IMG/VR virus record: IMGVR_UViG_2713896737_000030 | Source of the DNA: a virus | Lineage: Duplodnaviria > Heunggongvirae > Uroviricota > Caudoviricetes | Reading direction: 5' to 3' (one strand) | Length of the DNA: 9,825 nucleotides | In this document: positions 1 through 9,825 of the stretch, one piece after another | Layout of the letters: each line of letters begins with the position of its first letter | Numbering within the stretch: the first letter of the stretch is position 1 | Notes under the pieces: model-generated | What the model saw: only the letters and a program-made list of their open reading frames with translations | The model's database searches: none | Told to the model about the DNA's origin: nothing | Translations under genes and position numbers: made by a program

Positions 1-1230
1 ATGAGCAGAGCACTTAACAAACTGAGCGATACACAGCTGAGGAAAATCAACGGCACACCCGCCCAAAAAACAGCCTTTCTTAATGACGGTGGAAACCTGA
101 GCGTCAGGCATTCAACCAGTGGCCTTTTAACCTGGTATTTCACTTACAGGGCCGGAACGGGAAGGGGGGCACCACCGGAACGCATTAAGCTGGGAAATTA
201 TCCTGATCTGAGCCTGAAATCAGCCAGGGAAAAAGCCGCCCAGTGTCGCGCATGGCTGGCAGAGGGGAAAAATCCACGTCATGAGCTTAATTACACCGTA
301 CAGGAAGCGTTAAAGCCGGTAACGGTTGGCGATGCGCTCACCTACTGGCTTGAGTCGTACGCAAAGGAAAACCGCGTGGATTATGCCGCCCTGAAAAAGC
401 GCCTTAATAATCACGTAATACAGCACATTGGTGCTATGCCGCTGGATAAATGCGAGCTACGGCACTGGCTGGCCTGTTTTGACCAGGTGGCAAAGCGAAC
501 GCCTGTTACTGCCGGATTCTTGCTACAGACGTGCAAACAGGCGCTTAAGTTCTGCCGGAGGCGGCGCTATGCAATCAGCAACGTTCTTGATGATATGAGT
601 GTGGCGGACGTTGGGAAAAAACCGGATATAAGCGAGCGTGTCTTAAGCACCAAAGAACTGGGCGAATTATTGCAGGCACTGGACAAAAAAATATTCTCCC
701 CCTACTACATCGCGTTAATCCGCCTCCTGATTGTGTTCGGATGCCGGACGGTAGAACTGAGGTTATCGGAGATCAGCGAGTGGGATTTTACCGAAATGCT
801 CTGGACCGTTCCGAAGGAGCACAGCAAAACGAAGGTAGCCATATTCCGGCCTATACCGGAAGCAATACTGCCGTTCATCACGCAGCTGGTGGAGCAGAAC
901 AGGCACACGGGCTTATTGCTGGGGGAAGTGAAACAGGAGGCCAGCGTATCGCAGTATGGAAGATTAGCGCACAGGAGGCTTAATCACCCTCACTGGTCAC
1001 TGCATGACATCCGGCGCACCTTTACAACCATGCTGAACGATTTAGGCGTTGATCCGCATGTCGTGGAGCAGCTTACAGGCCACCAGATGCCAGGAATGCA
1101 GCGAGTTTATAATCATTCCCGTTATCTGGATGCGAAACGCAATGCGCTGGATATGTGGACGGAGCGGTTAGGGATACTGGCGGGAACACATGAAAACGTA
1201 ACCACGCTACCAGTAGCCAGAAGAAAATAA
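1..1230 (+). CDS. int: Tyrosine recombinase / integrase, P4-like family (409 aa)
   Basis: Full-length ORF beginning at base 1. N-terminal arm-binding-like region (LSDTQLRKI...FLNDGGNLSVRHSTSGLLTWYFTYR) and C-terminal catalytic region with HDIRRTFTT...GHQ...YNHSRY, consistent with the R-H-R-Y tyrosine recombinase signature. No tRNA or att site is visible in the window, so the integration site must lie outside it. Confidence 0.9.
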   Translation: MSRALNKLSDTQLRKINGTPAQKTAFLNDGGNLSVRHSTSGLLTWYFTYRAGTGRGAPPERIKLGNYPDLSLKSAREKAAQCRAWLAEGKNPRHELNYTVQEALKPVTVGDALTYWLESYAKENRVDYAALKKRLNNHVIQHIGAMPLDKCELRHWLACFDQVAKRTPVTAGFLLQTCKQALKFCRRRRYAISNVLDDMSVADVGKKPDISERVLSTKELGELLQALDKKIFSPYYIALIRLLIVFGCRTVELRLSEISEWDFTEMLWTVPKEHSKTKVAIFRPIPEAILPFITQLVEQNRHTGLLLGEVKQEASVSQYGRLAHRRLNHPHWSLHDIRRTFTTMLNDLGVDPHVVEQLTGHQMPGMQRVYNHSRYLDAKRNALDMWTERLGILAGTHENVTTLPVARRK

Positions 1231-1247
1231 TTTTTTTCGTGTTTTTT

Positions 1248-1263
1248 CAGTATGCGCATACTG
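1248..1263. promoter_or_regulatory. 16-bp perfect palindrome CAGTATGCGCATACTG immediately after the int stop, preceded by T-runs
   Basis: Read directly from sequence; self-complementary. Not a canonical terminator on either strand (no U-tract following the hairpin in the transcribed sense). Possible protein-binding site. Confidence 0.35.
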
Positions 1264-1285
1264 GATATGCGAACAGATACAACGT

Positions 1286-1325
1286 GCAACAATGAGCAAC
1301 AATGTGGAACAACTACGAACAAGAG
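1286..1325 (+). repeat. Four tandem ~10-bp units (GCAACAATGA / GCAACAATGT / GGAACAACTA / CGAACAAGAG) in the int-alpA intergenic region
   Basis: Direct reading: GCAACAATG occurs at 1286-1294 and 1296-1304, followed by two degenerate units. The 10-bp period (one helical turn) suggests phased protein-binding sites. Confidence 0.5.
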
Positions 1326-1594
1326 GCGAAAAAGCGTACGGATTTATAAGTAGCTGATTTTTAATGTGTTACTGGTTTTTTATACACTAGCGAATCACTC
1401 TTTAAAGAGCGAGAAAAAAGGCATGGAACAATATTTTATGCCTTTGTATTAACATGAATTTAAAAGATTTTATTCTTACTTTTTCATTTTCTGTAAATCA
1501 TACATCCTCAGTATTTGCCATTCATCACTCTAGCGGGAACAATACGACACAATAAGACACCTGATGACTCTTTAAGAAACGAAAGGGGGCAATA

Positions 1595-1783
1595 GTGTTA
1601 AGCACTGATCGGTTTATACGTGAAAAAGAATGCGAAAAACTAACCGGCCTTAGCCGTACGTGTCGCTACCGCCTGGAAAAGGCCGGACAATTCCCATCAC
1701 GTCGTAAACTTGGCGGTCGTTCCGTTGGCTGGTCTTTATCCGAGGTTCTGGCCTGGAAGGATAGCTGCAAGGCAGTTCATTAA
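1595..1783 (+). CDS. alpA: AlpA-family phage transcriptional regulator (small HTH, excisionase-like), GTG start
   Basis: 62-aa ORF with an SD-like AGGGGG 6 nt upstream of GTG at 1595. Protein (FIREKECEKLTGLSRTCRYRLEKAGQFPSRRKLGGRSVGWSLSEVLAWK) matches the AlpA/Xis-like pattern. Lies directly downstream of int in the same orientation, as in Gram-negative PICIs and CP4-57-like islands. Confidence 0.85.
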   Translation: MLSTDRFIREKECEKLTGLSRTCRYRLEKAGQFPSRRKLGGRSVGWSLSEVLAWKDSCKAVH

Positions 1784-1929
1784 TCACGCTGGCGGCACAC
1801 AGCCGCCACACATCAATCATCTGAACACAGAGCTATAACCATGAAGATTGAATATACGCCAGAACGTGGGCGGGGATTCGTTCGCCCTGGTGAGACTGGA
1901 AAACCACAAAATTGGGGTTTTTCAGGCAT

Positions 1930-1958
1930 AAAAAAAGCGGCCCCGAAATGGAGCCGCC
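1930..1958 (-). terminator. Putative rho-independent terminator for the minus-strand two-gene module
   Basis: On the minus strand: 5-bp GC stem (GCGGC / GCCGC, + coordinates 1937-1941 / 1953-1957), 11-nt loop, then a 7-T tract (complement of the A-run at 1930-1936). About 95 nt downstream of the minus-strand ORF stop at 2053. Confidence 0.55.
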
Positions 1959-2052
1959 TTTCTGAACAGATAACCCGCTGCGCCTTATGTGTATATGATC
2001 CCAAACATAAGCACGGGGATGATAGCCGCTATCAGGCTGGTGGGCAATGCTA

Positions 2053-2226
2053 TCAGTCTGGTTCAGTTCGTTGCCATACCTGCAATGGGCGCGTTTCCCT
2101 GTACTCTTTAAGGAATTGCTCAAGGGCAAAAGCACATGGCGCGAATCTTTCTGATTCATGCTCTATCTTTCTGCGCCGTCTTTTCCGTGCCGGTGATAAT
2201 GTTTTGGTCAATTCTTTATCGGTCAT
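2053..2226 (-). CDS. Hypothetical small basic protein (57 aa from the second ATG; 62 aa if the ATG at 2241 is used)
   Basis: ORF-track entry 2053..2241 (-). The second ATG (2226) has an AGGA-type SD about 7 nt upstream, whereas the first ATG is preceded by a 7-bp hairpin (2248-2254 / 2268-2274). Contains a KRRRRK basic stretch. Rare codons (AGA, AGG, ATA) are consistent with horizontally acquired DNA. Function unknown. Confidence 0.4.
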   Translation of the reverse strand: MTDKELTKTLSPARKRRRRKIEHESERFAPCAFALEQFLKEYRETRPLQVWQRTEPD

Positions 2227-2283
2227 TGTGTTGTCCTGCATAGCAATGCGCCGTAATACCTCACACCACGGCGCTGATAGTTT

Positions 2284-2457
2284 TTATCCTTTGGGTTCTA
2301 TGCCGCGTTGCTGTAATTCTTTGCGGAGAACGCGTTTAATCCAAGTGGCTAAAGATGTGTCGCCATCGGCCTTAGCAGCTTCTTCTAGCTGCGCTCTGAA
2401 GTCTTCCGGTAATCGCATTTGGTATGGAGGCGAACGTTTTTCTAATGGTGTTGACAT
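2284..2457 (-). CDS. Arc/MetJ-type ribbon-helix-helix DNA-binding protein (57 aa); not in the ORF track because it is under 60 aa
   Basis: Manual translation of the minus strand gives MSTPLEKRSPPYQMRLPEDFRAQLEEAAKADGDTSLATWIKRVLRKELQQRGIEPKG. This has the RHH pattern (beta strand YQMRLPEDF, helix, G-x-S/T-L turn, second helix) comparable to P22 Arc and Mnt. SD-like AAGGG lies 8 nt upstream of the ATG. Confidence 0.65.
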   Translation of the reverse strand: MSTPLEKRSPPYQMRLPEDFRAQLEEAAKADGDTSLATWIKRVLRKELQQRGIEPKG

Positions 2458-2499
2458 GGTAATTACCCTTTATTGCTATACCTACATGGTAATTACCAT
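2451..2499. promoter_or_regulatory. Operator/promoter region: two copies of ACATGGTAATTACC (2454-2467, 2484-2497) spaced 30 bp, each containing the palindrome GGTAATTACC; TTGACA -35 hexamer at 2451-2456 and TGcTATACC extended -10-like at 2474-2482
   Basis: Read directly. The second copy is a perfect 14-bp palindrome, ATGGTAATTACCAT (2486-2499). The first copy overlaps the RHH start codon and SD region. Both flank a plausible + strand sigma70 promoter that faces the downstream + strand operon. Confidence 0.5.
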
Positions 2500-2587
2500 T
2501 GTACTTGCCATTACACAAAAATCAACGCCCCGCAGTGCTGGGAACACATACGGGGCGTCTAACCAACAACGTAAACTAGGAGCCGTT

Positions 2588-2785
2588 ATGGTTGCCGTAA
2601 ATCATATACCACACCTTGTACACACACAAACGGCCTTTGTGTGGCGTTTTCTGGCACTGAGTGCCGGAGAATCTCAAATCATCCACGTAACCGCCTGGAC
2701 GGAACGCGAAGCGCGTAACCGTTGCCCGTCCGGTTGTGTTGCTGTATTTGCCGCCCGTATTCGTCAGGAGGTGCGCCATGATTAA
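2588..2785 (+). CDS. Hypothetical small protein (65 aa)
   Basis: The 3' part of the long 1841..2785 ORF. ATG at 2588 has a good SD (AGGAG, 5 nt spacing). Stop overlaps the next start (ATGATTAA), suggesting translational coupling. Function unknown; small proteins at this position in such islands are often annotated Icd-like or Ash-like, but I cannot confirm that from sequence. Confidence 0.55.
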   Translation: MVAVNHIPHLVHTQTAFVWRFLALSAGESQIIHVTAWTEREARNRCPSGCVAVFAARIRQEVRHD

Positions 2786-2990
2786 TCTGTCACTTACTGA
2801 CCTTAACCGCATTCAGTTTCGTGAGAAATTCACAGGGCAGCTACTGGTCAATGTGGATAAAGGTCGCGTGGTGTGTAATTACCACTTACCAGATGAAGCA
2901 ATTGTCGCCACAAGGGAATCATTACAGGAAATCACAAAACGTGCCGGAATGATTAACACGAATATTCAGGGGATGCTTTATGCACAATAA
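2778..2990 (+). CDS. Hypothetical small protein (70 aa)
   Basis: ATG at 2778 preceded by AGGAGG (7 nt spacing). Overlaps the upstream and downstream genes in an operon-like arrangement. Confidence 0.55.
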   Translation: MINLSLTDLNRIQFREKFTGQLLVNVDKGRVVCNYHLPDEAIVATRESLQEITKRAGMINTNIQGMLYAQ

Positions 2991-3444
2991 AACCACACCG
3001 GACGCAGCCGCCGAAGCCATCAAAACGCTGATGCACGCGCTGATTGATATTTCTGTTATCGCGGACAGGGCACATAAGCACGCCACCAGCGAAACAGAAT
3101 ATGCCGGTGCTTTCGTTCCTCACTCACTGGCTGTCATGCAATTTAGTGCTGATACGGCGCTGAATGAGGCCAAAGCTATCCTGATTGCTGATTGTGAAAA
3201 TGGGGGGGTTATGCGTGATGATCGTTTTAATTCCCTGAAACAGGAATTTTCCGGCGTTCCTGATGATGCGGCTGATGCGCTTTCGTCAATGCCAGAACTT
3301 ATTAGAGCGGCTTTTTTCTTACTTTCCACGAGAGAATATAAATCAACGGGGCTTGATGTACTGAATATCGCCGCCGATTATGCGGAATATGTGGCAGAGG
3401 CGCGTTATAGAAGAAAATTTCCTGAGGATGTAAGCCATGCGTGA
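2980..3444 (+). CDS. Hypothetical protein (154 aa)
   Basis: ORF with an AGGGGA SD-like sequence. Overlaps the next gene start by 8 nt (ATG at 3437, TGA at 3442-3444). No recognisable motif. Confidence 0.7.
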   Translation: MHNKTTPDAAAEAIKTLMHALIDISVIADRAHKHATSETEYAGAFVPHSLAVMQFSADTALNEAKAILIADCENGGVMRDDRFNSLKQEFSGVPDDAADALSSMPELIRAAFFLLSTREYKSTGLDVLNIAADYAEYVAEARYRRKFPEDVSHA

Positions 3445-3670
3445 TATTTACCACCAAACAATAGACCGCGCATTTCTTGCACTTTCTCACAGTGAAAACA
3501 TGATGGAAATATTGCGCATATGGCTTGAAACACTTGGCGACAATGAACGCGACAAACAAAAATCAAGAATTGCCACGGCATTAATAACGCTTCTTGAGCC
3601 TGTAATAATGGAACTGCAAGAAATAGATCTATTGCACGACAGATATAAAGAACAGCACACCGGAGAATAA
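3437..3670 (+). CDS. Hypothetical protein (77 aa)
   Basis: Start overlaps the previous stop (translational coupling). No recognisable motif. Confidence 0.65.
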   Translation: MRDIYHQTIDRAFLALSHSENMMEILRIWLETLGDNERDKQKSRIATALITLLEPVIMELQEIDLLHDRYKEQHTGE

Positions 3671-3675
3671 AAATA

Positions 3676-3975
3676 ATGAAACTTAAATATTCTGGCTTAA
3701 CTGCCAGTGGCAACACTCACCCTAAATTTACGCGCGGTGATATTTACCGCGACCAGTACGGCGGCACGGTAATGATTAAGGGCGTGGAAGAACGGCGCGT
3801 AACCTACCGCCGTGAAGGTTACGAATATGATTGCGTGATGCCTGTTTATCAGTTCCGGCGTGATTTTTCTCTGGTACAGACCGCGCCGCATAACGTGCCC
3901 ACCAGCAACGCCAGGGCACGGGCAAACATCCAGAAGCTGAAAACCATGGTTAACGGATTCAGGGGCAAGAAATGA
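3676..3975 (+). CDS. Hypothetical protein (99 aa)
   Basis: GGAGAA SD upstream. Stop overlaps the ATG of the replication gene (ATGA at 3972-3975). Confidence 0.65.
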   Translation: MKLKYSGLTASGNTHPKFTRGDIYRDQYGGTVMIKGVEERRVTYRREGYEYDCVMPVYQFRRDFSLVQTAPHNVPTSNARARANIQKLKTMVNGFRGKK

Positions 3976-5372
3976 AAAGCGCACCGAACTTAAAAAAACA
4001 GCCTTACGACAAGATGACCGAAGTCATTATTTTTGCGGGTAGTGATGCCTGGGCACATGCGAAACAGTGGCAGGAACAGGACGGGCGACTGGCTGGCGAT
4101 AATGTGCCTCCCGTTGTGCTGGCTGATGATCAACTGGATGAACTGGCAGAACTGAGAATCATCGACGAGGGGCGCTATTGTGTCCGGCTGTACAAGGCAG
4201 GCCACATCAGGCCATCAAATATTAATGCCATTGCGCACAAGCTGGCGGCGGCGGGTGTAACTGATGCGAATTATTACCCCGAAGGGATGCACAGCCATAT
4301 GCGGGAGAACTGGCGCGAATACCTGGAACGGGTGCGCGGGAAAGAGCCGGCGGAAGAAAAAAACCACCAGCGAAAAACCACGCTACCGATGAGCGTTGGA
4401 TCTACCGGATACGACACGCAACTGGATTACGTGGTTAAGGGGATTATTCCGGCGGTATCGCTATGCAGCATATACGGGGCTAGCGGGTCCTATAAATCAT
4501 TCCTTGCCGGATCGTGGGCGTGCCATGTTGCCACTGGTCGCCAGTGGGGAGGCCGCAGGGTTGCACATGGTGCGGTTCTCTATGTGGTTGGTGAAGGCGG
4601 TATAGGTGTTCCGCGTCGTGTAAAAGCCTGGGAGGTTGTGCACGATGAGCAGGTGAAAAATCTGTATCTGGTAAACCGCCCCATCTTTCCGGCTGCCCCG
4701 CTTGATGTTGATGAAATGGTTATCGCTGCCCGTCAGGTGGAGCGGGAAACGGGTAAACCTGTACGCATGATTATTCTGGATACGCTGGCGCGTTGCTTTG
4801 GTGGGAATGATGAAAATGATTCCCGTGATATGGGGGCGTTTATCCGTGGTTGTGACGAACTGAAACGACGCACAGGGGCCACGGTGCTGGTGGTTCACCA
4901 TTCCGGCAAGGATGAGACGAAAGGCGCGCGCGGTTCCAGTGCATTTCGTGCTTCGCTGGATGCTGAATACCGGATACGCAGGGAGGACGCAGGAAGCGAA
5001 GCGCTGGTTATCTCATGCACCAAAATGAAGGACGCGGAGGAACTCAAAGAAGCCGCATATGACTTACGCGTGGTGGAGCTTTTTACCGACGCTGACGGTG
5101 AATTAATCACGTCGCTGGTGGTGGTGGATGATCCGCGCCCTCCTGTTGAACTGGAGCGCATCGAGGAGGCAGGGAACAAGACGGAAAACCATACCGCGCT
5201 ATGGGGGTGCATCCGTTCACGCACACAGAACGGCGACAAGTGCACGATCCCGCTGTTACGTGATGACATGAAAAAGCTGGGGTATGAAATGAAAAACTTC
5301 CGGCGCTGGCTGTACAAGCTGGAAAAAGATGGGGTTATTCGTATCGATGGGGATGATGTAGCGCCGCTATAA
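3972..5372 (+). CDS. Replication initiator ATPase/helicase, RepA-like RecA-fold (AAA_25-type) domain with N-terminal extension (466 aa); PICI pri/rep-like
   Basis: Walker A-like GASGSYKS, Walker B-like RMIILD, and downstream VVHHSGKD...RGSSA motifs typical of RepA/DnaB-like RecA-fold ATPases. Positioned after alpA and followed by an iteron array. Confidence 0.85.
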   Translation: MKSAPNLKKQPYDKMTEVIIFAGSDAWAHAKQWQEQDGRLAGDNVPPVVLADDQLDELAELRIIDEGRYCVRLYKAGHIRPSNINAIAHKLAAAGVTDANYYPEGMHSHMRENWREYLERVRGKEPAEEKNHQRKTTLPMSVGSTGYDTQLDYVVKGIIPAVSLCSIYGASGSYKSFLAGSWACHVATGRQWGGRRVAHGAVLYVVGEGGIGVPRRVKAWEVVHDEQVKNLYLVNRPIFPAAPLDVDEMVIAARQVERETGKPVRMIILDTLARCFGGNDENDSRDMGAFIRGCDELKRRTGATVLVVHHSGKDETKGARGSSAFRASLDAEYRIRREDAGSEALVISCTKMKDAEELKEAAYDLRVVELFTDADGELITSLVVVDDPRPPVELERIEEAGNKTENHTALWGCIRSRTQNGDKCTIPLLRDDMKKLGYEMKNFRRWLYKLEKDGVIRIDGDDVAPL

Positions 5373-5563
5373 AAGTGAGGAGCAAAAGCGAGGGGGATAG
5401 AAAGAGGGCCAAAATTAGCCCGCTCTCCCTCACTTTTCGACCTGTATACATCCTCAAAAGTGAGGGGTAAAAAAATACTTATGAAACACACACATAGAAA
5501 AACCGAAAATCCCAACTGCGACGAAGTGAGACGCTTGAAAAAGTGAGGCGAAAAAGTGAGAGG
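5372..5563. repeat. Iteron array (candidate replication origin): at least 6 copies of AAGTGAG, consensus (A)AAAGTGAGG, including one inverted copy
   Basis: Direct copies at 5373-5379, 5457-5463, 5524-5530, 5541-5547 and 5554-5560; inverted copy at 5428-5437 (CCTCACTTTT). Degenerate copies at 5385-5396 and 5401-5410. Lies immediately downstream of the rep gene. Confidence 0.65.
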
Positions 5564-5572
5564 TTGCGAGAA

Positions 5573-5824
5573 ATGACCCAAAAACGCAGAGACAGAACAG
5601 AGCCAAAATATAAAGCGTTAGACATGACTGAGCACACCTTAAAGGTGGCAATCAGAACGATAGACCGCCACACGCGGGAAGGATACGCGAAGGAACATCC
5701 CGACCTGATAAGCGCATTCATGACCACGGCGGCGGCAAACTTTGCCACGCTGACAGAACGGGAGATTGCCGAAGCGGAACAGGTAACAACCATCAACGTT
5801 AAAACCGGAGAGGTGGAATTATGA
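5573..5824 (+). CDS. Hypothetical protein (83 aa; start uncertain, alternatives at 5543 and 5620)
   Basis: ORF-track 5543..5824, but the 5543 start would lie inside the iterons. ATG at 5573 has a GAGAGG SD-like sequence upstream. Stop overlaps the ssb start (ATGA at 5821-5824). Confidence 0.5.
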   Translation: MTQKRRDRTEPKYKALDMTEHTLKVAIRTIDRHTREGYAKEHPDLISAFMTTAAANFATLTEREIAEAEQVTTINVKTGEVEL

Positions 5825-6231
5825 CGGCACAGATAGCCGCTTACGGGCGGCTGGTGGACGACCCGCAGGTAAAACAGACCAGCAAGGGCACACCGATGAC
5901 GCTGGCGCGTATGGCGGTATCTTTGCCATGCAGCCAGGCACAGGACGGACAGGCGACGTTATGGTTATCGGTCATCGCATTTGGCAAACAGGCCGGCTTC
6001 CTGGCTAAACATCAAAAAGGCGATGTTGCCAGCGTATCCGGCACGATGCAGGTAAGCCAGTGGACCGGACAGAACGGAGAAACGCGGCAGGGCTGGCAGG
6101 TTATCGCAGACAGCGTAATCAGTGCCCGCGCGGCACGTCCAGGCGGGAACAGACGCAAAACCACAGGCACACAGGGTAATCAGCCACCAGCGGGAGGCGA
6201 TGACCCTTACGGTGATGATATTTCGTTCTGA
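5821..6231 (+). CDS. ssb: Single-stranded DNA-binding protein (SSB-like OB-fold) with Gly/Gln-rich linker and acidic C-terminal tail (DDPYGDDISF)
   Basis: N-terminal region resembles E. coli SSB (RLVDDPQVK...; WLSVIAFGKQAGFLAKHQKGDVASVSGTMQVSQWTGQNGETR compared with [40 protein letters not shown]). C-terminus resembles the SSB DDDIPF tail. Confidence 0.75.
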   Translation: MTAQIAAYGRLVDDPQVKQTSKGTPMTLARMAVSLPCSQAQDGQATLWLSVIAFGKQAGFLAKHQKGDVASVSGTMQVSQWTGQNGETRQGWQVIADSVISARAARPGGNRRKTTGTQGNQPPAGGDDPYGDDISF

Positions 6232-6241
6232 GGGGGTGACG

Positions 6242-6514
6242 ATGGTACATGACCGCATAGCGGAGGAACTGGAGGCGAAAGGCTTTTACCGGAGGGCGGC
6301 GGCGCGATGGGGTGAAGTCATGCAGCTGGTGGAGACAGACAAGGAACGGCATCACATCACGATGCGACGGCTGGAATGTTCAAGGAAGGCACAGAGGGCA
6401 CCGGAGCCGCCGGATAATTTCGGAGACCTGAAAAAGGCAGTCGATCGCACTTATGCCGAAATGGGTATAGATGGTGCTGGTGATGAAATATGGCGCAATT
6501 ACCAGGACAGCTAA
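6242..6514 (+). CDS. PerC-family transcriptional regulator-like protein (90 aa)
   Basis: Start ATG 6242 with a GAGGGGG SD. N-terminus MVHDRIAEELEAKGFYRRAAARW matches the PerC/Pch signature (AExLExxGxWRRAAxRW). The longer track ORF from 6122 overlaps ssb and is rejected. Confidence 0.7.
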   Translation: MVHDRIAEELEAKGFYRRAAARWGEVMQLVETDKERHHITMRRLECSRKAQRAPEPPDNFGDLKKAVDRTYAEMGIDGAGDEIWRNYQDS

Positions 6515-6520
6515 TCAAAC

Positions 6521-6544
6521 AGCCGGAGAAATCCGGCTTTTTTT
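6521..6544 (+). terminator. Rho-independent terminator (copy 1 of a repeated hairpin)
   Basis: AGCCGGA-GAAA-TCCGGCT stem-loop (7-bp stem, GAAA tetraloop) followed by 7 Ts, directly after the PerC-like stop. Confidence 0.8.
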
Positions 6545-6640
6545 GCACCAGTTGAAACGGTATGGCGCATTACCGGGTTTTCGTCACGGTCAGGCATAGT
6601 TACTATCTGAAACAAACAGACACAACAGAGGAAAAAAACA

Positions 6641-6865
6641 ATGCCGATGAAATTTGATGAGATATTAAAACAGCGTGATAAATACCATGCTGACAACATG
6701 GAGACGATGAGCATCAATGATTACCGCGCATTCCTGGAGACGGGCGCACTGATTGAAAAGGATCAGCATGGTTTTGTGAGATGTGCTCTATCCGGTGAAA
6801 TGCTGGCGGTAAATCCTGAACAGATAGATGCATTGATAGAATTTCTGAAAGAGATCAGAGACTGA
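6641..6865 (+). CDS. Hypothetical small protein (74 aa), a stand-alone gene bounded by terminators
   Basis: AGAGGA SD 8 nt upstream of the ATG. Flanked by terminators at 6521-6544 and 6885-6907. Confidence 0.6.
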   Translation: MPMKFDEILKQRDKYHADNMETMSINDYRAFLETGALIEKDQHGFVRCALSGEMLAVNPEQIDALIEFLKEIRD

Positions 6866-6884
6866 GCCAGCACACAGCACACAT

Positions 6885-6907
6885 AGCCGGAGCAATCCGG
6901 CTTTTTT
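6885..6907 (+). terminator. Rho-independent terminator (copy 2 of the repeated hairpin)
   Basis: GCCGGA-GCAA-TCCGGC followed by 6 Ts. Confidence 0.75.
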
Positions 6908-6913
6908 GCGCCC

Positions 6914-6955
6914 AAAAAAAGCCCGATAAGGTCAGAGGGTTCTTATCGGGCTTTT
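6914..6955. terminator. Bidirectional terminator-like hairpin (10-bp stem GCCCGATAAG / CTTATCGGGC, A7 upstream, T4 downstream)
   Basis: Perfect 10-bp inverted repeat at 6921-6930 / 6942-6951 with an 11-nt loop. The A-run at 6914-6920 gives a 7-U tract when read on the minus strand. Confidence 0.6.
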
Positions 6956-7032
6956 GCATATGAGGTTTTTGGATGCACTGGCGTTCGTGATCGGGATAAT
7001 CATTTCATAATTTGCAACATAACTCAATATCA

Positions 7033-7062
7033 TTGCATAAAATGCAATTCTGATTATAATCA
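7033..7062 (+). promoter_or_regulatory. Candidate promoter for the head-gene operon: consensus TATAAT at 7055-7060 inside the 12-bp palindrome TGATTATAATCA (7051-7062); upstream inverted repeat TTGCA-N5-TGCAA (7033-7047)
   Basis: Read directly. AT-rich region between the bidirectional terminator and the first gene of the capsid operon. Which -35 hexamer is used is unclear. Confidence 0.35.
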
Positions 7063-7116
7063 GGACTGGATAAACATCCAGTTATGATTTTTTTAGTCGA
7101 AGAGGAATTTCTTACT

Positions 7117-7323
7117 ATGGCTGAAGAGAAAAAAAGCGGTGTTTCGGTGTACATAAGCCCCGAAATCGTGGAGGTGCTCAAGCAGCGCCACAAAAAAAAC
7201 TATGAAGCTGGCGTTGCGGCTGGACTGGATCCGCTGATGACGCCGGAGCCGTCGATAGGTTCACTTGTACGCTCTTATTTACTTGCGGCGCTTGGGATGC
7301 ATAAAAATTATGGGGGTGAATAA
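7117..7323 (+). CDS. Hypothetical small protein (68 aa; alternative start 7084), translationally coupled to the capsid gene
   Basis: AGAGGA about 10 nt upstream of ATG 7117. Stop TAA overlaps the capsid gene ATG (TAATG at 7321-7325). Confidence 0.5.
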   Translation: MAEEKKSGVSVYISPEIVEVLKQRHKKNYEAGVAAGLDPLMTPEPSIGSLVRSYLLAALGMHKNYGGE

Positions 7324-8378
7324 TGGCAGGCAAAGCAACGGCACTTAACACTAACCAGCTTTTCATGTACCTGAATCGCGGGGATATTGCGGATTTTAAA
7401 TTCAGCCCTCTGTTTACCACGCTGTTTTTCCCGAACGTGGCGACATTCAGCACGCAAAACATCATGCTGGATACCCTGGACATTGAAGAAGTCACCATGT
7501 CGGCGTTTTGTTCGCCTATGGTGGGTAGCCAGGTTCAGCGCGATAAAGGGTACGAAACCAGCACAATCAAACCTGGCTACATGAAGCCAAAGCACGAAAT
7601 CGATCCAACGAAAACCATCATGCGCATGGCTGGAGAAGATCCGGCACAGCTTAACGACCCTACCTATCGCCGTATGCGCCTGATTACTGGCAACATGCGC
7701 CGCCAGATAAACGCCATTAAGGCACGCGTGGAATGGCTGGCGGTGAATGCGGTAACGACCGGAAAAAACATCATTGAGGGCGAAGGCATAGAACGCTATG
7801 AAATCGACTGGAAAATACCGGAAAACTGCATCATAGAGCAGGCCAAGGGTAAAAAATGGTCCGAGCAGGATAAAGACATGCACGACCCAATCTATGACAT
7901 CGAGCTTTATGCTGATCAGGCTGGTTGCCCCGCAAACGTCATGATTATGGGCGCTGAGGTATGGCGCACATTACGCAGCTTTAAAAAATTCCGTGAGCTG
8001 TACGATCTTTCCCGTGGTTCAGAATCCGCCGCCGAACTGGCCTGTAAAAACCTGGGCGAAGTGGTGAGCTTTAAAGGCTATCTTGGTGATCTGGCCCTTA
8101 TCGTCTATTCCGGCAAATACACTGACAGCGATGGTACCGAAAAATATTTCCTTGAGCCTGATTTGCTGGTCCTAGGTAACACCAACAATAAAGGGCTGGT
8201 GGCCTATGGTGCGATAATGGATCAGGAAGCGGTAAGAACGGGCGCAACACAAAACATGTTTTACCCGAAAAACTGGATTGAGGACGGCGATCCGGCGATT
8301 GAGTACGTGCAGACACACAGTGCACCGCAGCCGGTACCGGCAGATATTCGCAAATTTGTTACCGTCAAAATTGGTTAA
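7323..8378 (+). CDS. Major capsid protein, phage lambda gpE-like family (351 aa)
   Basis: Several conserved blocks match lambda gpE as recalled: FKFSPLFTTLFF vs FKFDPLFLRLFF; PGYMKPKHEIDP vs PGYVKPKHEVNP; DPTYRRMRLI vs DPAYRRRRII; YPKNWIEDGDPAIEYVQTHSAP vs YPKNWVTTGDPAREFTMIQSAP. Length is similar (351 vs 341 aa). Strong SD (GGGGGTG). Confidence 0.85.
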   Translation: MAGKATALNTNQLFMYLNRGDIADFKFSPLFTTLFFPNVATFSTQNIMLDTLDIEEVTMSAFCSPMVGSQVQRDKGYETSTIKPGYMKPKHEIDPTKTIMRMAGEDPAQLNDPTYRRMRLITGNMRRQINAIKARVEWLAVNAVTTGKNIIEGEGIERYEIDWKIPENCIIEQAKGKKWSEQDKDMHDPIYDIELYADQAGCPANVMIMGAEVWRTLRSFKKFRELYDLSRGSESAAELACKNLGEVVSFKGYLGDLALIVYSGKYTDSDGTEKYFLEPDLLVLGNTNNKGLVAYGAIMDQEAVRTGATQNMFYPKNWIEDGDPAIEYVQTHSAPQPVPADIRKFVTVKIG

Positions 8379-8390
8379 CGGGGGGATTCT

Positions 8391-8726
8391 ATGGACACTC
8401 CATACATTGAGTTATTTGCAGGCAGTCAGCAGGTATCCACGACGTTGGTACATTTTGCCGCTGATGCTGGCGTTATTCAGGAATTTACCCCGCTGATGCT
8501 GGCAGACAATGGCGAGTTTAAGCCGTGGGATGGTCAGGAATCTGGCAAGGCTGTTTATCTGACCTCGTACCCTGTGGACACGTCAAAGCAGAAATCAGCA
8601 CAGTGTTACAAGACGGGGATATTCAATATTGCCGCCGTTAACTGGCCTGAGAGCGTCGACACCGATGCGAAAAAATGCGCCGCCTTTGCGGGTTCCGGCG
8701 TATCCGTTCAGCCGCTGGCCCGATAA
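8391..8726 (+). CDS. Head decoration protein, phage lambda gpD-like (111 aa)
   Basis: TPLMLADNGEFKPWDG vs lambda D TPLMLDTSSRKLVAWDG; CYKTGIFNIAAVNWPESVDTDAKKCAAFAGSGVSVQ vs [36 protein letters not shown]. Length 111 vs 110 aa. Confidence 0.8.
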   Translation: MDTPYIELFAGSQQVSTTLVHFAADAGVIQEFTPLMLADNGEFKPWDGQESGKAVYLTSYPVDTSKQKSAQCYKTGIFNIAAVNWPESVDTDAKKCAAFAGSGVSVQPLAR

Positions 8727-8738
8727 GCAGGGGGAACG

Positions 8739-9152
8739 ATGGCAACGAATGAAAGCATCATGACGCTACCGCTGGCGAGTAAATTTAAAGTCGAAGCGCG
8801 GGCAATGGCTGACAGAGGTTTATCAACCTATGAGGCCGTATATCAACTAAACAAACTGGAAGAGCAGGACAAGCCGTGCGCTGATGCGATTATGGCGCTT
8901 CATGAGCATAAAGACTATCAGCCGCTGTTGCGTGCAATGGCAAACGTGCCTTGTATCGATGTTGGTACGGCTAAAAGCATCCTTAGCATGACCATAGAGC
9001 AGGAACGTCCGAAGGTTGCGCCGGAACTTACCGCAGCCTTTGAAAACTTTATGGACATGCACAGCCCGCAAGCCGTATCAGCTGGCATGGCATACGATGG
9101 CAGAAACCAGGGCGATGACGGCGACATCGATCGCATACTGAAAACCATCTGA
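8739..9152 (+). CDS. Hypothetical protein (137 aa) between the decoration gene and the cos site
   Basis: ORF with a CAGGGGGA SD and a terminator just downstream. No recognisable motif; its position suggests a head or packaging accessory role. Confidence 0.7.
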   Translation: MATNESIMTLPLASKFKVEARAMADRGLSTYEAVYQLNKLEEQDKPCADAIMALHEHKDYQPLLRAMANVPCIDVGTAKSILSMTIEQERPKVAPELTAAFENFMDMHSPQAVSAGMAYDGRNQGDDGDIDRILKTI

Positions 9153-9157
9153 GACAA

Positions 9158-9180
9158 GGCCGGAGAAATCCGGCTTTTTT
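9158..9180 (+). terminator. Rho-independent terminator (copy 3 of the repeated hairpin)
   Basis: GCCGGA-GAAA-TCCGGC followed by 6 Ts, 6 nt after the stop of the 137-aa gene. Confidence 0.75.
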
Positions 9181-9204
9181 ACGGGTCCTTCCTGGAATTA
9201 TGGC

Positions 9205-9245
9205 CCGTTACGGGGCGGCGACCTCGCGGATTTTCGCTATTTATG
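9205..9245. other. Lambda-type cos site: the 12-nt sequence at 9213-9224 (GGGCGGCGACCT) matches the lambda cohesive end (cosN), with lambda-like flanks
   Basis: Window sequence GTTACGGGGCGGCGACCTCGCGGATTTTCGCTATTTATGAGCCTTTTCAGG compared with the lambda left end as recalled, GGGCGGCGACCTCGCGGGTTTTCGCTATTTATGAAAATTTTCCGG. The match is near-identical through CGCTATTTATGA and diverges thereafter, where lambda cosB lies. Sits about 135 bp upstream of a Nu1-like gene, as in lambda. Confidence 0.75.
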
Positions 9246-9318
9246 AGCCTTTTCAGGGTGGTGGTGGTGGTTTTGTTGTTTGATCTATCTTTATGAATGA
9301 AAAGGGAAAGATGCAAGC

Positions 9319-9356
9319 AATACACCAACCTGAAGCAGTAATTAAGTTGGTGTATT
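9319..9356. promoter_or_regulatory. 11-bp perfect inverted repeat AATACACCAAC / GTTGGTGTATT with a 16-nt loop, abutting the terS-like start codon
   Basis: Read directly (9319-9329 and 9346-9356). Candidate protein-binding site in the cosB-equivalent region, or an mRNA structure affecting translation initiation. Confidence 0.4.
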
Positions 9357-9357
9357 A

Positions 9358-9702
9358 ATGAAATCTCATCTGATGAACAAAAAAAACATGGCGAAAAGCT
9401 GCCGTGTAAGTGCGACAGCGTTCGACAAGTGGGGAGTAACTCCCGTTGAGCGTAAAGGCCGTGAGGCGTTTTATGATGTTGCCAGCGTGATAGAAAATAG
9501 GGTTAACAATGCAATTAGCCAGCTTATAAACGACAAAGGCGAGATTGACGATGATGAACTTTTACGAGTCAGGATCAGATTACTGACAGCACAGGCAGAG
9601 GCGCAGGAACTTAAAAACGATCGCGGTGACGTGATTGATACTGAGTTTTGCCTGTACGCGCTTTCAAAGCTGGCGAGTCAGATTTCATCAATCATGGACT
9701 GA
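9358..9702 (+). CDS. Terminase small subunit, lambda Nu1-like (PICI Rpp-like); 114 aa, apparently truncated at the 3' end by an IS insertion
   Basis: LTAQAEAQELKNDRGDVIDTEFCLYALSKLASQISSIMD matches lambda Nu1 [42 protein letters not shown]. N-terminal region resembles the Nu1 winged-HTH region. Nu1 is 181 aa; here the reading frame ends with a TGA that is the first three bases of the IS (9700-9702). The exact start is uncertain (ATGs at 9358, 9373, 9388; none has a good SD). Confidence 0.75.
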   Translation: MKSHLMNKKNMAKSCRVSATAFDKWGVTPVERKGREAFYDVASVIENRVNNAISQLINDKGEIDDDELLRVRIRLLTAQAEAQELKNDRGDVIDTEFCLYALSKLASQISSIMD

Positions 9703-9825
9703 ACCGCCCCGGAAATCCTGGAGACTAAACTCCCTGAGAAAGAGGTAAACAGGATGACTAAAAATACTCGTTTTTCCCCCGAAGTCCGTCAGCGGGCGAT
9801 TCGTATGGTTCTGGAAAGTCAGGAT
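9700..9825 (+). mobile_element. IS3-family insertion sequence (IS629/IS1203-like left end), partial; continues beyond the window
   Basis: Left terminus TGAACCGCCCCGGAAATCCTGGAGACTAAACTCCCTGAGAAAGAGGTAAACAGG followed by the OrfA start. The terminal sequence and OrfA N-terminus match IS3-group elements as recalled. Confidence 0.75.
9754..9825 (+). CDS. IS3-family transposase OrfA (HTH subunit), N-terminal 24 codons; partial, runs off the window
   Basis: MTKNTRFSPEVRQRAIRMVLESQD matches the conserved N-terminus of IS629-like OrfA (MTKNTRFSPEVRQRAVRMVLESQ...). SD GAGAAAGAGG upstream. Confidence 0.8.
   Translation, partial: MTKNTRFSPEVRQRAIRMVLESQD

Follow-up and report, generated by a model that had tools for sequence, protein, structure and literature searches.

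In a 9,825-nucleotide stretch of viral DNA (IMG/VR record IMGVR_UViG_2713896737_000030; hereafter the window), a 57-aa protein encoded on the minus strand was identified by computation as an Arc-like protein of the ribbon-helix-helix (RHH) fold class, and its gene is a real one. The operator and promoter layout of the gene is conserved and co-varies with the protein, and a plus-strand frame is open across the antisense cassette. The minus-strand cassette is, in our view, probably the module for immunity (maintenance) in a phage-inducible chromosomal island (PICI) of the EcCICFT073 type. Judging from sequence, the RHH protein looks like an immunity repressor acting on the kil(icd)-replication operon; it does not look like part of a toxin-antitoxin system. 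The two minus-strand ORFs, the terminator, the TTGACA at 2451-2456 and the two repeats 30 bp apart, all described in a sequence-only reading of this DNA, were recovered at their positions (Table 1).

Table 1. Features of the region, with positions in the window.
Feature	Position	Strand	Details
alpA (activator gene preceding the region)	1595-1783	+	Pfam Phage_AlpA E = 5.4e-17; PGAP HTH regulator
Eta-like open frame, 314 codons	1841-2785	+	crosses both minus-strand genes and the operators in antisense; ends at icd-like stop
Intrinsic terminator of minus-strand operon	1930-1958	-	hairpin GGCGGCUCCAUUUCGGGGCCGC then U7
Partner gene, 57-aa basic protein	2053-2226	-	alternative start 2241 gives 62 aa
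Intercistronic hairpin	2248-2274	.	GCGCCGT-13 nt-ACGGCGC; regulator-partner spacer
Arc-like RHH gene, 57 aa, candidate repressor	2284-2457	-	profile matches, conservation, AF2 model
Rightward promoter P_R, predicted	2451-2479	+	TTGACA-17-TGCTAT; TTGACA-17/18-TAnnnT in relatives
Operator O1, putative	2456-2469	.	ATGGTAATTACCCT; P_R spacer, over RHH start codon, abutting P_R -35
Operator O2, putative	2486-2499	.	ATGGTAATTACCAT, perfect 14-nt palindrome; P_R +1, abuts P_L -10/+1
Leftward promoter P_L of RHH operon, predicted	2498-2525	-	TTGATT(2525-2520)-16-TACAAT(2503-2498); promoter scanner
Terminator in icd leader	2514-2557	-	hairpin + T-tract; conserved, RNAalifold
Icd-like gene (P4 kil homolog), first of replication operon	2588-2785	+	NF033153 E = 5.2e-18
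Candidate antisense RNA promoter	2601-2629	-	TTGTGT(2629-2624)-17-TATGAT(2606-2601); conserved TAnnnT box

An Arc-like RHH gene with a conserved operator and promoter layout

The identity of the RHH protein, first proposed from sequence, was supported by a structure model, and profile searches gave matches of uneven strength. The protein matched PHROG 228 ('Arc-like repressor') over residues 6-55 with E = 1.5e-6. Its own score against Pfam Arc (PF03869) was below threshold (14.3 bits, E = 0.038; curated cut-off 20.4), and 12 of 33 family members matched that profile, with a best E of 2.5e-4. The AF2 model (pLDDT 77) consisted of an extended N-terminus and two helices, which corresponds to a predicted strand-helix-helix fold of ~45 residues. 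A profile search of solved structures with this protein returned designed helical-repeat proteins only, which were spurious. The family comprised about 93 clusters from several genera, with homologues in Enterobacterales, Pasteurellaceae, Aeromonas, Oceanimonas and Gilliamella; the length was nearly always 57 aa, and the ORF is conserved across genera. At 66 genome loci the gene was mostly convergent with alpA/int. Neither minus-strand ORF is annotated in O157:H7, and every island gene that PGAP does annotate lies on the plus strand, in agreement with the opposite orientation ascribed to the cassette. PGAP labels 1841-2434 as an 'Icd-like pseudogene' and misses both minus-strand genes, which makes this a systematic annotation gap.

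The segment ACATGGTAATTACC was found at 2454-2467 and 2484-2497, with a spacing of 30, and the palindrome GGTAATTACC occurred exactly twice in 9.8 kb. When up to 3 mismatches to ATGGTAATTACCAT were allowed, 4 matches were obtained against 0.35 expected, a number reached by none of 200 shuffles. At all loci compared, O1 abutted the RHH start codon and O2 lay ~30 bp upstream. In every genus the first codons of the RHH gene, ATG-TCA-A (the complement of TTGACAT), formed the -35 TTGACA of the opposite promoter. The operator half-site co-varied with the beta-strand of the protein: SP[QP][YF]QMRL was paired with GGTAATTACC, TDQYQ[IL]RL with TGTAATTACA, NPPFQFRL with GTGTAATTACAC, SPQFPMRL with GGTATATACC and RFSVQLRL with GGTATACAAT. 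Palindromic operators over face-to-face promoters, as read from the window, are thus a layout that holds across genera.

The plus-strand promoter postulated at 2451 was upheld in part. Its TTGACA, overlapping the RHH start codon, was confirmed, and at 24 of 27 related loci the pattern TTGACA-17/18-TAnnnT reached scores of 9-11.5 of 12; the -10 in this island is weak (TGCTAT, 3/6, without A at position 2), whereas those of the relatives are near-consensus, and locus L005 carries the variant TACTAT. The promoter scanner did not call P_R because of this poor -10. The same scanner did call a minus-strand promoter at 2525-2498, absent from the earlier reading, and promoters of this type (TTGnTT-16/18-TACAAT) recurred in relatives.

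The overlapping frame, the partner gene and a predicted antisense RNA

The cassette does lie between alpA and the replication operon, as had been stated; it is not an intergenic insertion, however, but runs antisense inside ORF 1841-2785. This ORF begins 58 nt past the alpA stop and has no stop codon inside it, whereas the other plus-strand frames have 11 and 21; an open frame was estimated, for the window alone, to have a chance probability of about 1e-4. It was open in all 46 distinct E. coli configurations, 31 of which ended at the icd stop, and the Icd-like domain occupied its residues 266-309. Such a conserved ORF in frame with icd, resembling P4 eta/kil, had been overlooked. The 249-codon segment 1841-2587 matched no family and had an antisense-like composition, rich in Cys, Ser and Arg. 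In other genera ~12 of 32 loci had an interruption in the frame, and only 19 of 31 had the leader in frame, which shows that this read-through ORF is not universal. The third codon positions of both strands coincide here, so conservation signals are partly shared between them. A cassette antisense in an ORF that is open across many unrelated alleles is an unusually clear case of two-strand selection.

The partner gene has a second ATG, at 2226, with a better SD, and this start is used in most database entries. Its 38 protein clusters all came from E. coli/Shigella and shared the core ERFAPCAFALExFLKEY. The protein matched phrog_21027 (unknown function; E = 2.3e-16) and had no match in Pfam, NCBIfam or PADLOC; AF2 gave a single confident helix (residues 29-45), with a basic tail predicted as disordered. 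Counting stop codons did not distinguish the two strands, because the shadow frame was open everywhere. Within one clade the pN/pS (omega) of the partner was 0.36 in the sense frame versus 0.47 in the shadow frame, a difference that is not decisive alone; with more divergent pairs, its own frame had the lower value in all 15 comparisons with the shadow frame, and its SD-ATG was conserved. Among complete E. coli genomes, ~22% carried the partner sequence and ~8% this RHH allele. The partner, a small basic protein, is specific to E. coli and only weakly constrained.

Two RNA structures accompany the partner. By folding, the terminator at 1930-1958 is a 12-bp G+C hairpin followed by U7, kept in loci L002-L005 with compensatory changes; a simple scanner did not list it. 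The intercistronic hairpin was found downstream of every regulator allele examined, within a spacer of constant length (57 nt).

A conserved minus-strand terminator and promoter box pointing to an antisense RNA had also been overlooked. For the hairpin at 2514-2557, the RNAalifold energy was -21.7 kcal/mol on the minus strand, where 10 pairs were compensated, versus -8.0 on the plus strand, and the A-C mismatches of the plus strand were G-U pairs on the minus strand. The minus-strand TAnnnT box was invariant in 27 of 27 loci, and icd codon 6 always ended in T, across 9 different codons; no well-conserved -35 for this candidate promoter was found among the loci compared. The box and the hairpin with its T-tract predict a cis-antisense RNA of ~78 nt, from about 2594 to 2517, covering the icd start and RBS.

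The island, the proposed switch and its alternatives

The island carries int, alpA, a replication module, capsid-like, decoration and terS-like genes and a dedicated attachment site, as in Gram-negative PICIs of the EcCICFT073 type. In E. coli O157 the identical locus lies between roxA and phoQ, in an island of ~11 kb by annotation; EcCICFT073 shares this layout and likewise sits next to phoQ. The capsid-forming EcCIEDL933 (15.4 kb) was rejected as an identity, since the island is ~11 kb with no portal, protease or TerL annotated, and has the layout and site of EcCICFT073 instead. In E. coli islands this position is taken by one of at least 12 RHH-like alleles, Arc-like or YlcI/YnfO-like, and every allele has palindromes of its own lying over a TTGACG/TTGACA promoter. 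EcCICFT073 carries one of them, a YlcI allele with sites GTGGGCCACAC. Up to 5-6 copies of the region were found per E. coli genome. Such diversity of alleles could be the reason why several islands coexist with no cross-talk between them. Our literature searches found no described function for the YlcI/YnfO family and no RHH protein or repressor in Gram-negative PICIs. With matched operators at a replication promoter, the RHH protein offers a concrete candidate for what silences these widespread islands, and one that is present in the experimentally tractable EcCICFT073; judged on these sequence features, no better candidate repressor for the Gram-negative islands has emerged so far.

The switch that we propose has several inferred elements, namely DNA binding and repression by the RHH protein, the mechanism of read-through, and the antisense RNA. 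The RHH protein would be made from its own promoter, P_L, and would bind O1, in the P_R spacer abutting the -35, and O2, at P_R +1 beside the P_L -10/+1. Given this placement at both promoters, binding would shut off the kil(icd)-replication operon and limit the synthesis of the RHH protein itself. Because the two promoters point at one another, with predicted start sites near 2487 for P_R and 2491 for P_L, only a few bases apart, the firing of one should also interfere with the other. By analogy with P4, induction would begin when a helper phage switches on alpA. The AlpA-driven transcripts would be translated through the eta-like frame, presumably kept open by selection across the antisense genes, and would extend into the replication genes; they would thereby bypass P_R in its repressed state and collide with RHH transcription. 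The ~78-nt RNA over the icd ribosome-binding site would serve as a second brake. The partner would be an accessory gene co-transcribed with the repressor, and hence expressed in the quiescent state. In this island the defective P_R -10 may leave the repressor little to repress, and expression may depend mostly on read-through from alpA. AlpA overexpression alone induces EcCICFT073 replication (PMC6092414); the RHH protein is therefore not a master repressor in the sense of SaPI Stl.

A broader formulation, which we put forward tentatively and rate as slightly more doubtful than probable, is that Gram-negative PICIs including EcCICFT073 are neither unidirectional nor repressor-less. They would carry a heteroimmune Arc-like switch with allele-specific operators, its gene antisense in a translated eta-like read-through ORF nested with kil/icd, and a cis-antisense RNA as backup. 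If this is true, three overlapping information layers on two strands decide between quiescence and AlpA-driven replication.

The sequence-only reading had treated the two minus-strand genes as one pair, and this did not hold: the partner was absent at RHH loci outside E. coli/Shigella, and within that group it was found downstream of at least 12 different regulator alleles. This distribution argues against an antitoxin/toxin or specific co-factor relation. A type II toxin-antitoxin system, with the RHH protein as antitoxin and autorepressor and the basic partner as a minimal island-stabilising toxin, is accordingly very improbable. The RHH protein ends ~7 residues past helix 2, without a C-terminal toxin-binding extension; the partner resembles no toxin family in the databases listed above, and its predicted single helix with a disordered basic tail also speaks against this explanation, as does the tie of the operators to the -35, spacer and +1 of the opposite promoter in all genera. 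It is unlikely, though not to the same degree, that the RHH protein does no more than autoregulate an accessory (moron-like) cassette locally, with the partner as, for example, an anti-phage or host-modulating factor and the replication operon outside its control. The partner does share the operon and varies like accessory genes, the P_R -10 is weak in this island, and AlpA alone induces EcCICFT073. Against this, the RHH gene stands without the partner in most genera, and yet it always overlaps in the same way with a near-consensus promoter that faces it and leads into icd/primase genes, and the conserved rare Ser codon TCA within the -35 is hard to explain otherwise.

We give hardly any credence to the idea that the plus-strand ORF alone is functional, as a Bro/Eta-Icd fusion protein, and that the minus-strand ORFs are shadow frames. 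PGAP annotates the plus strand only, the frame is open in every E. coli configuration, and the coincident third codon positions blur the conservation signals; however, in genera with a broken plus frame the RHH gene still has the same length, start and fold class, its product matches an Arc-like profile and co-varies with the operators, and segment 1841-2587 is family-less and antisense-like. For the partner taken alone, a shadow frame is less far-fetched and still rather unlikely, with the omega values of all 15 pairs and the conserved SD-ATG against it. An immunity repressor controlling the kil(icd)-replication operon is the reading that we retain.

Comparison with known systems

A summary of P4 immunity (PMC10111431) describes nested genes in which translation of the long ORF lets upstream transcripts read through immunity. 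The window resembles P4 in gene order (alpA/vis, a long ORF with an in-frame C-terminal Icd-like Kil, small ORFs, primase), in a long ORF whose start closely follows the alpA homolog, and in an internal constitutive-type promoter inside it (P_LE in P4). The P4 eta/kil ORF itself matched NF033153 (E = 7.8e-21), with the Icd-like domain at residues 85-132. The Kil similarity was detectable by the NCBIfam profile only: BLASTP between the Icd-like protein and the P4 ORF gave no significant match, and a tblastn search of phages with this protein did not find P4. The RHH system occupies the position of the P4 CI/C4 RNA immunity, inside the eta-like ORF; the P4 immunity factor is an RNA, whereas the window has an opposite-strand protein gene with operators at the promoter. 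A P4-like C4/isrK RNA in the window was rejected, as Rfam scans gave no match in the window at E <= 1 and none in 1780-2800 at E <= 10, with P4 as positive control (C4, 74.9 bits; isrK, 60.8 bits).

YlcI/YnfO (NF041551) is the PGAP name for sister-island alleles at the same position, including that of EcCICFT073, which share the RHH-like pattern; the window protein scored 18.7 bits against it, below the cut-off of 30. The immI region of P22 (Arc, Mnt, sar) likewise has small Arc-type RHH repressors, palindromic operators, closely apposed opposed promoters and a short cis-antisense RNA over a downstream RBS, which is only predicted here. In an alignment, the window strand PPYQMRLPEDF resembled PQFNLRWPREV of Arc. 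The hhalign probability to Arc was 25%, and the window differs in having no antirepressor gene and in its target, the replication operon. In pMV158, CopG, an RHH repressor of ~50 aa, and RNAII, a counter-transcript over the initiator translation start, control the replication operon. The window would share this dual control; CopG is co-transcribed with repB, whereas the RHH gene is transcribed oppositely.

In SaPIs with Stl/Rpr, a repressor gene opposite to the excision-replication operon, beside int, keeps the island quiescent (PMC6092414). Stl is a large HTH protein inactivated by a helper-phage protein, in contrast to the 57-aa RHH protein of the window, where induction goes through AlpA. 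We know of no anti-repressor for the 57-aa RHH system. What the two islands have in common is a repressor gene, a candidate one in the window, set opposite to the excision-replication operon, where it may likewise keep the island silent.

The Arc-like protein and its island

The 57-aa product of the minus-strand ORF 2284-2457 is a real, probably Arc-like RHH protein, as the sequence-only reading had proposed. PHROG 228 ('Arc-like repressor') matched it at E=1.5e-6, 12 of 33 family members touched Pfam Arc, and in the AlphaFold model the N-terminus was extended and two helices, 18-31 and 36-50, came after it, although the window protein itself scored below the curated cut-offs of Pfam Arc (14.3 bits; cut-off 20.4) and NCBIfam YlcI/YnfO (18.7 bits; cut-off 30). 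Its homologs formed ~93 clusters, nearly all of 57 aa, from Enterobacterales, Pasteurellaceae, Aeromonas, Oceanimonas and Gilliamella. At locus L009, from an Enterobacterales MAG, a second RHH paralog, MQEKRTKRNFDRLNSTAKNIRFEDELLEQIDTAAGSGKFSSWVKEACREKLERQEIEPKG (6181-6363), is the next gene downstream on the same strand. Photorhabdus loci L067-L071 retain only the C-terminal 21-40 codons (…WIKRILRKELRERGIEPKG) and are apparently decayed copies.

The window was 100% identical to an O157:H7 E. coli island between roxA and phoQ, and it has its gene layout and phoQ-adjacent site in common with EcCICFT073, the model Gram-negative PICI. The capsid-forming EcCIEDL933 (15.4 kb) was rejected as its identity. 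PGAP annotated neither minus-strand gene in O157 and called a + strand 'Icd-like pseudogene' at 1841-2434. The same + strand call ('Icd-like pseudogene, missing C-terminus') was systematic in locus L001 (9442-10035) and its equivalents in other RefSeq genomes, where the minus-strand genes were omitted in some and YlcI/YnfO was annotated in others. The PerC-family gene at 6242-6514 may be RgdR, a regulator of LEE/T3S expression that O157 islands carry according to the Gram-negative PICI paper.

Features of the island in the window
Feature	Position	Strand	Details
int	1-1230
alpA	1595-1783
Operon-end terminator	1930-1958	minus	strong hairpin, then U7
Partner ORF	2053-2241	minus	62 aa; 57 aa from ATG at 2226
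RHH ORF	2284-2457	minus	57 aa
P_R, -35	2451-2456	+	TTGACA; overlaps RHH start codon
P_L	2525-2520 and 2503-2498	minus	TTGATT, 16-nt spacer, TACAAT; promoter scanner
Candidate antisense-RNA promoter	2606-2601	minus	TATGAT; TTGTGT 17 nt upstream
Icd-like gene (icd)	2588-2785	+
RepA-family helicase gene	3972-5372
Further island genes			small ORFs, DUF4222 gene, SSB, PerC-family regulator, capsid-like, head-decoration-like, terS-like

Putative operators and opposing promoters

The repeats, two minus-strand ORFs, terminator and TTGACA that made up the cassette as first noted were all found in the window. ACATGGTAATTACC occurs at 2454-2467 and 2484-2497, the perfect 14-nt palindrome spans 2486-2499, and the core GGTAATTACC has exactly two copies in the window. 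With up to three mismatches, the 14-mer gave 4 matches against 0.35 expected, a number reached in 0 of 200 shuffles. A third, degenerate operator-like site, ATTGTACTTGCCAT, adjoins O2 at 2498-2511; its counterpart in relatives is more plainly palindromic, TTGTAATTACAA, and includes the RHH promoter's TACAAT -10.

The RHH gene was usually convergent with alpA/int (66 genome loci), and roughly 30 loci were compared in detailed layout. The recurring order was a hairpin with T-tract, the RHH promoter, O2, a spacer of ~16 nt and O1 adjoining the ATG. The first RHH codons were ATG-TCA-A in all loci examined, with the rare serine codon TCA retained everywhere; their complement, TTGACAT, supplies the -35 for the opposite promoter. 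In 24 of 27 loci this promoter had the form TTGACA-17/18-TAnnnT, with 9 to 11.5 of the 12 consensus positions matched. O1 thus falls within the P_R spacer, and O2 coincides with the P_R +1 while adjoining the -10/+1 of the RHH promoter. Icd-like genes and primases lie downstream of the opposite promoter.

Operator half-sites varied along with the beta-strand residues of the protein: SP[QP][YF]QMRL was paired with the core GGTAATTACC, TDQYQ[IL]RL with TGTAATTACA, NPPFQFRL with GTGTAATTACAC, SPQFPMRL with GGTATATACC and RFSVQLRL with GGTATACAAT. This conserved layout and co-variation is, we infer from the comparison, the signature of a repressor and operators governing both the replication operon and synthesis of the repressor itself. 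The repressor switch first proposed for the replication operon is partly supported by an operator-promoter layout that co-varies with the protein. In the window itself the P_R -10 (2474-2479) is only TGCTAT. Most relatives have a near-consensus -10, and the 96%-identical island L005 has TACTAT; TGCTAT may be a down-mutation, making the island more reliant on alpA read-through.

The partner gene and regulator alleles

In E. coli islands, the position a constant 57 nt upstream of the partner gene is taken by any of at least 12 small regulators, either Arc-like or 'YlcI/YnfO' (59 or 101 aa, also with an RHH-like pattern). Each regulator comes with distinct palindromes that overlie a TTGACG/TTGACA promoter. 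In EcCICFT073 the allele is of the YlcI type; GTGGGCCACAC sites lie in the promoter spacer and after the -10, and the partner is 95% identical. Mosaic junctions were located at the regulator's last codons, and the region reached 5-6 copies per genome. Such a series is reminiscent of heteroimmunity polymorphism among phage repressors. The 57-nt spacer holds a hairpin (GCGCCGT-13 nt-ACGGCGC, 2248-2274), without a clear T-tract, that is kept behind every regulator allele, including divergent L004.

The partner matched a PHROG family without assigned function and its predicted structure was one confident helix. Its ATG at 2226, preceded by an AGG box, is the start used by most database homologs. 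Its homologs, in 38 clusters and as little as 63% identical, came only from E. coli and Shigella; the core ERFAPCAFALExFLKEY was conserved, and the basic N- and C-termini varied with in-frame indels. Its pN/pS was 0.27-0.51, and in all 15 of 15 comparisons the overlapping + frame had the higher value. An antitoxin/toxin-like pair had also been suggested; this is unlikely, because the partner was not found downstream of the RHH gene in genera other than E. coli/Shigella, regulator alleles are swapped, and the RHH protein lacks a toxin-binding extension. In our view, the partner is an accessory gene co-expressed with the putative repressor.

Candidate antisense elements and comparison with P4

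Two elements had been overlooked in the sequence-only reading. One is a candidate antisense RNA. The leader hairpin at 2526-2557 is followed by a T-tract on the minus strand only. In RNAalifold the minus strand folded at -21.7 kcal/mol, with 10 compensated pairs, and the plus strand at -8.0; positions that mismatch as A-C on the plus strand pair as G-U on the minus strand. A minus-strand TAnnnT within the first 20 nt of icd was invariant in 27 of 27 loci though the encoded residues vary; nine different codons occurred at codon 6, every one with T in third position. From this hairpin/T-tract and invariant box, we predict a ~78-nt RNA that would be complementary to the SD and start codon of icd. 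A small hairpin (2570-2587) has this SD in its loop, and its stem covaries among loci (CGTTA/TAACG, CATTA/TAATG, CTTAC/GTAAG).

The other is a + strand ORF, 1841-2785, which begins 58 nt after alpA, shares its stop with icd and is antisense to both minus-strand genes and the entire operator region. Within 1841-2587, this eta-like frame has 0 stops versus 11 and 21 in the other + frames (estimated chance ~1e-4); its middle part had no protein-family match. Among distinct E. coli configurations, 46 of 46 had a frame that starts 26-58 nt after alpA and is uninterrupted across partner and regulator; in 31 it terminated at the icd stop. The configurations differed in their 5' segment (three kinds) and regulator allele (many), and the ORF ranged from 210 to 567 codons. 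In other genera, such embedding is frequent but not universal (open in ~20 of 32 loci; leader in frame in 19 of 31). A 7-bp G+C hairpin without T-tract (TGGCGGC-ACACA-GCCGCCA, 1790-1808) comes directly behind the alpA stop, ahead of the ORF's ATG, and is kept in loci L002-L005.

By analogy, we infer the steps beyond RHH binding to O1/O2. In the quiescent island, RHH would restrain P_R and its own synthesis, and the antisense RNA would block leaky icd translation. Helper induction would switch on alpA; AlpA overexpression alone is enough to induce EcCICFT073 (PMC6092414). Translation of AlpA-driven transcripts would then proceed along the eta-like frame and on into the replication genes, and these transcripts would collide with those of the RHH gene.

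P4 likewise has a C-terminal Icd-like domain (E=7.8e-21) in the ORF that follows vis, its alpA homolog; this is the eta/kil nested pair. As described in PMC10111431, eta translation, coupled to the alpA homolog, lets upstream-promoter transcripts read through the immunity region. P4 has the immunity RNAs C4 and isrK, whereas neither was found in the window. Since the eta/kil-like frame is present and these RNAs are absent, our interpretation is that the PICI region is an immunity region of the P4 type, with the RNA replaced by a putative protein repressor from the opposite strand. Gram-negative PICIs have been described as unidirectionally transcribed, with the global repressor unclear (PMC6092414); later papers treat YlcI/YnfO or 'HicB' as mere accessory genes, or the post-alpA gene as unknown, and our literature searches found no description of an RHH switch in these islands. 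Each ingredient (RHH repressors, P4 eta/kil, antisense control) is already known singly; as far as these searches showed, the RHH/eta-like/antisense combination, its location and the antisense embedding are new.

What the first reader, a model, noticed from the sequence alone, without database searches (positions are those of the whole stretch)
2588..3975. Operon of five overlapping small unknown genes (65, 70, 154, 77 and 99 aa) feeding into the replication gene
Each gene overlaps or abuts the next (ATGATTAA, ATGCGTGA, ATGA junctions), indicating tight translational coupling and co-expression with rep under the operator-controlled promoter at about 2451-2482. None has a motif I can assign. 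In satellites this position commonly holds helper-interference, derepression or host-takeover functions, and small accessory or anti-phage proteins.
Basis: inference. Interest (0 to 1): 0.5.

Follow-up and report, generated by a model that had tools for sequence, protein, structure and literature searches.

The report
Early operon of an E. coli phage satellite
The five small genes are real and form the early operon of a known kind of E. coli phage satellite (a PICI), but two of them are not unknown: the first belongs to the Icd/Kil cell-division-inhibitor family and the last is RgdR, a published regulator of E. coli O157 virulence genes.

Summary
Five co-directional ORFs (65, 70, 154, 77 and 99 aa) lie at 2588-3975, with 8-, 11-, 8- and 4-nt overlaps and one 5-nt gap. 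Each has a Shine-Dalgarno-like sequence. All are intact in related islands, with dN/dS 0.2-1.0.

The window is 100% identical to the roxA(ycfD)-phoQ island of E. coli O157:H7 EC4115 and TW14359. That island has the gene order of the model PICI EcCICFT073.

"No assignable motif" is wrong for two genes.
- Gene 1 is an Icd/Kil-family protein (NF033153, 64.8 bits). It is 37% identical to the FtsZ-binding core of P1 Icd, and P4 Eta/Kil matches the same model.
- Gene 5 is RgdR (DUF4222, RGD at residues 20-22), a published activator of LEE1/type III secretion. The TW14359 allele was itself tested.

Genes 2-4 remain unknown. They are restricted to Escherichia satellites and recombine as cassettes; gene 3 fuses two modules that are separate genes elsewhere.

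The layout mirrors the P4 left operon (vis-eta/kil-epsilon-orf151-cnr-alpha).

Outside the stated coordinates, two points stand out.
- Ribbon-helix-helix genes sit upstream on the minus strand, with allele-specific palindromes next to them.
- A 266-433-codon stop-free plus frame runs antisense through those genes, from alpA to the Icd-like gene.

Verdict: an ordinary member of a known kind.

The parts
1595..1783 (+). alpA (AlpA/Vis-type excisionase-activator). It is context only: the gene that starts the plus-strand transcription unit in related PICIs.
   Evidence: Pfam Phage_AlpA E 5.4e-17. AlpA is the helper-induced activator in EcCICFT073 (PMC6092414).
1784..2587 (+). Long stop-free plus frame ('ORF3'/ORF-L; first ATG at 1841), in frame with O1, giving a 314-aa ORF 1841-2785. 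It runs antisense through the two minus-strand genes.
   Evidence: 0 stops in 268 codons against 9-22 in the other frames. P(0 stops) = 1.5e-4 in randomisations. The same holds in 11/11 related loci. No Pfam or PHROG domain. Composition is unlike a typical protein (12 Cys, pI 9.9).
2053..2241 (-). 62-aa basic protein gene (R62), downstream of the RHH gene on the minus strand.
   Evidence: phrog_21027 E 3e-16. 64-97% identical ORFs in 8 of the 9 loci then in hand, the window's own copy included.
2284..2457 (-). 57-aa ribbon-helix-helix (Arc-like) protein gene (R57), a candidate repressor. PGAP does not annotate it in EC4115.
   Evidence: PHROG 228 'Arc-like repressor' E 1.5e-6. Pfam Arc E 0.038. 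NCBIfam YlcI_YnfO_N E 0.0014. Weak match to AmrZ. PGAP annotates YlcI/YnfO alleles at this position in other islands; their dN/dS is 0.08-0.26.
2454..2500 (.). Operator-like element: two copies of ACATGGTAATTACC (palindrome GGTAATTACC), 30 bp apart, between the RHH start codon and O1.
   Evidence: the repeat finder. Other RHH alleles have different repeated palindromes at the same place: L004 GTGTTCAACAC x3, L002 AGGTGGTCACCT x2, L005 GGTATTCA palindromes.
2452..2480 (+). Candidate rightward promoter (TTGACA-17 nt-TGCTAT) overlapping operator 1. The -10 is weak.
   Evidence: Read from the sequence. The consensus scan did not call it. Inferred only.
2498..2525 (-). Candidate leftward promoter for the RHH gene (TTGATT-16 nt-TACAAT), abutting operator 2.
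   Evidence: Promoter scan. It is a consensus match only.
2588..2785 (+). O1: Icd/Kil-family small protein (65 aa), a presumed FtsZ-directed division inhibitor.
   Evidence: NF033153 64.8 bits. 37% identity over 52 aa to P1 Icd, E 2e-7. P1 Icd and P4 Eta/Kil hit the same model. SD AGGAG.
2778..2990 (+). O2: 70-aa protein of unknown function; a cassette present in some related islands and absent from others.
   Evidence: phrog_340 E 1e-23. Only 21 clusters among 1.84 billion representatives. No hit in 50,697 phage records. Absent from the otherwise near-identical island L007.
2980..3444 (+). O3: 154-aa acidic, all-helical protein of unknown function. It is a fusion of two modules (about 1-76 and 78-154).
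   Evidence: phrog_2512, plus phrog_5146 (N half) and phrog_24341 (C half). The halves are separate genes in L003-L006 and L008, and the L004 C-half is 100% identical. The AF2 model has pLDDT 60 and is two helical units. 495 clusters, all listed ones E. coli 'hypothetical'.
3437..3670 (+). O4: 77-aa acidic helical protein of unknown function, usually found just upstream of rgdR.
   Evidence: phrog_2196 E 1.2e-42. 73-97% identical 77-aa ORFs in 6 loci. 525 clusters, all listed ones E. coli. No phage hit.
3676..3975 (+). O5: rgdR (99 aa, DUF4222, RGD at residues 20-22, pI 10.2). Its stop overlaps the rep start.
   Evidence: PF13973 85.7 bits. 81% identical to the EDL933/Sakai RgdR. The window is identical to TW14359, whose allele was tested (PMC3378721). 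The AF2 model is a small beta-barrel plus a basic helix.
3972..5372 (+). rep: RepA-type helicase/initiator (466 aa).
   Evidence: AAA_25 E 2.4e-43. phrog_2850. PGAP calls it 'helicase RepA family protein'.
5371..5564 (.). Replication-origin-like iterons (AAAAGTGAGG, five or more copies in both orientations) immediately 3' of rep.
   Evidence: the repeat finder. This matches the PICI origin position described in PMC6092414.

Best explanation
The block is the early operon of an EcCICFT073-family phage-inducible chromosomal island (PICI). It spans what the PICI literature calls the 'Bro' zone and the start of the 'Replication' zone. The island sits at the roxA(ycfD)-phoQ site (O-island 51 position) of lineage I/II-type E. 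coli O157:H7. It is the PICI counterpart of the phage P4 left operon, vis-eta/kil-epsilon-orf151-cnr-alpha.

Shown:
- Gene 1 is an Icd/Kil-family protein. Relatives in P1 bind FtsZ and block division.
- Gene 5 is RgdR, a small basic protein that binds DNA non-specifically. It is known to raise LEE1/type III secretion and lower motility.
- Genes 2-4 are restricted to Escherichia satellites and recombine as cassettes. Their function is unknown.
- In every one of the 13 related islands examined, rgdR abuts or overlaps the start of a replication gene whose catalytic type varies.

Inferred:
- In the resting island, a divergently encoded ribbon-helix-helix protein occupies the two GGTAATTACC palindromes and keeps the rightward promoter shut.
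- When a helper phage switches on alpA, plus-strand transcription from alpA runs through the long open frame, antisense to the repressor genes, and into icd-...-rgdR-rep.
- Translation of that frame protects the transcript from termination, as P4 eta translation does.
- Overlapping stops and starts pass ribosomes from gene to gene. Division arrest, the accessory functions and replication then come on together.
For: Identity and context:
- 100% match to EC4115 and TW14359; annotated island.
- Same gene order as EcCICFT073 at the same chromosomal site.
- int, alpA and rep domains; iterons 3' of rep.

Gene 1:
- NF033153 64.8 bits.
- Aligns to P1 Icd residues 8-56. These include the FtsZ-binding core 12-51 (PMC11897509).
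- P4 Eta/Kil scores 73.9 bits on the same model.
- In P1, icd likewise overlaps the next gene and is needed for its expression.

Gene 5:
- DUF4222; RGD at residues 20-22.
- RgdR literature. 'Encoded by all analysed E. coli PICIs'.

Conserved architecture, Icd-like ... DUF4222-rep, with RepA, primase, DUF927 or DUF5906 replication genes, in 13 loci from E. coli, Shigella and E. albertii.

Purifying selection on all five genes.

Regulation:
- Allele-specific palindromes.
- RHH evidence.
- Alpa-dependent ORF3 reporter expression in EcCICFT073.
- P4 eta/kil logic.
- Stop-free frame from alpA to icd in 11/11 loci.
Against: - There are no expression data for this island. Operon status, translational coupling, repression by the RHH protein and read-through from alpA are all inferred.
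- The rightward promoter has a poor -10, and the scan did not call it.
- The long frame has no convincing ribosome-binding site at its first ATG (1841), which lies 57 nt after the alpA stop. No protein domain was found in it.
- O2-O4 gave no functional lead by sequence, profile or structure.
- RgdR alleles do not co-vary with the replication-gene type: in L004, RgdR is 98% identical while the Rep N-terminus is 62% identical.
- P4 epsilon, orf151 and cnr share no detectable similarity with O2-O5. The P4 parallel is therefore homologous only for alpA/vis and Icd/Kil.
Confidence: 0.75

Rival explanations
1. The block (Icd-like gene, small genes and the replication gene) is an abortive-infection or superinfection-exclusion module. 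A protein of an invading phage triggers it, and the Icd-like protein then stops the cell.
For: Silas et al. [quoted passage not shown] The long ORF 1841-2785 here fits that description.
Against: I could not compare sequences with the ECOR61 locus. No PADLOC model matches. The same genes are explained by the ordinary satellite life cycle. EcCIEDL933, which has the same module type, does not block its helper phages. The two readings are not mutually exclusive.
Confidence: 0.2
2. RgdR, and perhaps O4, is a replication accessory factor of the satellite. It would be the positional equivalent of P4 Cnr, which sits just upstream of alpha and modulates initiator binding. Its effect on LEE and motility would be a side effect of a basic DNA-binding protein.
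For: rgdR abuts or overlaps the start of rep in 13/13 related loci, whatever the catalytic type of Rep. About 122 N-terminal residues of Rep are 59-67% identical across those types. RgdR has pI 10.2 and binds DNA non-specifically (PMC3378721). The model shows a small beta-barrel plus a basic helix.
Against: RgdR has no sequence similarity to Cnr (DUF5375). RgdR alleles recombine independently of Rep. The fold match is generic. I found no replication phenotype reported.
Confidence: 0.3
3. Gene 1 is not a free-standing 65-aa gene. It is only the C-terminal end of a 314-aa protein (1841-2785), as PGAP's 'Icd-like' pseudogene call upstream suggests.
For: The frame is open from the alpA stop to the O1 stop. 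It is fused in frame with Icd in 7 of 11 loci. P4 makes both Eta (long) and Kil (nested short) from one frame.
Against: O1 has its own strong SD (AGGAG) 5 nt before the ATG. The same N-terminus, MVAVNH..., starts the gene in the four loci where the upstream frame ends 9-26 nt before, or 12 nt after, the Icd ATG, or is out of frame with it. The upstream 249 residues have no domain and an odd composition. The most likely outcome is that both products exist.
Confidence: 0.15
4. Some of the five are chance ORFs and not genes.
For: They are short, and three have no characterised relatives.
Against: All are annotated by PGAP. All match multi-member PHROG families at E <= 1e-23. Within E. coli and Shigella all homologues examined are intact, with dN/dS below 1 in all informative comparisons; the E. 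albertii rgdR relative is a shorter ORF. The stop/start junctions are conserved in the related islands.
Confidence: 0.02

Closest known systems
EcCICFT073, the model Gram-negative PICI of E. coli CFT073 (Fillol-Salom et al. 2018, PMC6092414)
   Same: Same chromosomal site (ycfD/roxA-phoQ). Same gene order: int, alpA, minus-strand small genes, Icd-like, small ORFs, a 77-aa ORF, DUF4222 (C1493 = RgdR orthologue, 93% identical to O5), replication gene, SSB, PerC, capsid and decoration homologues.
   Different: - The replication gene is primase-type there and RepA-helicase-type here.
- The Icd-like allele is only about 46% identical.
- The repressor allele differs (YlcI/YnfO 59 aa there, R57 here).
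- The middle cassettes differ: three separate 73-76-aa genes there, O2 plus the fused O3 here.
O-island 51 / CP-933C = EcCIEDL933 of E. coli O157:H7 EDL933 and Sakai, which carries rgdR (ECs1581) (PMC3378721; 10.1101/2022.09.08.507074)
   Same: Same attachment site, near-identical int and alpA, the same Icd-like allele (95% identical), and RgdR immediately before the replication gene.
   Different: - EDL933 has 61-, 63- and 80-aa genes in place of O2-O4.
- Its replication gene is DUF927-type.
- Its RgdR allele is 81% identical.
- It carries a full capsid-forming packaging module (15.4 kb). The island here is about 10.4 kb, with capsid, decoration and terS genes only.
Left (early) operon of satellite phage P4: vis-eta/kil-epsilon-orf151-cnr-alpha
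   Same: - An AlpA/Vis gene is followed by a long frame whose C-terminal part is an Icd-like (Kil) domain. P4 scores 73.9 bits on NF033153.
- Small genes joined by 8-nt overlaps follow, ending in the replication gene.
- Translation of the long frame is said to prevent termination (PMC10111431).
   Different: - P4 immunity is an RNA (CI) made from the same strand. Here no C4/CI-type RNA is detected (Rfam), and ribbon-helix-helix protein genes with palindromic operators lie on the opposite strand.
- P4 Eta carries a Phage_ASH domain; the frame here carries none.
- epsilon, orf151 and cnr are unrelated to O2-O5.
Phage P1 immI operon (c4-icd-ant1/2)
   Same: icd is the first, short ORF. Its stop overlaps the start of the next gene, and it is required for that gene's expression. 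O1 is 37% identical to Icd across its FtsZ-binding core.
   Different: In P1 the downstream genes encode an antirepressor, not replication functions. Control in P1 is by the C4 antisense RNA and the C1 repressor.

Membership tests
Icd/Kil family (NCBIfam NF033153, 'host cell division inhibitor Icd-like') | Profile score above the curated cut-off | tested here: met
   O1 scores 64.8 bits against a cut-off of 25, E 5.2e-18. P1 Icd scores 52.6 bits and P4 Eta/Kil 73.9 bits on the same model.
Icd/Kil family (NCBIfam NF033153, 'host cell division inhibitor Icd-like') | Direct similarity to the experimentally defined active core of P1 Icd (residues 12-51) | tested here: met
   BLASTP aligns O1 13-64 to Icd 8-56: 37% identity, E 2e-7. 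The core is defined in PMC11897509.
Icd/Kil family (NCBIfam NF033153, 'host cell division inhibitor Icd-like') | Binds FtsZ and blocks Z-ring formation (filamentation on expression) | not testable with these tools
   Needs expression and two-hybrid or microscopy. Known for P1 Icd only.
RgdR / DUF4222 (PF13973) | Pfam DUF4222 domain in a protein of about 99 aa | tested here: met
   85.7 bits against a cut-off of 27; residues 16-68 cover the whole 53-position model.
RgdR / DUF4222 (PF13973) | RGD tripeptide at residues 20-22, the residue-20 position shown to matter for activity | tested here: met
   O5 reads ...KFTRGDIY..., with R20-G21-D22. Across 33 relatives G21 and D22 are invariant and position 20 varies (R, N, H or P).
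RgdR / DUF4222 (PF13973) | Encoded in the PICI at the ycfD-phoQ site, directly upstream of the replication gene | tested here: met
   The window is 100% identical to TW14359, whose RgdR variant was cloned and found active (PMC3378721).
RgdR / DUF4222 (PF13973) | Activates LEE1/type III secretion and represses motility | not testable with these tools
   Taken from the literature for this allele class. Not re-tested here.
Gram-negative PICI, EcCICFT073 type | int, alpA and a pri/rep gene in that order, with origin iterons 3' of rep, in an island of about 10-15 kb | tested here: met
   Domains. The island spans about 10.4 kb between roxA and phoQ. Iterons. Colinear with EcCICFT073.
Gram-negative PICI, EcCICFT073 type | Induction, replication and packaging dependent on a helper phage | not testable with these tools
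   Experimental property. Shown for EcCICFT073 and EcCIEDL933 only.
Capsid-forming PICI (cf-PICI) | Own portal, prohead protease, head-tail connectors and large terminase | tested here: not met
   The annotated island has only major capsid, decoration and small terminase genes downstream.
P4-like satellite | sid, delta and psu genes, an alpha-type primase-helicase, and CI RNA immunity | tested here: not met
   None of these is annotated in the island. No C4/CI-type RNA was found. rep is RepA/AAA_25 type. Only alpA/vis and Icd/Kil are shared.
Known anti-phage defence systems (PADLOC-DB) | Match of any of the genes to a defence-system protein model | tested here: not met
   No family at E <= 0.1 for O1-O5, rep, R57 or R62.

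The most novel reading that the evidence does not exclude
The E. coli PICIs do have a protein master repressor. It is a small ribbon-helix-helix protein (R57 or YlcI/YnfO type) with allele-specific palindromic operators just upstream of the Icd-like gene.

Its gene is embedded antisense inside a long plus-strand frame that is translated but has little or no protein function of its own. That frame would be the functional equivalent of P4 eta. AlpA-driven transcription and translation through the frame would both silence the repressor gene and carry RNA polymerase, protected from Rho, into icd-...-rgdR-rep.

The two strands share codon position 3 in every allele examined. That register lets both frames stay open.
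Probability: 0.3. Interest if true: 0.6.

Novelty: new member of a known kind. Interest (0 to 1): 0.3.

Why it matters
As stated, the finding is ordinary. It is the early operon of a well-studied family of E. coli phage satellites. Its two end genes are already named, and one of them was tested in exactly this allele. Filing it correctly avoids treating rgdR and an icd/kil homologue as unknowns.

Three points have some value beyond that.
- The three middle genes are Escherichia-satellite-exclusive cassettes that shuffle, fuse and split between islands. O157:H7 lineages differ at exactly this spot, next to a gene that modulates type III secretion.
- The PICI literature states that a global repressor in Gram-negative PICIs is 'unclear'. 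The divergent ribbon-helix-helix genes with allele-matched palindromes give a concrete, cheaply testable candidate.
- The stop-free frame antisense to those genes extends the P4 eta/kil read-through logic to PICIs. [quoted passage not shown]

Tried and rejected
- **Defence system:** no PADLOC match for any gene.
- **Solved structures by sequence:** nothing meaningful for O1, O3 or O5.
- **O3 structure:** the AlphaFold model reached only pLDDT 60. I did not run a fold search on it because the matches would be meaningless.
- **True phages:** no megablast match to 50,697 phage records. O2 and O4 have no tblastn hit, O1 has one, and O5 has 15 weak hits. The genes are therefore satellite genes, not phage genes.
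- **Wider taxonomic sampling of RgdR:** the scan of one genome per species found only Shigella flexneri and E. albertii.
- **P4/P1-type antisense RNA immunity:** no Rfam hit in the window.
- **Homology of O2-O5 to P4 epsilon, orf151 or cnr:** none.
- **PHROG label 'transcriptional repressor' for the Icd-like families:** rejected. P4's obsolete 'cI gene product' ORF matches the same PHROG (phrog_1743) and a sister family with the same label, which probably explains the label.
- **Specific RgdR-Rep pairing:** the alleles do not co-vary.
- **Terminator-like hairpin inside O1 (2623-2643):** it is identical in near-identical alleles and cannot be traced in divergent ones, so there is no covariation evidence.
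- **Which strand codes in 1841-2587:** codon-position substitution counts were uninformative because the two strands share third positions and the sequences are either too close or unalignable.
- **ECOR61 locus of Silas et al.:** I could not retrieve its sequence for comparison.
Full report
**1. What is in the sequence**

- O1 2588-2785 (65 aa)
- O2 2778-2990 (70 aa)
- O3 2980-3444 (154 aa)
- O4 3437-3670 (77 aa)
- O5 3676-3975 (99 aa)

They run into a 466-aa gene at 3972-5372 with an AAA_25/RepA-helicase domain (E 2.4e-43). The junctions are ATGATTAA, ATGCACAATAA, ATGCGTGA, a 5-nt gap, and ATGA. Every start is preceded by a purine-rich Shine-Dalgarno-like motif. The consensus scan finds no promoter-like or terminator-like site above the shuffle expectation. 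Inside the block it lists one weak promoter-like match (3581-3609) and one terminator-like hairpin inside O1.

**2. Where it comes from**

Bases 2400-4100 are 100% identical to many E. coli O157:H7 chromosomes, including EC4115 and TW14359. Part of the region matches 1,814 of 5,426 complete E. coli genomes. In EC4115 the window is an island of about 10.4 kb between roxA (ycfD) and phoQ. Its genes, in order, are: integrase, AlpA, the five small genes, RepA-type helicase, a small ORF, SSB, PerC-family regulator, small ORFs, major capsid protein, head decoration protein, small terminase.

This is the O-island 51 / CP-933C position (PMC3378721). The gene order is colinear with EcCICFT073, the model Gram-negative phage-inducible chromosomal island, which sits at the same site in strain CFT073 (PMC6092414). 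The island lacks portal, protease and large terminase genes. It is therefore not the 15.4-kb capsid-forming EcCIEDL933 found at this site in EDL933. No phage record matches the DNA.

**3. Are the five ORFs genes?**

Yes.
- PGAP annotates all five.
- All match PHROG families at E 1e-23 to 3e-92.
- In the 13 related islands I fetched (12 with the small-gene block annotated or scanned, from E. coli, Shigella and E. albertii), homologues within E. coli and Shigella are always intact. Pairwise dN/dS is O1 0.22-0.64, O2 0.45-0.52, O3 0.23, O4 0.36-0.97 and O5 0.19-0.39. For comparison, rep gives 0.11-0.36.
- The one exception is the E. albertii rgdR relative, which is a shorter ORF of 95 aa.

**4. 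Gene 1 is an Icd/Kil-family protein**

O1 scores 64.8 bits on NCBIfam NF033153 against a cut-off of 25. I fetched phage P1 icd. O1 aligns to it at 37% identity over 52 residues (E 2e-7). The alignment covers P1 residues 8-56, and residues 12-51 are the minimal part shown to bind FtsZ and block division (PMC11897509). P1 Icd hits the same model at 52.6 bits.

So does the P4 ORF formerly annotated as the 'cI gene product', at 73.9 bits over residues 85-132. That ORF is the eta/kil frame. It carries a Phage_ASH domain upstream of the Icd-like part. This probably explains why the PHROG families matching O1 are labelled 'transcriptional repressor': the label appears to be inherited from that obsolete P4 annotation. 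A recent survey notes an Icd-like protein in most P4-like, PICI and cf-PICI elements of Enterobacter.

**5. Gene 5 is RgdR**

O5 is a DUF4222 protein (85.7 bits) of 99 residues with RGD at positions 20-22. A search for DUF4222 in the literature led to RgdR (ECs1581). The published findings (PMC3378721) are:
- RgdR is a 99-aa protein of O-island 51 that restores type III secretion to an island deletion.
- It stimulates the LEE1 promoter and represses motility.
- It binds DNA without specificity.
- Residue 20 affects its activity.

Those authors distinguished two O157:H7 sequence types. They cloned the variant of TW14359 (lineage I/II; printed as TW14539 in the paper) and found it active. The window is identical to TW14359, so O5 is that tested allele. 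It is 81% identical to the EDL933/Sakai protein and 93% to CFT073 C1493. [quoted passage not shown]

**6. Genes 2-4 remain unknown**

No Pfam, NCBIfam, PADLOC or PDB-sequence match was found.
- **O2** belongs to a tiny family: 21 clusters among 1.84 billion representatives. It has no hit in 50,697 phage records. It is absent from an otherwise near-identical island (L007).
- **O3** is acidic (net charge -9) and predicted all-helical, but the model is poor (pLDDT 60). It is a fusion. Its N half (phrog_5146) and C half (phrog_24341) are separate genes in five other loci. In L004 the C half is 100% identical as a stand-alone 77-aa gene, and there an O2-like module is fused to an O3N-like module instead. 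The fused 154-aa form is itself common in E. coli.
- **O4** is acidic and helical, usually sits just upstream of rgdR, and occurs only in E. coli records.

Identities differ gene by gene between islands. For example, against L005 O4 is 73% identical and O5 98%; against L003 O4 is 92% and O5 80%. Each gene therefore behaves as a separate recombination unit.

**7. Conserved frame of the module**

All 13 related islands share this order: alpA; one or two small minus-strand genes; an Icd-like gene; two to six small ORFs; DUF4222; a replication gene. The replication gene may be of RepA-helicase, primase, DUF927 or DUF5906 type. The first ~122 residues of the replication protein stay 59-67% identical across these types. 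RgdR alleles do not co-vary with them. In L004, RgdR is 98% identical while the Rep N-terminus is 62% identical. This argues against a tightly co-evolving pair.

**8. Upstream control region**

On the minus strand lie R57 (2284-2457) and R62 (2053-2241). R57's sequence has the strand-helix-turn-helix pattern of a ribbon-helix-helix protein. It gets consistent but weak matches:
- PHROG 'Arc-like repressor' at 1.5e-6
- Pfam Arc at 0.038
- YlcI_YnfO_N at 0.0014
- AmrZ at 0.47

PGAP omits R57 in EC4115 but annotates YlcI/YnfO-family genes at the same position in other islands. The 101-aa alleles there have dN/dS 0.08-0.26.

Between the R57 start and O1 lie two copies of ACATGGTAATTACC, 30 bp apart. 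Islands with other repressor alleles have different repeated palindromes at the same place: GTGTTCAACAC x3, AGGTGGTCACCT x2, and GGTATTCA palindromes.

The rightward promoter itself (TTGACA-17 nt-TGCTAT) is weak. A leftward TTGATT-16 nt-TACAAT is also present. The PICI literature I could search says that a global repressor in Gram-negative PICIs is 'unclear', and I found no later report of one.

**9. An unexpected open frame**

The plus frame of O1 has no stop codon back to the alpA stop: 268 codons, against 9-22 stops in the other five frames. I resampled the minus-strand genes synonymously and shuffled the non-coding parts. Zero stops occurred in 1.5e-4 of trials.

In 11 of 11 islands the longest stop-free plus stretch (266-433 codons) runs from alpA to the Icd-like gene:
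- In 7 islands it is fused in frame with Icd.
- In the other 4 it ends between 26 nt before and 12 nt after the Icd ATG.

In all nine loci checked, codon position 3 of the minus-strand gene coincides with position 3 of this plus frame.

The translated sequence has no domain in this window and an odd composition: 12 Cys, 12% Ser, 2% Glu. Only one island (L006) has a Phage_ASH domain in it. PGAP's 'Icd-like pseudogene, missing C-terminus' at 1841-2434 is this frame. So is the 247-aa 'hypothetical protein' PGAP annotates at the same position in EDL933.

The frame is probably also what other authors have referred to. Fillol-Salom et al. made reporter fusions to an 'ORF3' downstream of alpA and found alpA-dependent expression. 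[quoted passage not shown] **10. How it most likely works**

The closest worked-out system is the P4 left operon: vis, then eta with kil nested in frame at its end, then epsilon, orf151, cnr and alpha, joined by 8-nt overlaps. As summarised in PMC10111431:
- Kil is a truncated form of Eta.
- Full-length Eta is translated only from the upstream late promoter.

By homology (AlpA/Vis, Icd/Kil) and by layout, I propose the same logic here. The difference is that a protein repressor encoded on the opposite strand replaces P4's CI RNA; Rfam finds no C4/CI-type RNA.

The family assignments, the architecture and the published RgdR and Icd phenotypes are shown. Co-transcription, ribosome hand-over at the overlaps, repression by R57, and the anti-termination role of the long frame are inferred.

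**11. Rivals**

- **Abortive infection.** A reading of the whole block as an abortive-infection module is suggested by the ECOR61 locus of Silas et al.. It cannot be excluded and may coexist with the life-cycle role. I could not obtain that sequence.
- **Cnr-like role for RgdR.** This fits its position, charge and DNA binding. It has no sequence support, and the alleles do not co-vary with Rep.
- **Chance ORFs.** Excluded by the comparative data.

**12. Verdict**

It is wrong that nothing can be assigned: two of the five genes belong to named families, and one has been tested experimentally in this very allele. As a finding, it is a new member of a known kind and of low to moderate interest. 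The more interesting material lies just upstream of the stated coordinates.

Noticed in passing
window 1784-2587 (+), continuing into O1 to 2785: A stop-free plus frame of 268 codons runs from the alpA stop to the O1 start, antisense through two minus-strand genes. The same holds in 11/11 related islands (266-433 codons). It is fused in frame with the Icd-like gene in 7 and ends within 26 nt of its ATG in 4. P(0 stops) is about 1.5e-4 in randomisations. Its translation has no domain and is Cys/Ser/Arg-rich.
   Followed up: partly
window 2284-2457 (-) and 2053-2241 (-): A 57-aa ribbon-helix-helix (Arc-like) gene and a 62-aa basic-protein gene lie on the minus strand. RefSeq does not annotate them for EC4115. 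YlcI/YnfO-family alleles are annotated at this position in other islands. In 9/9 loci their codon position 3 coincides with position 3 of the long plus frame.
   Followed up: partly
window 2454-2470 and 2484-2500; L004 3215-3268; L002 3670-3721; L005 2904-2960: Each repressor allele is accompanied by its own repeated palindrome between the repressor start and the Icd-like gene (GGTAATTACC x2 here). This is the pattern expected of cognate operators. The PICI literature calls a Gram-negative PICI repressor 'unclear'.
   Followed up: partly
window 2980-3444; L004 4184-4459, 4452-4817, 4810-5043: O3 is a fusion of two modules that are separate genes, sometimes non-adjacent, in other islands. In L004 and L008 an O2-like module is instead fused to an O3-N-like module. 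The small genes shuffle, split and fuse as cassettes.
   Followed up: partly
window 3972-4340 (Rep residues 1-122); L002, L003, L004, L009, L010, L011, L014: The first ~122 residues of the replication protein are 59-67% identical across proteins whose catalytic parts differ (RepA helicase, primase, DUF927, DUF5906). No Pfam domain covers this segment. The only match is to a PHROG 'DNA primase' family.
   Followed up: no
window 5371-5564: Five or more copies of AAAAGTGAGG, in both orientations, lie immediately after rep. This is the position and style of a PICI replication origin.
   Followed up: no
window 2623-2643 (+): A terminator-like hairpin (8-bp stem, then GCGTTTTCTG) lies inside the O1 coding sequence. 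It is identical in near-identical alleles and not traceable in divergent ones, so there is no covariation evidence for or against it.
   Followed up: partly
window 1841-2434 (+) = NC_011353.1 1537519-1538112: RefSeq annotates this stretch as a pseudogene, 'host cell division inhibitor Icd-like protein, missing C-terminus'. It has no Icd-like domain. The call seems to arise from database proteins that are long-frame/Icd fusions.
   Followed up: yes
PHROG families phrog_1743 and phrog_6196 (matches to window 2588-2785): Their label 'transcriptional repressor' probably descends from the obsolete 'cI gene product' protein annotation of P4 (X51522 8168-8584). That ORF is really the eta/kil frame with Ash and Icd-like domains, and P4 CI is an RNA. 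The P4 ORF matched phrog_1743 directly; the link to phrog_6196 is inferred from the shared label.
   Followed up: yes
window 6242-6514 (+), 7323-8726 (+), 9358-9702 (+): The island also carries a PerC-family regulator gene (the literature links pchE to OI-51). It has lambda-type major capsid and decoration genes plus a small terminase, but no portal, protease or large terminase. This matches EcCICFT073, where deleting the capsid and decoration homologues gave no phenotype.
   Followed up: no

Follow-up and report, generated by a model that had tools for sequence, protein, structure and literature searches.

Island identity and gene content

The 9.8-kb window, which is the whole stretch of DNA analysed here, corresponds to the 11.2-kb PICI of E. 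coli O157:H7 EC4115/TW14359, inserted at ycfD(roxA)-phoQ. That this island is a PICI is already known; the EC4115 island (11.2 kb) is entered as one in the supplement of Fillol-Salom et al. 2018 (PMC6092414), where the same allele is recorded in O55:H7. The allele is also present in O145:H28. The island is near-clonal, with at least 99% identity across hundreds of genomes. A literature search found no experiment on helper-phage-dependent induction, replication or packaging for the O157:H7 island allele.

Between roxA/ycfD and phoQ, the genes int, an alpA-like HTH gene, DUF4222, rep, ssb, perC, capsid, decoration and terS all lie on the + strand. EcCICFT073-type Gram-negative PICIs are recognised by an integrase, an alpA-type regulator and an initiator in one direction, a size of 10-20 kb and a site free of prophage use, and the island has all of these. 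The rep, int, ssb, capsid and terS ORFs are intact. The rep gene and the gene for an 83-aa protein are separated by a spacer filled with short repeats (iterons), an ordinary feature of a known type (Table 1).

Table 1. Features of the rep region, with positions counted from the first nucleotide of the window
Feature	Position	Strand	Remarks
int	1-1230	+	
rep, 466-aa initiator-helicase	3972-5372	+	RefSeq 'helicase RepA family protein', WP_000833628.1
Rep N-terminal domain, aa 1-125	3972-4346	+	common to other PICI initiator classes
Rep C-terminal winged-helix domain (WHD), aa about 400-466	5169-5369	+	predicted iteron reader
Asn442 codon, AAC	5295-5297	+	last residue ahead of third (recognition) helix, aa 443-452
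Iteron L1, AAAAGTGAGG	5371-5380	+	overlaps rep stop codon TAA 5370-5372
Iteron L2, AAAAGCGAGG, one mismatch	5384-5393	+	13 bp past L1; GCGAG variant
Inverted iteron I1, CCTCACTTTT on + strand	5428-5437	-	intact
Conserved spacer element CCTGTATACA	5441-5450		between inverted and central iterons
Central iteron C1, AAAAGTGAGG	5456-5465	+	perfect 11-nt inverted repeat with I1, 18-nt spacer
A+T-rich stretch	5466-5520		from GC content and relatives
Iteron R2, cgAAGTGAGa	5522-5531	+	
Iteron R3, AAAAGTGAGG	5539-5548	+	contains GTG 5543, false ORF-track start
Iteron R4, AAAAGTGAGA	5552-5561	+	tail GAGAGG (5558-5563) doubles as Shine-Dalgarno of next gene
Iteron R5, degenerate, ggttGCGAGa	5562-5571	+	GGTGAGGAATG or GGTGGGGAATG in relatives
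Next gene, 83-aa protein (phrog_1231, PHROG match)	5573-5824	+	RefSeq start ATG 5573

Repeat array between rep and the next gene

The preliminary description reported at least six copies of AAGTGAG within about 190 bp, one of them inverted, and both statements hold. The word occurs six times in the window against an expectation of 0.80, at 5373(+), 5429(-), 5458(+), 5524(+), 5541(+) and 5554(+); all copies are inside 5373-5560 and there are none elsewhere. Six copies were reached in none of 200 dinucleotide-preserving shuffles. To allow for post-hoc choice of the word, the highest number of copies of any one 7-mer, reverse complement included, within a 200-bp span was also scored; this count is 6, at 5361, and none of 300 such shuffles reached it (the shuffle maximum of 5 was seen once). 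The longer 10-mer AAAAGTGAGG is exact at 5371(+), 5428(-), 5456(+) and 5539(+), and occurs with one mismatch at 5384(+) (AAAAGCGAGG) and 5552(+) (AAAAGTGAGA). The inverted copy pairs with the 5456 copy as a perfect inverted repeat.

The array is somewhat longer than first described. It runs from the rep stop codon, which the first iteron overlaps, to a last degenerate copy (GCGAG, 5566-5570) that ends 2 nt upstream of the next start codon, and so occupies the entire spacer, 5371-5572. A GTG at 5543, given as the start of the next gene in the ORF track, had been called implausible; it is part of an iteron core and the RefSeq start lies further downstream, at ATG 5573.

Along the spacer, the order is left iterons, inverted iteron, central iteron, A+T-rich stretch and right iterons. 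GC content is 0.33-0.37 in 60-nt windows across 5440-5519, against 0.45-0.58 in the flanks, and relatives are richer still in A+T at the same place. The A+T-rich stretch is a probable DNA-unwinding element.

Consensus searches of 5370-5575 for DnaA boxes (TTWTNCACA) and IHF sites (WATCAANNNNTTR) gave no match. A scan of 5200-5700 for sigma-70 promoters and intrinsic terminators gave no feature on the + strand; its sole hit is a terminator-like hairpin on the - strand (5421-5406), found at background rate. A reading as an RNA element is unsupported, since no RNA family was found in the window at Rfam gathering thresholds.

Conservation and decay of the array

The same order (iterons, inverted pair, CCTGTATA, iteron, A+T-rich stretch, iterons) is found in 45 distinct E. 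coli-type spacers of about 205-208 bp. In nearly all of these 45 aligned origins, CCTGTATA(C/T)A or a close variant lies between the inverted and central iterons. About 150 loci keep this architecture; they come from several genera of Enterobacterales and from a single Oceanospirillaceae MAG.

The shuffles and this conservation refute an origin of the cluster by chance or from the composition of a spacer rich in purines and low in complexity, which has a negligible probability. In favour of such an artefact, the + strand of the spacer is enriched in A and G (AT skew up to 0.6); however, dinucleotide-preserving shuffles never attain the observed count, one copy is inverted, and the architecture is conserved among the relatives.

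Alignment with these relatives also reveals three further family positions that have decayed in the window: L3, after 5393; I2, the second inverted copy beside I1, which is CTCAC in relatives and has become CGAC at 5438-5442; and R1, at 5516-5522 inside the A+T-rich stretch. With four to five family positions decayed, the window has six cognate cores, compared with a family median of 10 (range 5-11). The O157:H7 copy is eroded and may work poorly.

These losses are what would be expected of an origin by descent that is now non-functional or weak, its iterons decaying in an island under domestication in O157:H7 EC4115/TW14359. The low number of cognate cores, the GCGAG variants at L2 and R5 and the loss of L3, I2 and R1 are in line with this, as are the annotation of the adjacent icd-like gene as a pseudogene and the near-clonal state of the island, which fits vertical inheritance. 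We nevertheless consider it rather unlikely. None of the rep, int, ssb, capsid and terS ORFs is disrupted, two or more good iterons survive on either side of the A+T-rich stretch, and the allele is shared with O145:H28 and O55:H7. Some positions of other family members (L006, L007, L010 and L133) likewise carry GCG variants, so that such variants may be tolerated.

Exchange of the rep-ori cassette

By megablast, islands with other initiators match the window rep over nt 1-392 only; the matches stop at about nt 392 and resume at window positions 5566-5571. The helicase core, WHD and iterons have therefore been swapped as one unit, and rep core, WHD and ori are inherited as a module. In the other islands, a D5-like initiator goes with TGTCTACC iterons and a DUF927 initiator with TAACCCGCA iterons, in each case at the same position as the array of the window. 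The comparison of iterons among related islands proposed in the preliminary description thus shows the expected pattern: the origin co-varies with the initiator, and other initiator classes have unrelated iterons at the same place.

In islands with other initiators and other iterons, the 83-aa gene and the ssb downstream of it retain 92-97% identity. Judged by this and by the point at which homology resumes, the 83-aa gene lies outside the rep-ori cassette. The 83-aa protein is rejected as the iteron binder because it is conserved among islands carrying different iterons.

The same comparison bears on the possibility that the repeats are bound not by Rep but by another island or phage protein, such as the 83-aa protein, AlpA or the small terminase (as a pac site). 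The island does encode a small terminase and several small uncharacterised proteins, and binding by Rep is itself deduced from sequence comparison. However, SSB, like the 83-aa protein, is nearly unchanged in islands with wholly different iterons, the late and terS modules also vary independently, and the only protein feature that tracks the iterons is a residue of the Rep WHD (see below). Binding by one of these other proteins in place of Rep is very improbable.

The repeats might also be operators for Rep or another island protein, controlling transcription of orf83-ssb-perC with no start site for replication. The array is within a unidirectional operon, with no + strand terminator or promoter predicted in 5200-5700, and its final iterons overlap the orf83 ribosome-binding site. 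Plasmid iterons can double as autoregulatory operators. Against this, the downstream genes are swapped independently of the iterons, and one locus (L008) is without the downstream genes but retains the array. In addition, two iteron sets around an A+T-rich stretch after a helicase-WHD gene form the origin layout proven experimentally in SaPIs and EcCICFT073. Control of transcription alone is improbable; a regulatory role could exist alongside origin function without replacing it.

The Rep protein

The only Pfam match in the window Rep is AAA_25 (aa 148-315, E=2.4e-43). In a phmmer search of the PDB, Rep matches the RSF1010 RepA helicase (1g8y, E=0.0055, aa 150-321); the other sequence matches at E<=1 are two weak ones, to a DnaA-related protein and an alanine--tRNA ligase (E=0.4-0.6). 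The AF2 model of full-length Rep has low confidence (mean pLDDT 66), and Foldseek with this model returned RecA-fold matches only (RadA, Rad51, KaiC and T7 gp4); for these reasons the C-terminal domain was modelled alone. In this second model, a WHD fold is predicted with high confidence and the top structural matches are the winged helices of ORC, Cdc6 and MCM.

Rep is a RepA/DnaB-like (RecA-fold, SF4-type) hexameric helicase with a short N-terminal domain and a predicted C-terminal WHD, so that one polypeptide combines the helicase ATPase core with the predicted WHD. It is not an iteron-plasmid initiator of the Rep_3 or RepA_N type (WH1-WH2), a class that has no helicase activity and recruits host DnaB, AAA_25 being its only Pfam match.

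The N-terminal domain shares 62% sequence identity with the N-terminus of the D5-like initiator from EcCICFT073; for the DUF927 initiator from EDL933 the figure is 67%. The iterons of the EcCICFT073 and EDL933 islands are unrelated to those of the window despite this similarity. The N-terminal domain is rejected as the origin reader because initiators with unrelated iterons share it.

Covariation between Rep and the iterons

Across 152 loci, the residue before the third WHD helix tracks base 4 of the iteron core. Asn goes with GTGAG (47/50 loci), His (43/44) or Lys (28/29) with GTGGG, and Ser (21/21) or Gly (7/8) with GTGCG; in total 146 of 152 loci are concordant and none is discordant, the remaining six having too few iteron copies to score. 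In the window, the residue is Asn442 and the core is GTGAG. The claim that the array is bound by the island's own initiator gains support from this covariation between one residue of the predicted WHD and one iteron base.

In an alignment of 10 E. coli loci, position 442 is the only Rep column that splits GTGAG-type from GTGGG-type islands, and the same column is the most informative in an alignment of 105 distinct C-terminal domains. Among the 45 origins, only the columns for iteron position 4 are perfectly associated with Asn versus His. One natural pair of loci (L120 and L109) differs in the last 76 aa solely at N442H, and the iterons are GTGAGG (six copies) in the former and GTGGGG (six copies) in the latter. 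When the specificity column is masked and a tree is built from the C-terminal domain, parsimony requires at least 11 changes of state at the iteron base.

Some covariation could come from linkage, since the 3' end of rep directly adjoins the iterons; confinement of the signal to position-4 columns across 200 bp counts against this. GTGGGG copies are found in the right arm of some Asn-type origins (L107, L128 and L135); therefore, either specificity is not absolute or some iterons are dispensable.

Classical side-chain preferences pair Asn with adenine and His or Lys with guanine. From the covariation, Asn442 is predicted to be the specificity residue for iteron base 4. On a slight balance of the evidence, a single N-cap residue of the recognition helix sets which iteron variant is accepted (Asn-A, His/Lys-G and Ser/Gly-C at core position 4). 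A literature search found no published account of the iteron sequence or of the residue-base relation; Fig. 2a of PMC6092414, where the iteron is possibly drawn, was outside this search, and the supplements of that paper hold no iteron sequences in text form.

Probable origin function and proposed mechanism

In Gram-negative PICIs, the origin lies 3' of the initiator gene and consists of two iteron sets around an A+T-rich region; the rep-ori segment of EcCICFT073 sustains plasmid maintenance (PMC6092414). The Reps of SaPIs are helicases, too; their C-terminal WHD binds iterons of 5-6 nt that directly follow rep (PMC9371898). The space between rep and the next gene, named in the preliminary description as the canonical place of PICI and SaPI origins, is that place in both papers (PMC6092414, PMC9371898), and here the array fills it. 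The array is immediately 3' of the initiator gene, its two iteron sets (left and central, 5371-5465; right, 5522-5571) enclose the A+T-rich region at 5466-5520, and the iteron sequence is matched to the cognate initiator. The 5371-5572 spacer is very probably the vegetative replication origin (ori) of a Gram-negative PICI, read by the Rep encoded just upstream.

The SaPI rule (PMC9371898), by which either side of the A+T-rich region has two or more iterons and the two sides point in opposed directions, does not describe this spacer. The right-arm copies are all +, the left side reads +, +, -, +, and relatives are alike; the only opposed pair, 5428(-) and 5456(+), is wholly to the left of the A+T-rich stretch. 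The tested Gram-negative replicon, that of EcCICFT073, has a different initiator class and different iterons from the window allele.

We infer a route through binding, melting and self-loading to actual replication. The helper phage would first induce the island operon. The WHDs of Rep would then bind the iterons of about 10 bp, A(3-4)GTGAGG, on either side of the A+T-rich stretch of about 55 bp; a Rep multimer would melt this stretch and the helicase would load itself, as shown for SaPI Reps. Since Rep is without a primase domain, host DnaG would have to do the priming. Specificity would be set largely by the N-cap residue of the recognition helix, with Asn442 pairing with A at core position 4; Rep or its WHD would favour AAAAGTGAGG over AAAAGTGGGG oligonucleotides.

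Comparison with known systems

The closest system is pri-rep-ori of EcCICFT073 (PMC6092414), which belongs to the same island family and uses the same ycfD-phoQ attachment site. Gene order is shared (DUF4222, initiator, ori, small ORF, ssb, perC, capsid E, decoration D), as are the N-terminal 125 aa of the initiator; in both, the origin is placed in the spacer that follows the initiator gene, where iterons surround an A+T-rich stretch. In contrast, EcCICFT073 has a 584-aa D5_N/DUF5906/Pox_D5 (SF3-type) initiator, TGTCTACC iterons and a 289-bp spacer, while the window has a 466-aa RepA/DnaB-like (AAA_25) helicase with a WHD, AAAAGTGAGG iterons and a 200-bp spacer. Experimental tests exist only for the EcCICFT073 replicon.

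The Rep/ori systems of SaPIbov1, SaPI1 and SaPI5 (Ubeda et al.; Qiao et al. 2022, PMC9371898) share with the window 6-12 iterons right after the rep ORF, an A+T-rich centre, an origin specificity that fits the cognate Rep and, as proposed for the window Rep, a self-loading initiator-helicase whose C-terminal WHD recognises short iterons. There is no sequence homology, the pattern of iteron orientation differs, and the window host is Gram-negative. SaPI Reps are AAA+ SF3/SF6 helicases of 3'-5' polarity, while the window Rep has a RecA-fold RepA/DnaB-type core, for which 5'-3' polarity is expected from its family. It is therefore not a member of the Rep1, Rep2 or PriRep5 families, yet it may work in a SaPI-Rep-like way.

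Among solved structures, RepA of RSF1010/IncQ (1g8y) is nearest in sequence to the helicase core, and Pfam places both in AAA_25. IncQ plasmids leave iteron binding to another protein, RepC, and their RepA is without a DNA-recognition domain; the window helicase differs in bearing its own (predicted) WHD.

Islands of Xenorhabdus, Pectobacterium, Serratia and Morganella encode T7 gp4-like primase-helicases fused to the same WHD, with a helicase core and WHD homologous to those of the window (55-72% identity). Iteron arrays follow the gene and conform to the residue-base relation, with Asn-GTGAGG in Xenorhabdus and Lys-GTGGGGG in the other three genera. These fusions have an N-terminal Zn-ribbon and Toprim primase, in place of which the E. 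coli protein has the 125-aa PICI N-terminal domain and no primase.

The alpha protein of satellite phage P4 is a comparable, satellite-encoded multifunctional initiator (PMC6092414, discussion). It differs in being a primase with an SF3 helicase, and neither helicase nor iteron sequence is similar to the window. The C-terminal domain of P4 alpha binds repeated octamers in the P4 origin (ori/crr iterons). Unlike the array in the window, this origin is bipartite (ori and crr) and distant, not immediately 3' of the gene.

Implications

The finding places a probable origin in a phage satellite of known class, from a pathogen lineage of importance; this is unsurprising in itself and is useful for correct gene starts and island annotation. 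In this PICI subfamily, a RepA/DnaB-type helicase brings a (predicted) winged-helix origin reader of its own and is convergent with the AAA+ SaPI Reps, and helicase core, WHD and ori are swapped between islands as one unit.

The residue-base relation leads to a testable prediction, N442H paired with an A-to-G iteron swap, and bears on replicon orthogonality and on possible cross-talk among co-resident satellites. If the relation is true, one amino acid change together with a concerted change of about 10 dispersed iterons would have given mutually orthogonal PICI replicons repeatedly (at least 11 times). It would also supply a specificity code, simple and open to engineering, for an SF4 self-loading helicase, and would document origin-initiator co-evolution in nature.

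Probable replication origin of the island

The spacer between rep and the next gene (5371-5572) is very probably the replication origin of the island. This assignment rests on an iteron array around an A+T-rich stretch 3' of a helicase gene, a predicted winged helix in the encoded protein, co-inheritance of initiator and iterons, and covariation at the level of single residues.

The 9825-bp window holds six copies of AAGTGAG, all within 5373-5560, with five of them on the + strand and the sixth on the - strand; 0.80 copies are expected for the whole window, and six were reached in 0/200 dinucleotide-preserving shuffles. Because this word was picked after inspection of the sequence, the highest count of any 7-mer plus its reverse complement in any 200-bp span was also determined for 300 dinucleotide shuffles of the window. 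The real sequence gives six, at the reported site; the shuffles reach six in 0/300 cases, with a top value of five (once). The count and both shuffle tests thus confirm the cluster with one inverted copy that the preliminary description had proposed as a candidate origin. Its placement between rep and the next gene is also borne out: since the first iteron overlaps the rep stop and the last ends just before the next ATG, the array fills the spacer end to end. Together with the copy at 5456, the inverted one makes up a perfect 11-nt inverted repeat with 18 nt between its arms. A scan of 5200-5700 gave neither a terminator nor a promoter on the + strand; consequently, upstream transcription presumably crosses the origin.

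A ten-base element, CCTGTATACA, lies between the inverted and central iterons and is kept in nearly all E. coli-type origins, whichever iteron allele they carry. It may be a site for a host factor or belong to the region that melts first.

Coordinates of features in the window and in relative loci
Feature	Locus	Position	Remarks
Paired repeat ACATGGTAATTACC	window	2454-2470, 2484-2500	30 bp apart; palindromic core GGTAATTACC
rep	window	3972-5372	'helicase RepA family protein'; stop TAA 5370-5372 overlapped by first iteron
Shared N-terminal domain	window	3972-4346	Rep aa 1-125
Shared N-terminal domain	L093 (relative locus)	4742-5116
Shared N-terminal domain	L011 (EDL933)	500-874
Exact 10-mer AAAAGTGAGG	window	5371, 5428(-), 5456, 5539
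One-mismatch version AAAAGCGAGG	window	5384
One-mismatch version AAAAGTGAGA	window	5552
Inverted AAGTGAG	window	5429-5435	- strand
CCTGTATACA	window	5441-5450
A+T-rich stretch	window	5466 to about 5520	G+C 0.33-0.37; flanks 0.45-0.58
Mechanical ORF	window	5543-5824	opens at GTG 5543
Shine-Dalgarno GAGAGG	window	5558-5563	9 nt 5' of ATG 5573
Degenerate last iteron GCGAG	window	5566-5570	ends 2 nt 5' of ATG 5573
83-aa ORF	window	5573-5824	RefSeq start ATG 5573
Long spacer	L008 (E. coli ETEC1738)	2405-2888	484 bp; includes second, partial iteron/A+T-rich set

The GTG at which the mechanical ORF opens is that of iteron R3, in the right arm of the array. The preliminary description correctly considered this start implausible: RefSeq places the start of the 83-aa gene downstream, the match to islands with other cassettes starts only at 5566-5571, and in relatives 5543-5572 shifts from A to G when the rep allele does. 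The last iterons also provide the 83-aa gene with its Shine-Dalgarno sequence.

Island identity and gene content

The window is a Gram-negative phage-inducible chromosomal island (PICI). Megablast finds it at 99.9% identity in many genomes, among them E. coli O157:H7 EC4115 and TW14359, flanked by roxA (ycfD) and phoQ. The EC4115 island (1535498-1546717, 11.2 kb) is named as a PICI in the supplement of Fillol-Salom et al. 2018 (PMC6092414); the experimentally studied EcCICFT073 is assigned to the same ycfD-phoQ site (PMC6092414). A single strand encodes an integrase, an HTH regulator, icd-like fragments, small ORFs and DUF4222, followed by rep, the 83-aa ORF, ssb and perC, and then a lambda-E-like capsid protein, a lambda-D-like decoration protein and a small terminase. 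Between two annotated icd-like fragments lies the ACATGGTAATTACC pair, the sole other repeat cluster to stand out in a 7-mer scan of the window; it could be a paired operator.

The PICI differs among O157:H7 lineages. EC4115 and TW14359 have the 11.2-kb RepA-type island at ycfD-phoQ. The island of EDL933 and Sakai measures 15.5 kb and combines a closely related integrase, which is about 97-98% identical to the EcCICFT073 enzyme, with a DUF927 initiator, TAACCCGCA iterons, and capsid and protease genes of the HK97 type. The two islands have just the 83-aa gene and ssb in common (about 92% identity).

Rep initiator

Rep consists of an N-terminal domain (aa 1-125), an ATPase core and a C-terminal domain. 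The core is AAA_25 (RepA/DnaB-like; E=2.4e-43), and among solved structures only the RSF1010 RepA helicase matches it significantly by sequence; fold matches of the full-length model are the RecA-fold proteins RadA, Rad51, KaiC and T7 gp4. The C-terminal domain is predicted from the model to be a winged helix, in which residue 442 directly precedes the third helix (canonical recognition helix, aa 443-452). Rep lies outside the AAA+ SF3/SF6 families of SaPI Reps and belongs neither to the D5-like initiators of the EcCICFT073 type nor to the iteron-plasmid Reps; its helicase is of RepA/DnaB type and carries its own predicted winged helix. No primase domain is present in the E. coli Rep.

The N-terminal domain is common to all three initiator classes (RepA-type helicase, D5-like primase and DUF927) at 62-67% identity, although these initiators are otherwise unrelated. 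Since the classes have different, unrelated iterons, the domain is ruled out as the origin reader. No Pfam family covers it; its PHROGs match is to phrog_864 ('DNA primase'), in the N-terminal portion. A DUF4222 gene always precedes it, and the stop of that gene overlaps the rep start.

In Xenorhabdus, Pectobacterium, Serratia and Morganella loci (including L013 and L058), a T7 gp4-like primase with Zn-ribbon and Toprim domains is joined to the same helicase and winged helix. These fused proteins are about 680-690 aa long, and their downstream iteron arrays obey the residue-base relationship described below.

Relatives and cassette exchange

When rep and the spacer are compared by megablast with 5426 complete E. 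coli genomes, three types of match appear: full-length (74-100% identity); rep nt 1-392 only, in islands with an initiator annotated as primase or DUF927; and matches starting at query 1595-1600 (window 5566-5571) that cover just the 83-aa gene and ssb, as in EDL933. Helicase core, C-terminal domain and iterons therefore swap as one cassette, the right-hand breakpoint of which falls exactly at the array end. Islands at the same or a similar site with other initiators have repeats unrelated to the window iterons: in the equivalent spacer, EcCICFT073 (D5_N/DUF5906/Pox_D5 initiator) has TGTCTACC and the EDL933 island (DUF927) has TAACCCGCA.

Nine E. coli loci with RepA-type initiators (L002-L010) were fetched; the spacer is 205-208 bp in 8/9 and 484 bp in L008, which also has a ProQ/FinO-family gene in place of the usual 83-aa gene and ssb. 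All nine share one order of elements: 2-3 direct iterons after the stop, a gap of ~25 nt, an inverted iteron pair, CCTGTATA(C/T)A, one direct iteron, an A+T-rich stretch of ~45 nt, and 4-5 direct iterons up to the next start codon. Two iteron alleles occur, AAAAGTGAG and AAAAGTGGG.

Rep residue 442 and the iteron base

Among ten E. coli Reps, only one of 471 alignment columns splits GTGAG from GTGGG islands: Asn442 (..GYEMK-N-FRRWLYKLE..) versus His. A wider sample comprised 80 loci from GTDB species representatives (Enterobacterales and one Oceanospirillaceae MAG) and 80 metagenome loci; 152 loci with the motif K-x-[FLM]-x-[RK]-W and enough downstream sequence were scored for residue x and for the commonest GTGnn word within 235 bp past the rep stop. 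Asn goes with GTGAG (47/50 loci), His and Lys with GTGGG (43/44 and 28/29), and Ser and Gly with GTGCG (21/21 and 7/8). The remaining six loci have fewer than three copies of any GTGnn word. The comparison of iterons among related islands suggested by the preliminary description thus reveals co-variation with the initiator, with 146/152 loci fitting and none discordant. Asn-adenine and His/Lys-guanine are classical side-chain-to-base preferences.

Because the 3' end of rep adjoins the iterons, some of this association could be linkage alone. Linkage is disfavoured as the explanation by several comparisons. When 45 distinct E. coli-type origins are aligned, perfect association with Asn versus His is found only at the iteron-position-4 columns, which are scattered over 200 bp; the interleaved spacer columns are not perfectly associated. 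In an alignment of 105 distinct C-terminal domains, column 442 is by far the most informative on iteron class. The C-terminal 76 aa of two compared loci, L120 (GTGAGG x6) and L109 (GTGGGG x6), are identical except for N442H, and the same switch of residue and iteron occurs in three or four more near-isogenic backgrounds. With column 442 masked, a neighbour-joining tree built from 99 distinct C-terminal domains requires, by parsimony, at least 11 state changes for the iteron base and at least 12 for the residue.

A second, weaker signal is present: K-H-L-K-R occurs with GTGGGC (7/8), K-H-F-x-R with GTGGGG (29/29) and K-N-M-R-R with GTGAGT (3/5). On this pattern, iteron position 6 may be read by residues 443 and 444. 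Three metagenome loci (L107, L128 and L135) have hybrid origins, with an Asn-type Rep, left and central GTGAGG iterons, and a right arm containing GTGGGG copies; therefore, either not every iteron is needed or discrimination is partial. Such hybrids may have arisen by recombination within the origin, or non-cognate copies may be tolerated.

A search of the text of published papers, as distinct from the iterons that Fillol-Salom et al. 2018 draw in Fig. 2a for 'several E. coli PICIs', turned up no description of the window iteron or of the residue-base relationship.

Comparison with known origins and proposed mechanism

In Gram-negative PICIs the origin directly follows the initiator gene on its 3' side, with two iteron sets around an A+T-rich region; the EcCICFT073 rep-ori segment sustains plasmid maintenance (PMC6092414). 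In SaPIs, 6-12 iterons directly follow rep around an A+T-rich centre, and the Rep helicase binds these 5-6-nt iterons through a winged-helix domain at its C-terminus (PMC9371898). The window origin resembles both in its proposed working, and the island belongs to the Gram-negative PICI family. However, EcCICFT073, the experimentally tested Gram-negative replicon, has an initiator of another class than the window Rep. In contrast to the SaPI rule of oppositely oriented iteron sets either side of the A+T-rich region, the right arm in the window is all direct, and only one opposed iteron pair is present, to the left of the A+T-rich stretch.

On the model of SaPI Reps and EcCICFT073, induction of the island operon would lead to binding of the iterons by the Rep winged helix; Rep would then melt the A+T-rich stretch (5466-5520) and load itself as the replicative helicase. 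Since Rep has no primase domain, priming by host DnaG is proposed. The O157 copy has six cognate cores, compared with a median of 10 (range 5-11) for the family in a comparison with 45 relatives; family positions L3 (left), I2 (inverted) and R1 (right) are lost, while L2 and R5 are changed to GCGAG. Judged by these changes, the O157 copy of the origin is eroded, and it may be a weak origin.

Follow-up and report, generated by a model that had tools for sequence, protein, structure and literature searches.

The ssb and pchE genes of an O-island 51-type phage-inducible chromosomal island in Escherichia coli O157:H7

The prototype of the Gram-negative phage-inducible chromosomal islands (PICIs) is EcCICFT073, a relative of the island described here, for which helper-phage-dependent induction, replication and high-frequency transfer have been demonstrated (PMC6092414). 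The activator of the PICI cycle is AlpA, the published layout places the replication origin 3' of the rep gene, and transfer of EcCICFT073 tolerates the loss of its capsid and decoration homologues (PMC6092414). Variants of PerC are also carried by PICIs (PMC6092414, PMC11773190). The island known as O-island 51 in EDL933 (CP-933C; cf-PICI EcCIEDL933) is annotated in the Sakai genome, at the same site, as prophage Sp7, with a gene labelled 'single stranded DNA-binding protein' (ECs_1587) followed by a 'transcriptional regulator PchE' (ECs_1588). Its SSB and PchE were listed as components of the island in 2011, and the SSB was found to be conserved in related regions of ED1a and CFT073 (PMC3378721).

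Sakai-type PchE represses csgD as well as curli and biofilm, and it promotes flagella (PMC6265319, PMC7369912); in published tests LEE expression did not require it, and it opposes adhesion (PMC6265319, PMC7369912, PMC11773190). The primary study in which PerC homologues were tested on LEE1 is that of Porter et al. 2005 (as cited in PMC11773190 and PMC6265319). PICI-encoded PerC-like proteins of the PchE type are reported not to activate LEE1. The published phenotypes were obtained mostly by plasmid expression and with the Sakai-type allele, as shown by a published primer in which GDGIPF is encoded upstream of pchE. In E. coli SSB the ssb-113 allele changes the penultimate proline of the tip to serine, and the mutant protein keeps ssDNA binding and loses the binding of chi, ExoI, RecQ, PriA and other partners (PMC3045619, PMC3159472).

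In this paper we examine a 9,825-nucleotide stretch of DNA (IMG/VR record IMGVR_UViG_2713896737_000030, hereafter the window), for which an original prediction had proposed an island-borne SSB with a modified tail and a PerC-family regulator that might activate the island's late genes. The two genes are ordinary and already known, and little about them is new, because RefSeq names both, the Sakai genome names pchE and the 2011 paper lists both; the ssb-113-like tip of the SSB is a minor curiosity. What is added is that ssb and pchE belong to a discrete, terminator-bounded cassette that moves between satellites of differing replication and capsid modules, that PerC is an optional part of this cassette, and that the O157 clade-8-type SSB allele bears the classic ssb-113 substitution.

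The island and its origin region

The window represents a variant form of the phage-inducible chromosomal island O-island 51 / CP-933C / Sakai Sp7. O157:H7 chromosomes match it at 99.8-99.9%, at a site between roxA and phoQ, and in TW14359 the island between these two genes is ~10.4 kb long. The phage-satellite nature that had been supposed for the element is borne out by its gene set, which comprises int, alpA, rep with an iteron origin, and a capsid/decoration/TerS-like module. The features that define Gram-negative PICIs of the EcCICFT073 type were all found, namely an integrase at one end, alpA, an own replicase with a 3' origin, a size within about 10-15 kb, the lack of lysis and tail genes, and a specific attachment site.

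The TerS-like gene of the window is interrupted by IS629 at position 9700, and the island also carries an icd-like pseudogene; for these reasons the copy in the window may be immobile. The insertion is missing from most copies of the island, and in TW14359 the gene is intact (543 bp). Compared with a cultured-phage collection, the window had no DNA match other than IS629, and at the protein level the matches were weak (at most 42% identity for PerC-like proteins, in 7 records, and at most 35% for SSB, in 4 records), so that neither ssb nor pchE is a typical phage gene. A search of the entire window against Rfam at the gathering threshold gave no match.

A presumed replication origin (5371..5563, with no strand assigned) lies directly 3' of the gene for a RepA-type helicase (AAA_25; 3972-5372) and consists of AAGTGAG iterons round an A+T-rich centre. 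Copies of AAGTGAG begin at 5373, 5429 (minus strand), 5458, 5524, 5541 and 5554; all six copies in the window fall inside 5373-5560, whereas about 0.8 would be expected by chance, and none of 200 shuffled sequences reached six. To judge from this arrangement, the iteron region probably acts as the origin. The cluster precedes ssb and pchE, which were thus correctly placed downstream of the origin in the original prediction.

The ssb and pchE genes and their cassette

By blastn, window positions 5571-6906 (plus strand) correspond to 31102-32426 of the Sakai locus at 93.9% identity, and the DNA on both flanks is unrelated. This 1.34-kb segment is a cassette of four genes, orf83, ssb, pchE and orf74, together with their terminators; its boundaries are sharp, and the alignment to Sakai stops just past a terminator at ~6906. 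It is common to islands that otherwise have unrelated replication and capsid modules, and it is exchanged as a unit between islands that differ in replicase and capsid module. Among 5426 complete E. coli genomes, 1694 contain part of the cassette and 535 contain at least 80% of it.

The first gene, orf83 (5573..5824, plus strand), encodes a conserved hypothetical protein (phrog_1231, E 4.9e-53; dN/dS 0.32) and stands invariably in front of the satellite SSB in the island loci compared. Its stop codon overlaps the start of ssb (ATGA), which suggests that the two are translationally coupled. A single-sequence AF2 model of the protein was uninformative (mean pLDDT 53). The start of pchE follows ssb by 10 nt and is preceded by a ribosome-binding site, GAGGGGG; a promoter scan detected no promoter-like site on the plus strand between the two genes. 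Behind pchE the terminator scan found an intrinsic terminator (6521..6545, plus strand; hairpin 6521-6538), which reads AGCCGGAG-AAAT-CCGGCT followed by T7 and is identical in Sakai. The last gene, orf74 (6641..6865, plus strand), encodes a conserved hypothetical protein of 74 aa (phrog_1957, E 2.3e-42) and is missing from CFT073 and from the PerC-less islands compared. A second copy of the terminator hairpin, AGCCGGAG-CAAT-CCGGCT followed by T6 (6885..6907, plus strand; hairpin 6885-6902), forms the 3' end of the cassette, and in the PerC-less Nissle island the same hairpin stands directly 3' of ssb. The view that pchE lies directly upstream of the head module does not hold, as orf74, the two terminators found by the scan and a third hairpin at 6920-6952 intervene.

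The ssb gene (5821..6231, plus strand) encodes a satellite-lineage SSB of 136 aa, with an OB-fold domain at about residues 1-100, a short basic linker and an acidic tip. Profile searches agree with the predicted family: the protein scores 58.2 bits against Pfam PF00436 (cut-off 26, E 9.3e-16) and 54.4 bits against TIGR00621, barely above the curated cut-off of 53.95; it also matches phrog_44 (E 4.5e-39), and its best relative of solved structure is the Thermotoga SSB 1z9f (E 2.4e-10). In a pairwise alignment with E. coli SSB (EcSSB), three of the four aromatic residues that contact ssDNA are conserved, W54, F60 and W88 being retained as W48, F54 and W81; the fourth, W40, aligns with C37, within a loop where the alignment has a gap of 3 residues, and the tetramerisation residue His55 is replaced by Leu49. 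The protein is 97% identical both to Sakai ECs1587 and to the CFT073 SSB. It is strongly conserved and common to islands that use one of three kinds of replicase, a RepA helicase, a primase or DUF927; its exact sequence is present on at least 1000 contigs, and its dN/dS of 0.06-0.08 indicates strong purifying selection. The synteny survey was based on complete E. coli genomes and on contig look-ups of the exact proteins; a scan for the SSB in one genome per species returned three loci, that is, E. albertii and two remote Gemmatimonadales SSBs.

The final ten residues of the SSB are DDPYGDDISF, as had been predicted, but they do not form a distinct type of tail: the acidic residues and the terminal Phe are retained, and a single step, from the penultimate Pro to Ser, separates the tip from the canonical consensus of the family, DDIPF. 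Among 120 representatives of homologue clusters, 64 end in DDPYGDDIPF, nearly all full-length proteins end in IPF, and only five end in ISF. An acidic Asp-Ile-Pro-Phe tip is typical of bacterial SSBs and is no requirement for membership of the Pfam family. Position -4 varies in the family (D, N, G, E or S). Besides the DDIPF consensus, the tip variants include DDISF in the window, DGIPF in Sakai and, in many islands, DNIPF, and two of the four residues that differ between the window and Sakai proteins lie within the last four. By analogy with ssb-113, the Pro-to-Ser tip is predicted to lower the recruitment of host partners and to leave DNA binding unaffected. The effect is carried over from E. 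coli SSB, which is only 26% identical in the OB domain.

The pchE gene (6242..6514, plus strand) encodes a group-3 PerC homologue of 90 aa, and the tie to the Pch virulence regulators that had been drawn is right, the gene itself being an allele of pchE. Its product matches the PerC profile (PF06069) over its full length, from position 1 to 89 of 90, at 146.1 bits against a cut-off of 22.6 (E 3.9e-43), the conserved N-terminal core included, and the invariant residues D4, G14, R17, R18, R22, W23, D33, R42, R43 and C46 are all present. It is 90% identical to Sakai PchE (ECs_1588, or ECs1588), from which it differs at 9 of 90 residues, and orthology is evident from the sequence, the same cassette and the same roxA-phoQ site; in RefSeq the protein is WP_000233304.1, 'PerC family transcriptional regulator'. 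The exact sequence is present on at least 1000 contigs, and dN/dS is 0.23. Because both ssb and pchE are conserved with dN/dS well below 1, they are not chance ORFs. A longer, GTG-started ORF (6122-6514) was rejected as the PerC gene: the PerC match begins only at its residue 41, its 40-aa extension overlaps the end of ssb and has no profile match, and RefSeq and Sakai annotate the 90-aa form. ORFs on the minus strand within the interval had no significant Pfam match. Residues 7-52 of PchE also resemble the ANR model NF033650, at 20.4 bits; since this falls below the curated cut-off of 32, PchE is not an ANR member. The authors of the EcCIMP1 study remarked on the same resemblance (PMC11773190).

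Possible roles of SSB and PchE

The reading that we consider likely as a whole is that orf83, ssb, pchE and orf74 form an accessory cassette of a PICI, with SSB as a replication accessory and PchE as a regulator of host genes rather than an activator of the capsid genes, on an island that represents the clade-8-type form of O-island 51 / Sakai Sp7, belongs to the same family as EcCICFT073 and resides at roxA-phoQ of O157:H7. SSB would be made together with the island replication genes once a helper phage induces AlpA. It would then coat the ssDNA that arises when the adjacent iteron origin is opened by the RepA-type helicase and when concatemers are made, and would supply extra SSB while the helper and the island, both replicating, compete for the pool of the host. 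The DDIPF tip of most relatives would recruit the replisome and repair partners of the host; in the window allele, the ssb-113-like change is predicted to weaken this recruitment and to spare DNA binding. PchE, in turn, is probably a small, all-helical, TPR-like protein that has no recognisable DNA-binding fold and would serve as an accessory regulator of host genes, of the lysogenic-conversion type, most likely through contacts with other proteins, nucleoid or regulatory, of the kind shown for group-1 Pch and H-NS. It would not activate the capsid genes of the island.

The regulatory region of the capsid module (6917..7116, plus strand), as read from the sequence, includes the hairpin at 6920-6952 (read by eye) and, at 7033-7060, a promoter-like element, TTGCAT-16-TATAAT. 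It also includes a perfect palindrome at 7032-7048, ATTGCAT-N3-ATGCAAT, of which the window has no second copy free of mismatches, and, at 7065-7080, the inverted repeat CTGGAT-N4-ATCCAG. The promoter scan did not call the site at 7033-7060, because its -35 element matches at just three of six positions. A hairpin at 7064-7083 was considered as a terminator for this promoter and rejected, as the transcript (~7 nt past the -10) would start inside the stem. The promoter region and the first genes of the module are 96% identical across six islands. Three of these (the window, O145:H28 RM13516 and CFT073) have a PerC gene, and in the other three (Nissle/EcN, ATCC 25922 and 2017C-4173W12) a six-frame search of the locus found none. 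Among nine island loci retrieved via SSB or the capsid-module promoter, a PerC homologue was absent from four by tblastn. PerC is an optional component, and sister islands with the same SSB, replicase and capsid promoter are PerC-less; regulator and promoter are not inherited jointly, and the cassette and the promoter recombine independently.

The role of late-gene activator that had been proposed for PchE, in which the protein, produced at the end of an early operon driven by AlpA, switches on or de-silences the 7033-7060 promoter of the capsid/decoration/TerS-like module, is therefore unlikely, since a regulator that is optional in the cassette would hardly control the capsid genes. It has some appeal: PerC-family genes occupy the same slot in several island types, after a rep, ori or nucleic-acid-binding gene and before the next module; the two clear terminators cut off the downstream module, which would thus need a promoter of its own; the promoter at 7033-7060 combines a perfect -10 with a weak -35 overlapped by a palindrome, as is common where an activator is required; and the region is A+T-rich (36-37% GC) and a plausible target of H-NS, group-1 Pch being a reliever of H-NS silencing (PMC4764244). 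Yet the same promoter region and module occur, at 96% identity, in islands that have no PerC homologue at the fetched locus, one of them with the same RepA replicase, and homology to Sakai Sp7 goes no further than the terminator at ~6906, the capsid regulatory regions of the two islands being unrelated. PerC homologues are also found in capsid-less islands and in the accessory region of a P22-like prophage, PchE shows no recognisable DNA-binding fold and no sign of a dimer that would read a palindrome, and AlpA has been published as the activator for islands of this type (PMC6092414). Moreover, pchE transcript is reported to be present without induction and to drop upon SOS induction (PMC6265319), the opposite of what a late activator would show. 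Many islands have PerC at the boundary between their early and late regions, and it may accordingly still have some regulatory role inside the element.

For the SSB, we give little credence to a role in interference or counter-defence, in which an SSB with a weak or variable tip would coat ssDNA and recruit no nucleases or helicases of the host, or would be a competitor of the host's or helper's SSB, to the benefit of the satellite. The amino-acid variation does concentrate in the tip, both in the comparison with Sakai and at position -4, and conservation across three replicase types means that the protein is not tied to one replication protein; but PADLOC, run on the cassette proteins and their neighbours, returned no defence-model match, the canonical DDIPF consensus implies normal engagement of host partners by most of the family, and a place beside ori and the rep gene is the classic spot for a replication accessory. 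It is just as doubtful that both genes are inert passengers of a decaying island, with the Pro-to-Ser tip and D59G as the first disabling mutations. The interrupted TerS-like gene and the icd-like pseudogene fit decay, and in E. coli SSB a Pro-to-Ser change at this position causes a severe loss of function (PMC3159472). However, both ORFs are intact, the exact sequences of both proteins are widespread on contigs, the ISF tip recurs on several different backgrounds of the SSB as well as in O145:H28, dN/dS lies far under 1, and most copies of the island lack the IS629 insertion. We likewise think it improbable that the variable tip is an adaptation rather than noise, with PchE as a companion that optionally boosts the A+T-rich late region of the island, or helper genes, against H-NS. 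If this were true, an ssb-113-like SSB would coat satellite ssDNA and fail to recruit ExoI, RecQ, PriA or the chi subunit, and the replication intermediates of the satellite would be shielded, or its competition with the helper phage skewed.

Comparison with known systems

The closest island, Sakai Sp7 / EDL933 O-island 51, shares with the window the roxA-phoQ site, the four-gene cassette at 94% and related integrase, alpA and RgdR genes, and its SSB and PchE are 97% and 90% identical to those of the window. It differs in its replicase, a primase where the window has a RepA-type AAA_25 helicase, in the SSB tip (DGIPF against DDISF) and in the unrelated regulatory DNA before the capsid module. 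The module itself holds a lambda-gpE-like capsid gene, a decoration protein gene and the TerS-like gene in the window, whereas in Sakai the set is complete, with genes for the capsid, the prohead protease, the portal and both terminase subunits, large and small. EcCICFT073 resembles the window in its att site, capsid/decoration module, promoter region and the order orf83-SSB-PerC, and its SSB differs at only 4 of 136 residues (PMC6092414 describes this prototype). It has a primase, the canonical DDIPF tip and no orf74, its PerC is shorter (82 aa) with a different C-terminus, and its last packaging gene is not the TerS-like gene.

At the level of the single proteins, E. coli SSB has in common with the window SSB the OB-fold family, the equivalents of W54, F60 and W88 and an acidic tip ending in Phe, and ssb-113 (P176S) is the exact penultimate Pro-to-Ser change of the window allele. 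The two proteins are 26% identical and differ in length (136 aa in the window, 178 aa in E. coli), in the linker, which is short and basic in the former and long and Gly/Gln/Pro-rich in the latter, and in the changed equivalents of W40 and His55. As a small, helical, PICI-borne regulator, PchE resembles EcCIMP1_025, a PerC-like protein that is encoded by a PICI and represses LEE1, as well as the ANR family (Aar), whose model matches PchE weakly at residues 7-52; EcCIMP1_025 is only ~40% identical to PchE (PMC11773190), and the ANR score of PchE lies under the curated cut-off. PerC of EPEC and PchA/B/C of EHEC, group-1 Pch proteins that activate LEE1 against H-NS, belong to the same Pfam family as PchE and share with it the N-terminal core (G14, R17, R18, R22, W23, D33, R42, R43 and C46) that is found across 60 PchE-like relatives. 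In contrast to these regulators, which are encoded on a lambdoid prophage or a plasmid, PchE belongs to group 3 and is carried on a satellite island.

Gene content and source of the island

Profile searches confirmed both families named in the original prediction. The 136-aa product of ssb (5821-6231, plus strand) matches Pfam SSB at 58.2 bits (cut-off 26; E 9.3e-16) and phrog_44, 'single strand DNA binding protein' (E 4.5e-39), barely passes the TIGR00621 cut-off (54.4 vs 53.95), and by sequence search matches solved bacterial SSBs (best E 2.4e-10). The 90-aa product of pchE (6242-6514, plus strand) matches Pfam PerC over its full length (146 bits, E 3.9e-43). A GTG start at 6122 from a mechanical ORF list was rejected for pchE, as the added codons run over the end of ssb and fall outside the profile match; both the RefSeq and the Sakai annotation chose the 90-aa form. 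Minus-strand ORFs of the interval gave no significant family match in a Pfam search. RefSeq also places a 42-aa 'hypothetical protein' (WP_001301569.1) at 6471-6599 on the plus strand, overlapping the end of pchE and crossing its terminator; it matches no family and was probably called in error.

E. coli O157:H7 chromosomes such as TW14359 and EC4115 match the window at 99.8-99.9% identity, and 361 of 5426 complete E. coli genomes contain 80% or more of it. The TW14359 copy of the element sits between roxA and phoQ, and RefSeq names the two proteins 'single-stranded DNA-binding protein' (WP_000126695.1) and 'PerC family transcriptional regulator' (WP_000233304.1). The Sakai annotation of the same site reads 'prophage Sp7; untypable'; its ECs_1587 ('single stranded DNA-binding protein') is 97% identical to the window SSB, and its ECs_1588 ('transcriptional regulator PchE') is 90% identical to the window PchE. 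The proposed satellite context and Pch link hold. Sp7 is O-island 51 / CP-933C of EDL933, studied as the capsid-forming phage-inducible chromosomal island (PICI) EcCIEDL933 (10.1101/2022.09.08.507074), and PerC variants in some E. coli PICIs were already noted by Fillol-Salom et al. (PMC6092414). Names and descriptions already exist for both genes, which makes the finding an ordinary one; the observation is confirmed, and its interpretation is right in part.

All six window copies of the iteron AAGTGAG (about 0.8 expected by chance) fall within 5373-5560, directly after a RepA-type helicase gene (3972-5372; AAA_25, E 2.4e-43). Because this cluster lies 5' of both genes, placing them downstream of the origin was reasonable. 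Upstream, at 3676-3975 (plus strand), is a DUF4222 homologue of RgdR (Sakai ECs1581; 81% identity), published as the O-island 51 protein that activates LEE1 and type III secretion; the RGD motif, important for function (PMC3378721), is retained as R20-G21-D22. A 57-aa ORF at 2284-2457 (minus strand), antisense to an icd-like pseudogene region, has a weak YlcI/YnfO match under the cut-off (E 0.0014); it is annotated in the sister islands of CFT073, EcN and O111 and unannotated in TW14359. An IS629 end (TGAACCGCCCCGG...) occupies 9700-9825 inside the TerS-like gene, shortening it to 114 aa vs 180 aa in TW14359, so this island copy is probably not packageable.

A cassette shared with Sakai Sp7

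By blastn, the window matches the Sakai locus in three blocks: int, alpA and the next ORFs (94% identity), the RgdR region (78%), and 5571-6906 (94%). By the same search, no counterpart exists in the Sakai locus for the helicase gene, for the iteron region or for any sequence past 6906; in their place Sp7 has a primase plus a complete gene set for capsid, prohead protease, portal and terminase. The third block contains exactly orf83 (5573-5824; phrog_1231), ssb, pchE, a scanned terminator (6521-6545, hairpin 6521-6538), orf74 (6641-6865; phrog_1957) and the same terminator once more (6885-6907, hairpin 6885-6902). Of 5426 complete E. coli genomes, 1694 carry part of this cassette and 535 carry 80% or more of it. 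Zhang et al. reported that strains of lineages I and I/II have pchE and that the remaining Sp7 ORFs are absent from lineage I/II (PMC1890555), which fits this mosaic structure.

Since the orf83 stop and ssb start overlap (ATGA), only 10 nt separate ssb from pchE, and a scan of this gap gave no promoter-like site, orf83, ssb and pchE probably form one transcript ending at 6545. The hairpin (AGCCGGAG-NAAT-CCGGCT plus T run) that follows pchE and orf74 also stands directly 3' of ssb in islands lacking both genes (comparison locus L003, about 8690-8712), which suggests that pchE and orf74 are gained and lost by recombination at the terminator repeats.

PchE and the capsid-module promoter

The capsid module begins with a small protein gene (7117-7323; phrog_3255), preceded on the plus strand by a promoter-like TTGCAT-16-TATAAT (7033-7060). 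Its weak -35 element lies beneath a perfect palindrome, ATTGCAT-N3-ATGCAAT (7032-7048), an inverted repeat, CTGGAT-N4-ATCCAG (7065-7080), sits at about +1, and the region is A+T-rich. Both repeats are kept in six islands sharing this module and look like operator sites for a regulator; the promoter may well be under the control of an activator or anti-silencer of some kind.

Taken together, the comparisons make it unlikely, if still conceivable, that PchE is a dedicated late-gene activator, as had been suggested. Identity among the six islands is 96% over a 209-base stretch that starts with the hairpin at 6917 and reaches the opening codons of the module's first gene. PerC is present in three of them (this window, O145:H28 RM13516, CFT073), and a six-frame search of the whole fetched locus found no homologue in Nissle/EcN, ATCC 25922 or 2017C-4173W12. 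As 2017C-4173W12 and RM13516 share the RepA replicase and RgdR protein, they form a near-isogenic pair without and with PerC. Five of nine loci that were retrieved irrespective of PerC carry it, and the other four do not. Salmonella and Citrobacter islands without capsid genes carry PerC homologues behind a ProQ/FinO-like gene, and a further homologue lies among the accessory genes of a P22-like prophage. The EcCICFT073 cycle is activated by AlpA, its capsid and decoration homologues being dispensable for transfer (PMC6092414). In the Salmonella and Citrobacter islands (L011, 5474-6282; L013, 5783-6288) the PerC gene overlaps the end of the ProQ/FinO-domain gene, which takes the place held by ssb in E. 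coli, so that a nucleic-acid-binding protein directly precedes PerC in both arrangements.

PMC6265319 (citing Iyoda and Watanabe 2004, Porter 2005) and PMC11773190 describe group-3 Pch of O157 as not required for LEE expression; a LEE1-repressing PICI PerC-like protein has been described (PMC11773190). Plasmid-expressed PchE represses csgD, curli, biofilm formation and adhesion to HEp-2 cells while increasing the expression of flagella, and the pchE transcript drops upon SOS induction (PMC6265319, PMC7369912). The primers of these studies encode ...GDGIPF* upstream of pchE, which indicates that the published phenotypes are those of the Sakai-type allele, not the window type. An AF2 model (60 relatives) has four helices (mean pLDDT 87), residues 7-52 give a sub-threshold ANR family match, and nothing in PchE points to a helix-turn-helix or any other DNA-binding fold. 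Given also that group-1 Pch displaces H-NS complexes (PMC4764244), our best guess is that PchE works by protein contacts.

The SSB and its tail

The OB domain aligns with E. coli SSB at 26% identity, retaining the equivalents of W54, F60 and W88 (W48, F54, W81), with W40 and the tetramer residue His55 replaced (C37, L49); the linker is short and basic. The C-terminus does read DDPYGDDISF, as claimed, but to call it a modified type was an overstatement. Among 120 homologue cluster representatives, tails are DDPYGDDIPF in 64, DDPYGDNIPF in 23 and DDISF in only 5, and on these counts the family tip is the canonical bacterial one; the window allele is one substitution away (penultimate Pro to Ser).

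With dN/dS of 0.06-0.08 (vs Sakai and CFT073), ssb is maintained by selection. It is always directly after the ori region and behind orf83, accompanied by any of three replicase types (RepA helicase, primase, DUF927 primase), and the most economical reading makes the SSB an accessory to satellite replication.

The one mild surprise is that a widespread natural allele, its exact protein found in at least 1000 contigs, bears the same Pro to Ser change as E. coli ssb-113. The ssb-113 protein has normal ssDNA binding, its binding to chi, ExoI, RecQ, PriA, RecG and further partners is defective, and the mutant is temperature-sensitive lethal (PMC3045619, PMC3159472); a like effect in the window SSB is predicted by analogy only. 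The ISF tip is shared by O145:H28 RM13516 and is also present on several distinct SSB backgrounds; the SSB of the mobilisable EcCICFT073 ends in DDIPF and that of Sakai in DGIPF.

Follow-up and report, generated by a model that had tools for sequence, protein, structure and literature searches.

A terminator-bounded, probably accessory single-gene cassette in an Escherichia coli O157:H7 phage satellite

A viral DNA sequence of 9,825 nt (IMG/VR record IMGVR_UViG_2713896737_000030; the whole stretch is hereafter called the window) contains, between a block of replication and regulatory genes and a block of head genes, a gene of 74 codons set between putative transcription terminators. This arrangement raises the question of whether the gene is an accessory unit that is gained and lost or a constant part of an adjoining module, and of what its product may do. 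The original prediction, made from the sequence of the window, regarded it as a moron-like gene, transcriptionally isolated from its neighbors, and considered anti-helper or host-benefit functions.

The satellite and the anatomy of the cassette

The stretches of the window that we compared (6100-7400 and 6400-7100) were 100% identical to many E. coli O157:H7 chromosomes, and in strain TW14359 the island is located between roxA and phoQ. The window is an E. coli O157:H7 satellite of the O-island 51/Sp7 type at the roxA-phoQ site, and this type of island is a phage-inducible chromosomal island (PICI) of the EcCICFT073 kind (PMC6092414, PMC3378721). The paper on EcCIMP1 deals with a different island. 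On the 5' side of the cassette, the island carries genes for an integrase, an AlpA-type regulator, RgdR and a RepA-type helicase, the origin, a small ORF, and genes for SSB and a regulator of the PerC family. On the 3' side of the cassette are the genes for a lambda-E-type capsid protein, a gpD-like decoration protein, a Nu3-like protein and a Nu1-like small terminase. In the Sakai strain, the counterpart of the 74-codon gene is ECs_1589, which adjoins pchE (ECs_1588). A microarray study found ECs1574-1585 and ECs1590-1600 to be lineage-specific and the block in between not to be (PMC1890555), which is consistent with a mosaic presence and absence of the cassette. A literature search for ECs1589 and the Z-numbers found no paper naming ECs_1589 and no functional or transcript data. 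The features relevant to this work are as follows.

3676-3975: gene for RgdR (DUF4222)
5373-5561: origin iterons, AAGTGAG(G/A)
6516-6549, plus strand: first copy of a direct repeat (hairpin, T-run, GCACC); repeat families D1 and D7, spacing 363-364 nt
6521-6545, plus strand: predicted terminator T1, at the end of the perC (pchE-type) unit; left cassette boundary
6546-6640, plus strand: cassette leader with a weak candidate promoter (6578-6606) and a Shine-Dalgarno (SD) sequence, GAGGA (6628-6632)
6641-6865, plus strand: gene for the 74-residue protein; ORF with an ATG start, RefSeq CDS, ECs_1589 of Sakai, WP_001132079 type, phrog_1957
6880-6912, plus strand: second copy of the direct repeat (hairpin, T-run, GCGCC)
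6885-6907, plus strand: predicted terminator T2, which closes the gene and forms the right cassette boundary
6913-6959, both strands: predicted two-way hairpin T3, the left edge of the lambda-type head module

All of the features claimed in the original prediction, namely the 74-codon gene with its own SD sequence, one terminator before it and two after it, were found where they had been placed. T1 is located directly 3' of the perC stop codon, and its stem-loop (6521-6538) has 7 bp including 5 GC, a GAAA loop and a T7 tail (folding energy -13.5 kcal/mol, z = -3.4 relative to shuffled sequence). T2, 20 nt past the stop codon of the 74-codon gene, has a stem-loop (6885-6902) of 7 bp including 5 GC, a GCAA loop and a T6 tail (-15.9 kcal/mol, z = -4.5 in the same comparison); the loops of T1 and T2 are both of the GNRA type. 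T3 has perfect 14-nt arms (6917-6930 and 6942-6955) in a stem of 14-15 bp and, as expected from its description as bidirectional, folds on both strands, with energies of -21.7 kcal/mol on the plus strand and -20.3 kcal/mol on the minus strand (z about -4). It is predicted to be the better terminator on the minus strand, because the A7 run upstream of it becomes T7 on that strand, and only T4 is found downstream on the plus strand. With their GC-rich hairpins and U-tracts, T1, T2 and T3 are all predicted from sequence to be intrinsic (Rho-independent) terminators. A scan of the whole window returned 20 terminator sites, compared to 12.0 ± 3.2 in shuffled sequences.

T1 and T2 are direct repeats of each other: over 28 nt they are 89% identical, the similarity reaches to about 33 nt, and the spacing is 364 nt. 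This relation was absent from the original prediction.

The SD sequence is located 8-9 nt 5' of the ATG codon. Promoter scoring detected no sigma-70 promoter of at least 9/12 between T1 and the ATG codon; the best candidates scored 7/12, for example TTTTCG-17-TACTAT at 6578-6606. The predicted transcriptional isolation of the gene therefore holds for the flanking terminators T1, T2 and T3 only, and an efficient T1 could keep expression of the gene low. The Shigella allele hardly differs from the window in the 3' half of its leader, compared to about 84% identity over the entire stretch 6399-6906. A run of six or seven A residues is located 5' of the ATG codon. Gene calls with an N-terminal extension, giving 100 residues, were rejected: distant homologs do not have the extension, and in the window it is out of frame because the run is A7 and not A6. 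The GC content of the cassette is 44%, compared to 50-56% in the flanking genes. An Rfam scan of 6300-7300 gave sub-threshold noise only.

Presence and absence of the cassette among satellites

We used the segment 6100-7400 as a megablast query against 5426 complete E. coli genomes. The matches broke at only a few points: 6542 (the end of T1), 6906 (the end of T2), 6915 (the start of T3) and 6885 (the start of T2). The window carries perC, T1, the cassette, T2, T3 and lambda-type head genes, in this order. PKF11 and CFT073 have perC, one hairpin, T3 and the same lambda-type head genes, with the cassette missing. In Sakai, perC, T1, the cassette and T2 are followed by a complete HK97-type capsid/packaging module, which makes the island a capsid-forming PICI (cf-PICI), and 09-02E has the same arrangement minus the cassette. 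Nissle 1917 lacks both perC and the cassette and has ssb, the same hairpin, T3 and the lambda-type head genes. The 336-nt cassette is the sole difference at the junction between the perC hairpin and the head module in PKF11, CFT073 and 09-02E. Similarity to the cassette-less islands stops at 6542-6543 and restarts at 6880 for PKF11 and at 6873 for CFT073; similarity to the Sakai cf-PICI stops at 6906, and that to islands sharing only the head module (Nissle, O18 and ATCC 25922) begins at 6915. Cassette-bearing islands contain two copies of the hairpin and cassette-less islands one. The perC gene is likewise optional and closed by the same hairpin. The gene is thus not a fixed core component of the head module, being absent from the collinear islands of PKF11, CFT073, 09-02E and Nissle.

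Junctions between modules of related islands carry this hairpin in 1194 of the 5426 genomes, which is more telling than the terminator scan as a sign that it is no product of chance. The median is a single copy per genome, so the sequence is specific to the element and not repeated across the genome. The interior of the cassette was present at 90% identity or more in 540 of the 5426 genomes, a set in which O157 is over-represented. Taken over the 907 E. coli genomes with related islands, and with the same over-representation, the cassette occurs in these 540 and is missing from roughly 40%. In an evenly spaced sample of the megablast rows, the cassette was present in 36 of 60 rows, and about ten had perC without the cassette.

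The repeated hairpins at the edges provide what we regard as a firm explanation for the gain, loss and reassortment of the cassette. The ssb, perC and 74-codon gene units each end in the same hairpin terminator of roughly 30 nt, and recombination at these repeats, or insertion beside one of them, could add or remove the cassette cleanly. By the same route, the cassette may be shuffled among islands with differing replicases and head modules.

In the E. coli group, nearly identical alleles of the gene are combined with three types of replicase (RepA, DUF927 and D5-type; Shigella has the cassette with a third replicase type) and with two unrelated types of head, which speaks against a dedicated link to one module or the other. 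Co-variation of the gene with the replicase or the head type was rejected on these grounds. EcCICFT073 is induced, replicated and packaged, and interferes with lambda (PMC6092414, PMC6739421); since it does so without the cassette, the gene is dispensable for the basic satellite cycle. The gene is also not among the packaging-module genes mutated in EcCIEDL933, and it does not qualify as a core (life-cycle) gene of PICIs or cf-PICIs. We are highly confident that the unit is real, optional and bounded by terminators, that is, an accessory cassette. Its clean presence and absence, deviating GC content, and association with head modules of two unrelated kinds and with replicases of at least three types bear out the original description of the gene as moron-like.

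Lambdoid phages such as HK97 and lambda carry morons, which are extra transcription units inserted between two of the phage genes. Like a phage moron, the cassette is a single small gene that separates two genes lying side by side in relatives, with its own predicted intrinsic terminator, a deviating GC content and a variable presence, and a relative of the gene in a prophage (described below) occupies the classical moron slot before the terminase genes. Unlike phage morons, the cassette is carried by a satellite, its best promoter candidate reaches only 7/12 (with none of at least 9/12), and both of its edges are copies of one hairpin, which closes neighboring units as well.

Homologs with 30-47% identity were found in Citrobacter, Klebsiella, Ewingella, Arsenophonus, Phytobacter, Pectobacterium, Kluyvera, Kosakonia, Enterobacter, Serratia, Leclercia, Erwinia and Proteus. 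The order of the locus was constant in 11 of 13 species-representative loci, and it recurred in further elements of Citrobacter, Klebsiella and Ewingella as well as in a Logan-assembled contig (L016, host not known). It consists of the integrase, AlpA, a replicase (RepA/AAA_25, DUF927 or D5-type), the iterons, the homolog, usually a GC-rich hairpin, sometimes reverse-oriented cargo, and a capsid module of the HK97 type or with a protease-capsid fusion. An exception is the Arsenophonus element, in which the homolog follows terL. A recurrent convergent neighbor of 170 residues had no family assignment. Across about 20 loci, which represent about 12 genera, the start of the gene is 20-60 nt past the origin iteron array, and the hairpin and then the capsid module come after the gene. 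Such a constant slot after the origin indicates a long-standing satellite gene and not random cargo.

This constancy, together with the 0 matches among cultured phages (50,697 records, see below), would fit a factor of the satellite life cycle, which could tune origin firing or copy number, or switch or time the capsid and packaging operon. We consider such a role unlikely. EcCICFT073 is functional without the gene (PMC6092414, PMC6739421), many natural cf-PICIs also lack it (that of 09-02E is one example), and no co-variation was seen with the RepA, DUF927 or D5-type replicases or with the two head types. The acidic character of the protein, the lack of a DNA-binding fold in its model and the occurrence of distant relatives outside satellites, all described in the following sections, also speak against it.

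A small acidic protein of an undescribed family

The 74-residue protein matched phrog_1957 (E = 2e-42), a family whose function is not described. Scans of the protein with Pfam, NCBIfam and PADLOC gave nothing above threshold (for PADLOC, 0 families at E <= 0.01), and weak matches to DUF7189 and PDF2_C were rejected. The alleles of the window, Sakai and Shigella differ with dS values of up to 0.37 and dN/dS values of 0.09-0.14, which shows that purifying selection acts on the protein. The 27 family members in the alignment are all acidic (pI 4.6-5.9); for the window protein, the pI is 4.8 and the net charge -6.

An AlphaFold2 model built with the family alignment (pLDDT 90.4) has the order H-H-H-E-E-E-H, i.e. 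three helices followed by a sheet of three strands and a helix at the C terminus. The gene encodes a small, acidic alpha/beta protein that belongs to an undescribed family. Positions D41, H43, A56, E60, Q61, D63, L65 and L69 are invariant or nearly so. A Foldseek search of the model against BFVD returned nothing at E < 0.3, and structure comparisons revealed no resemblance to any known fold, antitoxins included. In a profile search, the protein locally matched residues 82-121 of the N.BspD6I nickase (E = 2.5e-4), and this match has the look of a wing-type hairpin. We rejected a winged-helix DNA-binding domain of the N.BspD6I/FokI recognition type, since the fold comparison gave no support for it.

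The local match to this wing-like segment, although marginal, could be taken in favor of a regulator of host genes, one that would modulate virulence or physiology as the neighbors PchE (PerC family) and RgdR do. Also consistent with this idea are the position of the gene next to pchE, in the same style of terminator-closed cassette, and the modulation of LEE expression by the RgdR protein of this island (PMC3378721). The 74-codon gene shares with the genes for PchE and RgdR its small size, its accessory nature and the satellite that carries it; unlike these two proteins, its product is acidic, has no DNA-binding signature and is related to neither of them in sequence or fold. We consider a role in host gene regulation very unlikely.

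A profile search identified 211 family members. They are single-domain proteins of about 65-105 residues, apart from a few with probably miscalled extensions, and they include sequences from Pseudomonas, Comamonas, Gallionellales and a planctomycete as well as many metagenomic sequences. The invariant D, H, A and Q positions are kept across the family. One candidate from the representative search, a 1383-residue repeat protein (P0019), was left out as a low-complexity/repeat artifact. A tblastn search with three family members against 50,697 GenBank phage records gave 0 matches, and the family is present on 24 IMG/VR contigs. A homology search had been suggested as a check of the original prediction, and it showed the gene to be conserved, with its phrog_1957 assignment, a dN/dS of about 0.1 and homologs across Enterobacterales and beyond.

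These results also bear on whether the ORF is a non-functional remnant, or an annotation artifact, between two terminators. Such a reading could draw on the missing recognizable promoter and on the sporadic deletion and fusion variants seen in single assemblies (P0004, P0012, P0015 and P0016). It is contradicted by a dN/dS of about 0.1 between alleles that have diverged to a dS of up to 0.37, by the conserved start, SD sequence and length, by the 211-member family with its invariant positions and by the confident structural model. As judged from these signs of selection and conservation, we regard it as effectively refuted.

Neighbors of distant relatives and possible functions of the protein

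Outside satellites, relatives of the protein were found in several kinds of context. On a prophage contig (L102), the relative and the phage genes are on opposite strands, with the relative immediately upstream of metallopeptidase, DUF2280 and terminase genes, and upstream PhageMetallopep/DUF2280 neighbors in several other viral or metagenome contigs suggest a similar layout there. In a Pseudomonas ICE, a relative begins 15 nt after a HEPN_RiboL-PSP gene, beside Gabija-like genes; on a Gallionellales contig, a relative precedes HEPN_AbiU2 within a restriction/Abi island, and on another contig one follows a TIR gene. Other operonic partners include AbiTii (10-nt gap), RES (20-nt overlap), GNAT and a trypsin-like protease, and HEPN partners lie 15-49 nt from the relatives. 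Fic and HigB-like genes were also found nearby.

Of the 76 non-redundant loci, 33 have a neighbor on the same strand within 120 nt (37 neighbors in total). About 10 of these 37 tight neighbors carry HEPN (four cases), TIR, AbiTii, RES, GNAT or trypsin-like Pfam domains, and about 60% of the operonic neighbors are without a recognizable domain; these are raw counts, from metagenomic loci whose ORFs were called by a simple script, and defense islands are dense in effectors anyway. PADLOC matched neighbors to nuclease-effector, SduA, bSEFIR and candidate-system (PDC) models, one neighbor each, some of these neighbors probably being shared with each other or with those annotated by Pfam. The raw counts, in a minority of the sampled loci, are suggestive of an association of the family with toxin/Abi effectors.

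The context of the distant relatives appears to point to a toxin/Abi-effector partner rather than to the anti-helper or host-benefit role that had been proposed for the gene. According to that proposal, the protein would be a stand-alone anti-phage or anti-helper inhibitor benefiting the host or the satellite. PICIs and P4-like satellites do hold interference and defense cargo in variable slots (PMC9122126, PMC10085698), the cassette is located at a variable junction where other satellites have reverse-oriented cargo, the relative on the prophage contig L102 is in a typical moron position before the terminase genes, and relatives occur in defense islands as well. The protein, however, had no PADLOC match, and with 74 residues and no enzymatic motifs it is not likely to be a complete defense system. 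Where a partner is present, it is an effector-like gene, which makes the small protein an accessory component, and EcCICFT073 interferes with lambda without the gene (PMC6092414, PMC6739421). On balance, we find a stand-alone inhibitor improbable.

The junction itself resembles the cargo hotspots of satellites (P4-like, PMC9122126; PICI, PMC10085698, PMC6092414) in being prone to recombination and in holding cargo that differs among relatives. [quoted passage not shown] Unlike these, the cassette junction is located between the replication and capsid modules, and its gene had no match to a defense model.

Small acidic proteins encoded first in a toxin operon are typical type II antitoxins. The 74-residue protein is small and acidic and has no DNA-binding fold, and the operons of its relatives hold varied toxin/Abi effectors, with the relative often first and tightly coupled; these features suggest an antitoxin-like protein. 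Mobile elements are also known to carry solitary antitoxin-type counter-defense proteins, as exemplified by T4 Dmd, which acts against RnlA/LsoA. Based on these considerations, we tentatively propose that the 74-residue protein may be a protein-binding, antitoxin-like neutralizer, which in satellites would serve as an orphan counter-defense factor; this seems to us the likeliest of the functions considered, short of a probable one. The relatives outside satellites would represent a constant small partner beside a variable toxin/Abi effector in two-gene operons. The solitary satellite copy would be an orphan neutralizer that blunts effectors encoded by the host or by rival elements, either during the development of helper and satellite or after transfer to, and establishment in, a new cell. 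The basic cycle of the satellite does not require the protein. The anatomy of the cassette, its presence and absence, the selection on the protein, the synteny and the neighborhoods of the genes are observations; we infer the expression, the binding, the target and the benefit of the protein alike.

No toxin gene is adjacent to the gene in the window or in any satellite examined. Since the window copy is solitary, the antitoxin-like reading is based entirely on relatives with 30-45% identity. The window gene does not stand in the tight operon typical of type II antitoxins, and several distant relatives do. For the window gene, we propose that it works like an antitoxin and do not claim membership in the class. 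The constant slot after the origin could count against the antitoxin-like reading, in that it could mean a satellite-specific role. In its proposed logic, the neutralizer resembles T4 Dmd, as a solitary small protein on a mobile element with relatives paired with toxins; unlike Dmd, to which it has no sequence relation, it is carried by a satellite and not by a lytic phage.

A broader version of the same idea is that the family constitutes a new, widespread and highly promiscuous antitoxin/immunity domain with many unrelated effectors as partners (HEPN, TIR, RES, AbiTii, GNAT and nucleases), of which Enterobacterales satellites captured a solitary copy against Abi toxins. The gene would then close an early operon right after the origin, and the disarming of Abi toxins would let the helper and the satellite finish their development. 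Kurata et al. in 2022 reportedly described a domain of this kind, PanA/DUF4065 or 'Panacea', as a promiscuous antitoxin domain pairing with many unrelated toxins. The family studied here is similar in that one small conserved family is found beside diverse effectors (HEPN, TIR, RES, AbiTii, GNAT and protease). It differs in having no homology to PanA/DUF4065 and in that its association with effectors is seen in a minority of the sampled loci. We consider this broader version doubtful. If it is true, the gene would, to our knowledge, represent the first dedicated class of anti-Abi genes for PICIs and cf-PICIs.

In summary, the cassette is an accessory cassette of a known type of satellite; it is not a recognized defense gene, and its product has no demonstrable membership in an antitoxin family. 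This type of satellite is well studied, through O-island 51 of O157:H7 and the related EcCICFT073 and EcCIEDL933, yet ECs_1589 has been without a described function. The shared hairpin terminator serves as a junction at which ssb, perC and the cassette are added, lost and recombined with differing replicase and head modules, and the 74-residue protein belongs to a broad uncharacterized family that recurs beside toxin/Abi effectors. If the protein is not a neutralizer, the gene would be an ordinary accessory gene; if it is a promiscuous neutralizer, it would add a layer of counter-defense to satellite biology and define a new family of antitoxins.

Two satellites at the roxA-phoQ site

In O157:H7 lineages, the roxA-phoQ site was found to hold two different satellites, one represented by the window (1-9825) and the other by the Sakai locus L009. 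The former, a PICI, combines RepA with lambda-type head genes; the latter, a capsid-forming PICI, has a DUF927 primase. All that the two have in common is int-alpA, rgdR and the orf83-ssb-pchE-74aa block. Earlier microarray results on which ORFs are lineage-specific agree with this two-satellite picture (PMC1890555).

Replication, head and packaging regions

The following features were located in these regions:
window 5373-5561, six iterons AAGTGAG(G/A), shortly after the 3' end of the repA helicase gene
window 7064-7093, hairpin with a T-run, directly 5' of the first lambda-type head module gene
L009 (Sakai) about 8030-8056, hairpin with a T-run, immediately 5' of the capsid ATG of the HK97-type module

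The six iterons are likely to constitute the satellite replication origin, and the gene that follows them probably starts at 5573, in agreement with RefSeq, rather than at 5543. The hairpins ahead of the head modules could serve as attenuators or antitermination targets for late operon control. At the right end of the window, positions 9699-9825 belong to an IS3-family insertion sequence, of which they form the left end (TGAACCGCCCCGG...). Because this element truncates the Nu1-like (rpp-like) small terminase gene to 114 aa (180 aa in the O157:H7 strain TW14359), the window copy of the island is probably packaging-defective.

The cassette and the perC-to-head junction

Two regulator genes are carried in the window:
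window 6242-6514, PchE (PerC-family regulator)
window 3676-3975, RgdR

In EHEC, each of them has a known or proposed role in regulating LEE type III secretion. The perC gene likewise forms an optional cassette, and the hairpin that closes it is the one that also closes the cassette of the 74-aa gene. In one related island (H69, NZ_CP080260.1, strain 135), a ProQ/FinO-family gene is inserted at the perC-to-head junction, which is further evidence that this junction is a cargo insertion point.

The 42-aa ORF at 6471-6599 (RefSeq WP_001301569.1), labelled 'trigger factor, frameshifted' in Sakai-type records, spans the terminator T1 entirely and looks like an annotation artefact. The A run at 6633-6638, between the SD and the ATG of the 74-aa gene, is A6 or A7 depending on the allele; since this difference sets the frame of an upstream ATG (about 6562) relative to the gene, some databases contain 100-aa gene calls.

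A recurrent convergent neighbour

Capsid-forming satellites from Citrobacter, Ewingella, Kluyvera, Enterobacter and Proteus contain a conserved 170-aa gene with no family assignment, which lies right after the terminator of the homologue of the 74-aa protein and is convergent to the homologue:
L002 8294-8806, minus strand, 170-aa gene, recurrent convergent neighbour
L012 4427-4939, minus strand, 170-aa gene, recurrent convergent neighbour
L021, L023, L029 and L030, further loci with the 170-aa gene

This 170-aa gene could represent either linked cargo or a functional partner.

Follow-up and report, generated by a model that had tools for sequence, protein, structure and literature searches.

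A capsid gene is on record for 21 of the 29 Gram-negative PICIs taken as references (PMC10111431), and the capsid and decoration genes of one such island, EcCICFT073 of E. coli CFT073, were described and deleted in 2018; in the supplement of that study the flanking genes for a 68-aa and a 137-aa protein carry the numbers c1498 and c1501 (PMC6092414). A separate group, the cf-PICIs, is set apart by a large terminase and by head-tail adaptor/connector genes (PMC10085698). In the satellite SaPIbov5 the protein Ccm alters capsid shape and size (PMC8569155). The satellite P4 has no coat gene and acts on the helper coat through the external scaffold Sid. Its Psu protein is a capsid decoration protein, and the cf-PICIs also carry portal and protease and steal tails only.

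The DNA analyzed here (the window, 9825 nt in full) is 100% identical over its whole length to the genome of E. coli O157:H7 strain 7.1_Anguil, where the island lies between roxA and phoQ. This is the site published for OI-51/CP-933C/Sp7, an island whose original annotation was that of a cryptic or defective prophage (PMC3378721). The element is therefore a known Gram-negative PICI, O-island 51/CP-933C/Sp7 of E. coli O157:H7, and a sister of EcCICFT073. Direct att repeats of 21 bp enclose 10 977 bp in strain TW14359 and 12 284 bp, insertion sequence included, in the source genome. The island is small (within about 10–15 kb), bounded by att sites and free of tail or lysis genes. It begins at the left end with int (1–1230, + strand; Pfam Phage_integrase and Arm-DNA-bind_3), followed by alpA (1595–1783, + strand; Phage_AlpA, E = 5.4e-17), and every annotated island gene is found on the + strand. 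A RepA-type helicase gene (3972–5372, + strand; AAA_25, E = 2.4e-43) is followed just 3' by iterons, repeats of the type AAGTGAGG (5371–5563), which from their sequence form a putative origin. The satellite backbone proposed in the original prediction is thus confirmed by int, alpA, the RepA-type replication gene, the iterons, the att repeats and the size, and we observed the same architecture at three different integration sites and in five genera.

This island and EcCICFT073 share the roxA/phoQ site and the att core, have their int, alpA, SSB and PerC-family genes arranged alike, and possess a lambda-type cosQ/cosN and a last gene of 93 aa; the operon for the 68-aa protein, E, D and the 137-aa protein shows 94.7% DNA identity. 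They differ in replication, with a P4-type primase in EcCICFT073 and the RepA-type helicase here, and in packaging specificity, as EcCICFT073 encodes RppA (144 aa) in place of the full-length Nu1-like TerS (180 aa) of this island and cosB differs accordingly. Helper-dependent induction, packaging and high-frequency transfer are an experimental result for the CFT073 orthologue only (PMC6092414). The capsid module is not new, contrary to what had been implied for it, but the same as c1498–c1501, of which the capsid and decoration genes were those deleted in 2018 (PMC6092414).

The late (packaging) zone is one tightly packed operon of four genes, for the 68-aa protein, a gpE-type coat protein, a gpD-type decoration protein and a Nu3-type scaffold, and has its own conserved control region and terminators on both sides. 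The terminator hairpin GCCGGAGCAATCCGGCTTTTT (6886..6906, + strand) ends the upstream unit and a second hairpin (9159..9179, + strand) ends the capsid operon; together with 6522–6542 they make three near-identical copies, compared to 0 expected in 200 shuffles. The control region (6990..7116, + strand) is conserved better than the coding DNA, even when compared to an island with genes of no more than about 60% identity. Within it we read by eye a candidate promoter, TTGCAT (7033–7038) and TATAAT (7055–7060) with a 16-nt spacer, which is absent from the output of a consensus promoter scan. The palindromes TTGCATAAAATGCAA and TGATTATAATCA, found in the same region by an inverted-repeat search, overlap this candidate, and an inverted repeat at 7058–7089 also lies over it. 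A comparison of 6975–7120 with 50 697 phage records by blastn gave no meaningful match, and the idea that the region is a copy of a lambdoid late promoter/qut under control of helper Q is thus unsupported. Papers that mention CP-933C yielded nothing usable on how the capsid genes are expressed.

The first gene of the operon (7117..7323, + strand) encodes a 68-aa protein without assigned function, a homologue of c1498 which belongs to phrog_3255. Its start had been placed at 7084, but is most likely at 7117, because this ATG and its ribosome-binding site AGAGGA are conserved in related islands while the ATG at 7084 is not; RefSeq also places the start at 7117. Its stop codon overlaps the start of E (TAATG). 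Its identity to the CFT073 counterpart is only 66%, compared to 96.6% for the adjacent E protein, a drop that marks a recombination joint where E begins. An AlphaFold single-sequence model shows two helices (pLDDT 79), for which Foldseek found nothing significant in the PDB (best E = 0.47), and Pfam gave no match either. A ribbon-helix-helix regulator, which we had guessed from the sequence, is thus unproven and received no support from these searches.

The second gene (7323..8378, + strand) encodes the major capsid protein, a 351-aa member of the lambda gpE family and orthologue of c1499. It matches Pfam Phage_cap_E (PF03864) with E = 5.5e-50 and 170.7 bits (cut-off 22.9) over profile positions 16–328 of 329; the claim of an E-like protein is thereby upheld by a full-length profile match. 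An alignment of 327 aa with lambda gpE shows 43% identity; the values are 43–47% for the E proteins of lambda and PhiR12/Gifsy-1 and 42–47% for helper-type E proteins. The residues that are invariant across the family are retained. The solved structure in PDB entry 3BQW is that of the CFT073 orthologue, c1499. The third gene (8391..8726, + strand) encodes a head decoration protein of the lambda gpD/phage 21 SHP family, a 111-aa orthologue of c1500, and here as well the proposed assignment held on a profile search, with a match to Pfam HDPD (PF02924) above the curated threshold (E = 5.1e-18, 65.7 bits, cut-off 29.1). Its identity is 36% to lambda gpD and 36–37% across the versions of lambda and PhiR12/Gifsy-1, and its best solved relatives are 1TD0 and 1TD3 (head-decoration-protein entries), followed by the lambda gpD entries.

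The fourth gene (8739..9152, + strand) had been called unknown, and the window had been described as having no scaffold; neither statement stood. The 137-aa product, orthologous to c1501, falls into phrog_1999 (E = 1.7e-68), and residues 355–438 of lambda gpC match the same profile (E = 1.5e-25). It is ~39% identical to the last 80 or so residues (416–493; 83 aa aligned) of PhiR12 gpC/Nu3, with a pairwise E of 3e-11, or 4e-5 against the phage database, and both proteins share the C-terminal motif FENFMDMHSPQAV (FExFMxxHSPxxV). By these sequence comparisons it is a homologue of the C-terminal scaffold domain common to gpC and gpNu3 and a stand-alone scaffolding protein of the Nu3 type. Direct BLASTP against lambda gpC/Nu3 was not significant (E = 0.6), and it took profiles and the less distant protein of PhiR12 to establish the relationship. 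The Pfam and NCBIfam models gave no match to the protein and a sequence search of the PDB only chance matches. A word-indexed homologue search returned E. coli proteins only, the full-length ones at least 83% identical, and an exhaustive phmmer search against 1.84 billion representatives found 8 proteins, of which only two (P0099 and P0100) were informative. The AlphaFold model is all-helical, and with a mean pLDDT of 49 it was left out of the fold comparison.

Regarding the arrangement of these genes, the island has E, then D, then Nu3, upstream of a lambda-type cos, and the order of E and D is reversed compared to lambda as had been stated: there D (5747–6079) precedes E (6135–7160), and Nu3, D and E follow each other on one strand. 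The scaffold gene of the island stands free downstream of D and not in the classic Nu3 position inside the 3' part of the protease gene and upstream of D/E. The predicted cos (9178..9260, + strand) is likewise present, consisting of a cosQ-like stretch, cosN and an island-specific cosB; the lambda cohesive end of 12 bases, GGGCGGCGACCT, occupies 9213–9224 and is surrounded by a lambda-like cosQ and flanking bases. It is accompanied by a packaging-specificity gene for a Nu1-like small terminase, of which the window holds the 5' part (9358..9699, + strand; codons 1–114 of 180). In the source strain this gene is interrupted by an insertion sequence, but terS is intact (180 aa) in strain TW14359. 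The left end of the element (9700..9825, + strand) is assigned to the IS3 family from its transposase annotation, in agreement with the insertion sequence proposed at the right edge, and other O157 genomes match the window only up to 9699. We take it to be IS629-like.

It had been suggested that the remaining head genes might lie beyond this insertion sequence, and this is refuted: in the source genome only the 3' end of terS, one 93-aa ORF and phoQ follow, and strains free of the insertion have the same right island end. By tblastn with the lambda and PhiR12 proteins (E ≤ 0.01) we found no terminase A, portal B, C-protease, W, FI or FII, either in the window or across the islands from att to att, and the RefSeq annotation lists no terminase A, portal, protease or connector gene in the island. 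The lack of portal, protease and large terminase noted for the window therefore applies to the whole island.

With lambda and PhiR12/Gifsy-1 the island thus shares three protein families (E, D and Nu3) and the cohesive end, but it differs in the order (E-D-Nu3 versus Nu3-D-E), in a scaffold that is not nested in a protease gene and, compared to lambda, in having no portal, protease, terminase A, W, FI or FII. The cf-PICIs resemble it in the satellite backbone of int, alpA and replication genes, in their own major capsid protein and in their own small terminase; a reading as cf-PICI was rejected, as tblastn and annotation gave none of terminase A, portal, protease or connectors. Like SaPIbov5, the island is a cos-packaged satellite with a diverged homologue of the helper coat and without its own portal or terminase. 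An effect on capsid shape and size has been demonstrated for Ccm; the O157:H7 island has in addition a decoration protein and a separate scaffold, and the two coat proteins are related only by fold class. P4 is similar in its P4-type integrase, its AlpA-like regulator, the helper cos that it carries and its length of about 11 kb, and differs in the way it acts on the helper coat; neither the Pfam and PHROG matches of the late-zone ORFs nor the RefSeq annotation included a member of the Sid, Psu or delta/epsilon families. In the type-B and helper-embedded PICIs (e.g. 11capE) the E-then-D pair belongs to the same satellite-specific clade (53–56% identical), and downstream of it there are likewise packaging-specificity genes and the 93-aa gene. 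Type B lacks the 68-aa gene and the Nu3-like scaffold and has a 127-aa HTH and a 69-aa protein instead, and some of these islands are integrated within the E gene of the helper.

Next, we investigated how widely the module occurs and how well it is preserved. It is present in full length in 598 of 5426 complete E. coli genomes (about 11%, or ~1 in 9), and at least 1078 of 1080 E. coli module matches are chromosomal. A scan of genome contigs with a single E protein found nothing; repeated with an alignment of island E proteins, it gave four loci. Among 80 related loci, E is intact in all 80, D in 77 of 78 evaluable and the scaffold gene in 69 of 73 evaluable loci, with 4 scaffold genes disrupted and 5 absent; a further scaffold gene, in strain KGu016, has a frameshift. 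In pairwise comparisons the median dN/dS was 0.095 for D, the most constrained of the three, compared to 0.13 for E and 0.27 for the scaffold gene. From the intact reading frames in nearly all loci and these low ratios we conclude that the module genes are functional and not decaying, with purifying selection on E, D and the scaffold gene. From what is established for lambda, the one known job of gpD-family proteins is to attach at the three-fold positions of gpE lattices that have expanded and been filled, and the strong constraint on D is hard to explain unless filled lattices containing the island E are actually made. Island E proteins from five genera are 53–63% identical to each other, while the closest phage E among 50 697 records reaches at most 47% identity to the E studied here and at most 41.8% to that of the type-B islands; in all five genera the order is E then D, and genes for portal, terminase A and protease are missing from within the islands. 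Judged from these sequences, the E/D module is an old satellite-specific lineage and not a recent capture.

With a scaffold of the Nu3 type as its third shell gene, the module forms a coherent shell kit and not two stray genes. The best explanation, to which we give a probability of roughly 40%, is that the module delivers the bulk parts of the shell, and that the portal, protease and terminase of these capsids come from a helper. The island would encode the three high-copy parts (coat, internal scaffold and cement), and a lambdoid helper would provide the low-copy or catalytic ones, namely portal, protease, large terminase, head-completion proteins and tails. Upon helper induction, island coat and scaffold would form procapsids on the portals of the helper, either by themselves or together with helper gpE; the large terminase of the helper would fill them with island concatemers, steered to the island cos by the island TerS (by Rpp in EcCICFT073), and the island decoration protein would cement the shells after expansion. 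The shells would probably be helper-sized, with ~four 11-kb units per head, and the module would add capsid supply or helper range without being essential.

The published experiments bear on this explanation. Deletion of c1499 or c1500 in EcCICFT073 left transfer by the resident helper and interference with lambda unchanged, and with lambda the island DNA was packaged at phage size only (PMC6092414). Of the genes behind the ori, each expressed on its own from pBAD18, c1503 (rppA) was the only one to block lambda (PMC6739421). The 2018 deletions were built in a c1501::tetA island, in which the scaffold gene is already interrupted, and the other marked island was c1499::cat (PMC6092414). As far as the text shows, all tests without a phenotype were thus done in islands with a damaged module and no intact island was compared with a null; for this reason the published negatives are compatible with a function of the module. 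Some observations speak against the supply of shell parts: the silent deletions of c1499 and c1500 and the block of lambda by c1503 alone, both with the caveat of the damaged module; the low identity of the island E to helper-type E; and the occasional loss of the scaffold, together with a whole type-B family that has E and D but no scaffold gene.

A different role, which we consider unlikely, is the redirection of capsid size, in which the island coat and scaffold set a smaller capsid, or the coat enters helper shells as Ccm does, so that small heads hold one or two 11-kb units and shut out the helper genome. Both size-setting proteins are indeed encoded by the island and strongly diverged from the helper versions, the island units are uniformly about 11 kb, and there are precedents in SaPIbov5 Ccm (cited in PMC6092414; described in PMC8569155) and in Pasteurella PmCI172, which has a capsid homologue and makes small heads (PMC6092414). 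The packaging of EcCICFT073 at phage size only with lambda opposes such a role, although this result came from the c1501::tetA or c1499::cat islands, and the published analyses of capsid size did not include TerS-type islands. Moreover, the proteins have lambda-like sizes (351 versus 341 aa for E, 137 versus 131 aa for the scaffold), four 11-kb units amount by arithmetic to 43.9 kb, a good fit to the lambda head, and the type-B islands have no scaffold of their own.

The position of some relatives in helper late genes, often E, leads to another proposal, namely that the resident E/D pair compensates for the interrupted gene and has little function in chromosomal islands. Such a backup has been proposed before (PMC10111431), and we found helper-embedded islands inside helper gene E (L007, L014 and L016) as well as three IMG/VR type-A loci flanked on both sides by helper head genes, with L049 apparently in portal gene B. 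The E of embedded islands, however, is only 41–44% identical to that of the host prophage and thus cannot be its copy, the helper gene becomes whole again upon excision in any case, and the strong purifying selection and the presence of the module in 598 of 5426 genomes, mostly chromosomal, also make this proposal improbable. Nor do we think it probable that the proteins disturb the assembly of competing E-type phages, or titrate portal, protease or chaperones, without entering particles of the island itself. Satellites commonly disturb capsid assembly (review PMC6893505) and the c1499 and c1500 deletions caused no transfer defect, but neither deletion relieved interference, the singly expressed genes other than c1503 left lambda uninhibited, and a decoration protein conserved at a dN/dS of 0.095 has no obvious role in poisoning assembly. 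Finally, a degraded lambdoid prophage with E, D and Nu3 as leftovers of a complete head module, suggested by the original annotation as a cryptic or defective prophage (PMC3378721) and by the lambda-type cos and the Nu1, D, E and Nu3 homologues, is effectively refuted by the precise 21-bp att repeats and constant size of ~11 kb, the same architecture at three sites and in five genera, the E-D-Nu3 order reversed against Nu3-D-E on the same strand, the purifying selection on all three genes, flanks of which neither holds tail or lysis genes, and the experimental mobilization of the EcCICFT073 orthologue by helper phages (PMC6092414).

The finding itself is ordinary, as papers and databases already contain the island, its capsid and decoration genes and even a crystal structure of the coat protein. 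The puzzle is that about one in nine complete E. coli genomes keeps coat, decoration and scaffold genes under strong purifying selection although no phenotype has been found for them. Members of this family of islands carry RgdR and PchE as well, which regulate type III secretion in enterohaemorrhagic E. coli, and the mobility of the family therefore bears on the spread of virulence regulators. With the supply of shell parts as the preferred reading, we also put forward, as a tentative and on balance doubtful proposal, that type-A Gram-negative PICIs may be half-way capsid formers, which make their own shell of coat, scaffold and decoration protein, possibly of their own size, and steal only portal, protease, large terminase, connectors and tails. 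The published negatives are compatible with this, because every marked EcCICFT073 derivative described was damaged in the module and TerS-type islands lay outside those tests. If true, half-way formers would stand between classical PICIs and cf-PICIs and close the gap there, and islands whose kit builds particles would be a missing intermediate between thieves of whole capsids and thieves of tails only.

We found that 7323-8378 matches the Pfam family Phage_cap_E over nearly the entire profile (E=5.5e-50), its protein sharing 43% identity with lambda gpE over 327 residues, and that 8391-8726 matches the gpD family (E=5.1e-18) with 36% protein identity to lambda gpD. The original prediction of a lambda-like coat (E) and decoration (D) protein is confirmed by this family search, and so is the gene order, which is E then D in the island and D then E in lambda. 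The accompanying cos site was observed as well: the lambda cohesive end GGGCGGCGACCT lies at 9213-9224, together with cosQ and flanks that are lambda-like; cosB differs. Portal, protease and large terminase had been described as absent, in agreement with our tblastn searches with lambda and PhiR12 queries, in which terminase A, portal B, the protease part of C, W, FI and FII gave no match in the window and none in the complete att-to-att islands. The structure entry PDB 3BQW (‘putative capsid protein of prophage’) corresponds at 100% identity to c1499, the E protein of EcCICFT073, the sister island in CFT073, and shares 96.6% identity with the protein of the window.

The 137-aa gene at 8739-9152 had been regarded as unknown and the window as lacking a scaffold, which our analysis corrects. 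Over its full length the ORF belongs to phrog_1999 (E=1.7e-68), a profile also matched by the C-terminal part of lambda gpC/Nu3 (E=1.5e-25), and it additionally matches phrog_53, a head-protease profile, at the C-terminal end of that profile. A tblastn search of all phage records matched only PhiR12-type lambdoids, at the 3' end of their gpC/Nu3 gene; in a pairwise comparison residues 49-131 align to residues 416-493 of the 501-aa PhiR12 gpC/Nu3 (39% identity, E=3e-11). The motif F[ED]x[FY]MxxHSPxxV of the 137-aa protein recurs in PhiR12 Nu3, in a Nu3-like protein of metagenomic origin and in the 141-aa equivalent encoded by a far more distant island. By the profile link, the alignment and the common motif, the island does encode a Nu3-type scaffold, free-standing here but nested in the protease gene in lambda-type phages. 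Some database records name this family ‘head-tail preconnector/connector protein’, the label that PhiR12 phage records use for Nu3.

The window aligns at 100% identity with the E. coli O157:H7 strain 7.1_Anguil chromosome and begins at the integrase start codon. The island lies between roxA (ycfD) and phoQ, the published site of O-island 51 (CP-933C in EDL933, Sp7 in Sakai), which was called a ‘highly degraded prophage’ in 2011 and described with a P4-like integrase, AlpA, replication genes, SSB, PchE and ‘phage structural genes’ (PMC3378721). It is bounded by the 21-bp direct repeat CGGTGTAGTTAATGGTGTAGT, between whose copies it measures 10,977 bp in TW14359, 11,219 bp in CFT073 and 12,284 bp, IS included, in the window strain. 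The backbone consists of int (1-1230), alpA (1595-1783), a 99-aa DUF4222 protein (3676-3975), a RepA-type helicase (3972-5372), SSB (5821-6231) and the PerC-family regulator PchE (6242-6514). Directly 3' of the helicase gene, AAGTGAGG-type iterons (5371-5563) form a candidate replication origin, their position fitting that expected for a PICI (phage-inducible chromosomal island). The DUF4222 protein probably represents RgdR, a regulator of type III secretion that has been published for OI-51 and likewise has 99 aa. With this candidate and PchE, two virulence regulators ride on the satellite.

Between cos and the IS, 9358-9699 comprises the first 114 of 180 codons of a Nu1-like small terminase. 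An IS3-family element, which we take to be IS629-like, interrupts terS at codon 114; it starts at 9700 and occupies 9700-9825 of the window. The suggestion that remaining head genes lie past this element did not hold: instead of terL, portal or protease, the source genome continues with the rest of terS, then an ORF of 93 aa and phoQ, and IS-free O157 strains carry an intact 180-aa terS and an identical island end. Among the complete E. coli genomes in the matches listed, the terS/IS junction is matched by the window strain only. The truncated TerS retains its N-terminal DNA-binding part and lacks the C-terminal part, which in lambda Nu1 binds the large terminase. The island copy of the window strain probably directs its own packaging poorly.

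For the first gene of the capsid operon the likeliest start is 7117 (68 aa) and not 7084 as first proposed, the ATG and ribosome-binding site being conserved at 7117. Compared with CFT073, this gene (7117-7323) shows 78% DNA and 66% protein identity and the adjoining E gene 95.7% and 96.6%, their boundary being a sharp mosaic joint; across 80 related loci, the 68-aa gene is of the window type in 33 and of the CFT073 type in 47. The control region upstream (6990-7116) is conserved above coding DNA, even in comparison with an island whose genes are ∼60% identical. It contains a perfect TATAAT (7055-7060), the overlapping palindromes TTGCATAAAATGCAA and TGATTATAATCA and an inverted repeat (7058-7089), and we found no phage DNA resembling it. 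The terminator hairpin GCCGGAG(A/C)AATCCGGCTTTTT occurs three times (0 expected by chance): after the PerC gene (6522-6542), after a 74-aa gene (6886-6906) and after the capsid operon (9159-9179). This repetition suggests regulated read-through between units, possibly by antitermination upon helper induction.

The element and its E and D genes are already known. The CFT073 island occupies this same chromosomal site and contains the four-gene operon with 94.7% DNA identity. In the 2018 paper defining Gram-negative PICIs, c1499 is named a putative capsid protein and c1500 a head decoration protein, with c1498 (68 aa) and c1501 (137 aa) given in its supplement (PMC6092414). According to a later study, 21 of 29 reference Gram-negative PICIs possess a major capsid gene (PMC10111431). 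The differences between the two islands are modular: the window island has a RepA-type helicase instead of a P4-type primase, a full-length Nu1-like TerS instead of RppA (144 aa), an island-specific cosB unlike that of EcCICFT073, and a 68-aa protein with only 66% identity.

The full module (at least 91.7% identity) was found in 598 of 5,426 complete E. coli genomes, CFT073, Nissle 1917 and ATCC 25922 among them. We distinguished two late-zone layouts. Type A (68 aa, E, D, Nu3-like, cos, TerS or Rpp, 93 aa) occupies roxA/phoQ and cspD/clpS; a yejO-flanked type A island (L009) has no annotated TerS or Rpp gene. Type B (E, D, 127-aa HTH protein, 69-aa protein, TerS, 93 aa) also occurs in Kluyvera, Cedecea, Superficieibacter and Kosakonia, and some of these islands are embedded in the helper prophage's own E gene. 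Island E proteins share 53-63% mutual identity, while against 50,697 phage records the maximum was 47% for type A and 41.8% for type B, and the E of an embedded island is only 41-44% identical to that of its host prophage. Since they are closer to one another than to any phage or host-prophage E, they form an old satellite-specific lineage, not recently captured from helpers. In E. coli Z0117EC0036 (L007 11718-12860), a helper-embedded island inside the E gene of a lambdoid prophage carries an opposite-strand TIR-domain gene, which may be defence cargo, immediately behind the island's E, D and HTH genes.

In 80 IMG/VR loci of type A, E is intact throughout (median pairwise dN/dS 0.13), D in 77 of 78 evaluable loci (0.095) and the Nu3-like scaffold in 69 of 73 (0.27), with five further loci lacking it. 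The module is partnered by TerS in 37 of this set and by RppA in 19. An example of decay or rearrangement downstream of intact E and D is L005 11155-11570 (E. coli KGu016), where the scaffold-like gene is frameshifted and the rppA-like gene inverted relative to CFT073. On three IMG/VR contigs (L049, L050, L081), type A E/D/scaffold islands with at least 92% identical E are flanked to left and right by helper head genes, and the fragments next to the L049 island suggest insertion in portal gene B; thus one module serves chromosomal and helper-embedded islands.

Proteins of the gpD family have one known function, the binding of expanded, filled gpE lattices. As D is the most constrained of the three shell genes, this argues that lattices containing island E are really made and filled. 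We tentatively propose, with a probability of about 40%, that the island supplies exactly the three shell components needed in high copy and relies on its helper for those that are low-copy or catalytic. Island coat and scaffold would assemble on helper portals, the helper protease would mature the shells, the helper large terminase would fill them, guided by island TerS or Rpp at the island cos, and island D would cement the filled shells. The interpretation in the original prediction is partly supported. It is unlikely that these shell genes also set a smaller capsid; a lambda-sized head has room for four 11-kb units (43.9 kb). Of the post-ori genes expressed singly, none but rppA inhibited lambda, which speaks against simple poisoning as their role. 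The readings as a degraded prophage or as a capsid-forming PICI with a fuller head gene set both fail.

The main evidence against a supply of shell parts by the island is that deletion of c1499 or c1500 left transfer and lambda interference unchanged in the CFT073 orthologue, whose transfer is helper-dependent (PMC6092414). However, these deletions were built in a c1501::tetA island, the other marked island being c1499::cat (PMC6092414, Table 1 and strain descriptions). With c1501 as the scaffold gene, the published knock-outs had the scaffold gene already interrupted. The text of PMC6092414 contains no comparison of the intact module with a null, and TerS-type islands, the kind found in the window, showed no transfer in those tests. 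The interest of the island would rise only if particle analysis showed it building its own shells. To what was known, our analysis adds the scaffold assignment, a satellite-specific E/D clade, the selection data and a caveat on the published knock-outs.

Follow-up and report, generated by a model that had tools for sequence, protein, structure and literature searches.

The window, that is, the whole stretch of 9,825 nucleotides analysed here, carries a copy of O-island 51 (OI-51; CP-933C/Sp7) of E. coli O157:H7. In O157 as in CFT073, the attachment site is flanked by roxA (ycfD) and phoQ; this specific site is not used by prophages (PMC3378721), and the late region of OI-51 is 94% identical to that of EcCICFT073, an island with which OI-51 has already been equated (PMC6092414, PMC3378721). 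With attachment site and gene order in common, OI-51 is the O157 allele of this PICI. The annotation of an intact copy, together with Pfam, gave the make-up of a Gram-negative cos PICI: a length of about 10-15 kb, int at one end, an AlpA-type regulator, unidirectional genes and a replication module of its own; genes for TerL, portal, tail and lysis are lacking. Towards the right end of the window we found the following features:

9156..9180, plus strand: intrinsic-terminator-like hairpin followed by U6 (folding energy of the RNA -16.8 kcal/mol; z = -3.9; equalled by 0 of 200 shuffles)
9183..9189, plus strand: cosQ core GGGTCCT; position relative to the cut, -30..-24, equal to that in lambda (ungapped alignment)
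9213..9224, plus strand: cosN, the 12-nt lambda cohesive-end sequence GGGCGGCGACCT
9225..9246, plus strand: cosN-proximal segment, bp 13-34, 21/22 (95%) identical to lambda
9255..9281, plus strand: G/T-rich R3-equivalent zone, bp 43-69, with (GGT)5 at 9257-9271, then TTTTGTTGTTT
9322..9334, minus strand: R2-equivalent ACACCAACCTGAA, bp 110-122, invariant in 53 of 53 sequences
9344..9356, plus strand: R1-like direct copy AAGTTGGTGTATT, from a motif scan; right arm of an 11-bp inverted repeat
9358..9702, plus strand: 5' part of terS, a Nu1-family gene (Pfam PF07471, E = 1e-10, 41.8 bits against a cutoff of 30)
9700..9825, plus strand: left end of an IS3-family insertion sequence; the rest of the window past 9699 matches an IS3-family transposase element annotated in strain F765

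The initial annotation had recognised the lambda cohesive end at 9213-9224, and all 12 positions are indeed identical. This is the sole match to GGGCGGCGACCT in the window at ≤1 mismatch (0.07 expected; at least one such match in 13 of 200 shuffles of the window). Nicking is predicted before 9213 on the top strand and after 9224 on the bottom strand, and bp numbers follow the lambda scale, with bp 1 at 9213. Lambda-like flanks of about 20 nt had been described on both sides. The right one stands, as bp 13-34, a segment common to the helper phages and all the island alleles, in which CTATTTATGAGC is invariant (53/53 sequences). The left one does not exist as a continuous 20 nt but comes in two pieces, GTTACG abutting the cut and TTTACGGGTCCTT containing the cosQ core, with about 16 diverged bp between them and 71% identity to lambda over -35..-1. 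Among the distinct island sequences GGGTCC is present in 52 of 53, and the exact cosN 12-mer in 39 of 53 distinct relatives, the rest having altered central bases and an unchanged cosB. The terminator-like hairpin, which a terminator consensus scan of 9000-9500 did not list, closes the capsid-gene operon just 5' of cosQ.

Similarity to lambda ends at about 9247-9254, in the region of the lambda R sites as had been claimed, and identity falls to 53% over bp 35-70 and to 35% (about background) over bp 71-125. No lambda-type R site was found in 9225-9357 at ≤3 mismatches with the pattern CGTTTCC[G/T]TTCT, and no IHF consensus (≤1 mismatch) in cosB, including between the R-like sites described below. 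A search of 2.3 Gb of phage records aligned 9176-9258 with cos DNA from lambda and further lambdoid phages (80-82% identity, E between 8e-14 and 3e-12), and no alignment extends past 9258 (bp 46) in any of these records, which include 50,697 phage genomes. Judged by its sequence, cosB (bp 35-145) is island-specific DNA that replaces the binding region of the small terminase.

A GGTTGGTG-like motif occurs three times in this cosB, in the orientation +, -, +, and its first two copies fall where lambda has R3 and R2. With AGGTTGGTG at ≤1 mismatch, 3 of the 5 matches in the window fall inside the 148-bp cosB (0 of 5000 shuffles), the motif having been derived from the same region. The G/T-rich zone occupies the position of R3 in lambda (bp 50-65) and N15 (bp 48-59) (PMC9026076, PMC4669245) and resembles the N15 R3, GAGGTTGTTGTT; its GGT tract, earlier given as (GGT)4-5 at 9256-9270, is present in the refined form listed above. 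Within the zone TGGTGGTGGTTTTGTTGTT is exact in 44 of 53 distinct relatives, and the 5' part, bp 42-49, varies. This allele-variable segment overlaps the first motif copy (bp 43-51), so that R3 can be placed only tentatively. A placement of the R3-like site at bp 43-51 clashes with the variability and was abandoned; the contact zone is more likely bp 50-68, which is better conserved. Three 12-mers resembling N15 R3, with 3 mismatches each, lie at bp 49-60, 57-68 and 109-120, the GTTGTT core being shifted by +9 bp relative to N15.

The R2-equivalent is the longest invariant run in cosB. Its minus strand gives TTCAGGTTGGTGT, which repeats the beginning of the R3 zone in inverted orientation (inverted repeat 9252-9263 / 9323-9334, 12 nt, 92%), at about the position of the inverted R2 of lambda (bp 109-120). 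The invariance of this 13-mer is only modestly unusual relative to local variability (440 of 20,000 permutations). The GGT/TTGTTGTT tract and ACACCAACCTGAA are named here as putative cosB elements recognised by TerS; alternatively, ACACCAACCTGAA could belong to the promoter or operator of terS. The terminator upstream (9156..9180) implies that terS needs a promoter of its own, and a consensus scan of 9000-9500 for sigma-70 promoters came back empty. The 11-bp inverted repeat noticed earlier is real, with 100% complementary arms at 9319-9329 and 9346-9356. We rejected it as a conserved palindrome or hairpin, its right arm being exact in only 19 of 53 relatives and its left arm lacking compensatory changes, and we read it instead as the R2-like site plus a degenerate, poorly conserved R1-like site.

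The terS gene starts 145 bp to the right of cosN, and from the alignment with lambda and N15 its true start may be the ATG at 9373. Its 114 codons in the window cover the DNA-binding domain together with the middle region. The intact protein (180 aa) is 36% identical to lambda Nu1 over its full length (E = 1e-33), and its closest phage small terminase is N15 gp1 (44% identity, no phage TerS being higher). Identity is unevenly distributed: in the DNA-binding domain it is 59% with N15 gp1 and 33% with lambda Nu1, and the recognition helix AFDKWGV is near-identical to that of N15, helix and wing being N15-like and almost invariant across the island alleles. The middle, self-association region is 35-47% identical to phage TerS. 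Compared with the C-termini of the phage Nu1 proteins examined, the C-terminus has only 38-52% identity (38% to lambda, and likewise only 38% to the N15 domain) and bears an extra 12-aa tail, and by homology it is an island-specific version of the TerL-binding region of Nu1. Because of this divergence and of the tail, pairing with a lambda-type TerL is only putative. Among the alleles, 2 of 20 columns vary in DNA-binding residues 21-40 vs 39 of 60 in the C-terminal 60 residues. The C-terminal variants partly track the cosN type, an association that could be plain linkage.

The specificity protein had been likened to the Rpps of PICIs, a comparison that holds as an analogy only. No similarity of TerS to RppA was detectable (BLASTP, E = 3.4), and a phmmer search of the PDB did not match RppC (6HLK) at E up to 1; as a control, RppA matches 6HLK at E = 5e-31. 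Rpps are proteins of 135-153 aa with a wHTH and a dimerisation helix of their own, and lack the C-terminal TerL-binding region of TerS (PMC9026076), whereas the island protein has 180 aa, aligns to the Nu1 C-terminus and shows no detectable similarity to RppA or RppC. It is a full-length small terminase of the Nu1 family, and not an Rpp. A gpA homologue stood beside terS in none of 80 related loci, and all those with enough upstream sequence have a capsid gene and a cos upstream.

In this copy, terS is interrupted. The window matches the intact island only up to 9699, where the insertion sequence cuts the gene at codon 114, the TGA of its terminus serving as stop codon; some 64 C-terminal aa, homologous to the TerL-binding domain of Nu1, are lost. 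This copy of terS therefore cannot make the full factor. As the C-terminal third is removed, cos1 is probably orphaned here, unless another locus provides intact TerS in trans. An independent insertion sequence lies in the terS of another strain.

The intact O157 island (strain TW14359) has a second cos copy, inverted, downstream of terS, so that a direct cos1 and an inverted cos2 flank the packaging-specificity gene; the two cosN lie at 15213-15224 (+) and 16080-16091 (-) in the numbering of this locus (L001). The window holds cos1 only, cos2 being beyond the insertion sequence and outside the sequence. In EcCICFT073, cos1 is needed for transfer by lambda and phi80 (PMC6092414, PMC6739421). 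Identity between the O157 and CFT073 islands is about 94% as far as bp 42 to the right of the cut (9254); from there to the inverted cos2 they are unrelated. Because similarity breaks at bp 42 and resumes at cos2, we regard cosB and the specificity gene as a swappable cassette. In the cq9 island, a PhiR5_1-like DNA-binding domain goes with a PhiR5_1-like cosB (86%) while the island-type C-terminus is kept (71%); the retention of 71% identity between islands with swapped DNA-binding domains suggests that the C-terminal region has a function of its own.

The two islands thus compared share their chromosomal site, a backbone of int, AlpA-like HTH, RgdR, SSB, PerC, E-like capsid gene, D-like decoration gene and 137-aa ORF, and the order cos1, specificity gene, inverted cos2, 93-aa ORF. 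Both have a lambda-like cosQ, cosN and bp 13-34 and a non-phage cosB, with a triplet repeat at the R3 position (ACCACCACC in CFT073, GGTGGTGGT in the O157 island). They differ in the specificity protein, a 144-aa Rpp in EcCICFT073 (cos1 with RppA; Fillol-Salom 2018, 2019; Murialdo & Feiss 2022) and, in OI-51, a Nu1 homologue of 180 aa whose C-terminus resembles a TerL-binding region, the two having no detectable similarity. Their cosB sequences are unrelated (28% ungapped), with 145 bp to the start codon in OI-51 vs about 100 bp, and with three motif copies vs the single proposed R3-PICI of EcCICFT073. The replication module is a RepA helicase in OI-51 and a primase in EcCICFT073.

With lambda (R3-I1-R2-R1), the island shares the identical 12-nt end, the cosQ distance, bp 13-34 (21/22), motif copies in the orientation +, -, + of which the first two fall at R3 and R2, and a TerS gene directly downstream that is homologous along its full length; it lacks the lambda R sequence and a recognisable IHF site I1, its third motif copy is about 20 bp closer, and no gpA gene follows the TerS gene. 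The G/T-rich R3 of N15 (GAGGTTGTTGTT) resembles GGTTTTGTTGTT and CAGGTTGGTGT of the island (Feiss et al. 2015), but N15 combines one R3 with a remote rR2 located in gene 1, and its cohesive end differs at two positions. A parallel is also offered by the SaPI TerS-S, a satellite homologue of TerS that works with the helper TerL at a satellite-specific site, a logic that we propose for OI-51; SaPIs differ in being pac/headful, Gram-positive and endowed with a separate inhibitor of phage TerS (Ppi), whereas OI-51 is cos-type and has kept a helper-type cosN and cosQ.

It is probable, in our opinion, that the site is cos1, the packaging-initiation site of OI-51/CP-933C/Sp7, with helper-type cutting parts and with an island cosB and an island TerS that replaces the helper TerS. 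Packaging by a lambdoid helper with an own factor akin to a small terminase had been put forward before, and it gains support from the PICI allele, the helper-type cosQ and cosN, the island cosB, the Nu1-family gene and the lack of TerL. It also fits the exchange of cosB together with its gene, and the finding that Sp7 of O157 Sakai excises, forms circles and has its DNA in DNase-resistant particles, as bulk encapsidation (PMC2669165). After excision and replication driven by the helper, the island TerS would bind the island cosB; its Nu1-like C-terminal region would then recruit a gpA-type TerL of the helper, by which cosN would be nicked, and capsids made by the helper would be filled with island concatemers and not with phage DNA. 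CosQ, cosN with its flanks and bp 13-34 are kept in lambda form, these being the parts that have to be read by the helper TerL and the termination machinery. The anatomy, the homologies, the joint exchange of cosB and gene and the conservation pattern are observed; the base contacts of TerS and its direct pairing with TerL we infer. Because TerS is full-length, with a Nu1-like C-terminal region absent from Rpps, it probably replaces the helper TerS, as the SaPI small terminase does, instead of following the adaptor mechanism of Rpps.

Such an adaptor mechanism, in which the island TerS would enter mixed oligomers with the helper TerS without binding TerL itself, pull it off the phage cosB and leave it to the helper C-terminus to bring TerL to the island cos, is nevertheless what has been shown for RppA and RppC of the sister island, which require the helper terS (PMC6739421, PMC6092414). 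The Nu1-like self-association region, 35-47% identical to phage TerS, makes mixed oligomers conceivable, and the C-terminus, just 38% identical to that of lambda, ends in a non-phage tail. We consider it unlikely, though, since Rpps are argued to need the helper TerS precisely because they have no TerL-binding domain (PMC9026076), and the island TerS, without sequence similarity to Rpps, keeps the full-length region homologous to that of Nu1, still 71% identical between islands with swapped DNA-binding domains. Replacement of the helper TerS by that of the island also has to be weighed against a cosB that is not private to the satellite, that is, a complete cos of the N15/Monarch class read directly by a helper with an N15-like TerS, the island TerS being redundant or a leftover. 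The N15-like DNA-binding domain and helix, the match of the R-like sites to N15 R3 (9/11 to 9/12), the Monarch-type phages, which join an N15-like helix with a three-site cosB (Feiss et al., PMC4669245), and the cq9 island, whose cos1 copies the cosB of a real phage, would all be in keeping with it. It becomes highly unlikely when set against the 0 of 50,697 phage genomes that align with cosB, the ceiling of 44% identity between phage TerS and the island protein, the GTTGTT core lying 9 bp farther from cosN than in N15, and the homologues, which are in an island context in 80 of 80 cases with none adjoining TerL.

That the locus is an inert relic, the fragment of a decayed lambdoid prophage with a non-functional cos and Nu1 remnant, would agree with the long-standing annotation of CP-933C/Sp7 as a cryptic, 'highly degraded' prophage (PMC3378721, PMC2669165), with the disruption of terS here and, independently, in another strain, and with the failure to obtain transductants of Sp7 into K-12 (PMC2669165). 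We hold this to be very improbable: about 15% of complete E. coli genomes (816 of 5426) have the TerS-type cassette, the 180-aa ORF is intact in 36 of 36 distinct homologues examined, variable sequence surrounds a conserved DNA-binding domain and a conserved R2-like block, the gene order is unlike that of lambda and common to a demonstrably mobile PICI (PMC6092414), and Sp7 DNA is excised and encapsidated (PMC2669165).

The replacement of the helper TerS may be one instance of a wider arrangement, which we put forward tentatively and to which we give somewhat less than an even chance. The cos-PICIs of E. coli would carry interchangeable cassettes (cosB1, specificity gene, cosB2) within inverted cosN/cosQ repeats, the commonest encoding a true TerS whose two jobs are split between a conserved, satellite-private DNA-binding domain with its three-site cosB, and a fast-evolving, satellite-specific C-terminus (with the 12-aa tail absent from phage Nu1) for direct capture of the helper TerL. 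In that case, the helper TerS would be dispensable, and a satellite could track new helpers by altering only cosN and the C-terminus. The diversity of relatives was drawn from viral contigs and E. coli genomes; scans of species-representative genomes with TerS and the capsid protein found no relatives. A phage with a matching cosB was found for cos1 of cq9 (PhiR5_1) and partly for cos2. The Stx1-type phages resident in O157 were discarded as a source of the cosB of cos2, their cos and Nu1 being lambda-identical and unlike its CAGATCC repeats.

Rpp is the sole mechanism worked out for E. coli cos-PICIs, yet the RppA type was found in 110 complete E. coli genomes and the TerS type is about 7 times commoner. 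The TerS cassettes also amount to naturally swapped parts for separating cosB recognition (N-terminus of TerS) from TerL recruitment (C-terminus) in lambda-like terminases, one C-terminus occurring with various DNA-binding domains and cosBs, and one cosB with various cosN ends. For annotation, a 'terminase small subunit' with a lambda cos in a 'cryptic prophage' is the signature of a satellite and not debris. RgdR and a PerC-family regulator, which both affect type III secretion in EHEC, are encoded on OI-51/Sp7, so that its packaging bears on the spread of these virulence regulators.

Window positions 1-9699 match, at 99.9% identity, a chromosomal island that hundreds of O157:H7 genomes carry. 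The intact copy (strain TW14359) lies between roxA (ycfD) and phoQ and encodes, in order, a tyrosine integrase, a small HTH regulator, Icd-like ORFs, a DUF4222 protein, a RepA-family helicase, SSB, a PerC-family regulator, a lambda-E-like major capsid protein, a lambda-D-like decoration protein and a 137-aa ORF, followed by cos, a 180-aa 'terminase small subunit' and a 93-aa ORF; neither annotation nor Pfam revealed a large terminase, portal, protease, tail or lysis gene in it. This is O-island 51, also called CP-933C and Sp7 (PMC3378721), to which the PICI EcCICFT073 corresponds according to Fillol-Salom et al. (PMC6092414), and our comparison confirmed that CFT073 has the same island backbone at the same chromosomal site. 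EcCICFT073 has been found by experiment to have two cos sites: cos1 is needed for lambda- and phi80-mediated transfer, and deletion of the inverted cos2 raises transfer (PMC6092414). The gene beside cos1 encodes RppA (c1503, 144 aa), which binds the helper small terminase (TerS) and directs it instead to the non-phage cosB of the island (PMC6739421). In the intact O157 island, cos1, gene and inverted cos2 are arranged in the same way, cos2 falling past the window end. Asadulghani et al. reported spontaneous excision of Sp7 with accumulation of circular DNA, and Sp7 DNA that was DNase-resistant (encapsidated) with and without mitomycin C, transfer to K-12 being undetected (PMC2669165); what we say of cos function derives from the work on the sister allele, and of encapsidation from that on Sp7. 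OI-51 also encodes RgdR, a 99-aa activator of LEE type III secretion (PMC3378721), which together with the PerC-family regulator represents virulence-relevant cargo of the satellite.

Features of the island (window coordinates unless stated; bp on the lambda scale, bp 1 being window 9213)
3676-3975: DUF4222 ORF, 99 aa, equivalent to RgdR
6242-6514: PerC-family regulator, downstream of the SSB gene
9183-9189: cosQ core GGGTCCT within TTTACGGGTCCTT, -30 to -24 from the cut, exactly lambda's spacing
9213-9224: cosN, GGGCGGCGACCT, the lambda cohesive-end sequence
9255-9281 (bp 43-69): G/T-rich run GGGTGGTGGTGGTGGTTTTGTTGTTT, in the R3-position zone
9257-9271: (GGT)5 tract
bp 43-51 (+), 111-119 (-) and 132-140 (+): copies of AGGTTGGTG in cosB
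9319-9329 and 9346-9356: 11-bp arms of an inverted repeat
15905-16125 of the TW14359 locus (L001), outside the window: cos2, its cosB of lambda-like architecture

The lambda cohesive end recognised by the initial annotation at 9213-9224 is an identical 12-mer, with no other window match at ≤1 mismatch (shuffles gave a mean of 0.07 matches, and at least one in 13 of 200). Alone, such a 12-mer would be weak evidence, and it is the flanking context that carries the case. Against 2.3 Gb of phage records, 9176-9258 aligns at 80-82% identity (E 8e-14 to 3e-12) with lambdoid cos regions, including those of lambda, HK629/630, DE3, Stx1a phages and many ECOR-derived lambdoid phages. As had also been proposed, similarity is lost where lambda has its R sites: no phage alignment in these records extends beyond 9258, and ungapped identity to lambda, 12/12 in the 12-mer and 21/22 over bp 13-34, falls to background (53% over bp 35-70, 35% over bp 71-125). 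The lambda-like flanks of about 20 nt claimed for both sides hold on the right, but the left flank is in two pieces, GTTACG directly at the cut and the cosQ-bearing TTTACGGGTCCTT, separated by about 16 diverged bp. In 80 related TerS-type loci the 12-nt end, about 145 nt upstream of terS, itself varies in its central bases (GGGCGGAAGGCG, GGGCGTCAGGCG, GGGCGGCAGACG, GGGCGGCTGACG and single-base variants) beside constant cosQ, nick flanks, cosB and TerS DNA-binding domain; a possible sign that the islands track helpers whose ends differ.

By homology, the specificity factor is a genuine small terminase rather than an Rpp. The window ORF (9358-9702) matches Pfam Phage_Nu1, and the intact 180-aa protein aligns end to end with lambda Nu1 (36% identity, E = 1e-33), its nearest relative among 50,697 phage records being N15 gp1 (44%); all 153 phage matches are below 60% identity. 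It has no appreciable similarity to RppA (E = 3.4) and matched no Rpp chain in the PDB, a search in which an RppA query recovers RppC (6HLK/6HN7) at 5e-31. The expectation of an own small-terminase-like factor is thus borne out by a full-length Nu1 homologue, but its likening to Rpp holds only as an analogy. Over the DNA-binding domain (residues 6-50), identity is 59% with N15 gp1 and only 33% with lambda; the recognition helix and wing read SATAFDKWGVTPVERKGREAFYDV, versus SVQAFDKWGVQPVEKRGREVFFDV in N15. In the C-terminal third, which corresponds by homology to the gpA-binding part of Nu1, identity is 38% with lambda and N15 and 52% with PhiR5_1; the final 12 aa (TTGNVPEKLLQKKGE) form a tail absent from phage Nu1 proteins.

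The anatomy and homologies that we observed, together with the covariation of the cassette, make it probable that cos1 is a hybrid of helper-type cosQ and cosN with an island-specific cosB. The helper's large terminase (TerL) would read the former and the island's own TerS the latter, with TerS recruiting the helper TerL directly; the TerS-cosB contacts and TerS-TerL pairing are what we infer.

A scan of 9225-9357 at ≤3 mismatches found no lambda-type R site; in lambda, scanning places the sites at bp 53-64 (+), 109-120 (-) and 154-165 (+). The (GGT)4-5 tract and inverted repeat announced for this region both exist, the tract being (GGT)5 and lying one base further on. The R3 position is bp 50-65 in lambda, bp 48-59 in N15 and bp 48-65 for the R3-PICI proposed in Rpp islands (PMC9026076, PMC4669245). 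Three of the five window matches to AGGTTGGTG at ≤1 mismatch fall within the 148-bp cosB, a number reached in 0 of 5000 shuffles of the region, a significance overstated by derivation of the motif from this same region. Their +, -, + order is that of the lambda-type complex cosB (R3-R2-R1, with R2 inverted), and they match N15 R3 (GAGGTTGTTGTT) at 9/11 to 9/12. Exact blocks were counted in the 53 distinct cos sequences of the 80 loci (TerS 80-100% identical). ACACCAACCTGAA (9322-9334, the inverted middle site) is exact in all 53 and is the longest invariant run of cosB (permutation, 440/20000); TGGTGGTGGTTTTGTTGTT is exact in 44. The complete (GGT)5 is kept in only 9, its 5' portion being variable. 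These counts make bp 50-68, in approximate R3 register, and bp 110-122 the best-supported candidate contact elements for TerS. The 11-bp inverted repeat was ruled out as a conserved hairpin, since its right arm is exact in 19/53 without compensating change in the left.

In the Rpp-type cos1 of CFT073, ACCACCACC lies at bp 55-63, versus its reverse complement GGTGGTGGT in 9257-9271 of the TerS type, despite the unrelated sequences of Rpp and TerS; this could be a low-complexity coincidence or an inverted shared ancestral element. A 15-nt inverted repeat (80% complementary) joins 9226-9240, in the lambda-like cosN-proximal segment, with 9388-9402 in terS coding sequence; it recalls the remote rR2 inside N15 gene 1, but involves a different segment, and the pairing may be chance. 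Between the 137-aa ORF stop and cosQ, 9156-9180 folds into a strong hairpin (-16.8 kcal/mol, z = -3.9) followed by a U6 tract, so that terS would need a promoter within cosB, or antitermination; consensus scans matched no promoter, nor this hairpin/U6 as a terminator.

Comparison of island alleles delimits the exchanged unit. By blastn, the O157 and CFT073 islands are 94% identical over window 6873-9254 (capsid genes, cosQ, cosN and bp 1-42), with no similarity thereafter before the inverted cos2. The unit is thus cosB1, specificity gene and cosB2, between two inverted cos cores (76 bp and 91% identical to each other in O157). The island of E. coli strain cq9 (NZ_CP031546 3315961-3323276), a sister at a different chromosomal site, has a TerS that is, by sequence, a natural chimera: the DNA-binding domain is lambda/PhiR5_1-like (36% identical to that of O157), the C-terminus island-type (71%, 12-aa tail included). 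Its cos1 cosB is 86% identical to that of phage PhiR5_1 over bp 35-70. It has CATGTCGG-type repeats at the positions of lambda R3 and R1 (bp 53-62 and 154-163) and, at that of R2, an inverted ATGTCG core (about bp 111-120). DNA-binding domain and cosB thus change together, while the C-terminal module is retained. The cos2 cosB is unrelated in CFT073 but 89% identical between O157 and cq9, two islands that differ in cos1 cosB and in the DNA-binding domain of TerS; its motif CAGATCC(G/T).TCT, at about bp 52-67 (+), 109-122 (-) and 151-166 (+), found no match in lambda-type Stx1 phages.

Within the related loci, 2 of 20 columns vary in TerS residues 21-40, against 39 of 60 in residues 121-180. 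One C-terminal allele accompanies non-lambda ends in 11/12 cases, the O157-type allele lambda-type ends in 17/17. This would be expected if the satellite's DNA-binding domain and cosB had only each other to match, whereas cosN and the C-terminus of TerS had to suit whichever helper TerL is in use; simple linkage could also explain the association. In the 80 loci, no gpA homologue adjoins terS. In the Stx1-type phages resident in O157, cos and Nu1 are identical to those of lambda, so helpers able to cut cosN are present, but cos1 lacks their R sites.

An Rpp-like adaptor mode, acting through helper TerS as in the sister CFT073 island, is an unlikely rival to the hybrid: Murialdo & Feiss argue that Rpps require helper TerS through being without the TerS C-terminal region (PMC9026076), whereas the island TerS has one. 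That cosB actually belongs to an unsampled N15/Monarch-type helper would suit the N15-like DNA-binding domain, but we consider it improbable, as none of the 50,697 phage records yielded an alignment with this cosB and the best phage TerS match reaches 44% identity. An inert relic is more improbable still, given the invariant middle site and the encapsidated Sp7 DNA, even if the window allele is itself broken. Similarity to the intact island ends at 9699, and 9700-9825 comes from one end of an IS3-family element. A TGA in this element closes the terS ORF after codon 114, so that the product keeps the DNA-binding and middle regions and loses the C-terminal third. In strain F765 (L002 14487-15791), terS is broken about 43 codons in by an independent IS, and two separate insertions in one 540-bp gene suggest an IS hot spot or selection to inactivate it. 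The window allele also has one GATCGC copy at 9618-9629, versus two in TW14359 and all 36 distinct homologues, deleting two residues (DR) from the TerS middle region.

PICIs with helper cosN/cosQ and a private cosB are known (PMC6092414, PMC6739421, PMC9026076), and small terminase is already a core gene in PICI models (PMC10085698). Our literature searches returned no description of the cos-type Nu1-family variant or its N15-like DNA-binding domain, of its three-site cosB at lambda-like positions, of the island-specific TerS C-terminal module, or of the cassette between inverted cos cores; O157, cos2 and island homologues of TerS all go unmentioned in PMC9026076. Of 5426 complete E. coli genomes, 816 carry the TerS-type cassette (763 at ≥80% coverage) and 110 the RppA-type (97 at that coverage).

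The capsid block (7323-9152) has the E-like before the D-like gene, the reverse of lambda order, between a conserved 68-aa ORF upstream and the 137-aa ORF downstream, with no portal, protease or scaffold gene. Deletion of the CFT073 homologues c1499 and c1500 left interference unrelieved, and the heads that package that island are full-size (PMC6092414). Other loci combine the same TerS cassette with a second capsid class of only 55% identity. In viral contigs of 14-60 kb (L058-L069), terS is followed about 2.1 kb downstream by a second, partial match to the E-like capsid (43% identity); these islands may lie beside or inside a lambdoid prophage, comparable to helper-embedded satellites (bioRxiv 10.1101/2022.07.18.500453).

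Follow-up and report, generated by a model that had tools for sequence, protein, structure and literature searches.

What lies between the cohesive-end site and the small terminase gene of this island, and which protein would read it? The window, by which we mean the whole stretch of 9,825 nucleotides analysed here, has in this interval a GGT-rich tract and an 11-bp inverted repeat, and the initial annotation proposed both as recognition elements for the TerS protein. We favour, with moderate confidence and on comparative sequence evidence, the reading that 9256-9356 is the tripartite cosB of an island of the EcCICFT073 family, read by the island's own TerS of N15-gp1/Nu1 type instead of by Rpp. 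The cos site and its flanks are laid out as follows.

9158-9180, plus strand: terminator-like GC-rich hairpin with T6 (GGCCGGAGAAATCCGGCTTTTTT), after a 137-aa open reading frame, read directly from the sequence.
9183-9189, plus strand: cosQ, GGGTCCT, with heptamer and spacing as at EcCICFT073 cos1.
9213-9224, plus strand: cosN cohesive end GGGCGGCGACCT, which defines bp 1-12 and matches bp 1-12 of lambda and EcCICFT073 cos1 in every base.
9225-9253, plus strand: cosN-proximal spacer, bp 13-41, common to lambda (MAFFT alignment) and EcCICFT073.

The interval had been described as the cosB side of a lambda-type cos adjoining a Nu1-family gene, and this description was borne out. The 12-nt cohesive end is that of lambda, cosQ is present about 30 bp to its left, and bp 13-34 are nearly identical to lambda. 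The heptamer GGGTCCT, which we take to be the lambda cosQ, is nearly invariant among the aligned islands and is also found in EcCICFT073. A highly conserved 7-bp cosQ site has been described (PMC4669245). The hairpin at 9158-9180, kept in E. coli-type islands and in EcCICFT073 and absent from the output of a simple terminator scan, would close the capsid-gene operon in the manner of a terminator, immediately left of cos. The tract and the inverted repeat lie 45-144 bp to the right of cosN 9213-9224; counted from the cohesive end, the tract occupies bp 45-59, the left arm of the repeat bp 107-117 and the right arm bp 134-144.

The window is a sibling of EcCICFT073, found at the same chromosomal locus with a backbone that is 94% identical. 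Together with L001, the related locus that holds an intact terS allele, it encodes an integrase, an HTH regulator, a RepA/AAA_25 helicase, SSB, PerC, E-like and D-like capsid genes, and terS. Measured against the definition of a PICI (integrase, AlpA-type regulator, primase/replicase, unidirectional genes, 10-20 kb, capsid genes without a complete virion module), its gene content, backbone and locus are those of a Gram-negative PICI of the EcCICFT073 family. Homology to EcCICFT073 breaks at 9253, which corresponds to L001:11554 (BLAST, L001 against CFT073) and lies 3 bp before the tract, and it resumes about 147 nt past terS. In between, CFT073 carries a different cosB and rppA, where the window carries its cosB and a Nu1-type terS. 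The cosB segment of EcCICFT073 has been shown experimentally to carry Rpp-dependent specificity (PMC6739421). Judged from these junctions, cosB and terS are inherited as one cassette, exchangeable within one island backbone. A phage with the same cosB was sought and rejected, as blastn gave no match at the DNA level in a collection of 50,697 phage records.

The gene that follows the interval, and the element inserted in it, are these.

9358-9702, plus strand: terS of Nu1/N15-gp1 type, truncated after codon 114 (PF07471, PHROG 57).
9700-9825, plus strand: left end of an IS3-family element (TGAACCGCCCCGG...), with a transposase open reading frame that starts at 9755.

The 114-codon frame had been called terS-like. 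It is indeed a Nu1-family gene, but a truncated one, whose stop codon TGA at 9700-9702 is part of the inserted element (junction between 9699 and 9700); this element is 94% identical to an IS of strain C325 labelled 'IS3 family transposase', which sits at a different position in terS there. The intact allele (178 aa, L001:11659-12195) matches PF07471 with 74.8 bits (cut-off 30; 7.8e-21), against 41.8 bits for the window fragment, and PHROG 57 at 3.5e-49; WP_001452974 is one example of an intact allele. The intact protein has 36% identity with lambda Nu1 across residues 6-164, C-terminal end included, and aligns to Nu1 residues 121-180, the putative TerL-binding end. Its nearest phage relative is N15 gp1 (44%), with which it has in common AFDKWGV-PVE, the putative recognition helix and the start of the wing, and its N-terminus aligns to the DNA-binding domains of both phage proteins. 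A TerS profile matched 1J9I and 6HN7_B, the profile itself having included lambda. An AlphaFold2 model gave the element order H-H-strand-strand-H with a pLDDT of 56, so that the winged-helix fold is a putative one, assigned from homology and secondary-structure order; for the same reason the model was rejected as a query for fold searches. Neither phmmer nor a profile search related the island TerS by sequence to RppC in the PDB, and RppA matches TerS profiles over its first ~47 residues only. The window TerS, ending at residue 114, lacks the C-terminal ~40 residues of the large-terminase-binding type. Since the insertion removes residues 115-178, which align with the TerL-binding end of lambda Nu1, the packaging system is probably disabled in this particular window.

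The start of the gene is at ATG 9358, as supported by the pattern M-x-x-[HY]-L-[ML]-NKK, kept in homologues down to 57% identity. A start at 9373 (Met6) was rejected because homologues bearing Leu at this position keep the upstream ATG with a strong Shine-Dalgarno sequence before it. The earlier statement that this ATG has no Shine-Dalgarno sequence was too strong, as GGTG occurs within the right arm, 5 nt ahead of the ATG, where the corresponding stretch in relatives is GGGGA or AGAGGTG.

Between cosN and this start codon we distinguish the following elements.

9256-9282, plus strand: G/T triplet block, proposed R3, positioned as are R3 of lambda and R3 of N15.
9286-9298, plus strand: TATC-N-ATGAAT block, bp 74-86, at the I1 position of lambda and conserved across three subfamilies.
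9293-9358, plus strand: upstream reading frame of 21 codons (MNEKGKMQAIHQPEAVIKLVY and a stop), whose TAA overlaps the terS ATG.
9318-9334, minus strand: proposed R2, consisting of the left arm and its flank; the minus strand reads TTCAGGTTGGTGTATTG.
9344-9356, plus strand: proposed R1-like copy, the right arm (AAGTTGGTGTATT), clade-specific and overlapping the terS ribosome-binding region.

Both repeats are real. The tract at 9256-9282 reads GGGTGGTGGTGGTGGTTTTGTTGTTTG, and its (GGT)5 at 9257-9271 is the sole trinucleotide array that Tandem Repeats Finder detects in the window; when the 9.8-kb window was randomised under a first-order Markov model, (GGT)5 or another non-homopolymer trinucleotide in five copies appeared in 0 of 400 sequences. 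The arms AATACACCAAC (9319-9329) and GTTGGTGTATT (9346-9356) are 100% complementary and 16 nt apart, and between the right arm and the ATG there is a single base, A9357. Perfect 11-bp inverted repeats with a loop of 3-30 nt occurred in 6% of 400 such randomised windows, which, scaled by length, gives a chance of ~1e-3 within the 133 bp from cosN to ATG; the real window has four repeats of this kind.

Conservation was followed in 47 distinct cos-to-terS variants from 108 loci, with TerS identity down to 57%. They fall into three subfamilies (34 E. coli-type variants; Enterobacter-type variants, 12 of them scored for G-quadruplex motifs; and L064), and the hosts of the diverged variants are Kosakonia, Superficieibacter, Enterobacter and Citrobacter. 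Three blocks are fixed across the 47 variants in sequence and in distance from cosN. The first, at bp 50-68, where lambda and N15 have R3, reads TGGTGGTGGT[G/T]TTGTTGTT; the second, at bp 74-86, TATC..ATGAWT; and the third, at bp 106-117, corresponding to the left arm and to the R2 position of lambda, inverted, CAATACACC[A/C]AC. To the right of bp 35, conservation is strongest at bp 50-68 and bp 106-117. The family-conserved core of the G/T block in the window is TGGTGGTGGTTTTGTTGTT at 9262-9280 (bp 50-68), the two 5' units of the block being variable. In the left arm, ACACC[A/C]AC is kept at a fixed distance from cosN in 45 of the 47 variants, and the proposed R2 core of the window, CAATACACCAAC, is found at 9318-9329 (bp 106-117), where the lambda R2 core is at bp 109-120. 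The right arm is unconserved: it is perfect in this clade alone, and other clades have GTGGGGATATT, GTTGTGGTATC or AGAGGTGAAA in its position, a Shine-Dalgarno sequence. Conservation in related islands thus holds for the core of the tract and for the left arm, and fails for the right arm and for the inverted repeat as a unit, which is perfect in one E. coli clade and shows zero compensatory changes. The proposal of TerS recognition elements stands in the same measure, for a tract and a left arm conserved at the R3 and R2 positions but not for the perfect repeat itself.

The conserved blocks resemble a site of known function. R3 lies at bp 50-65 in lambda and at bp 48-59 in N15 (PMC9026076; PMC4669245), and in N15 it was defined by block mutations in the adjoining hexamers GAGGTT and GTTGTT (PMC4669245). 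Scanning for matches of at least 9/12 to AGGTTGTTGTTT returned 15 in the whole window, four of them within 9262-9355 in the orientation +,+,-,+, where the background rate of the scan predicts about 0.1; the proposed sites are all G/T-rich and of low complexity, so that motif similarity is weak evidence here. The same scan recovers the published rR2 of N15. N15 R3, GAGGTTGTTGTT, matches the island blocks as + / - / +: the G/T block has two matches of at least 9/12, at 9262 and 9270, the proposed R2 matches 10/12 on the minus strand, and the right arm 9/12. Within the island, the proposed R2 is 11/12 complementary to 9252-9263, and the right arm agrees with the minus-strand R2 motif at 11/12. 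Aligned with R2 in reverse complement, R3 scored better than shuffles in L068 and L134 (0/300 each) and in the window (p about 0.01); the value was 0.06 in L064, where R3 has changed toward its own R2, and in Enterobacter-type islands the test did not reach significance (p 0.14-0.9). R3 is ambiguous in register: the N15-critical bp 54-59 read GGTGGT in the island, and GTTGTT is found 6-9 bp further out. Tract and left arm resemble a mutationally defined R3 whose TerS has the same putative helix, and they are inherited together with terS, in agreement with the earlier proposal.

The inverted repeat might instead act as RNA, with a hairpin occluding the ribosome-binding site and start of terS and with terS translation coupled to the upstream frame, whose translation would open the hairpin. 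We consider this unlikely, and where it holds it would be compatible with a DNA site, in this clade only. The 21-codon frame reported at 9293-9358 does exist and ends in TAATG; each of the 34 E. coli-type variants keeps it open and has its end at the terS ATG, the overlap taking three forms (TAATG, TGATG or ATGA), and islands that lack it (L064 and the Enterobacter-type) carry the canonical Shine-Dalgarno sequence AGAGGTG. Against coupling, no Shine-Dalgarno sequence precedes the frame and its peptide is variable. The window RNA 9300-9385 folds into an 11-bp stem at -18.2 kcal/mol (z = -2.9), equalled by 1 of 200 shuffles, but the folds of relatives do not surpass shuffles (z -1.1 and -0.6), and among 17 distinct variants 7 of the 11 pairs vary by mismatch only with zero compensatory changes. 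A conserved RNA hairpin was rejected on this lack of covariation, and Rfam returned nothing for 9000-9825 at E <= 1. Furthermore, the left arm is conserved even in islands without the right arm, so pairing cannot explain its conservation.

Conserved blocks could also be bound by something other than TerS, such as a host architectural protein, an AlpA/PerC-type island regulator at a terS promoter, or the helper terminase, and this we regard as improbable. The block TATC..ATGAWT, which in the window includes the start of the upstream frame, is conserved at the I1 position and otherwise unaccounted for, and some Enterobacter-type islands match the IHF consensus 8/9 there. When WATCARNNNNTTR was searched for in bp 62-106 of the 47 variants, the best match in the window and in all E. 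coli-type islands was 6/9, which does not surpass shuffles (p about 1 for the window), where lambda reached 8/9 in the same test; an IHF site at this position is unsupported in E. coli-type islands, though not disproved. Given the terminator-like hairpin at 9158-9180, terS may require a promoter of its own, but the search for a sigma-70-like promoter found none on the plus strand in 8700-9825. The blocks also co-segregate with terS and not with the backbone common to EcCICFT073, and the motif matches R3 of a phage with the same putative recognition helix in its TerS, both of which speak for TerS as the binding protein.

A very improbable explanation is that the perfect inverted repeat is a recent and functionally neutral accident, produced when one clade acquired three substitutions in its Shine-Dalgarno region. 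The ancestral-looking GTGGGGATATT already pairs with the left arm at 8/11, so that three changes bring it to 11/11, and perfect pairing is confined to this clade. All three changes, however, go toward the R2 motif and yield the 11/12 direct copy; the L065 clade independently has 9/12 to N15 R3 at the right-arm place (scored by hand); and the clade is widespread, O157:H7 genomes included. Finally, that the tract is a slippage-prone microsatellite or a G-quadruplex element modulating cos by its length or by non-B DNA is highly improbable since, although one GGT unit is missing in 2 of the 47 variants (L066 and L100, 142 bp from cos to ATG) and a two-tetrad motif occurs in 33 of 34 E. coli-type variants, the 5' units differ by substitution with their number constant, the distance from cos to ATG stays at 145 bp for 32 of the 34 E. 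coli-type variants, the two-tetrad motif is kept in just 2 of 12 Enterobacter-type variants and absent from L064, a single three-tetrad motif exists among all variants, and the conserved part takes in GTT repeats incapable of forming G-tetrads. The label of length-variable microsatellite was abandoned for this near-invariance, and that of a G-quadruplex because the potential to form one is not kept beyond E. coli-type islands; the 6-nt length difference of O157:H7 is an 'ER' insertion within terS, outside the tract.

Under the tripartite cosB reading, the winged-helix domain of the island TerS would bind the G/T block at bp 50-68 as R3, setting the distance to cosN, and would also bind the inverted copy of the motif at bp 106-122, the left arm, as R2. 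In this clade a third, direct copy at bp 132-144, the right arm, would serve as R1, having overwritten an ancestral Shine-Dalgarno region. The C-terminal domain of TerS may then recruit a lambda-like helper TerL, leading to the nick at cosN and to packaging of island concatemers. Helper TerS is not expected to recognise the island cosB, which would make packaging island-specific. Two TerS-encoding E. coli islands were reported not to be mobilised by resident prophages (ISME J 2018, PMC6092414).

This arrangement can be compared with known systems. In lambda-like phages the order is R3-I1-R2-R1, with R2 inverted (PMC9026076; PMC4669245). The island shares with lambda an identical cosN, cosQ at the same spacing, a conserved candidate block where lambda has R3, a second one, inverted, where it has R2, in this clade a third copy, in direct orientation, ahead of the TerS gene, and a TerS of the Nu1 family with an alignable C-terminal end. 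It differs in its R sequences, which are unrelated (G/T triplets against CGTTTCC(T/G)TTCT in lambda), in having no IHF consensus at the I1 position, in a shorter cosB (ATG at bp 146, against 191 in lambda) and in a DNA-binding domain of N15 type with a short wing. N15 is closer, its gp1 being the closest phage TerS with the AFDKWGV helix in common, and its R3 having the same G-N-T triplet periodicity and register and matching the proposed island R2 and R1 at 10/12 and 9/12. Unlike N15, the island has SATAFDKWGV or GVTAFDKWGV in place of SVQAFDKWGV, GGTGGT and not GTTGTT at bp 54-59, by motif scan no rR2-like copy at the equivalent place inside terS, and, being a satellite, no large terminase. 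The cosB of N15 has a single R3 at bp 48-59 and a remote rR2, whereas 'Monarch' N15-like prophages have a tripartite cosB (PMC4669245); compared by description only, these resemble the island in joining an N15-type helix to a complex cosB. SaPIs, among them SaPI1 and SaPIbov1, likewise supply a TerS and its cognate site and borrow the TerL and capsids of the helper (PMC6092414, PMC6739421), but they use headful (pac) packaging with an unrelated TerS family in Gram-positive hosts, where we find cos and a Nu1-type TerS.

A further comparison is with EcCICFT073, whose cos1 and R3-PICI are read by an Rpp-TerS heterodimer (PMC6739421, PMC9026076). The two islands have the same backbone and integration locus, 94% identity up to bp 41 of cos, a recognition gene directly after cosB and a second, inverted copy of cos downstream. 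The island TerS is full-length (178 aa, with a putative TerL-binding end), whereas Rpp proteins have 135-153 aa and need the helper TerS; terS starts at bp 146 in the window and rppA at bp 102 in CFT073; and the island cosB is 44 bp longer, with extra R2-like and R1-like blocks. Four studied islands are described as having one and the same R3-PICI at bp 55-63 (PMC9026076). Its proposed sequence in CFT073, ACCACCACC, is the reverse complement of the GGT tract of the window, so that the triplet tract stands on the opposite strand; bp 55-63 of the window are GTGGTTTTG, and the complement of the CFT073 tract lies a few bp to the left. In gene type, gene start and R3-PICI sequence, the window departs from Rpp-type PICI packaging.

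A further idea, which we put forward tentatively and think unlikely, is that terS and rpp cassettes would both use one triplet core, TGGTGGTGGTGT, as their anchoring R3, read in opposite orientations. In terS cassettes the core, on the top strand, would be bound by an N15-type TerS homodimer, and in rpp cassettes, on the bottom strand, by the Rpp-TerS heterodimer. Orientation and the extra inverted R2, and not the core, would then decide which complex places helper TerL on cosN, and the inverted cos1 and cos2 around the cassette could be a route for exchanging packaging specificity.

Gram-negative cos-type satellites have so far been understood through one mechanism, the hijacking of helper TerS by Rpp. 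A cosB of the sort proposed here is an expected kind of element, but it appears to be undescribed for this island type, as our literature search found no description of the cos sites of TerS-encoding islands. The blocks provide a base-pair map of the probable specificity determinant for this TerS class, with R3 placed at bp 50-68, R2 in inverted form at bp 106-117 and R1 specific to the clade, tied to the genetically characterised specificity of N15, and the map could guide PICI-based delivery vehicles with orthogonal packaging signals. As the island is common, with most of the query 8700-9825 held by 491 of 5,426 complete E. coli genomes, O157:H7 strains included, the map bears on the spread of these islands and of their PerC-type regulators.

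The window is a phage-satellite island, with the following features (bp numbers are counted from the cohesive-end sequence, window 9213 being bp 1):

1-1230, tyrosine integrase
3972-5372, RepA/AAA_25 helicase
7323-8378, lambda-E-type major capsid protein
8391-8726, lambda-D-type decoration protein
8739-9152, 137-aa protein, with an intergenic region on its right and then the Phage_Nu1-family ORF
9183-9189, cosQ, GGGTCCT
9213-9224, cohesive-end sequence GGGCGGCGACCT
bp 13-34, spacer nearly identical to that of lambda
9358-9702, Phage_Nu1-family ORF (terS)
also encoded in the window, SSB and a PerC-family regulator

An uninterrupted copy of the island, with a Nu1-like gene of 178 codons, lies between roxA and phoQ in E. 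coli 08-3914 (L001); over 8700-9699 its identity to the window is 100%. Of 5,426 complete E. coli genomes, 491, many O157:H7 strains among them, contain most of the 8700-9825 segment. EcCICFT073 of strain CFT073 (L073), the model Gram-negative PICI, occupies the same locus. Its genes for the capsid, decoration and 137-aa proteins are 94% identical in DNA to those here, but it carries rppA in place of this island's terS. The 137-aa protein, encoded left of cos, matches PHROG 1999 (1.7e-68) and has no Pfam match; a head-maturation protease family is matched less strongly, in its C-terminal part (4.7e-9). These matches hint that a scaffold-like (Nu3-type) protein is encoded beside the E-like and D-like capsid genes. 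In the Enterobacter/Citrobacter relatives L058-L063, the region ~2 kb right of terS contains a lambda-like major capsid gene, truncated at its 5' end, and after it FI, FII, Z and U, and these islands are therefore embedded in the capsid gene of a helper prophage, similarly to the published helper-embedded PICI 11capE but, unlike it, with a terS.

Judged by its sequence, the region preceding terS is a lambda-type cos site. Two terS-bearing metagenome contigs (L071:1-163 and L072:1-150) both start within ~15 nt of cosN, and these starts could be either the linear ends of packaged DNA or points where the assembly broke in the repeated cos sequence. The initial annotation had described a GGT tract and an inverted repeat between cos and terS, and both are as reported: (GGT)5 lies at 9257-9271, inside a G/T run (9256-9282), and the left arm AATACACCAAC (9319-9329) and right arm GTTGGTGTATT (9346-9356) are perfectly complementary over 11 bp, 16 nt apart, with a single base between the end of the right arm and the ATG at 9358. 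(GGT)5 occurred in none of 400 randomised windows and a perfect 11-bp inverted repeat in 6% of whole 9.8-kb randomisations, and a chance origin of either in so short an interval is unlikely. Three more perfect inverted repeats of 11-14 bp, with loops of 11-22 nt, are present at 2456-2500, 5427-5466 and 6917-6955, a number greater than in random sequence; the one directly after the RepA-type helicase gene is a possible origin or terminator.

The cos-to-terS interval was gathered from 108 related loci (complete genomes, species-representative genomes, contigs encoding homologues, and IMG/VR), giving 47 distinct sequences in three groups: the E. coli type (n=34), the divergent metagenome contig L064 (n=1) and the Enterobacter/Citrobacter/Kosakonia/Superficieibacter type (n=12). 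The distance from cohesive end to ATG is 148-151 bp in the last of these groups. Among the 34 E. coli-type variants it is 145 bp in 32, and the other two have lost one GGT unit; such constancy does not support the reading of the tract as a microsatellite, and a non-B-DNA reading of the G-rich tract is likewise unsupported. Three blocks are kept in all three groups: TGGTGGTGGT[G/T]TTGTTGTT at bp 50-68, made of the last three units of the GGT tract and GTT repeats, the two leftmost GGT units being variable by substitution; TATC-N-ATGAWT at bp 74-86; and CAATACACC[A/C]AC at bp 106-117, which is the left arm. The right arm is not conserved, as GTTGGTGTATT is confined to the window's clade, O157:H7 included, other E. 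coli-type clades having GTGGGGATATT, GTTGGGATATT, GTGGGGGTATT or GTTGTGGTATC, and other genera having AGAGGTGAAA-type Shine-Dalgarno sequences instead. Furthermore, the 17 distinct E. coli-type sequences contain no compensatory change in any pair of the 11-bp stem, 7 of the 11 pairs varying by mismatches only, and while the window RNA folds at -18.2 kcal/mol (z = -2.9), relatives reach z values of only -1.1 and -0.6. Because compensatory changes are lacking and relatives fold poorly, the inverted repeat is no conserved hairpin; by this comparison it is the left arm that is conserved, in both sequence and position.

In lambda-like phages, cosB is arranged as R3-I1-R2-R1, with R2 inverted, R3 at bp 50-65 and a critical cosN-R3 distance; N15 has a single R3 (bp 48-59), known from two 6-bp block mutations, GAGGTT and GTTGTT, together with a remote inverted rR2, and in the 'Monarch' prophage group a tripartite cosB occurs together with the N15 recognition helix (Feiss laboratory; PMC9026076, PMC4669245). 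When both strands of the whole window were scanned with the N15 R3 12-mer AGGTTGTTGTTT at a threshold of at least 9/12, we obtained 15 matches, four of them within 9262-9355. The G/T block holds two plus-strand matches that overlap, the left arm is the minus-strand match AGGTTGGTGTAT (10/12), and the right arm is the plus-strand match AAGTTGGTGTAT (9/12); the same scan recovered the published N15 rR2. This order and orientation (+, -, +) is that of R3, R2 and R1, and the left-arm block at bp 106-117 compares with the lambda R2 core at bp 109-120. In E. coli-type islands, R3 aligns with the reverse complement of R2 better than shuffled controls do, and L064, whose R3 is changed (TGGTGGGCGTG) towards its own R2 (TGGTGGGTGTA), comes close to this; in Enterobacter-type islands the alignment is no better than in shuffled controls. 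The G/T tract and the left arm are probably TerS recognition elements of N15-like specificity in a lambda or Monarch arrangement, and the proposal that the repeats are recognised by TerS is thus partly supported, though not for the inverted repeat as such. The low complexity of all candidate motifs weakens this reading, and the register of R3 is ambiguous, with the island GGTGGT at the N15-critical bp 54-59 and GTTGTT 6-9 bp further right. TATC-N-ATGAAT (9286-9298) is at the position of lambda IHF site I1 and is off the IHF consensus in E. coli-type islands; in these islands no IHF consensus is found between R3 and R2, a further point that weakens the reading.

Comparison of homologues indicates that the ATG at 9358 is the real terS start: the N-terminus M-x-x-[HY]-L-[ML]-NKK is kept in homologues of 57% identity, and some of these, in which codon 6 is Leu, carry a strong Shine-Dalgarno sequence, AGAGGTG, ahead of the equivalent ATG. 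The description of this start as devoid of a Shine-Dalgarno sequence was overstated, since GGTG remains 5 nt from the ATG, the right arm occupying the Shine-Dalgarno place, and pairing with the 16S 3' end is predicted to be about as good as in relatives and better than for lambda Nu1. In 34 of 34 E. coli-type variants the upstream frame of 21 codons is uninterrupted and finishes on the terS ATG (as TAATG, TGATG or ATGA); it is absent from islands with a strong Shine-Dalgarno sequence. Its openness is not statistically compelling because independent substitutions are few, and its variable peptide, the lack of its own Shine-Dalgarno sequence and a start coinciding with the conserved ATGAWT block count against a role; translational coupling to terS is possible but unproven.

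Intact TerS belongs to the Nu1 family (PF07471, 7.8e-21; PHROG 57, 3.5e-49) and is 36% identical to lambda Nu1 over residues 6-164, the C-terminal end included. Its closest phage protein is N15 gp1 (44%), with which it has AFDKWGV-PVE in common in the DNA-binding domain, where lambda has TIQNWQEQGMPV. The AlphaFold2 model is of low confidence (pLDDT 56), another weak point for recognition by TerS; the order of its secondary-structure elements (helix 8-14, helix 19-25, two strands, helix 41-54) agrees with a winged helix-turn-helix. Building on the observed anatomy, conservation and homologies, we propose that TerS dimers would bind R3 and the inverted R2, plus an additional R1 in the window's clade, and that this binding would hold the complex correctly spaced from cosN; through its C-terminal end TerS would recruit the helper's large terminase, which would nick cosN and package island DNA. 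The helper TerS, with a different recognition helix, should ignore the island cosB.

In the window, terS is truncated after codon 114 by an IS3-family element that begins at 9700 (TGAACCGCCCCGG...; junction 9699/9700) and whose first triplet, TGA, is the stop codon; in the intact gene another 64 codons (SLPLTMQRSFPQ...) lie past the junction. What is missing here aligns with the lambda Nu1 C-terminal region, to which TerL binding has been assigned (PMC9026076). The cosB of the window would be an orphan site, unless the TerS fragment has gained an Rpp-like role. Strain C325 (L002) carries a 94%-identical IS at a different terS position, ~codon 150 (L002:7108), and terS has therefore taken at least two independent insertions. 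A point against the proposed mechanism is that resident prophages did not mobilise either of two E. coli islands with their own TerS in a 2018 test (PMC6092414).

Homology between the island and EcCICFT073 stops at window 9253, 3 bases before the tract, and resumes ~147 nt past the terS stop, so that the exchanged unit is exactly cosB and its reader gene. The equivalent segment of EcCICFT073 confers RppA-dependent packaging, as shown experimentally (PMC6739421), and the co-inheritance of cosB and terS is as would be expected if the adjacent TerS reads 9254-9357. In each of the two islands the cassette lies between inverted cosQ-cosN copies: cos1 is to its left, and cos2, which is without the G/T block, is ~150 nt past the gene (L001:12343-12416, outside the window and beyond the IS; L073:3276-3340). 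The cosB of the terS-type island had no DNA-level match among sequenced phages in a 50,697-record collection. In EcCICFT073 cos1 (L073:2559-2660), the proposed R3-PICI (bp 48-65) is AGGTGACACCACCACCAC, and its part at bp 55-63, in which the four Rpp islands studied are said not to differ (PMC9026076), is ACCACCACC, the reverse complement of the GGT tract; (ACC)4 occupies bp 54-65 of this proposed Rpp-binding site, at nearly the same distance from cosN as the GGT tract. Compared by eye, the CFT073 bottom strand has 12 nt (TGGTGGTGGTGT) in common with the terS islands of Enterobacter type. This reverse-complement relation was the least expected result of the analysis, and the likeness of the triplet tracts in Rpp and terS islands may come either from a common ancestry of the sites or from their being read in the same way. 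What adds some interest to the site is that terS and rpp cassettes are exchanged and that their triplet tracts run in opposite orientations.

Follow-up and report, generated by a model that had tools for sequence, protein, structure and literature searches.

The window considered here is a stretch of 9,825 nucleotides of viral DNA, and it closes on an open reading frame that resembles the small terminase subunit of lambda, Nu1, but stops after 114 codons. The question that this locus raises is whether the frame represents a complete member of the Nu1 family or the remnant of a longer gene, and what the answer means for the element that carries it. A preliminary description held that a Nu1-like small terminase gene had here been interrupted by an IS3-family element, and this is borne out both by an intact allele in E. 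coli 08-3914 and by a match to IS1203. We consider it very probable that a recent IS1203/IS629 insertion into terS of an EcCICFT073-like cos-PICI has led to the loss of self-directed packaging, and that the event reflects sporadic satellite decay rather than adaptation.

The host island

Gram-negative PICIs of the EcCICFT073-like kind are recognized by an integrase gene, alpA, a replication module, a capsid-like gene and cos/terS, with one direction of transcription and a dedicated att site, as well as by the absence of tail and lysis genes and a length of about 10-15 kb (PMC6092414; SatelliteFinder preprint). On the basis of Pfam annotation, site and gene order, the island in the window belongs to this group. 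Upstream of the cos region it harbors the following features:

1-1230, plus strand: integrase (tyrosine recombinase) at the left end of the PICI, with Pfam domains Arm-DNA-bind_3 and Phage_integrase; roxA-proximal, as in 08-3914 and CFT073
1595-1783, plus strand: AlpA-type regulator (Pfam Phage_AlpA, E = 5.4e-17)
3972-5372, plus strand: replication protein of the RepA/AAA_25 helicase type (Pfam AAA_25, E = 2.4e-43; relatives are named 'helicase RepA family protein')
5821-6231, plus strand: single-strand DNA-binding protein (Pfam SSB)
7323-8378, plus strand: homologue of the lambda gpE-like major capsid protein (Pfam Phage_cap_E, E = 5.5e-50)
8391-8726, plus strand: homologue of the lambda gpD-like head decoration protein (Pfam HDPD, E = 5.1e-18)
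8739-9152, plus strand: conserved island protein of 137 aa (PHROG 1999, unknown function, E = 1.7e-68)

The overall gene order of the island is int, alpA, the RepA-type helicase gene, ssb, perC, the gpE-like and gpD-like genes, the 137-aa ORF and terS. The 137-aa protein has no Pfam or PDB match; a weaker relationship (E = 4.7e-9) links it to PHROG 53, 'head maturation protease', in the C-terminal part of that family. In lambda, this region encodes the Nu3 scaffold. Judged from its sequence, the 137-aa ORF may specify a scaffold-like protein that accompanies the capsid and decoration homologues of the island.

Positions 1-9699 of the window are 99.9% identical to an island found beside phoQ, at the roxA/phoQ site, in many O157:H7 genomes. 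Just one SNP and one 10-bp indel separate the window from the 08-3914 island across 9.7 kb, and the insertion in terS is therefore taken to be recent. The indel is found at 1285, near a 314-aa ORF (1841-2785) that overlaps a region of 08-3914 annotated by PGAP as an incomplete 'host cell division inhibitor Icd-like' pseudogene. PICIs that carry terS reach up to 6 copies per genome among 765 complete genomes.

The small terminase gene and its break point

The last gene of the island is present in the window only in part:

9358-9699, plus strand: 5' fragment of terS, codons 1-114 of 178, covering the predicted DNA-binding N-terminus and the first half of the conserved central region

Together with its stop codon the 114-codon frame occupies 9358-9702. 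In 08-3914 the intact gene, annotated as 'terminase small subunit', encodes 178 aa, and the window is 100% identical to it until base 9699. With the junction marked by a slash, the intact allele reads ...ATCATGGAC/AGCCTCCCG, and in another extract across the same point ...ATCATGGAC/AGCCTCCCGCTT, whereas the window reads ...ATCATGGAC/TGAACCGCCCC. Since the two share no base past 9699, the boundary of the IS at 9700 is unambiguous. The insertion point thus falls after nucleotide 342 of terS, between codons 114 and 115, with the IS in the orientation of the gene. Reading of the sequence and of its frames places the TGA that ends the truncated frame at 9700-9702, where it is formed by the first three bases of the IS. 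The earlier proposal that these bases open the left end of the IS and supply the stop therefore holds, and the boundary is exactly at 9700 in comparisons with the intact allele and with a complete IS alike.

When 9160-9825 was compared by megablast with 5,426 complete E. coli genomes, hundreds of matches were obtained, all of which cover only 9160-9699 (query positions 1-540). The exact junction is absent from these genomes as well as from species-representative genomes and the JGI metagenome and IMG/VR collections, and the far-side (right) junction of the element was likewise not found in the same collections, even with a gapped pattern for that junction. A collection of 15 billion proteins, queried with three alternative starts, does not contain the exact 114-aa product.

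The identity of the gene is clear from several comparisons. The 114-aa fragment scores 41.8 bits against Pfam Phage_Nu1 (PF07471), over profile positions 35-130 of 164 and against a curated cut-off of 30 bits; the intact allele reaches 74.8 bits. The fragment also matches PHROG 57, 'terminase small subunit', with E = 1.2e-29, and the intact island TerS aligns end to end with lambda Nu1 in BLASTP at 36% identity (E = 2e-31). As regards a putative N-terminal winged-helix DNA-binding domain, this alignment begins at Nu1 residue 3, but residues 1-37 have a pLDDT below 50 in the AlphaFold model, and in a phmmer search of the PDB TerS did not match the Nu1 DNA-binding domain. The preliminary description placed the end of the frame at about residue 114 of the 181 in Nu1, which is off by about 16: D114 aligns with Nu1 D130 (SSIMD/SLPLT in the island, ASILD/GLPLS in lambda), because the island protein is shorter in mid-sequence.

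The 64 residues lost from the 178-aa product correspond to about residues 131-181 of lambda Nu1, so that the earlier statement that the C-terminal, large-terminase-interacting part is missing stands. In lambda the C-terminal portion of TerS binds TerL (PMC9611059), and PMC6739421 cites residues 100-181 as the TerL-binding part. As this region is absent from the ORF in the window, what the window holds is a gene fragment and not a complete member of the Nu1 family. Among 17 aligned full-length homologues, drawn from Escherichia, Enterobacter and Citrobacter and 56-98% identical, residues I112, M113, D114, P117 and L118 do not vary, which means that the IS cuts through IMD/SLPL, the motif of the protein that is conserved best. 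The AlphaFold model of the intact protein has a mean pLDDT of 57.6, which is too low for a fold search, and it was used cautiously for secondary structure only. In this low-confidence model a predicted helix spanning residues 95-121 includes residue 114, and two further helices downstream would be lost.

No full-length homologue was found that naturally ends at this position. Full-length relatives in a protein search of a 5.8-billion-cluster set are 168-186 aa long and all pass through IMD/SLPL, and at least 80% of terS is kept in one piece in 757 of the 765 complete genomes that have the gene. Disrupted alleles are rare and of several kinds: insertion of an IS (at five different sites), frameshifts and one deletion. 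Database entries that are short and stop at ...SSIMD or close to it proved to be partial genes at contig ends (L008, L010-L013) or, in one case, a deletion variant (L009), and codon 114 was accordingly rejected as a natural end of the protein. Nor is codon 114 supported as a hotspot, since in finished genomes the gene is hit at other points.

Some further observations concern these short entries and the allele itself. Several of the draft contigs (L008, L010-L013) stop 1-5 nt past the junction base of the window. The deletion variant (L009, Logan ERR5386305) has an internal deletion of about 1.1 kb relative to intact islands such as L014. It belongs to a different PICI, at the cspD/clpS site, and the left endpoint of its deletion (10346-10349) coincides with the window's IS-junction base, after ...ATCATGGAC, in a place where the IS is absent. 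This coincidence could reflect chance, assembly-graph forks between PICI copies, or an IS-excision scar with an adjacent deletion. The terS allele common to the window and 08-3914 is itself rare, being two codons shorter than usual (178 vs 180 aa; ...KN--DRGD vs ...KNERDRGD, at 9617 in the window), and only one complete genome has a match to it of at least 99% identity.

The insertion sequence

The remainder of the window belongs to the element:

9700-9825, plus strand: left end of an IS3-family IS of the IS1203/IS629 type, with the left inverted repeat at about 9700-9724 and the start of orfA at 9754; 100% identical over 126 nt to L005 1601-2910

From 9700 the sequence reads TGAACCGCCCCGGAAATCCTGGAGA..., and the frame that opens at 9754 (MTKNTRFSPEVRQRAIRMVLESQD) runs past the end of the window, so that the first 24 codons of orfA (9754-9825) lie inside it. 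The 126 nt are a 100% match to elements carrying the PGAP name 'IS3-like element IS1203 family', and IS1203 is an isoform of IS629 (PMC3271280). The complete reference copy (L005 1601-2910) is annotated as IS1203, is 1,310 bp long and splits espY2, with a 3-bp target duplication, AAG. Its terminal inverted repeats are TGAACCGCCCCGG(3 nt)TCCTGGAGA, with the two ends agreeing at 13 of 13 and then 9 of 9 positions. The end seen in the window, which is the left one, conforms to the 5'-TG...CA-3' terminal inverted repeats of the IS1203/IS629 type within the IS3 family. Copies that are identical across the shared 126 nt carry an annotated programmed frameshift, more than 1,300 records hold copies of the IS at 99% identity or above, and the same termini recur in strain C325, whose IS629-type variant is 96% identical.

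The finding of an in-frame TGA at the junction is unremarkable, because the IS begins with TGA in both orientations and one reading frame in three is consequently stopped at once. For IS629 no target consensus or sequence-specific target is known, and its duplications are of 3-4 bp (PMC3271280). The event in the window resembles the IS629/IS1203 disruptions described for STEC/O157:H7 (PMC3271280) in the 1,310-bp element with TGAACCGCCCCGG termini, in the preference for prophage-like DNA (about 62% of the O157:H7 IS629 copies reside in prophages or prophage-like elements), in the truncated pseudogene that results and, as seen in sister events, in the 3-4 bp duplications. It differs in that its site is not among the 47 catalogued in four reference O157:H7 genomes, and its flanks are absent from the site table of that study. 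The published 'IS.27 in SpLE 2' of EDL933 was considered as the same site and rejected, since it is found at 2.8 Mb with other flanks.

Sister insertions in the same gene

Searches of finished genomes with chimeric queries revealed four other, independent insertions of IS629/IS1203 in terS, at different sites and in both orientations:

F765: after terS nucleotide 124, same orientation, duplication GTTG; simple insertion
UTME-3: after terS nucleotide 324, inverted, duplication GCG; the product, of 108 aa, also stops on the TGA of the IS
C325: after terS nucleotide 449, same orientation, no duplication; about 970 bp deleted beside the IS
DEC4E: after terS nucleotide 460, inverted, duplication ACA; simple insertion

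As these sites differ, there is no sequence-specific hotspot in the gene. The preliminary description had suggested that the flanks of the window's element be joined in silico, and the same operation was run on the sister insertions. Removal of the IS and one copy of the duplication brings back a 180-aa ORF in F765, UTME-3 and DEC4E, that is, in three of the four, and in these same three strains PGAP marks equivalent terS fragments beside IS1203. In C325 (L002 3648-4957) the IS629-type copy, 96% identical to the IS of the window, is followed directly by sequence from close to the right end of the island, and the missing stretch takes with it cos2 and a 93-aa ORF.

The cos region and the cassette between the cos sites

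The DNA that separates the 137-aa ORF from terS includes two further features:

9182-9257, plus strand: cos1, a cosQ/cosN region conserved with lambda, with cosN (GGGCGGCGACCT) at 9213-9224; left arm of a 76-nt inverted repeat
9258-9357, plus strand: island-specific cosB-like region, dissimilar to lambda cosB, with a (GGT)n run at about 9257-9271 and an 11-bp inverted repeat

The right arm of the 76-nt repeat, cos2, lies beyond the window and is seen in the intact relatives, where terS is placed between two inverted copies of cosQ/cosN that are 76 nt long and 91% complementary (L001 3023-3098 and 3882-3957). The alignment with lambda, over 9186-9245, takes in cosQ, cosN and the next 22 nt or so, after which the likeness ends, and the cosB region of the island therefore differs from that of lambda. 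A divergent cosB is a published property of E. coli cos-PICIs (PMC6739421). The island gene and lambda gpNu1 are thus alike in their full-length homology and in their position just 3' of a lambda-like cosQ/cosN. However, the island cosB region is unlike that of lambda, terL does not follow the island gene, and the copy in the window has no equivalent of Nu1 residues from about 131 to 181.

An 11-bp perfect inverted repeat, AATACACCAAC...GTTGGTGTATT (9319-9329 and 9346-9356), finishes 1 nt before the ATG of terS, and this repeat and the (GGT)n run are candidate TerS-binding or translational control elements. Between the end of the 137-aa ORF and cos, close to both, a GC-rich hairpin, GCCGGA-GAAA-TCCGGC, is followed by six T (9159-9180) and looks, from its sequence, like an intrinsic terminator. 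A consensus promoter and terminator scan of 9050-9825 returned nothing and did not flag this hairpin. Were the terminator to work, terS would require its own promoter or read-through.

EcCICFT073 is the prototype of the Gram-negative cos-PICIs (PMC6092414, PMC6739421) and occupies the same roxA/phoQ site. It shares with the island the integrase, alpA and replication genes, ssb, perC, the capsid and decoration genes, the 137-aa ORF, cos1, a cassette, an inverted cos2 and the 93-aa ORF, with the flanks of the cassette 90-96% identical between the two. Two cos sites have been published for it (PMC6092414), and in CFT073 (L017) cosN is found at 15559 (plus strand) and 16298 (minus strand). The difference resides in the cassette itself, which encodes RppA (144 aa) in EcCICFT073 and a Nu1-type TerS (178-180 aa) in the island lineage, where the IS has, moreover, disrupted the copy in the window. 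Homology between the two islands ends and restarts exactly at the cos arms, between which are found terS with its cosB in the one and rppA with its cosB in the other. Given these breaks, the packaging-specificity module looks like a swappable cassette that is bounded by the inverted cos repeats.

Consequences of the insertion and alternative explanations

The scheme that we favor starts with the recent transposition of a 1,310-bp IS of the IS1203/IS629 type into terS of an island at roxA/phoQ of a STEC/O157-related E. coli. The TGA borne by the IS ends the terS frame, and the product loses its last 64 residues, the conserved C-terminal third. By extension from lambda Nu1 and the satellite-TerS paradigm, the truncated TerS would be unable to bring helper TerL to the island's own cos, so that the island would lose self-directed packaging and be poorly mobile or immobile. 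The decay of the satellite would in this way be a sporadic event, due to an IS that is highly active in the lineage. Loss of TerL recruitment, and with it of self-directed packaging, is by this analogy the most likely consequence. As outlined in PMC6092414, TerS supplied by a SaPI pairs with helper TerL and steers packaging toward satellite DNA. The satellite-encoded TerS of the island, whose role is presumed, would follow the same concept, although the SaPI protein serves phages of the pac/headful type and lies outside the Nu1 family. It is from SaPI TerS and lambda Nu1 together that we infer a role for terS in the transfer of E. coli PICIs of this type. The TerS-encoding E. coli PICIs that have been assayed transferred poorly even when intact (PMC6092414), and a second terS-carrying PICI in the same genome could complement the defect in trans.

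A variant of this explanation with a larger loss is that the insertion was accompanied by an adjacent deletion or an IS-mediated rearrangement, which would leave the 3' part of terS (195 nt), cos2 and the 93-aa ORF absent or distant. C325 provides an example of such an outcome, only 21 of the 47 catalogued O157:H7 IS629 copies keep matching target duplications (PMC3271280), and both excision of IS629 and IS-adjacent deletions are documented (PMC9943667). Set against this, three of the four sister insertions are simple: their 3-4 bp duplications are intact, and the two halves of the gene are both there. We give the larger loss a modest chance. The three simple events to one deletion, taken together with the 21 intact duplications among 47, make a simple insertion probable at the locus of the window. 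For a simple insertion the predicted target duplication is GAC, and the right end of the element is predicted to read ...CCCGGGGCGGTTCA/GAC AGCCTCCCGCTTACT... about 1,184 bp past the end of the window. During assembly, unique DNA could also have been wrongly joined to a multicopy IS to produce a junction of this kind; IS copies are a classic source of such errors, and the junction occurs in no other genome of the collections searched. However, the join falls to the base on the genuine end of the IS, which is expected of real transposition and not of a collapse or chimera, and equivalent events are found in the same gene in four finished genomes, which makes an artefact scarcely credible.

Another alternative is that the fragment has a function of its own. 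RppA of EcCICFT073, a protein of 144 aa with a TerS-like wHTH domain, heterodimerizes with helper TerS (residues 1-98 suffice), sequesters it and blocks phage packaging (PMC6739421). TerS(1-114) would retain the predicted DNA-binding N-terminus along with some of the self-association region but lack the TerL-binding tail, and as a functional, Rpp-like dominant interferer it would occupy the island cosB or form mixed oligomers with helper TerS and poison helper packaging. The insertion leaves the start codon, the DNA upstream of it and codons 1-114 as they were, rppA fills the slot between the cos sites at the same site in the sister island and offers a conceptual precedent, and a truncation of comparable length (108 aa) occurs in UTME-3. 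Yet there is no sign of selection: the exact product is missing from the 15 billion proteins searched. Disrupted alleles are few and diverse. The break also cuts an invariant motif within a predicted helix, which would favor an unstable product, and Rpp additionally promotes packaging of the PICI by way of helper TerS, which a simple truncation is not expected to do. Finally, RppA has no detectable similarity to the TerS of the island: RppA of CFT073 (L017 15660-16091) gave no BLASTP alignment with TerS and an hhalign probability of 0.1%, and a comparison of TerS with PDB chains gave no match to RppC. Both TerS and the neighboring 137-aa ORF were rejected as Rpp homologues by BLASTP, hhalign and PDB search. 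On this balance a functional interferer is very unlikely, and a packaging-defective island is the more likely outcome. It is decidedly improbable that the IS has turned a satellite TerS into an Rpp-like protein that is still made and that hinders helper packaging by mixed oligomerization or cos occupation; if this were true, it would mean that evolution can pass in a single step from a 'TerS-type' to an 'interference-type' PICI cassette.

The insertion is an ordinary, recent knockout of a gene by a common IS in a known type of satellite, and not a new mechanism. Beyond annotation it has little importance: this copy of the island is probably unable to direct its own packaging, which bears on predictions of PICI mobility in the strain. 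It adds one more polymorphic IS629/IS1203 site, possibly useful for strain typing. The cassette, with terS and rppA as alternatives between inverted cos repeats, is biologically the more interesting observation, and it largely restates published PICI biology. Demonstrating the activity of this IS, the five independent insertions in terS show how it erodes satellites in STEC genomes.
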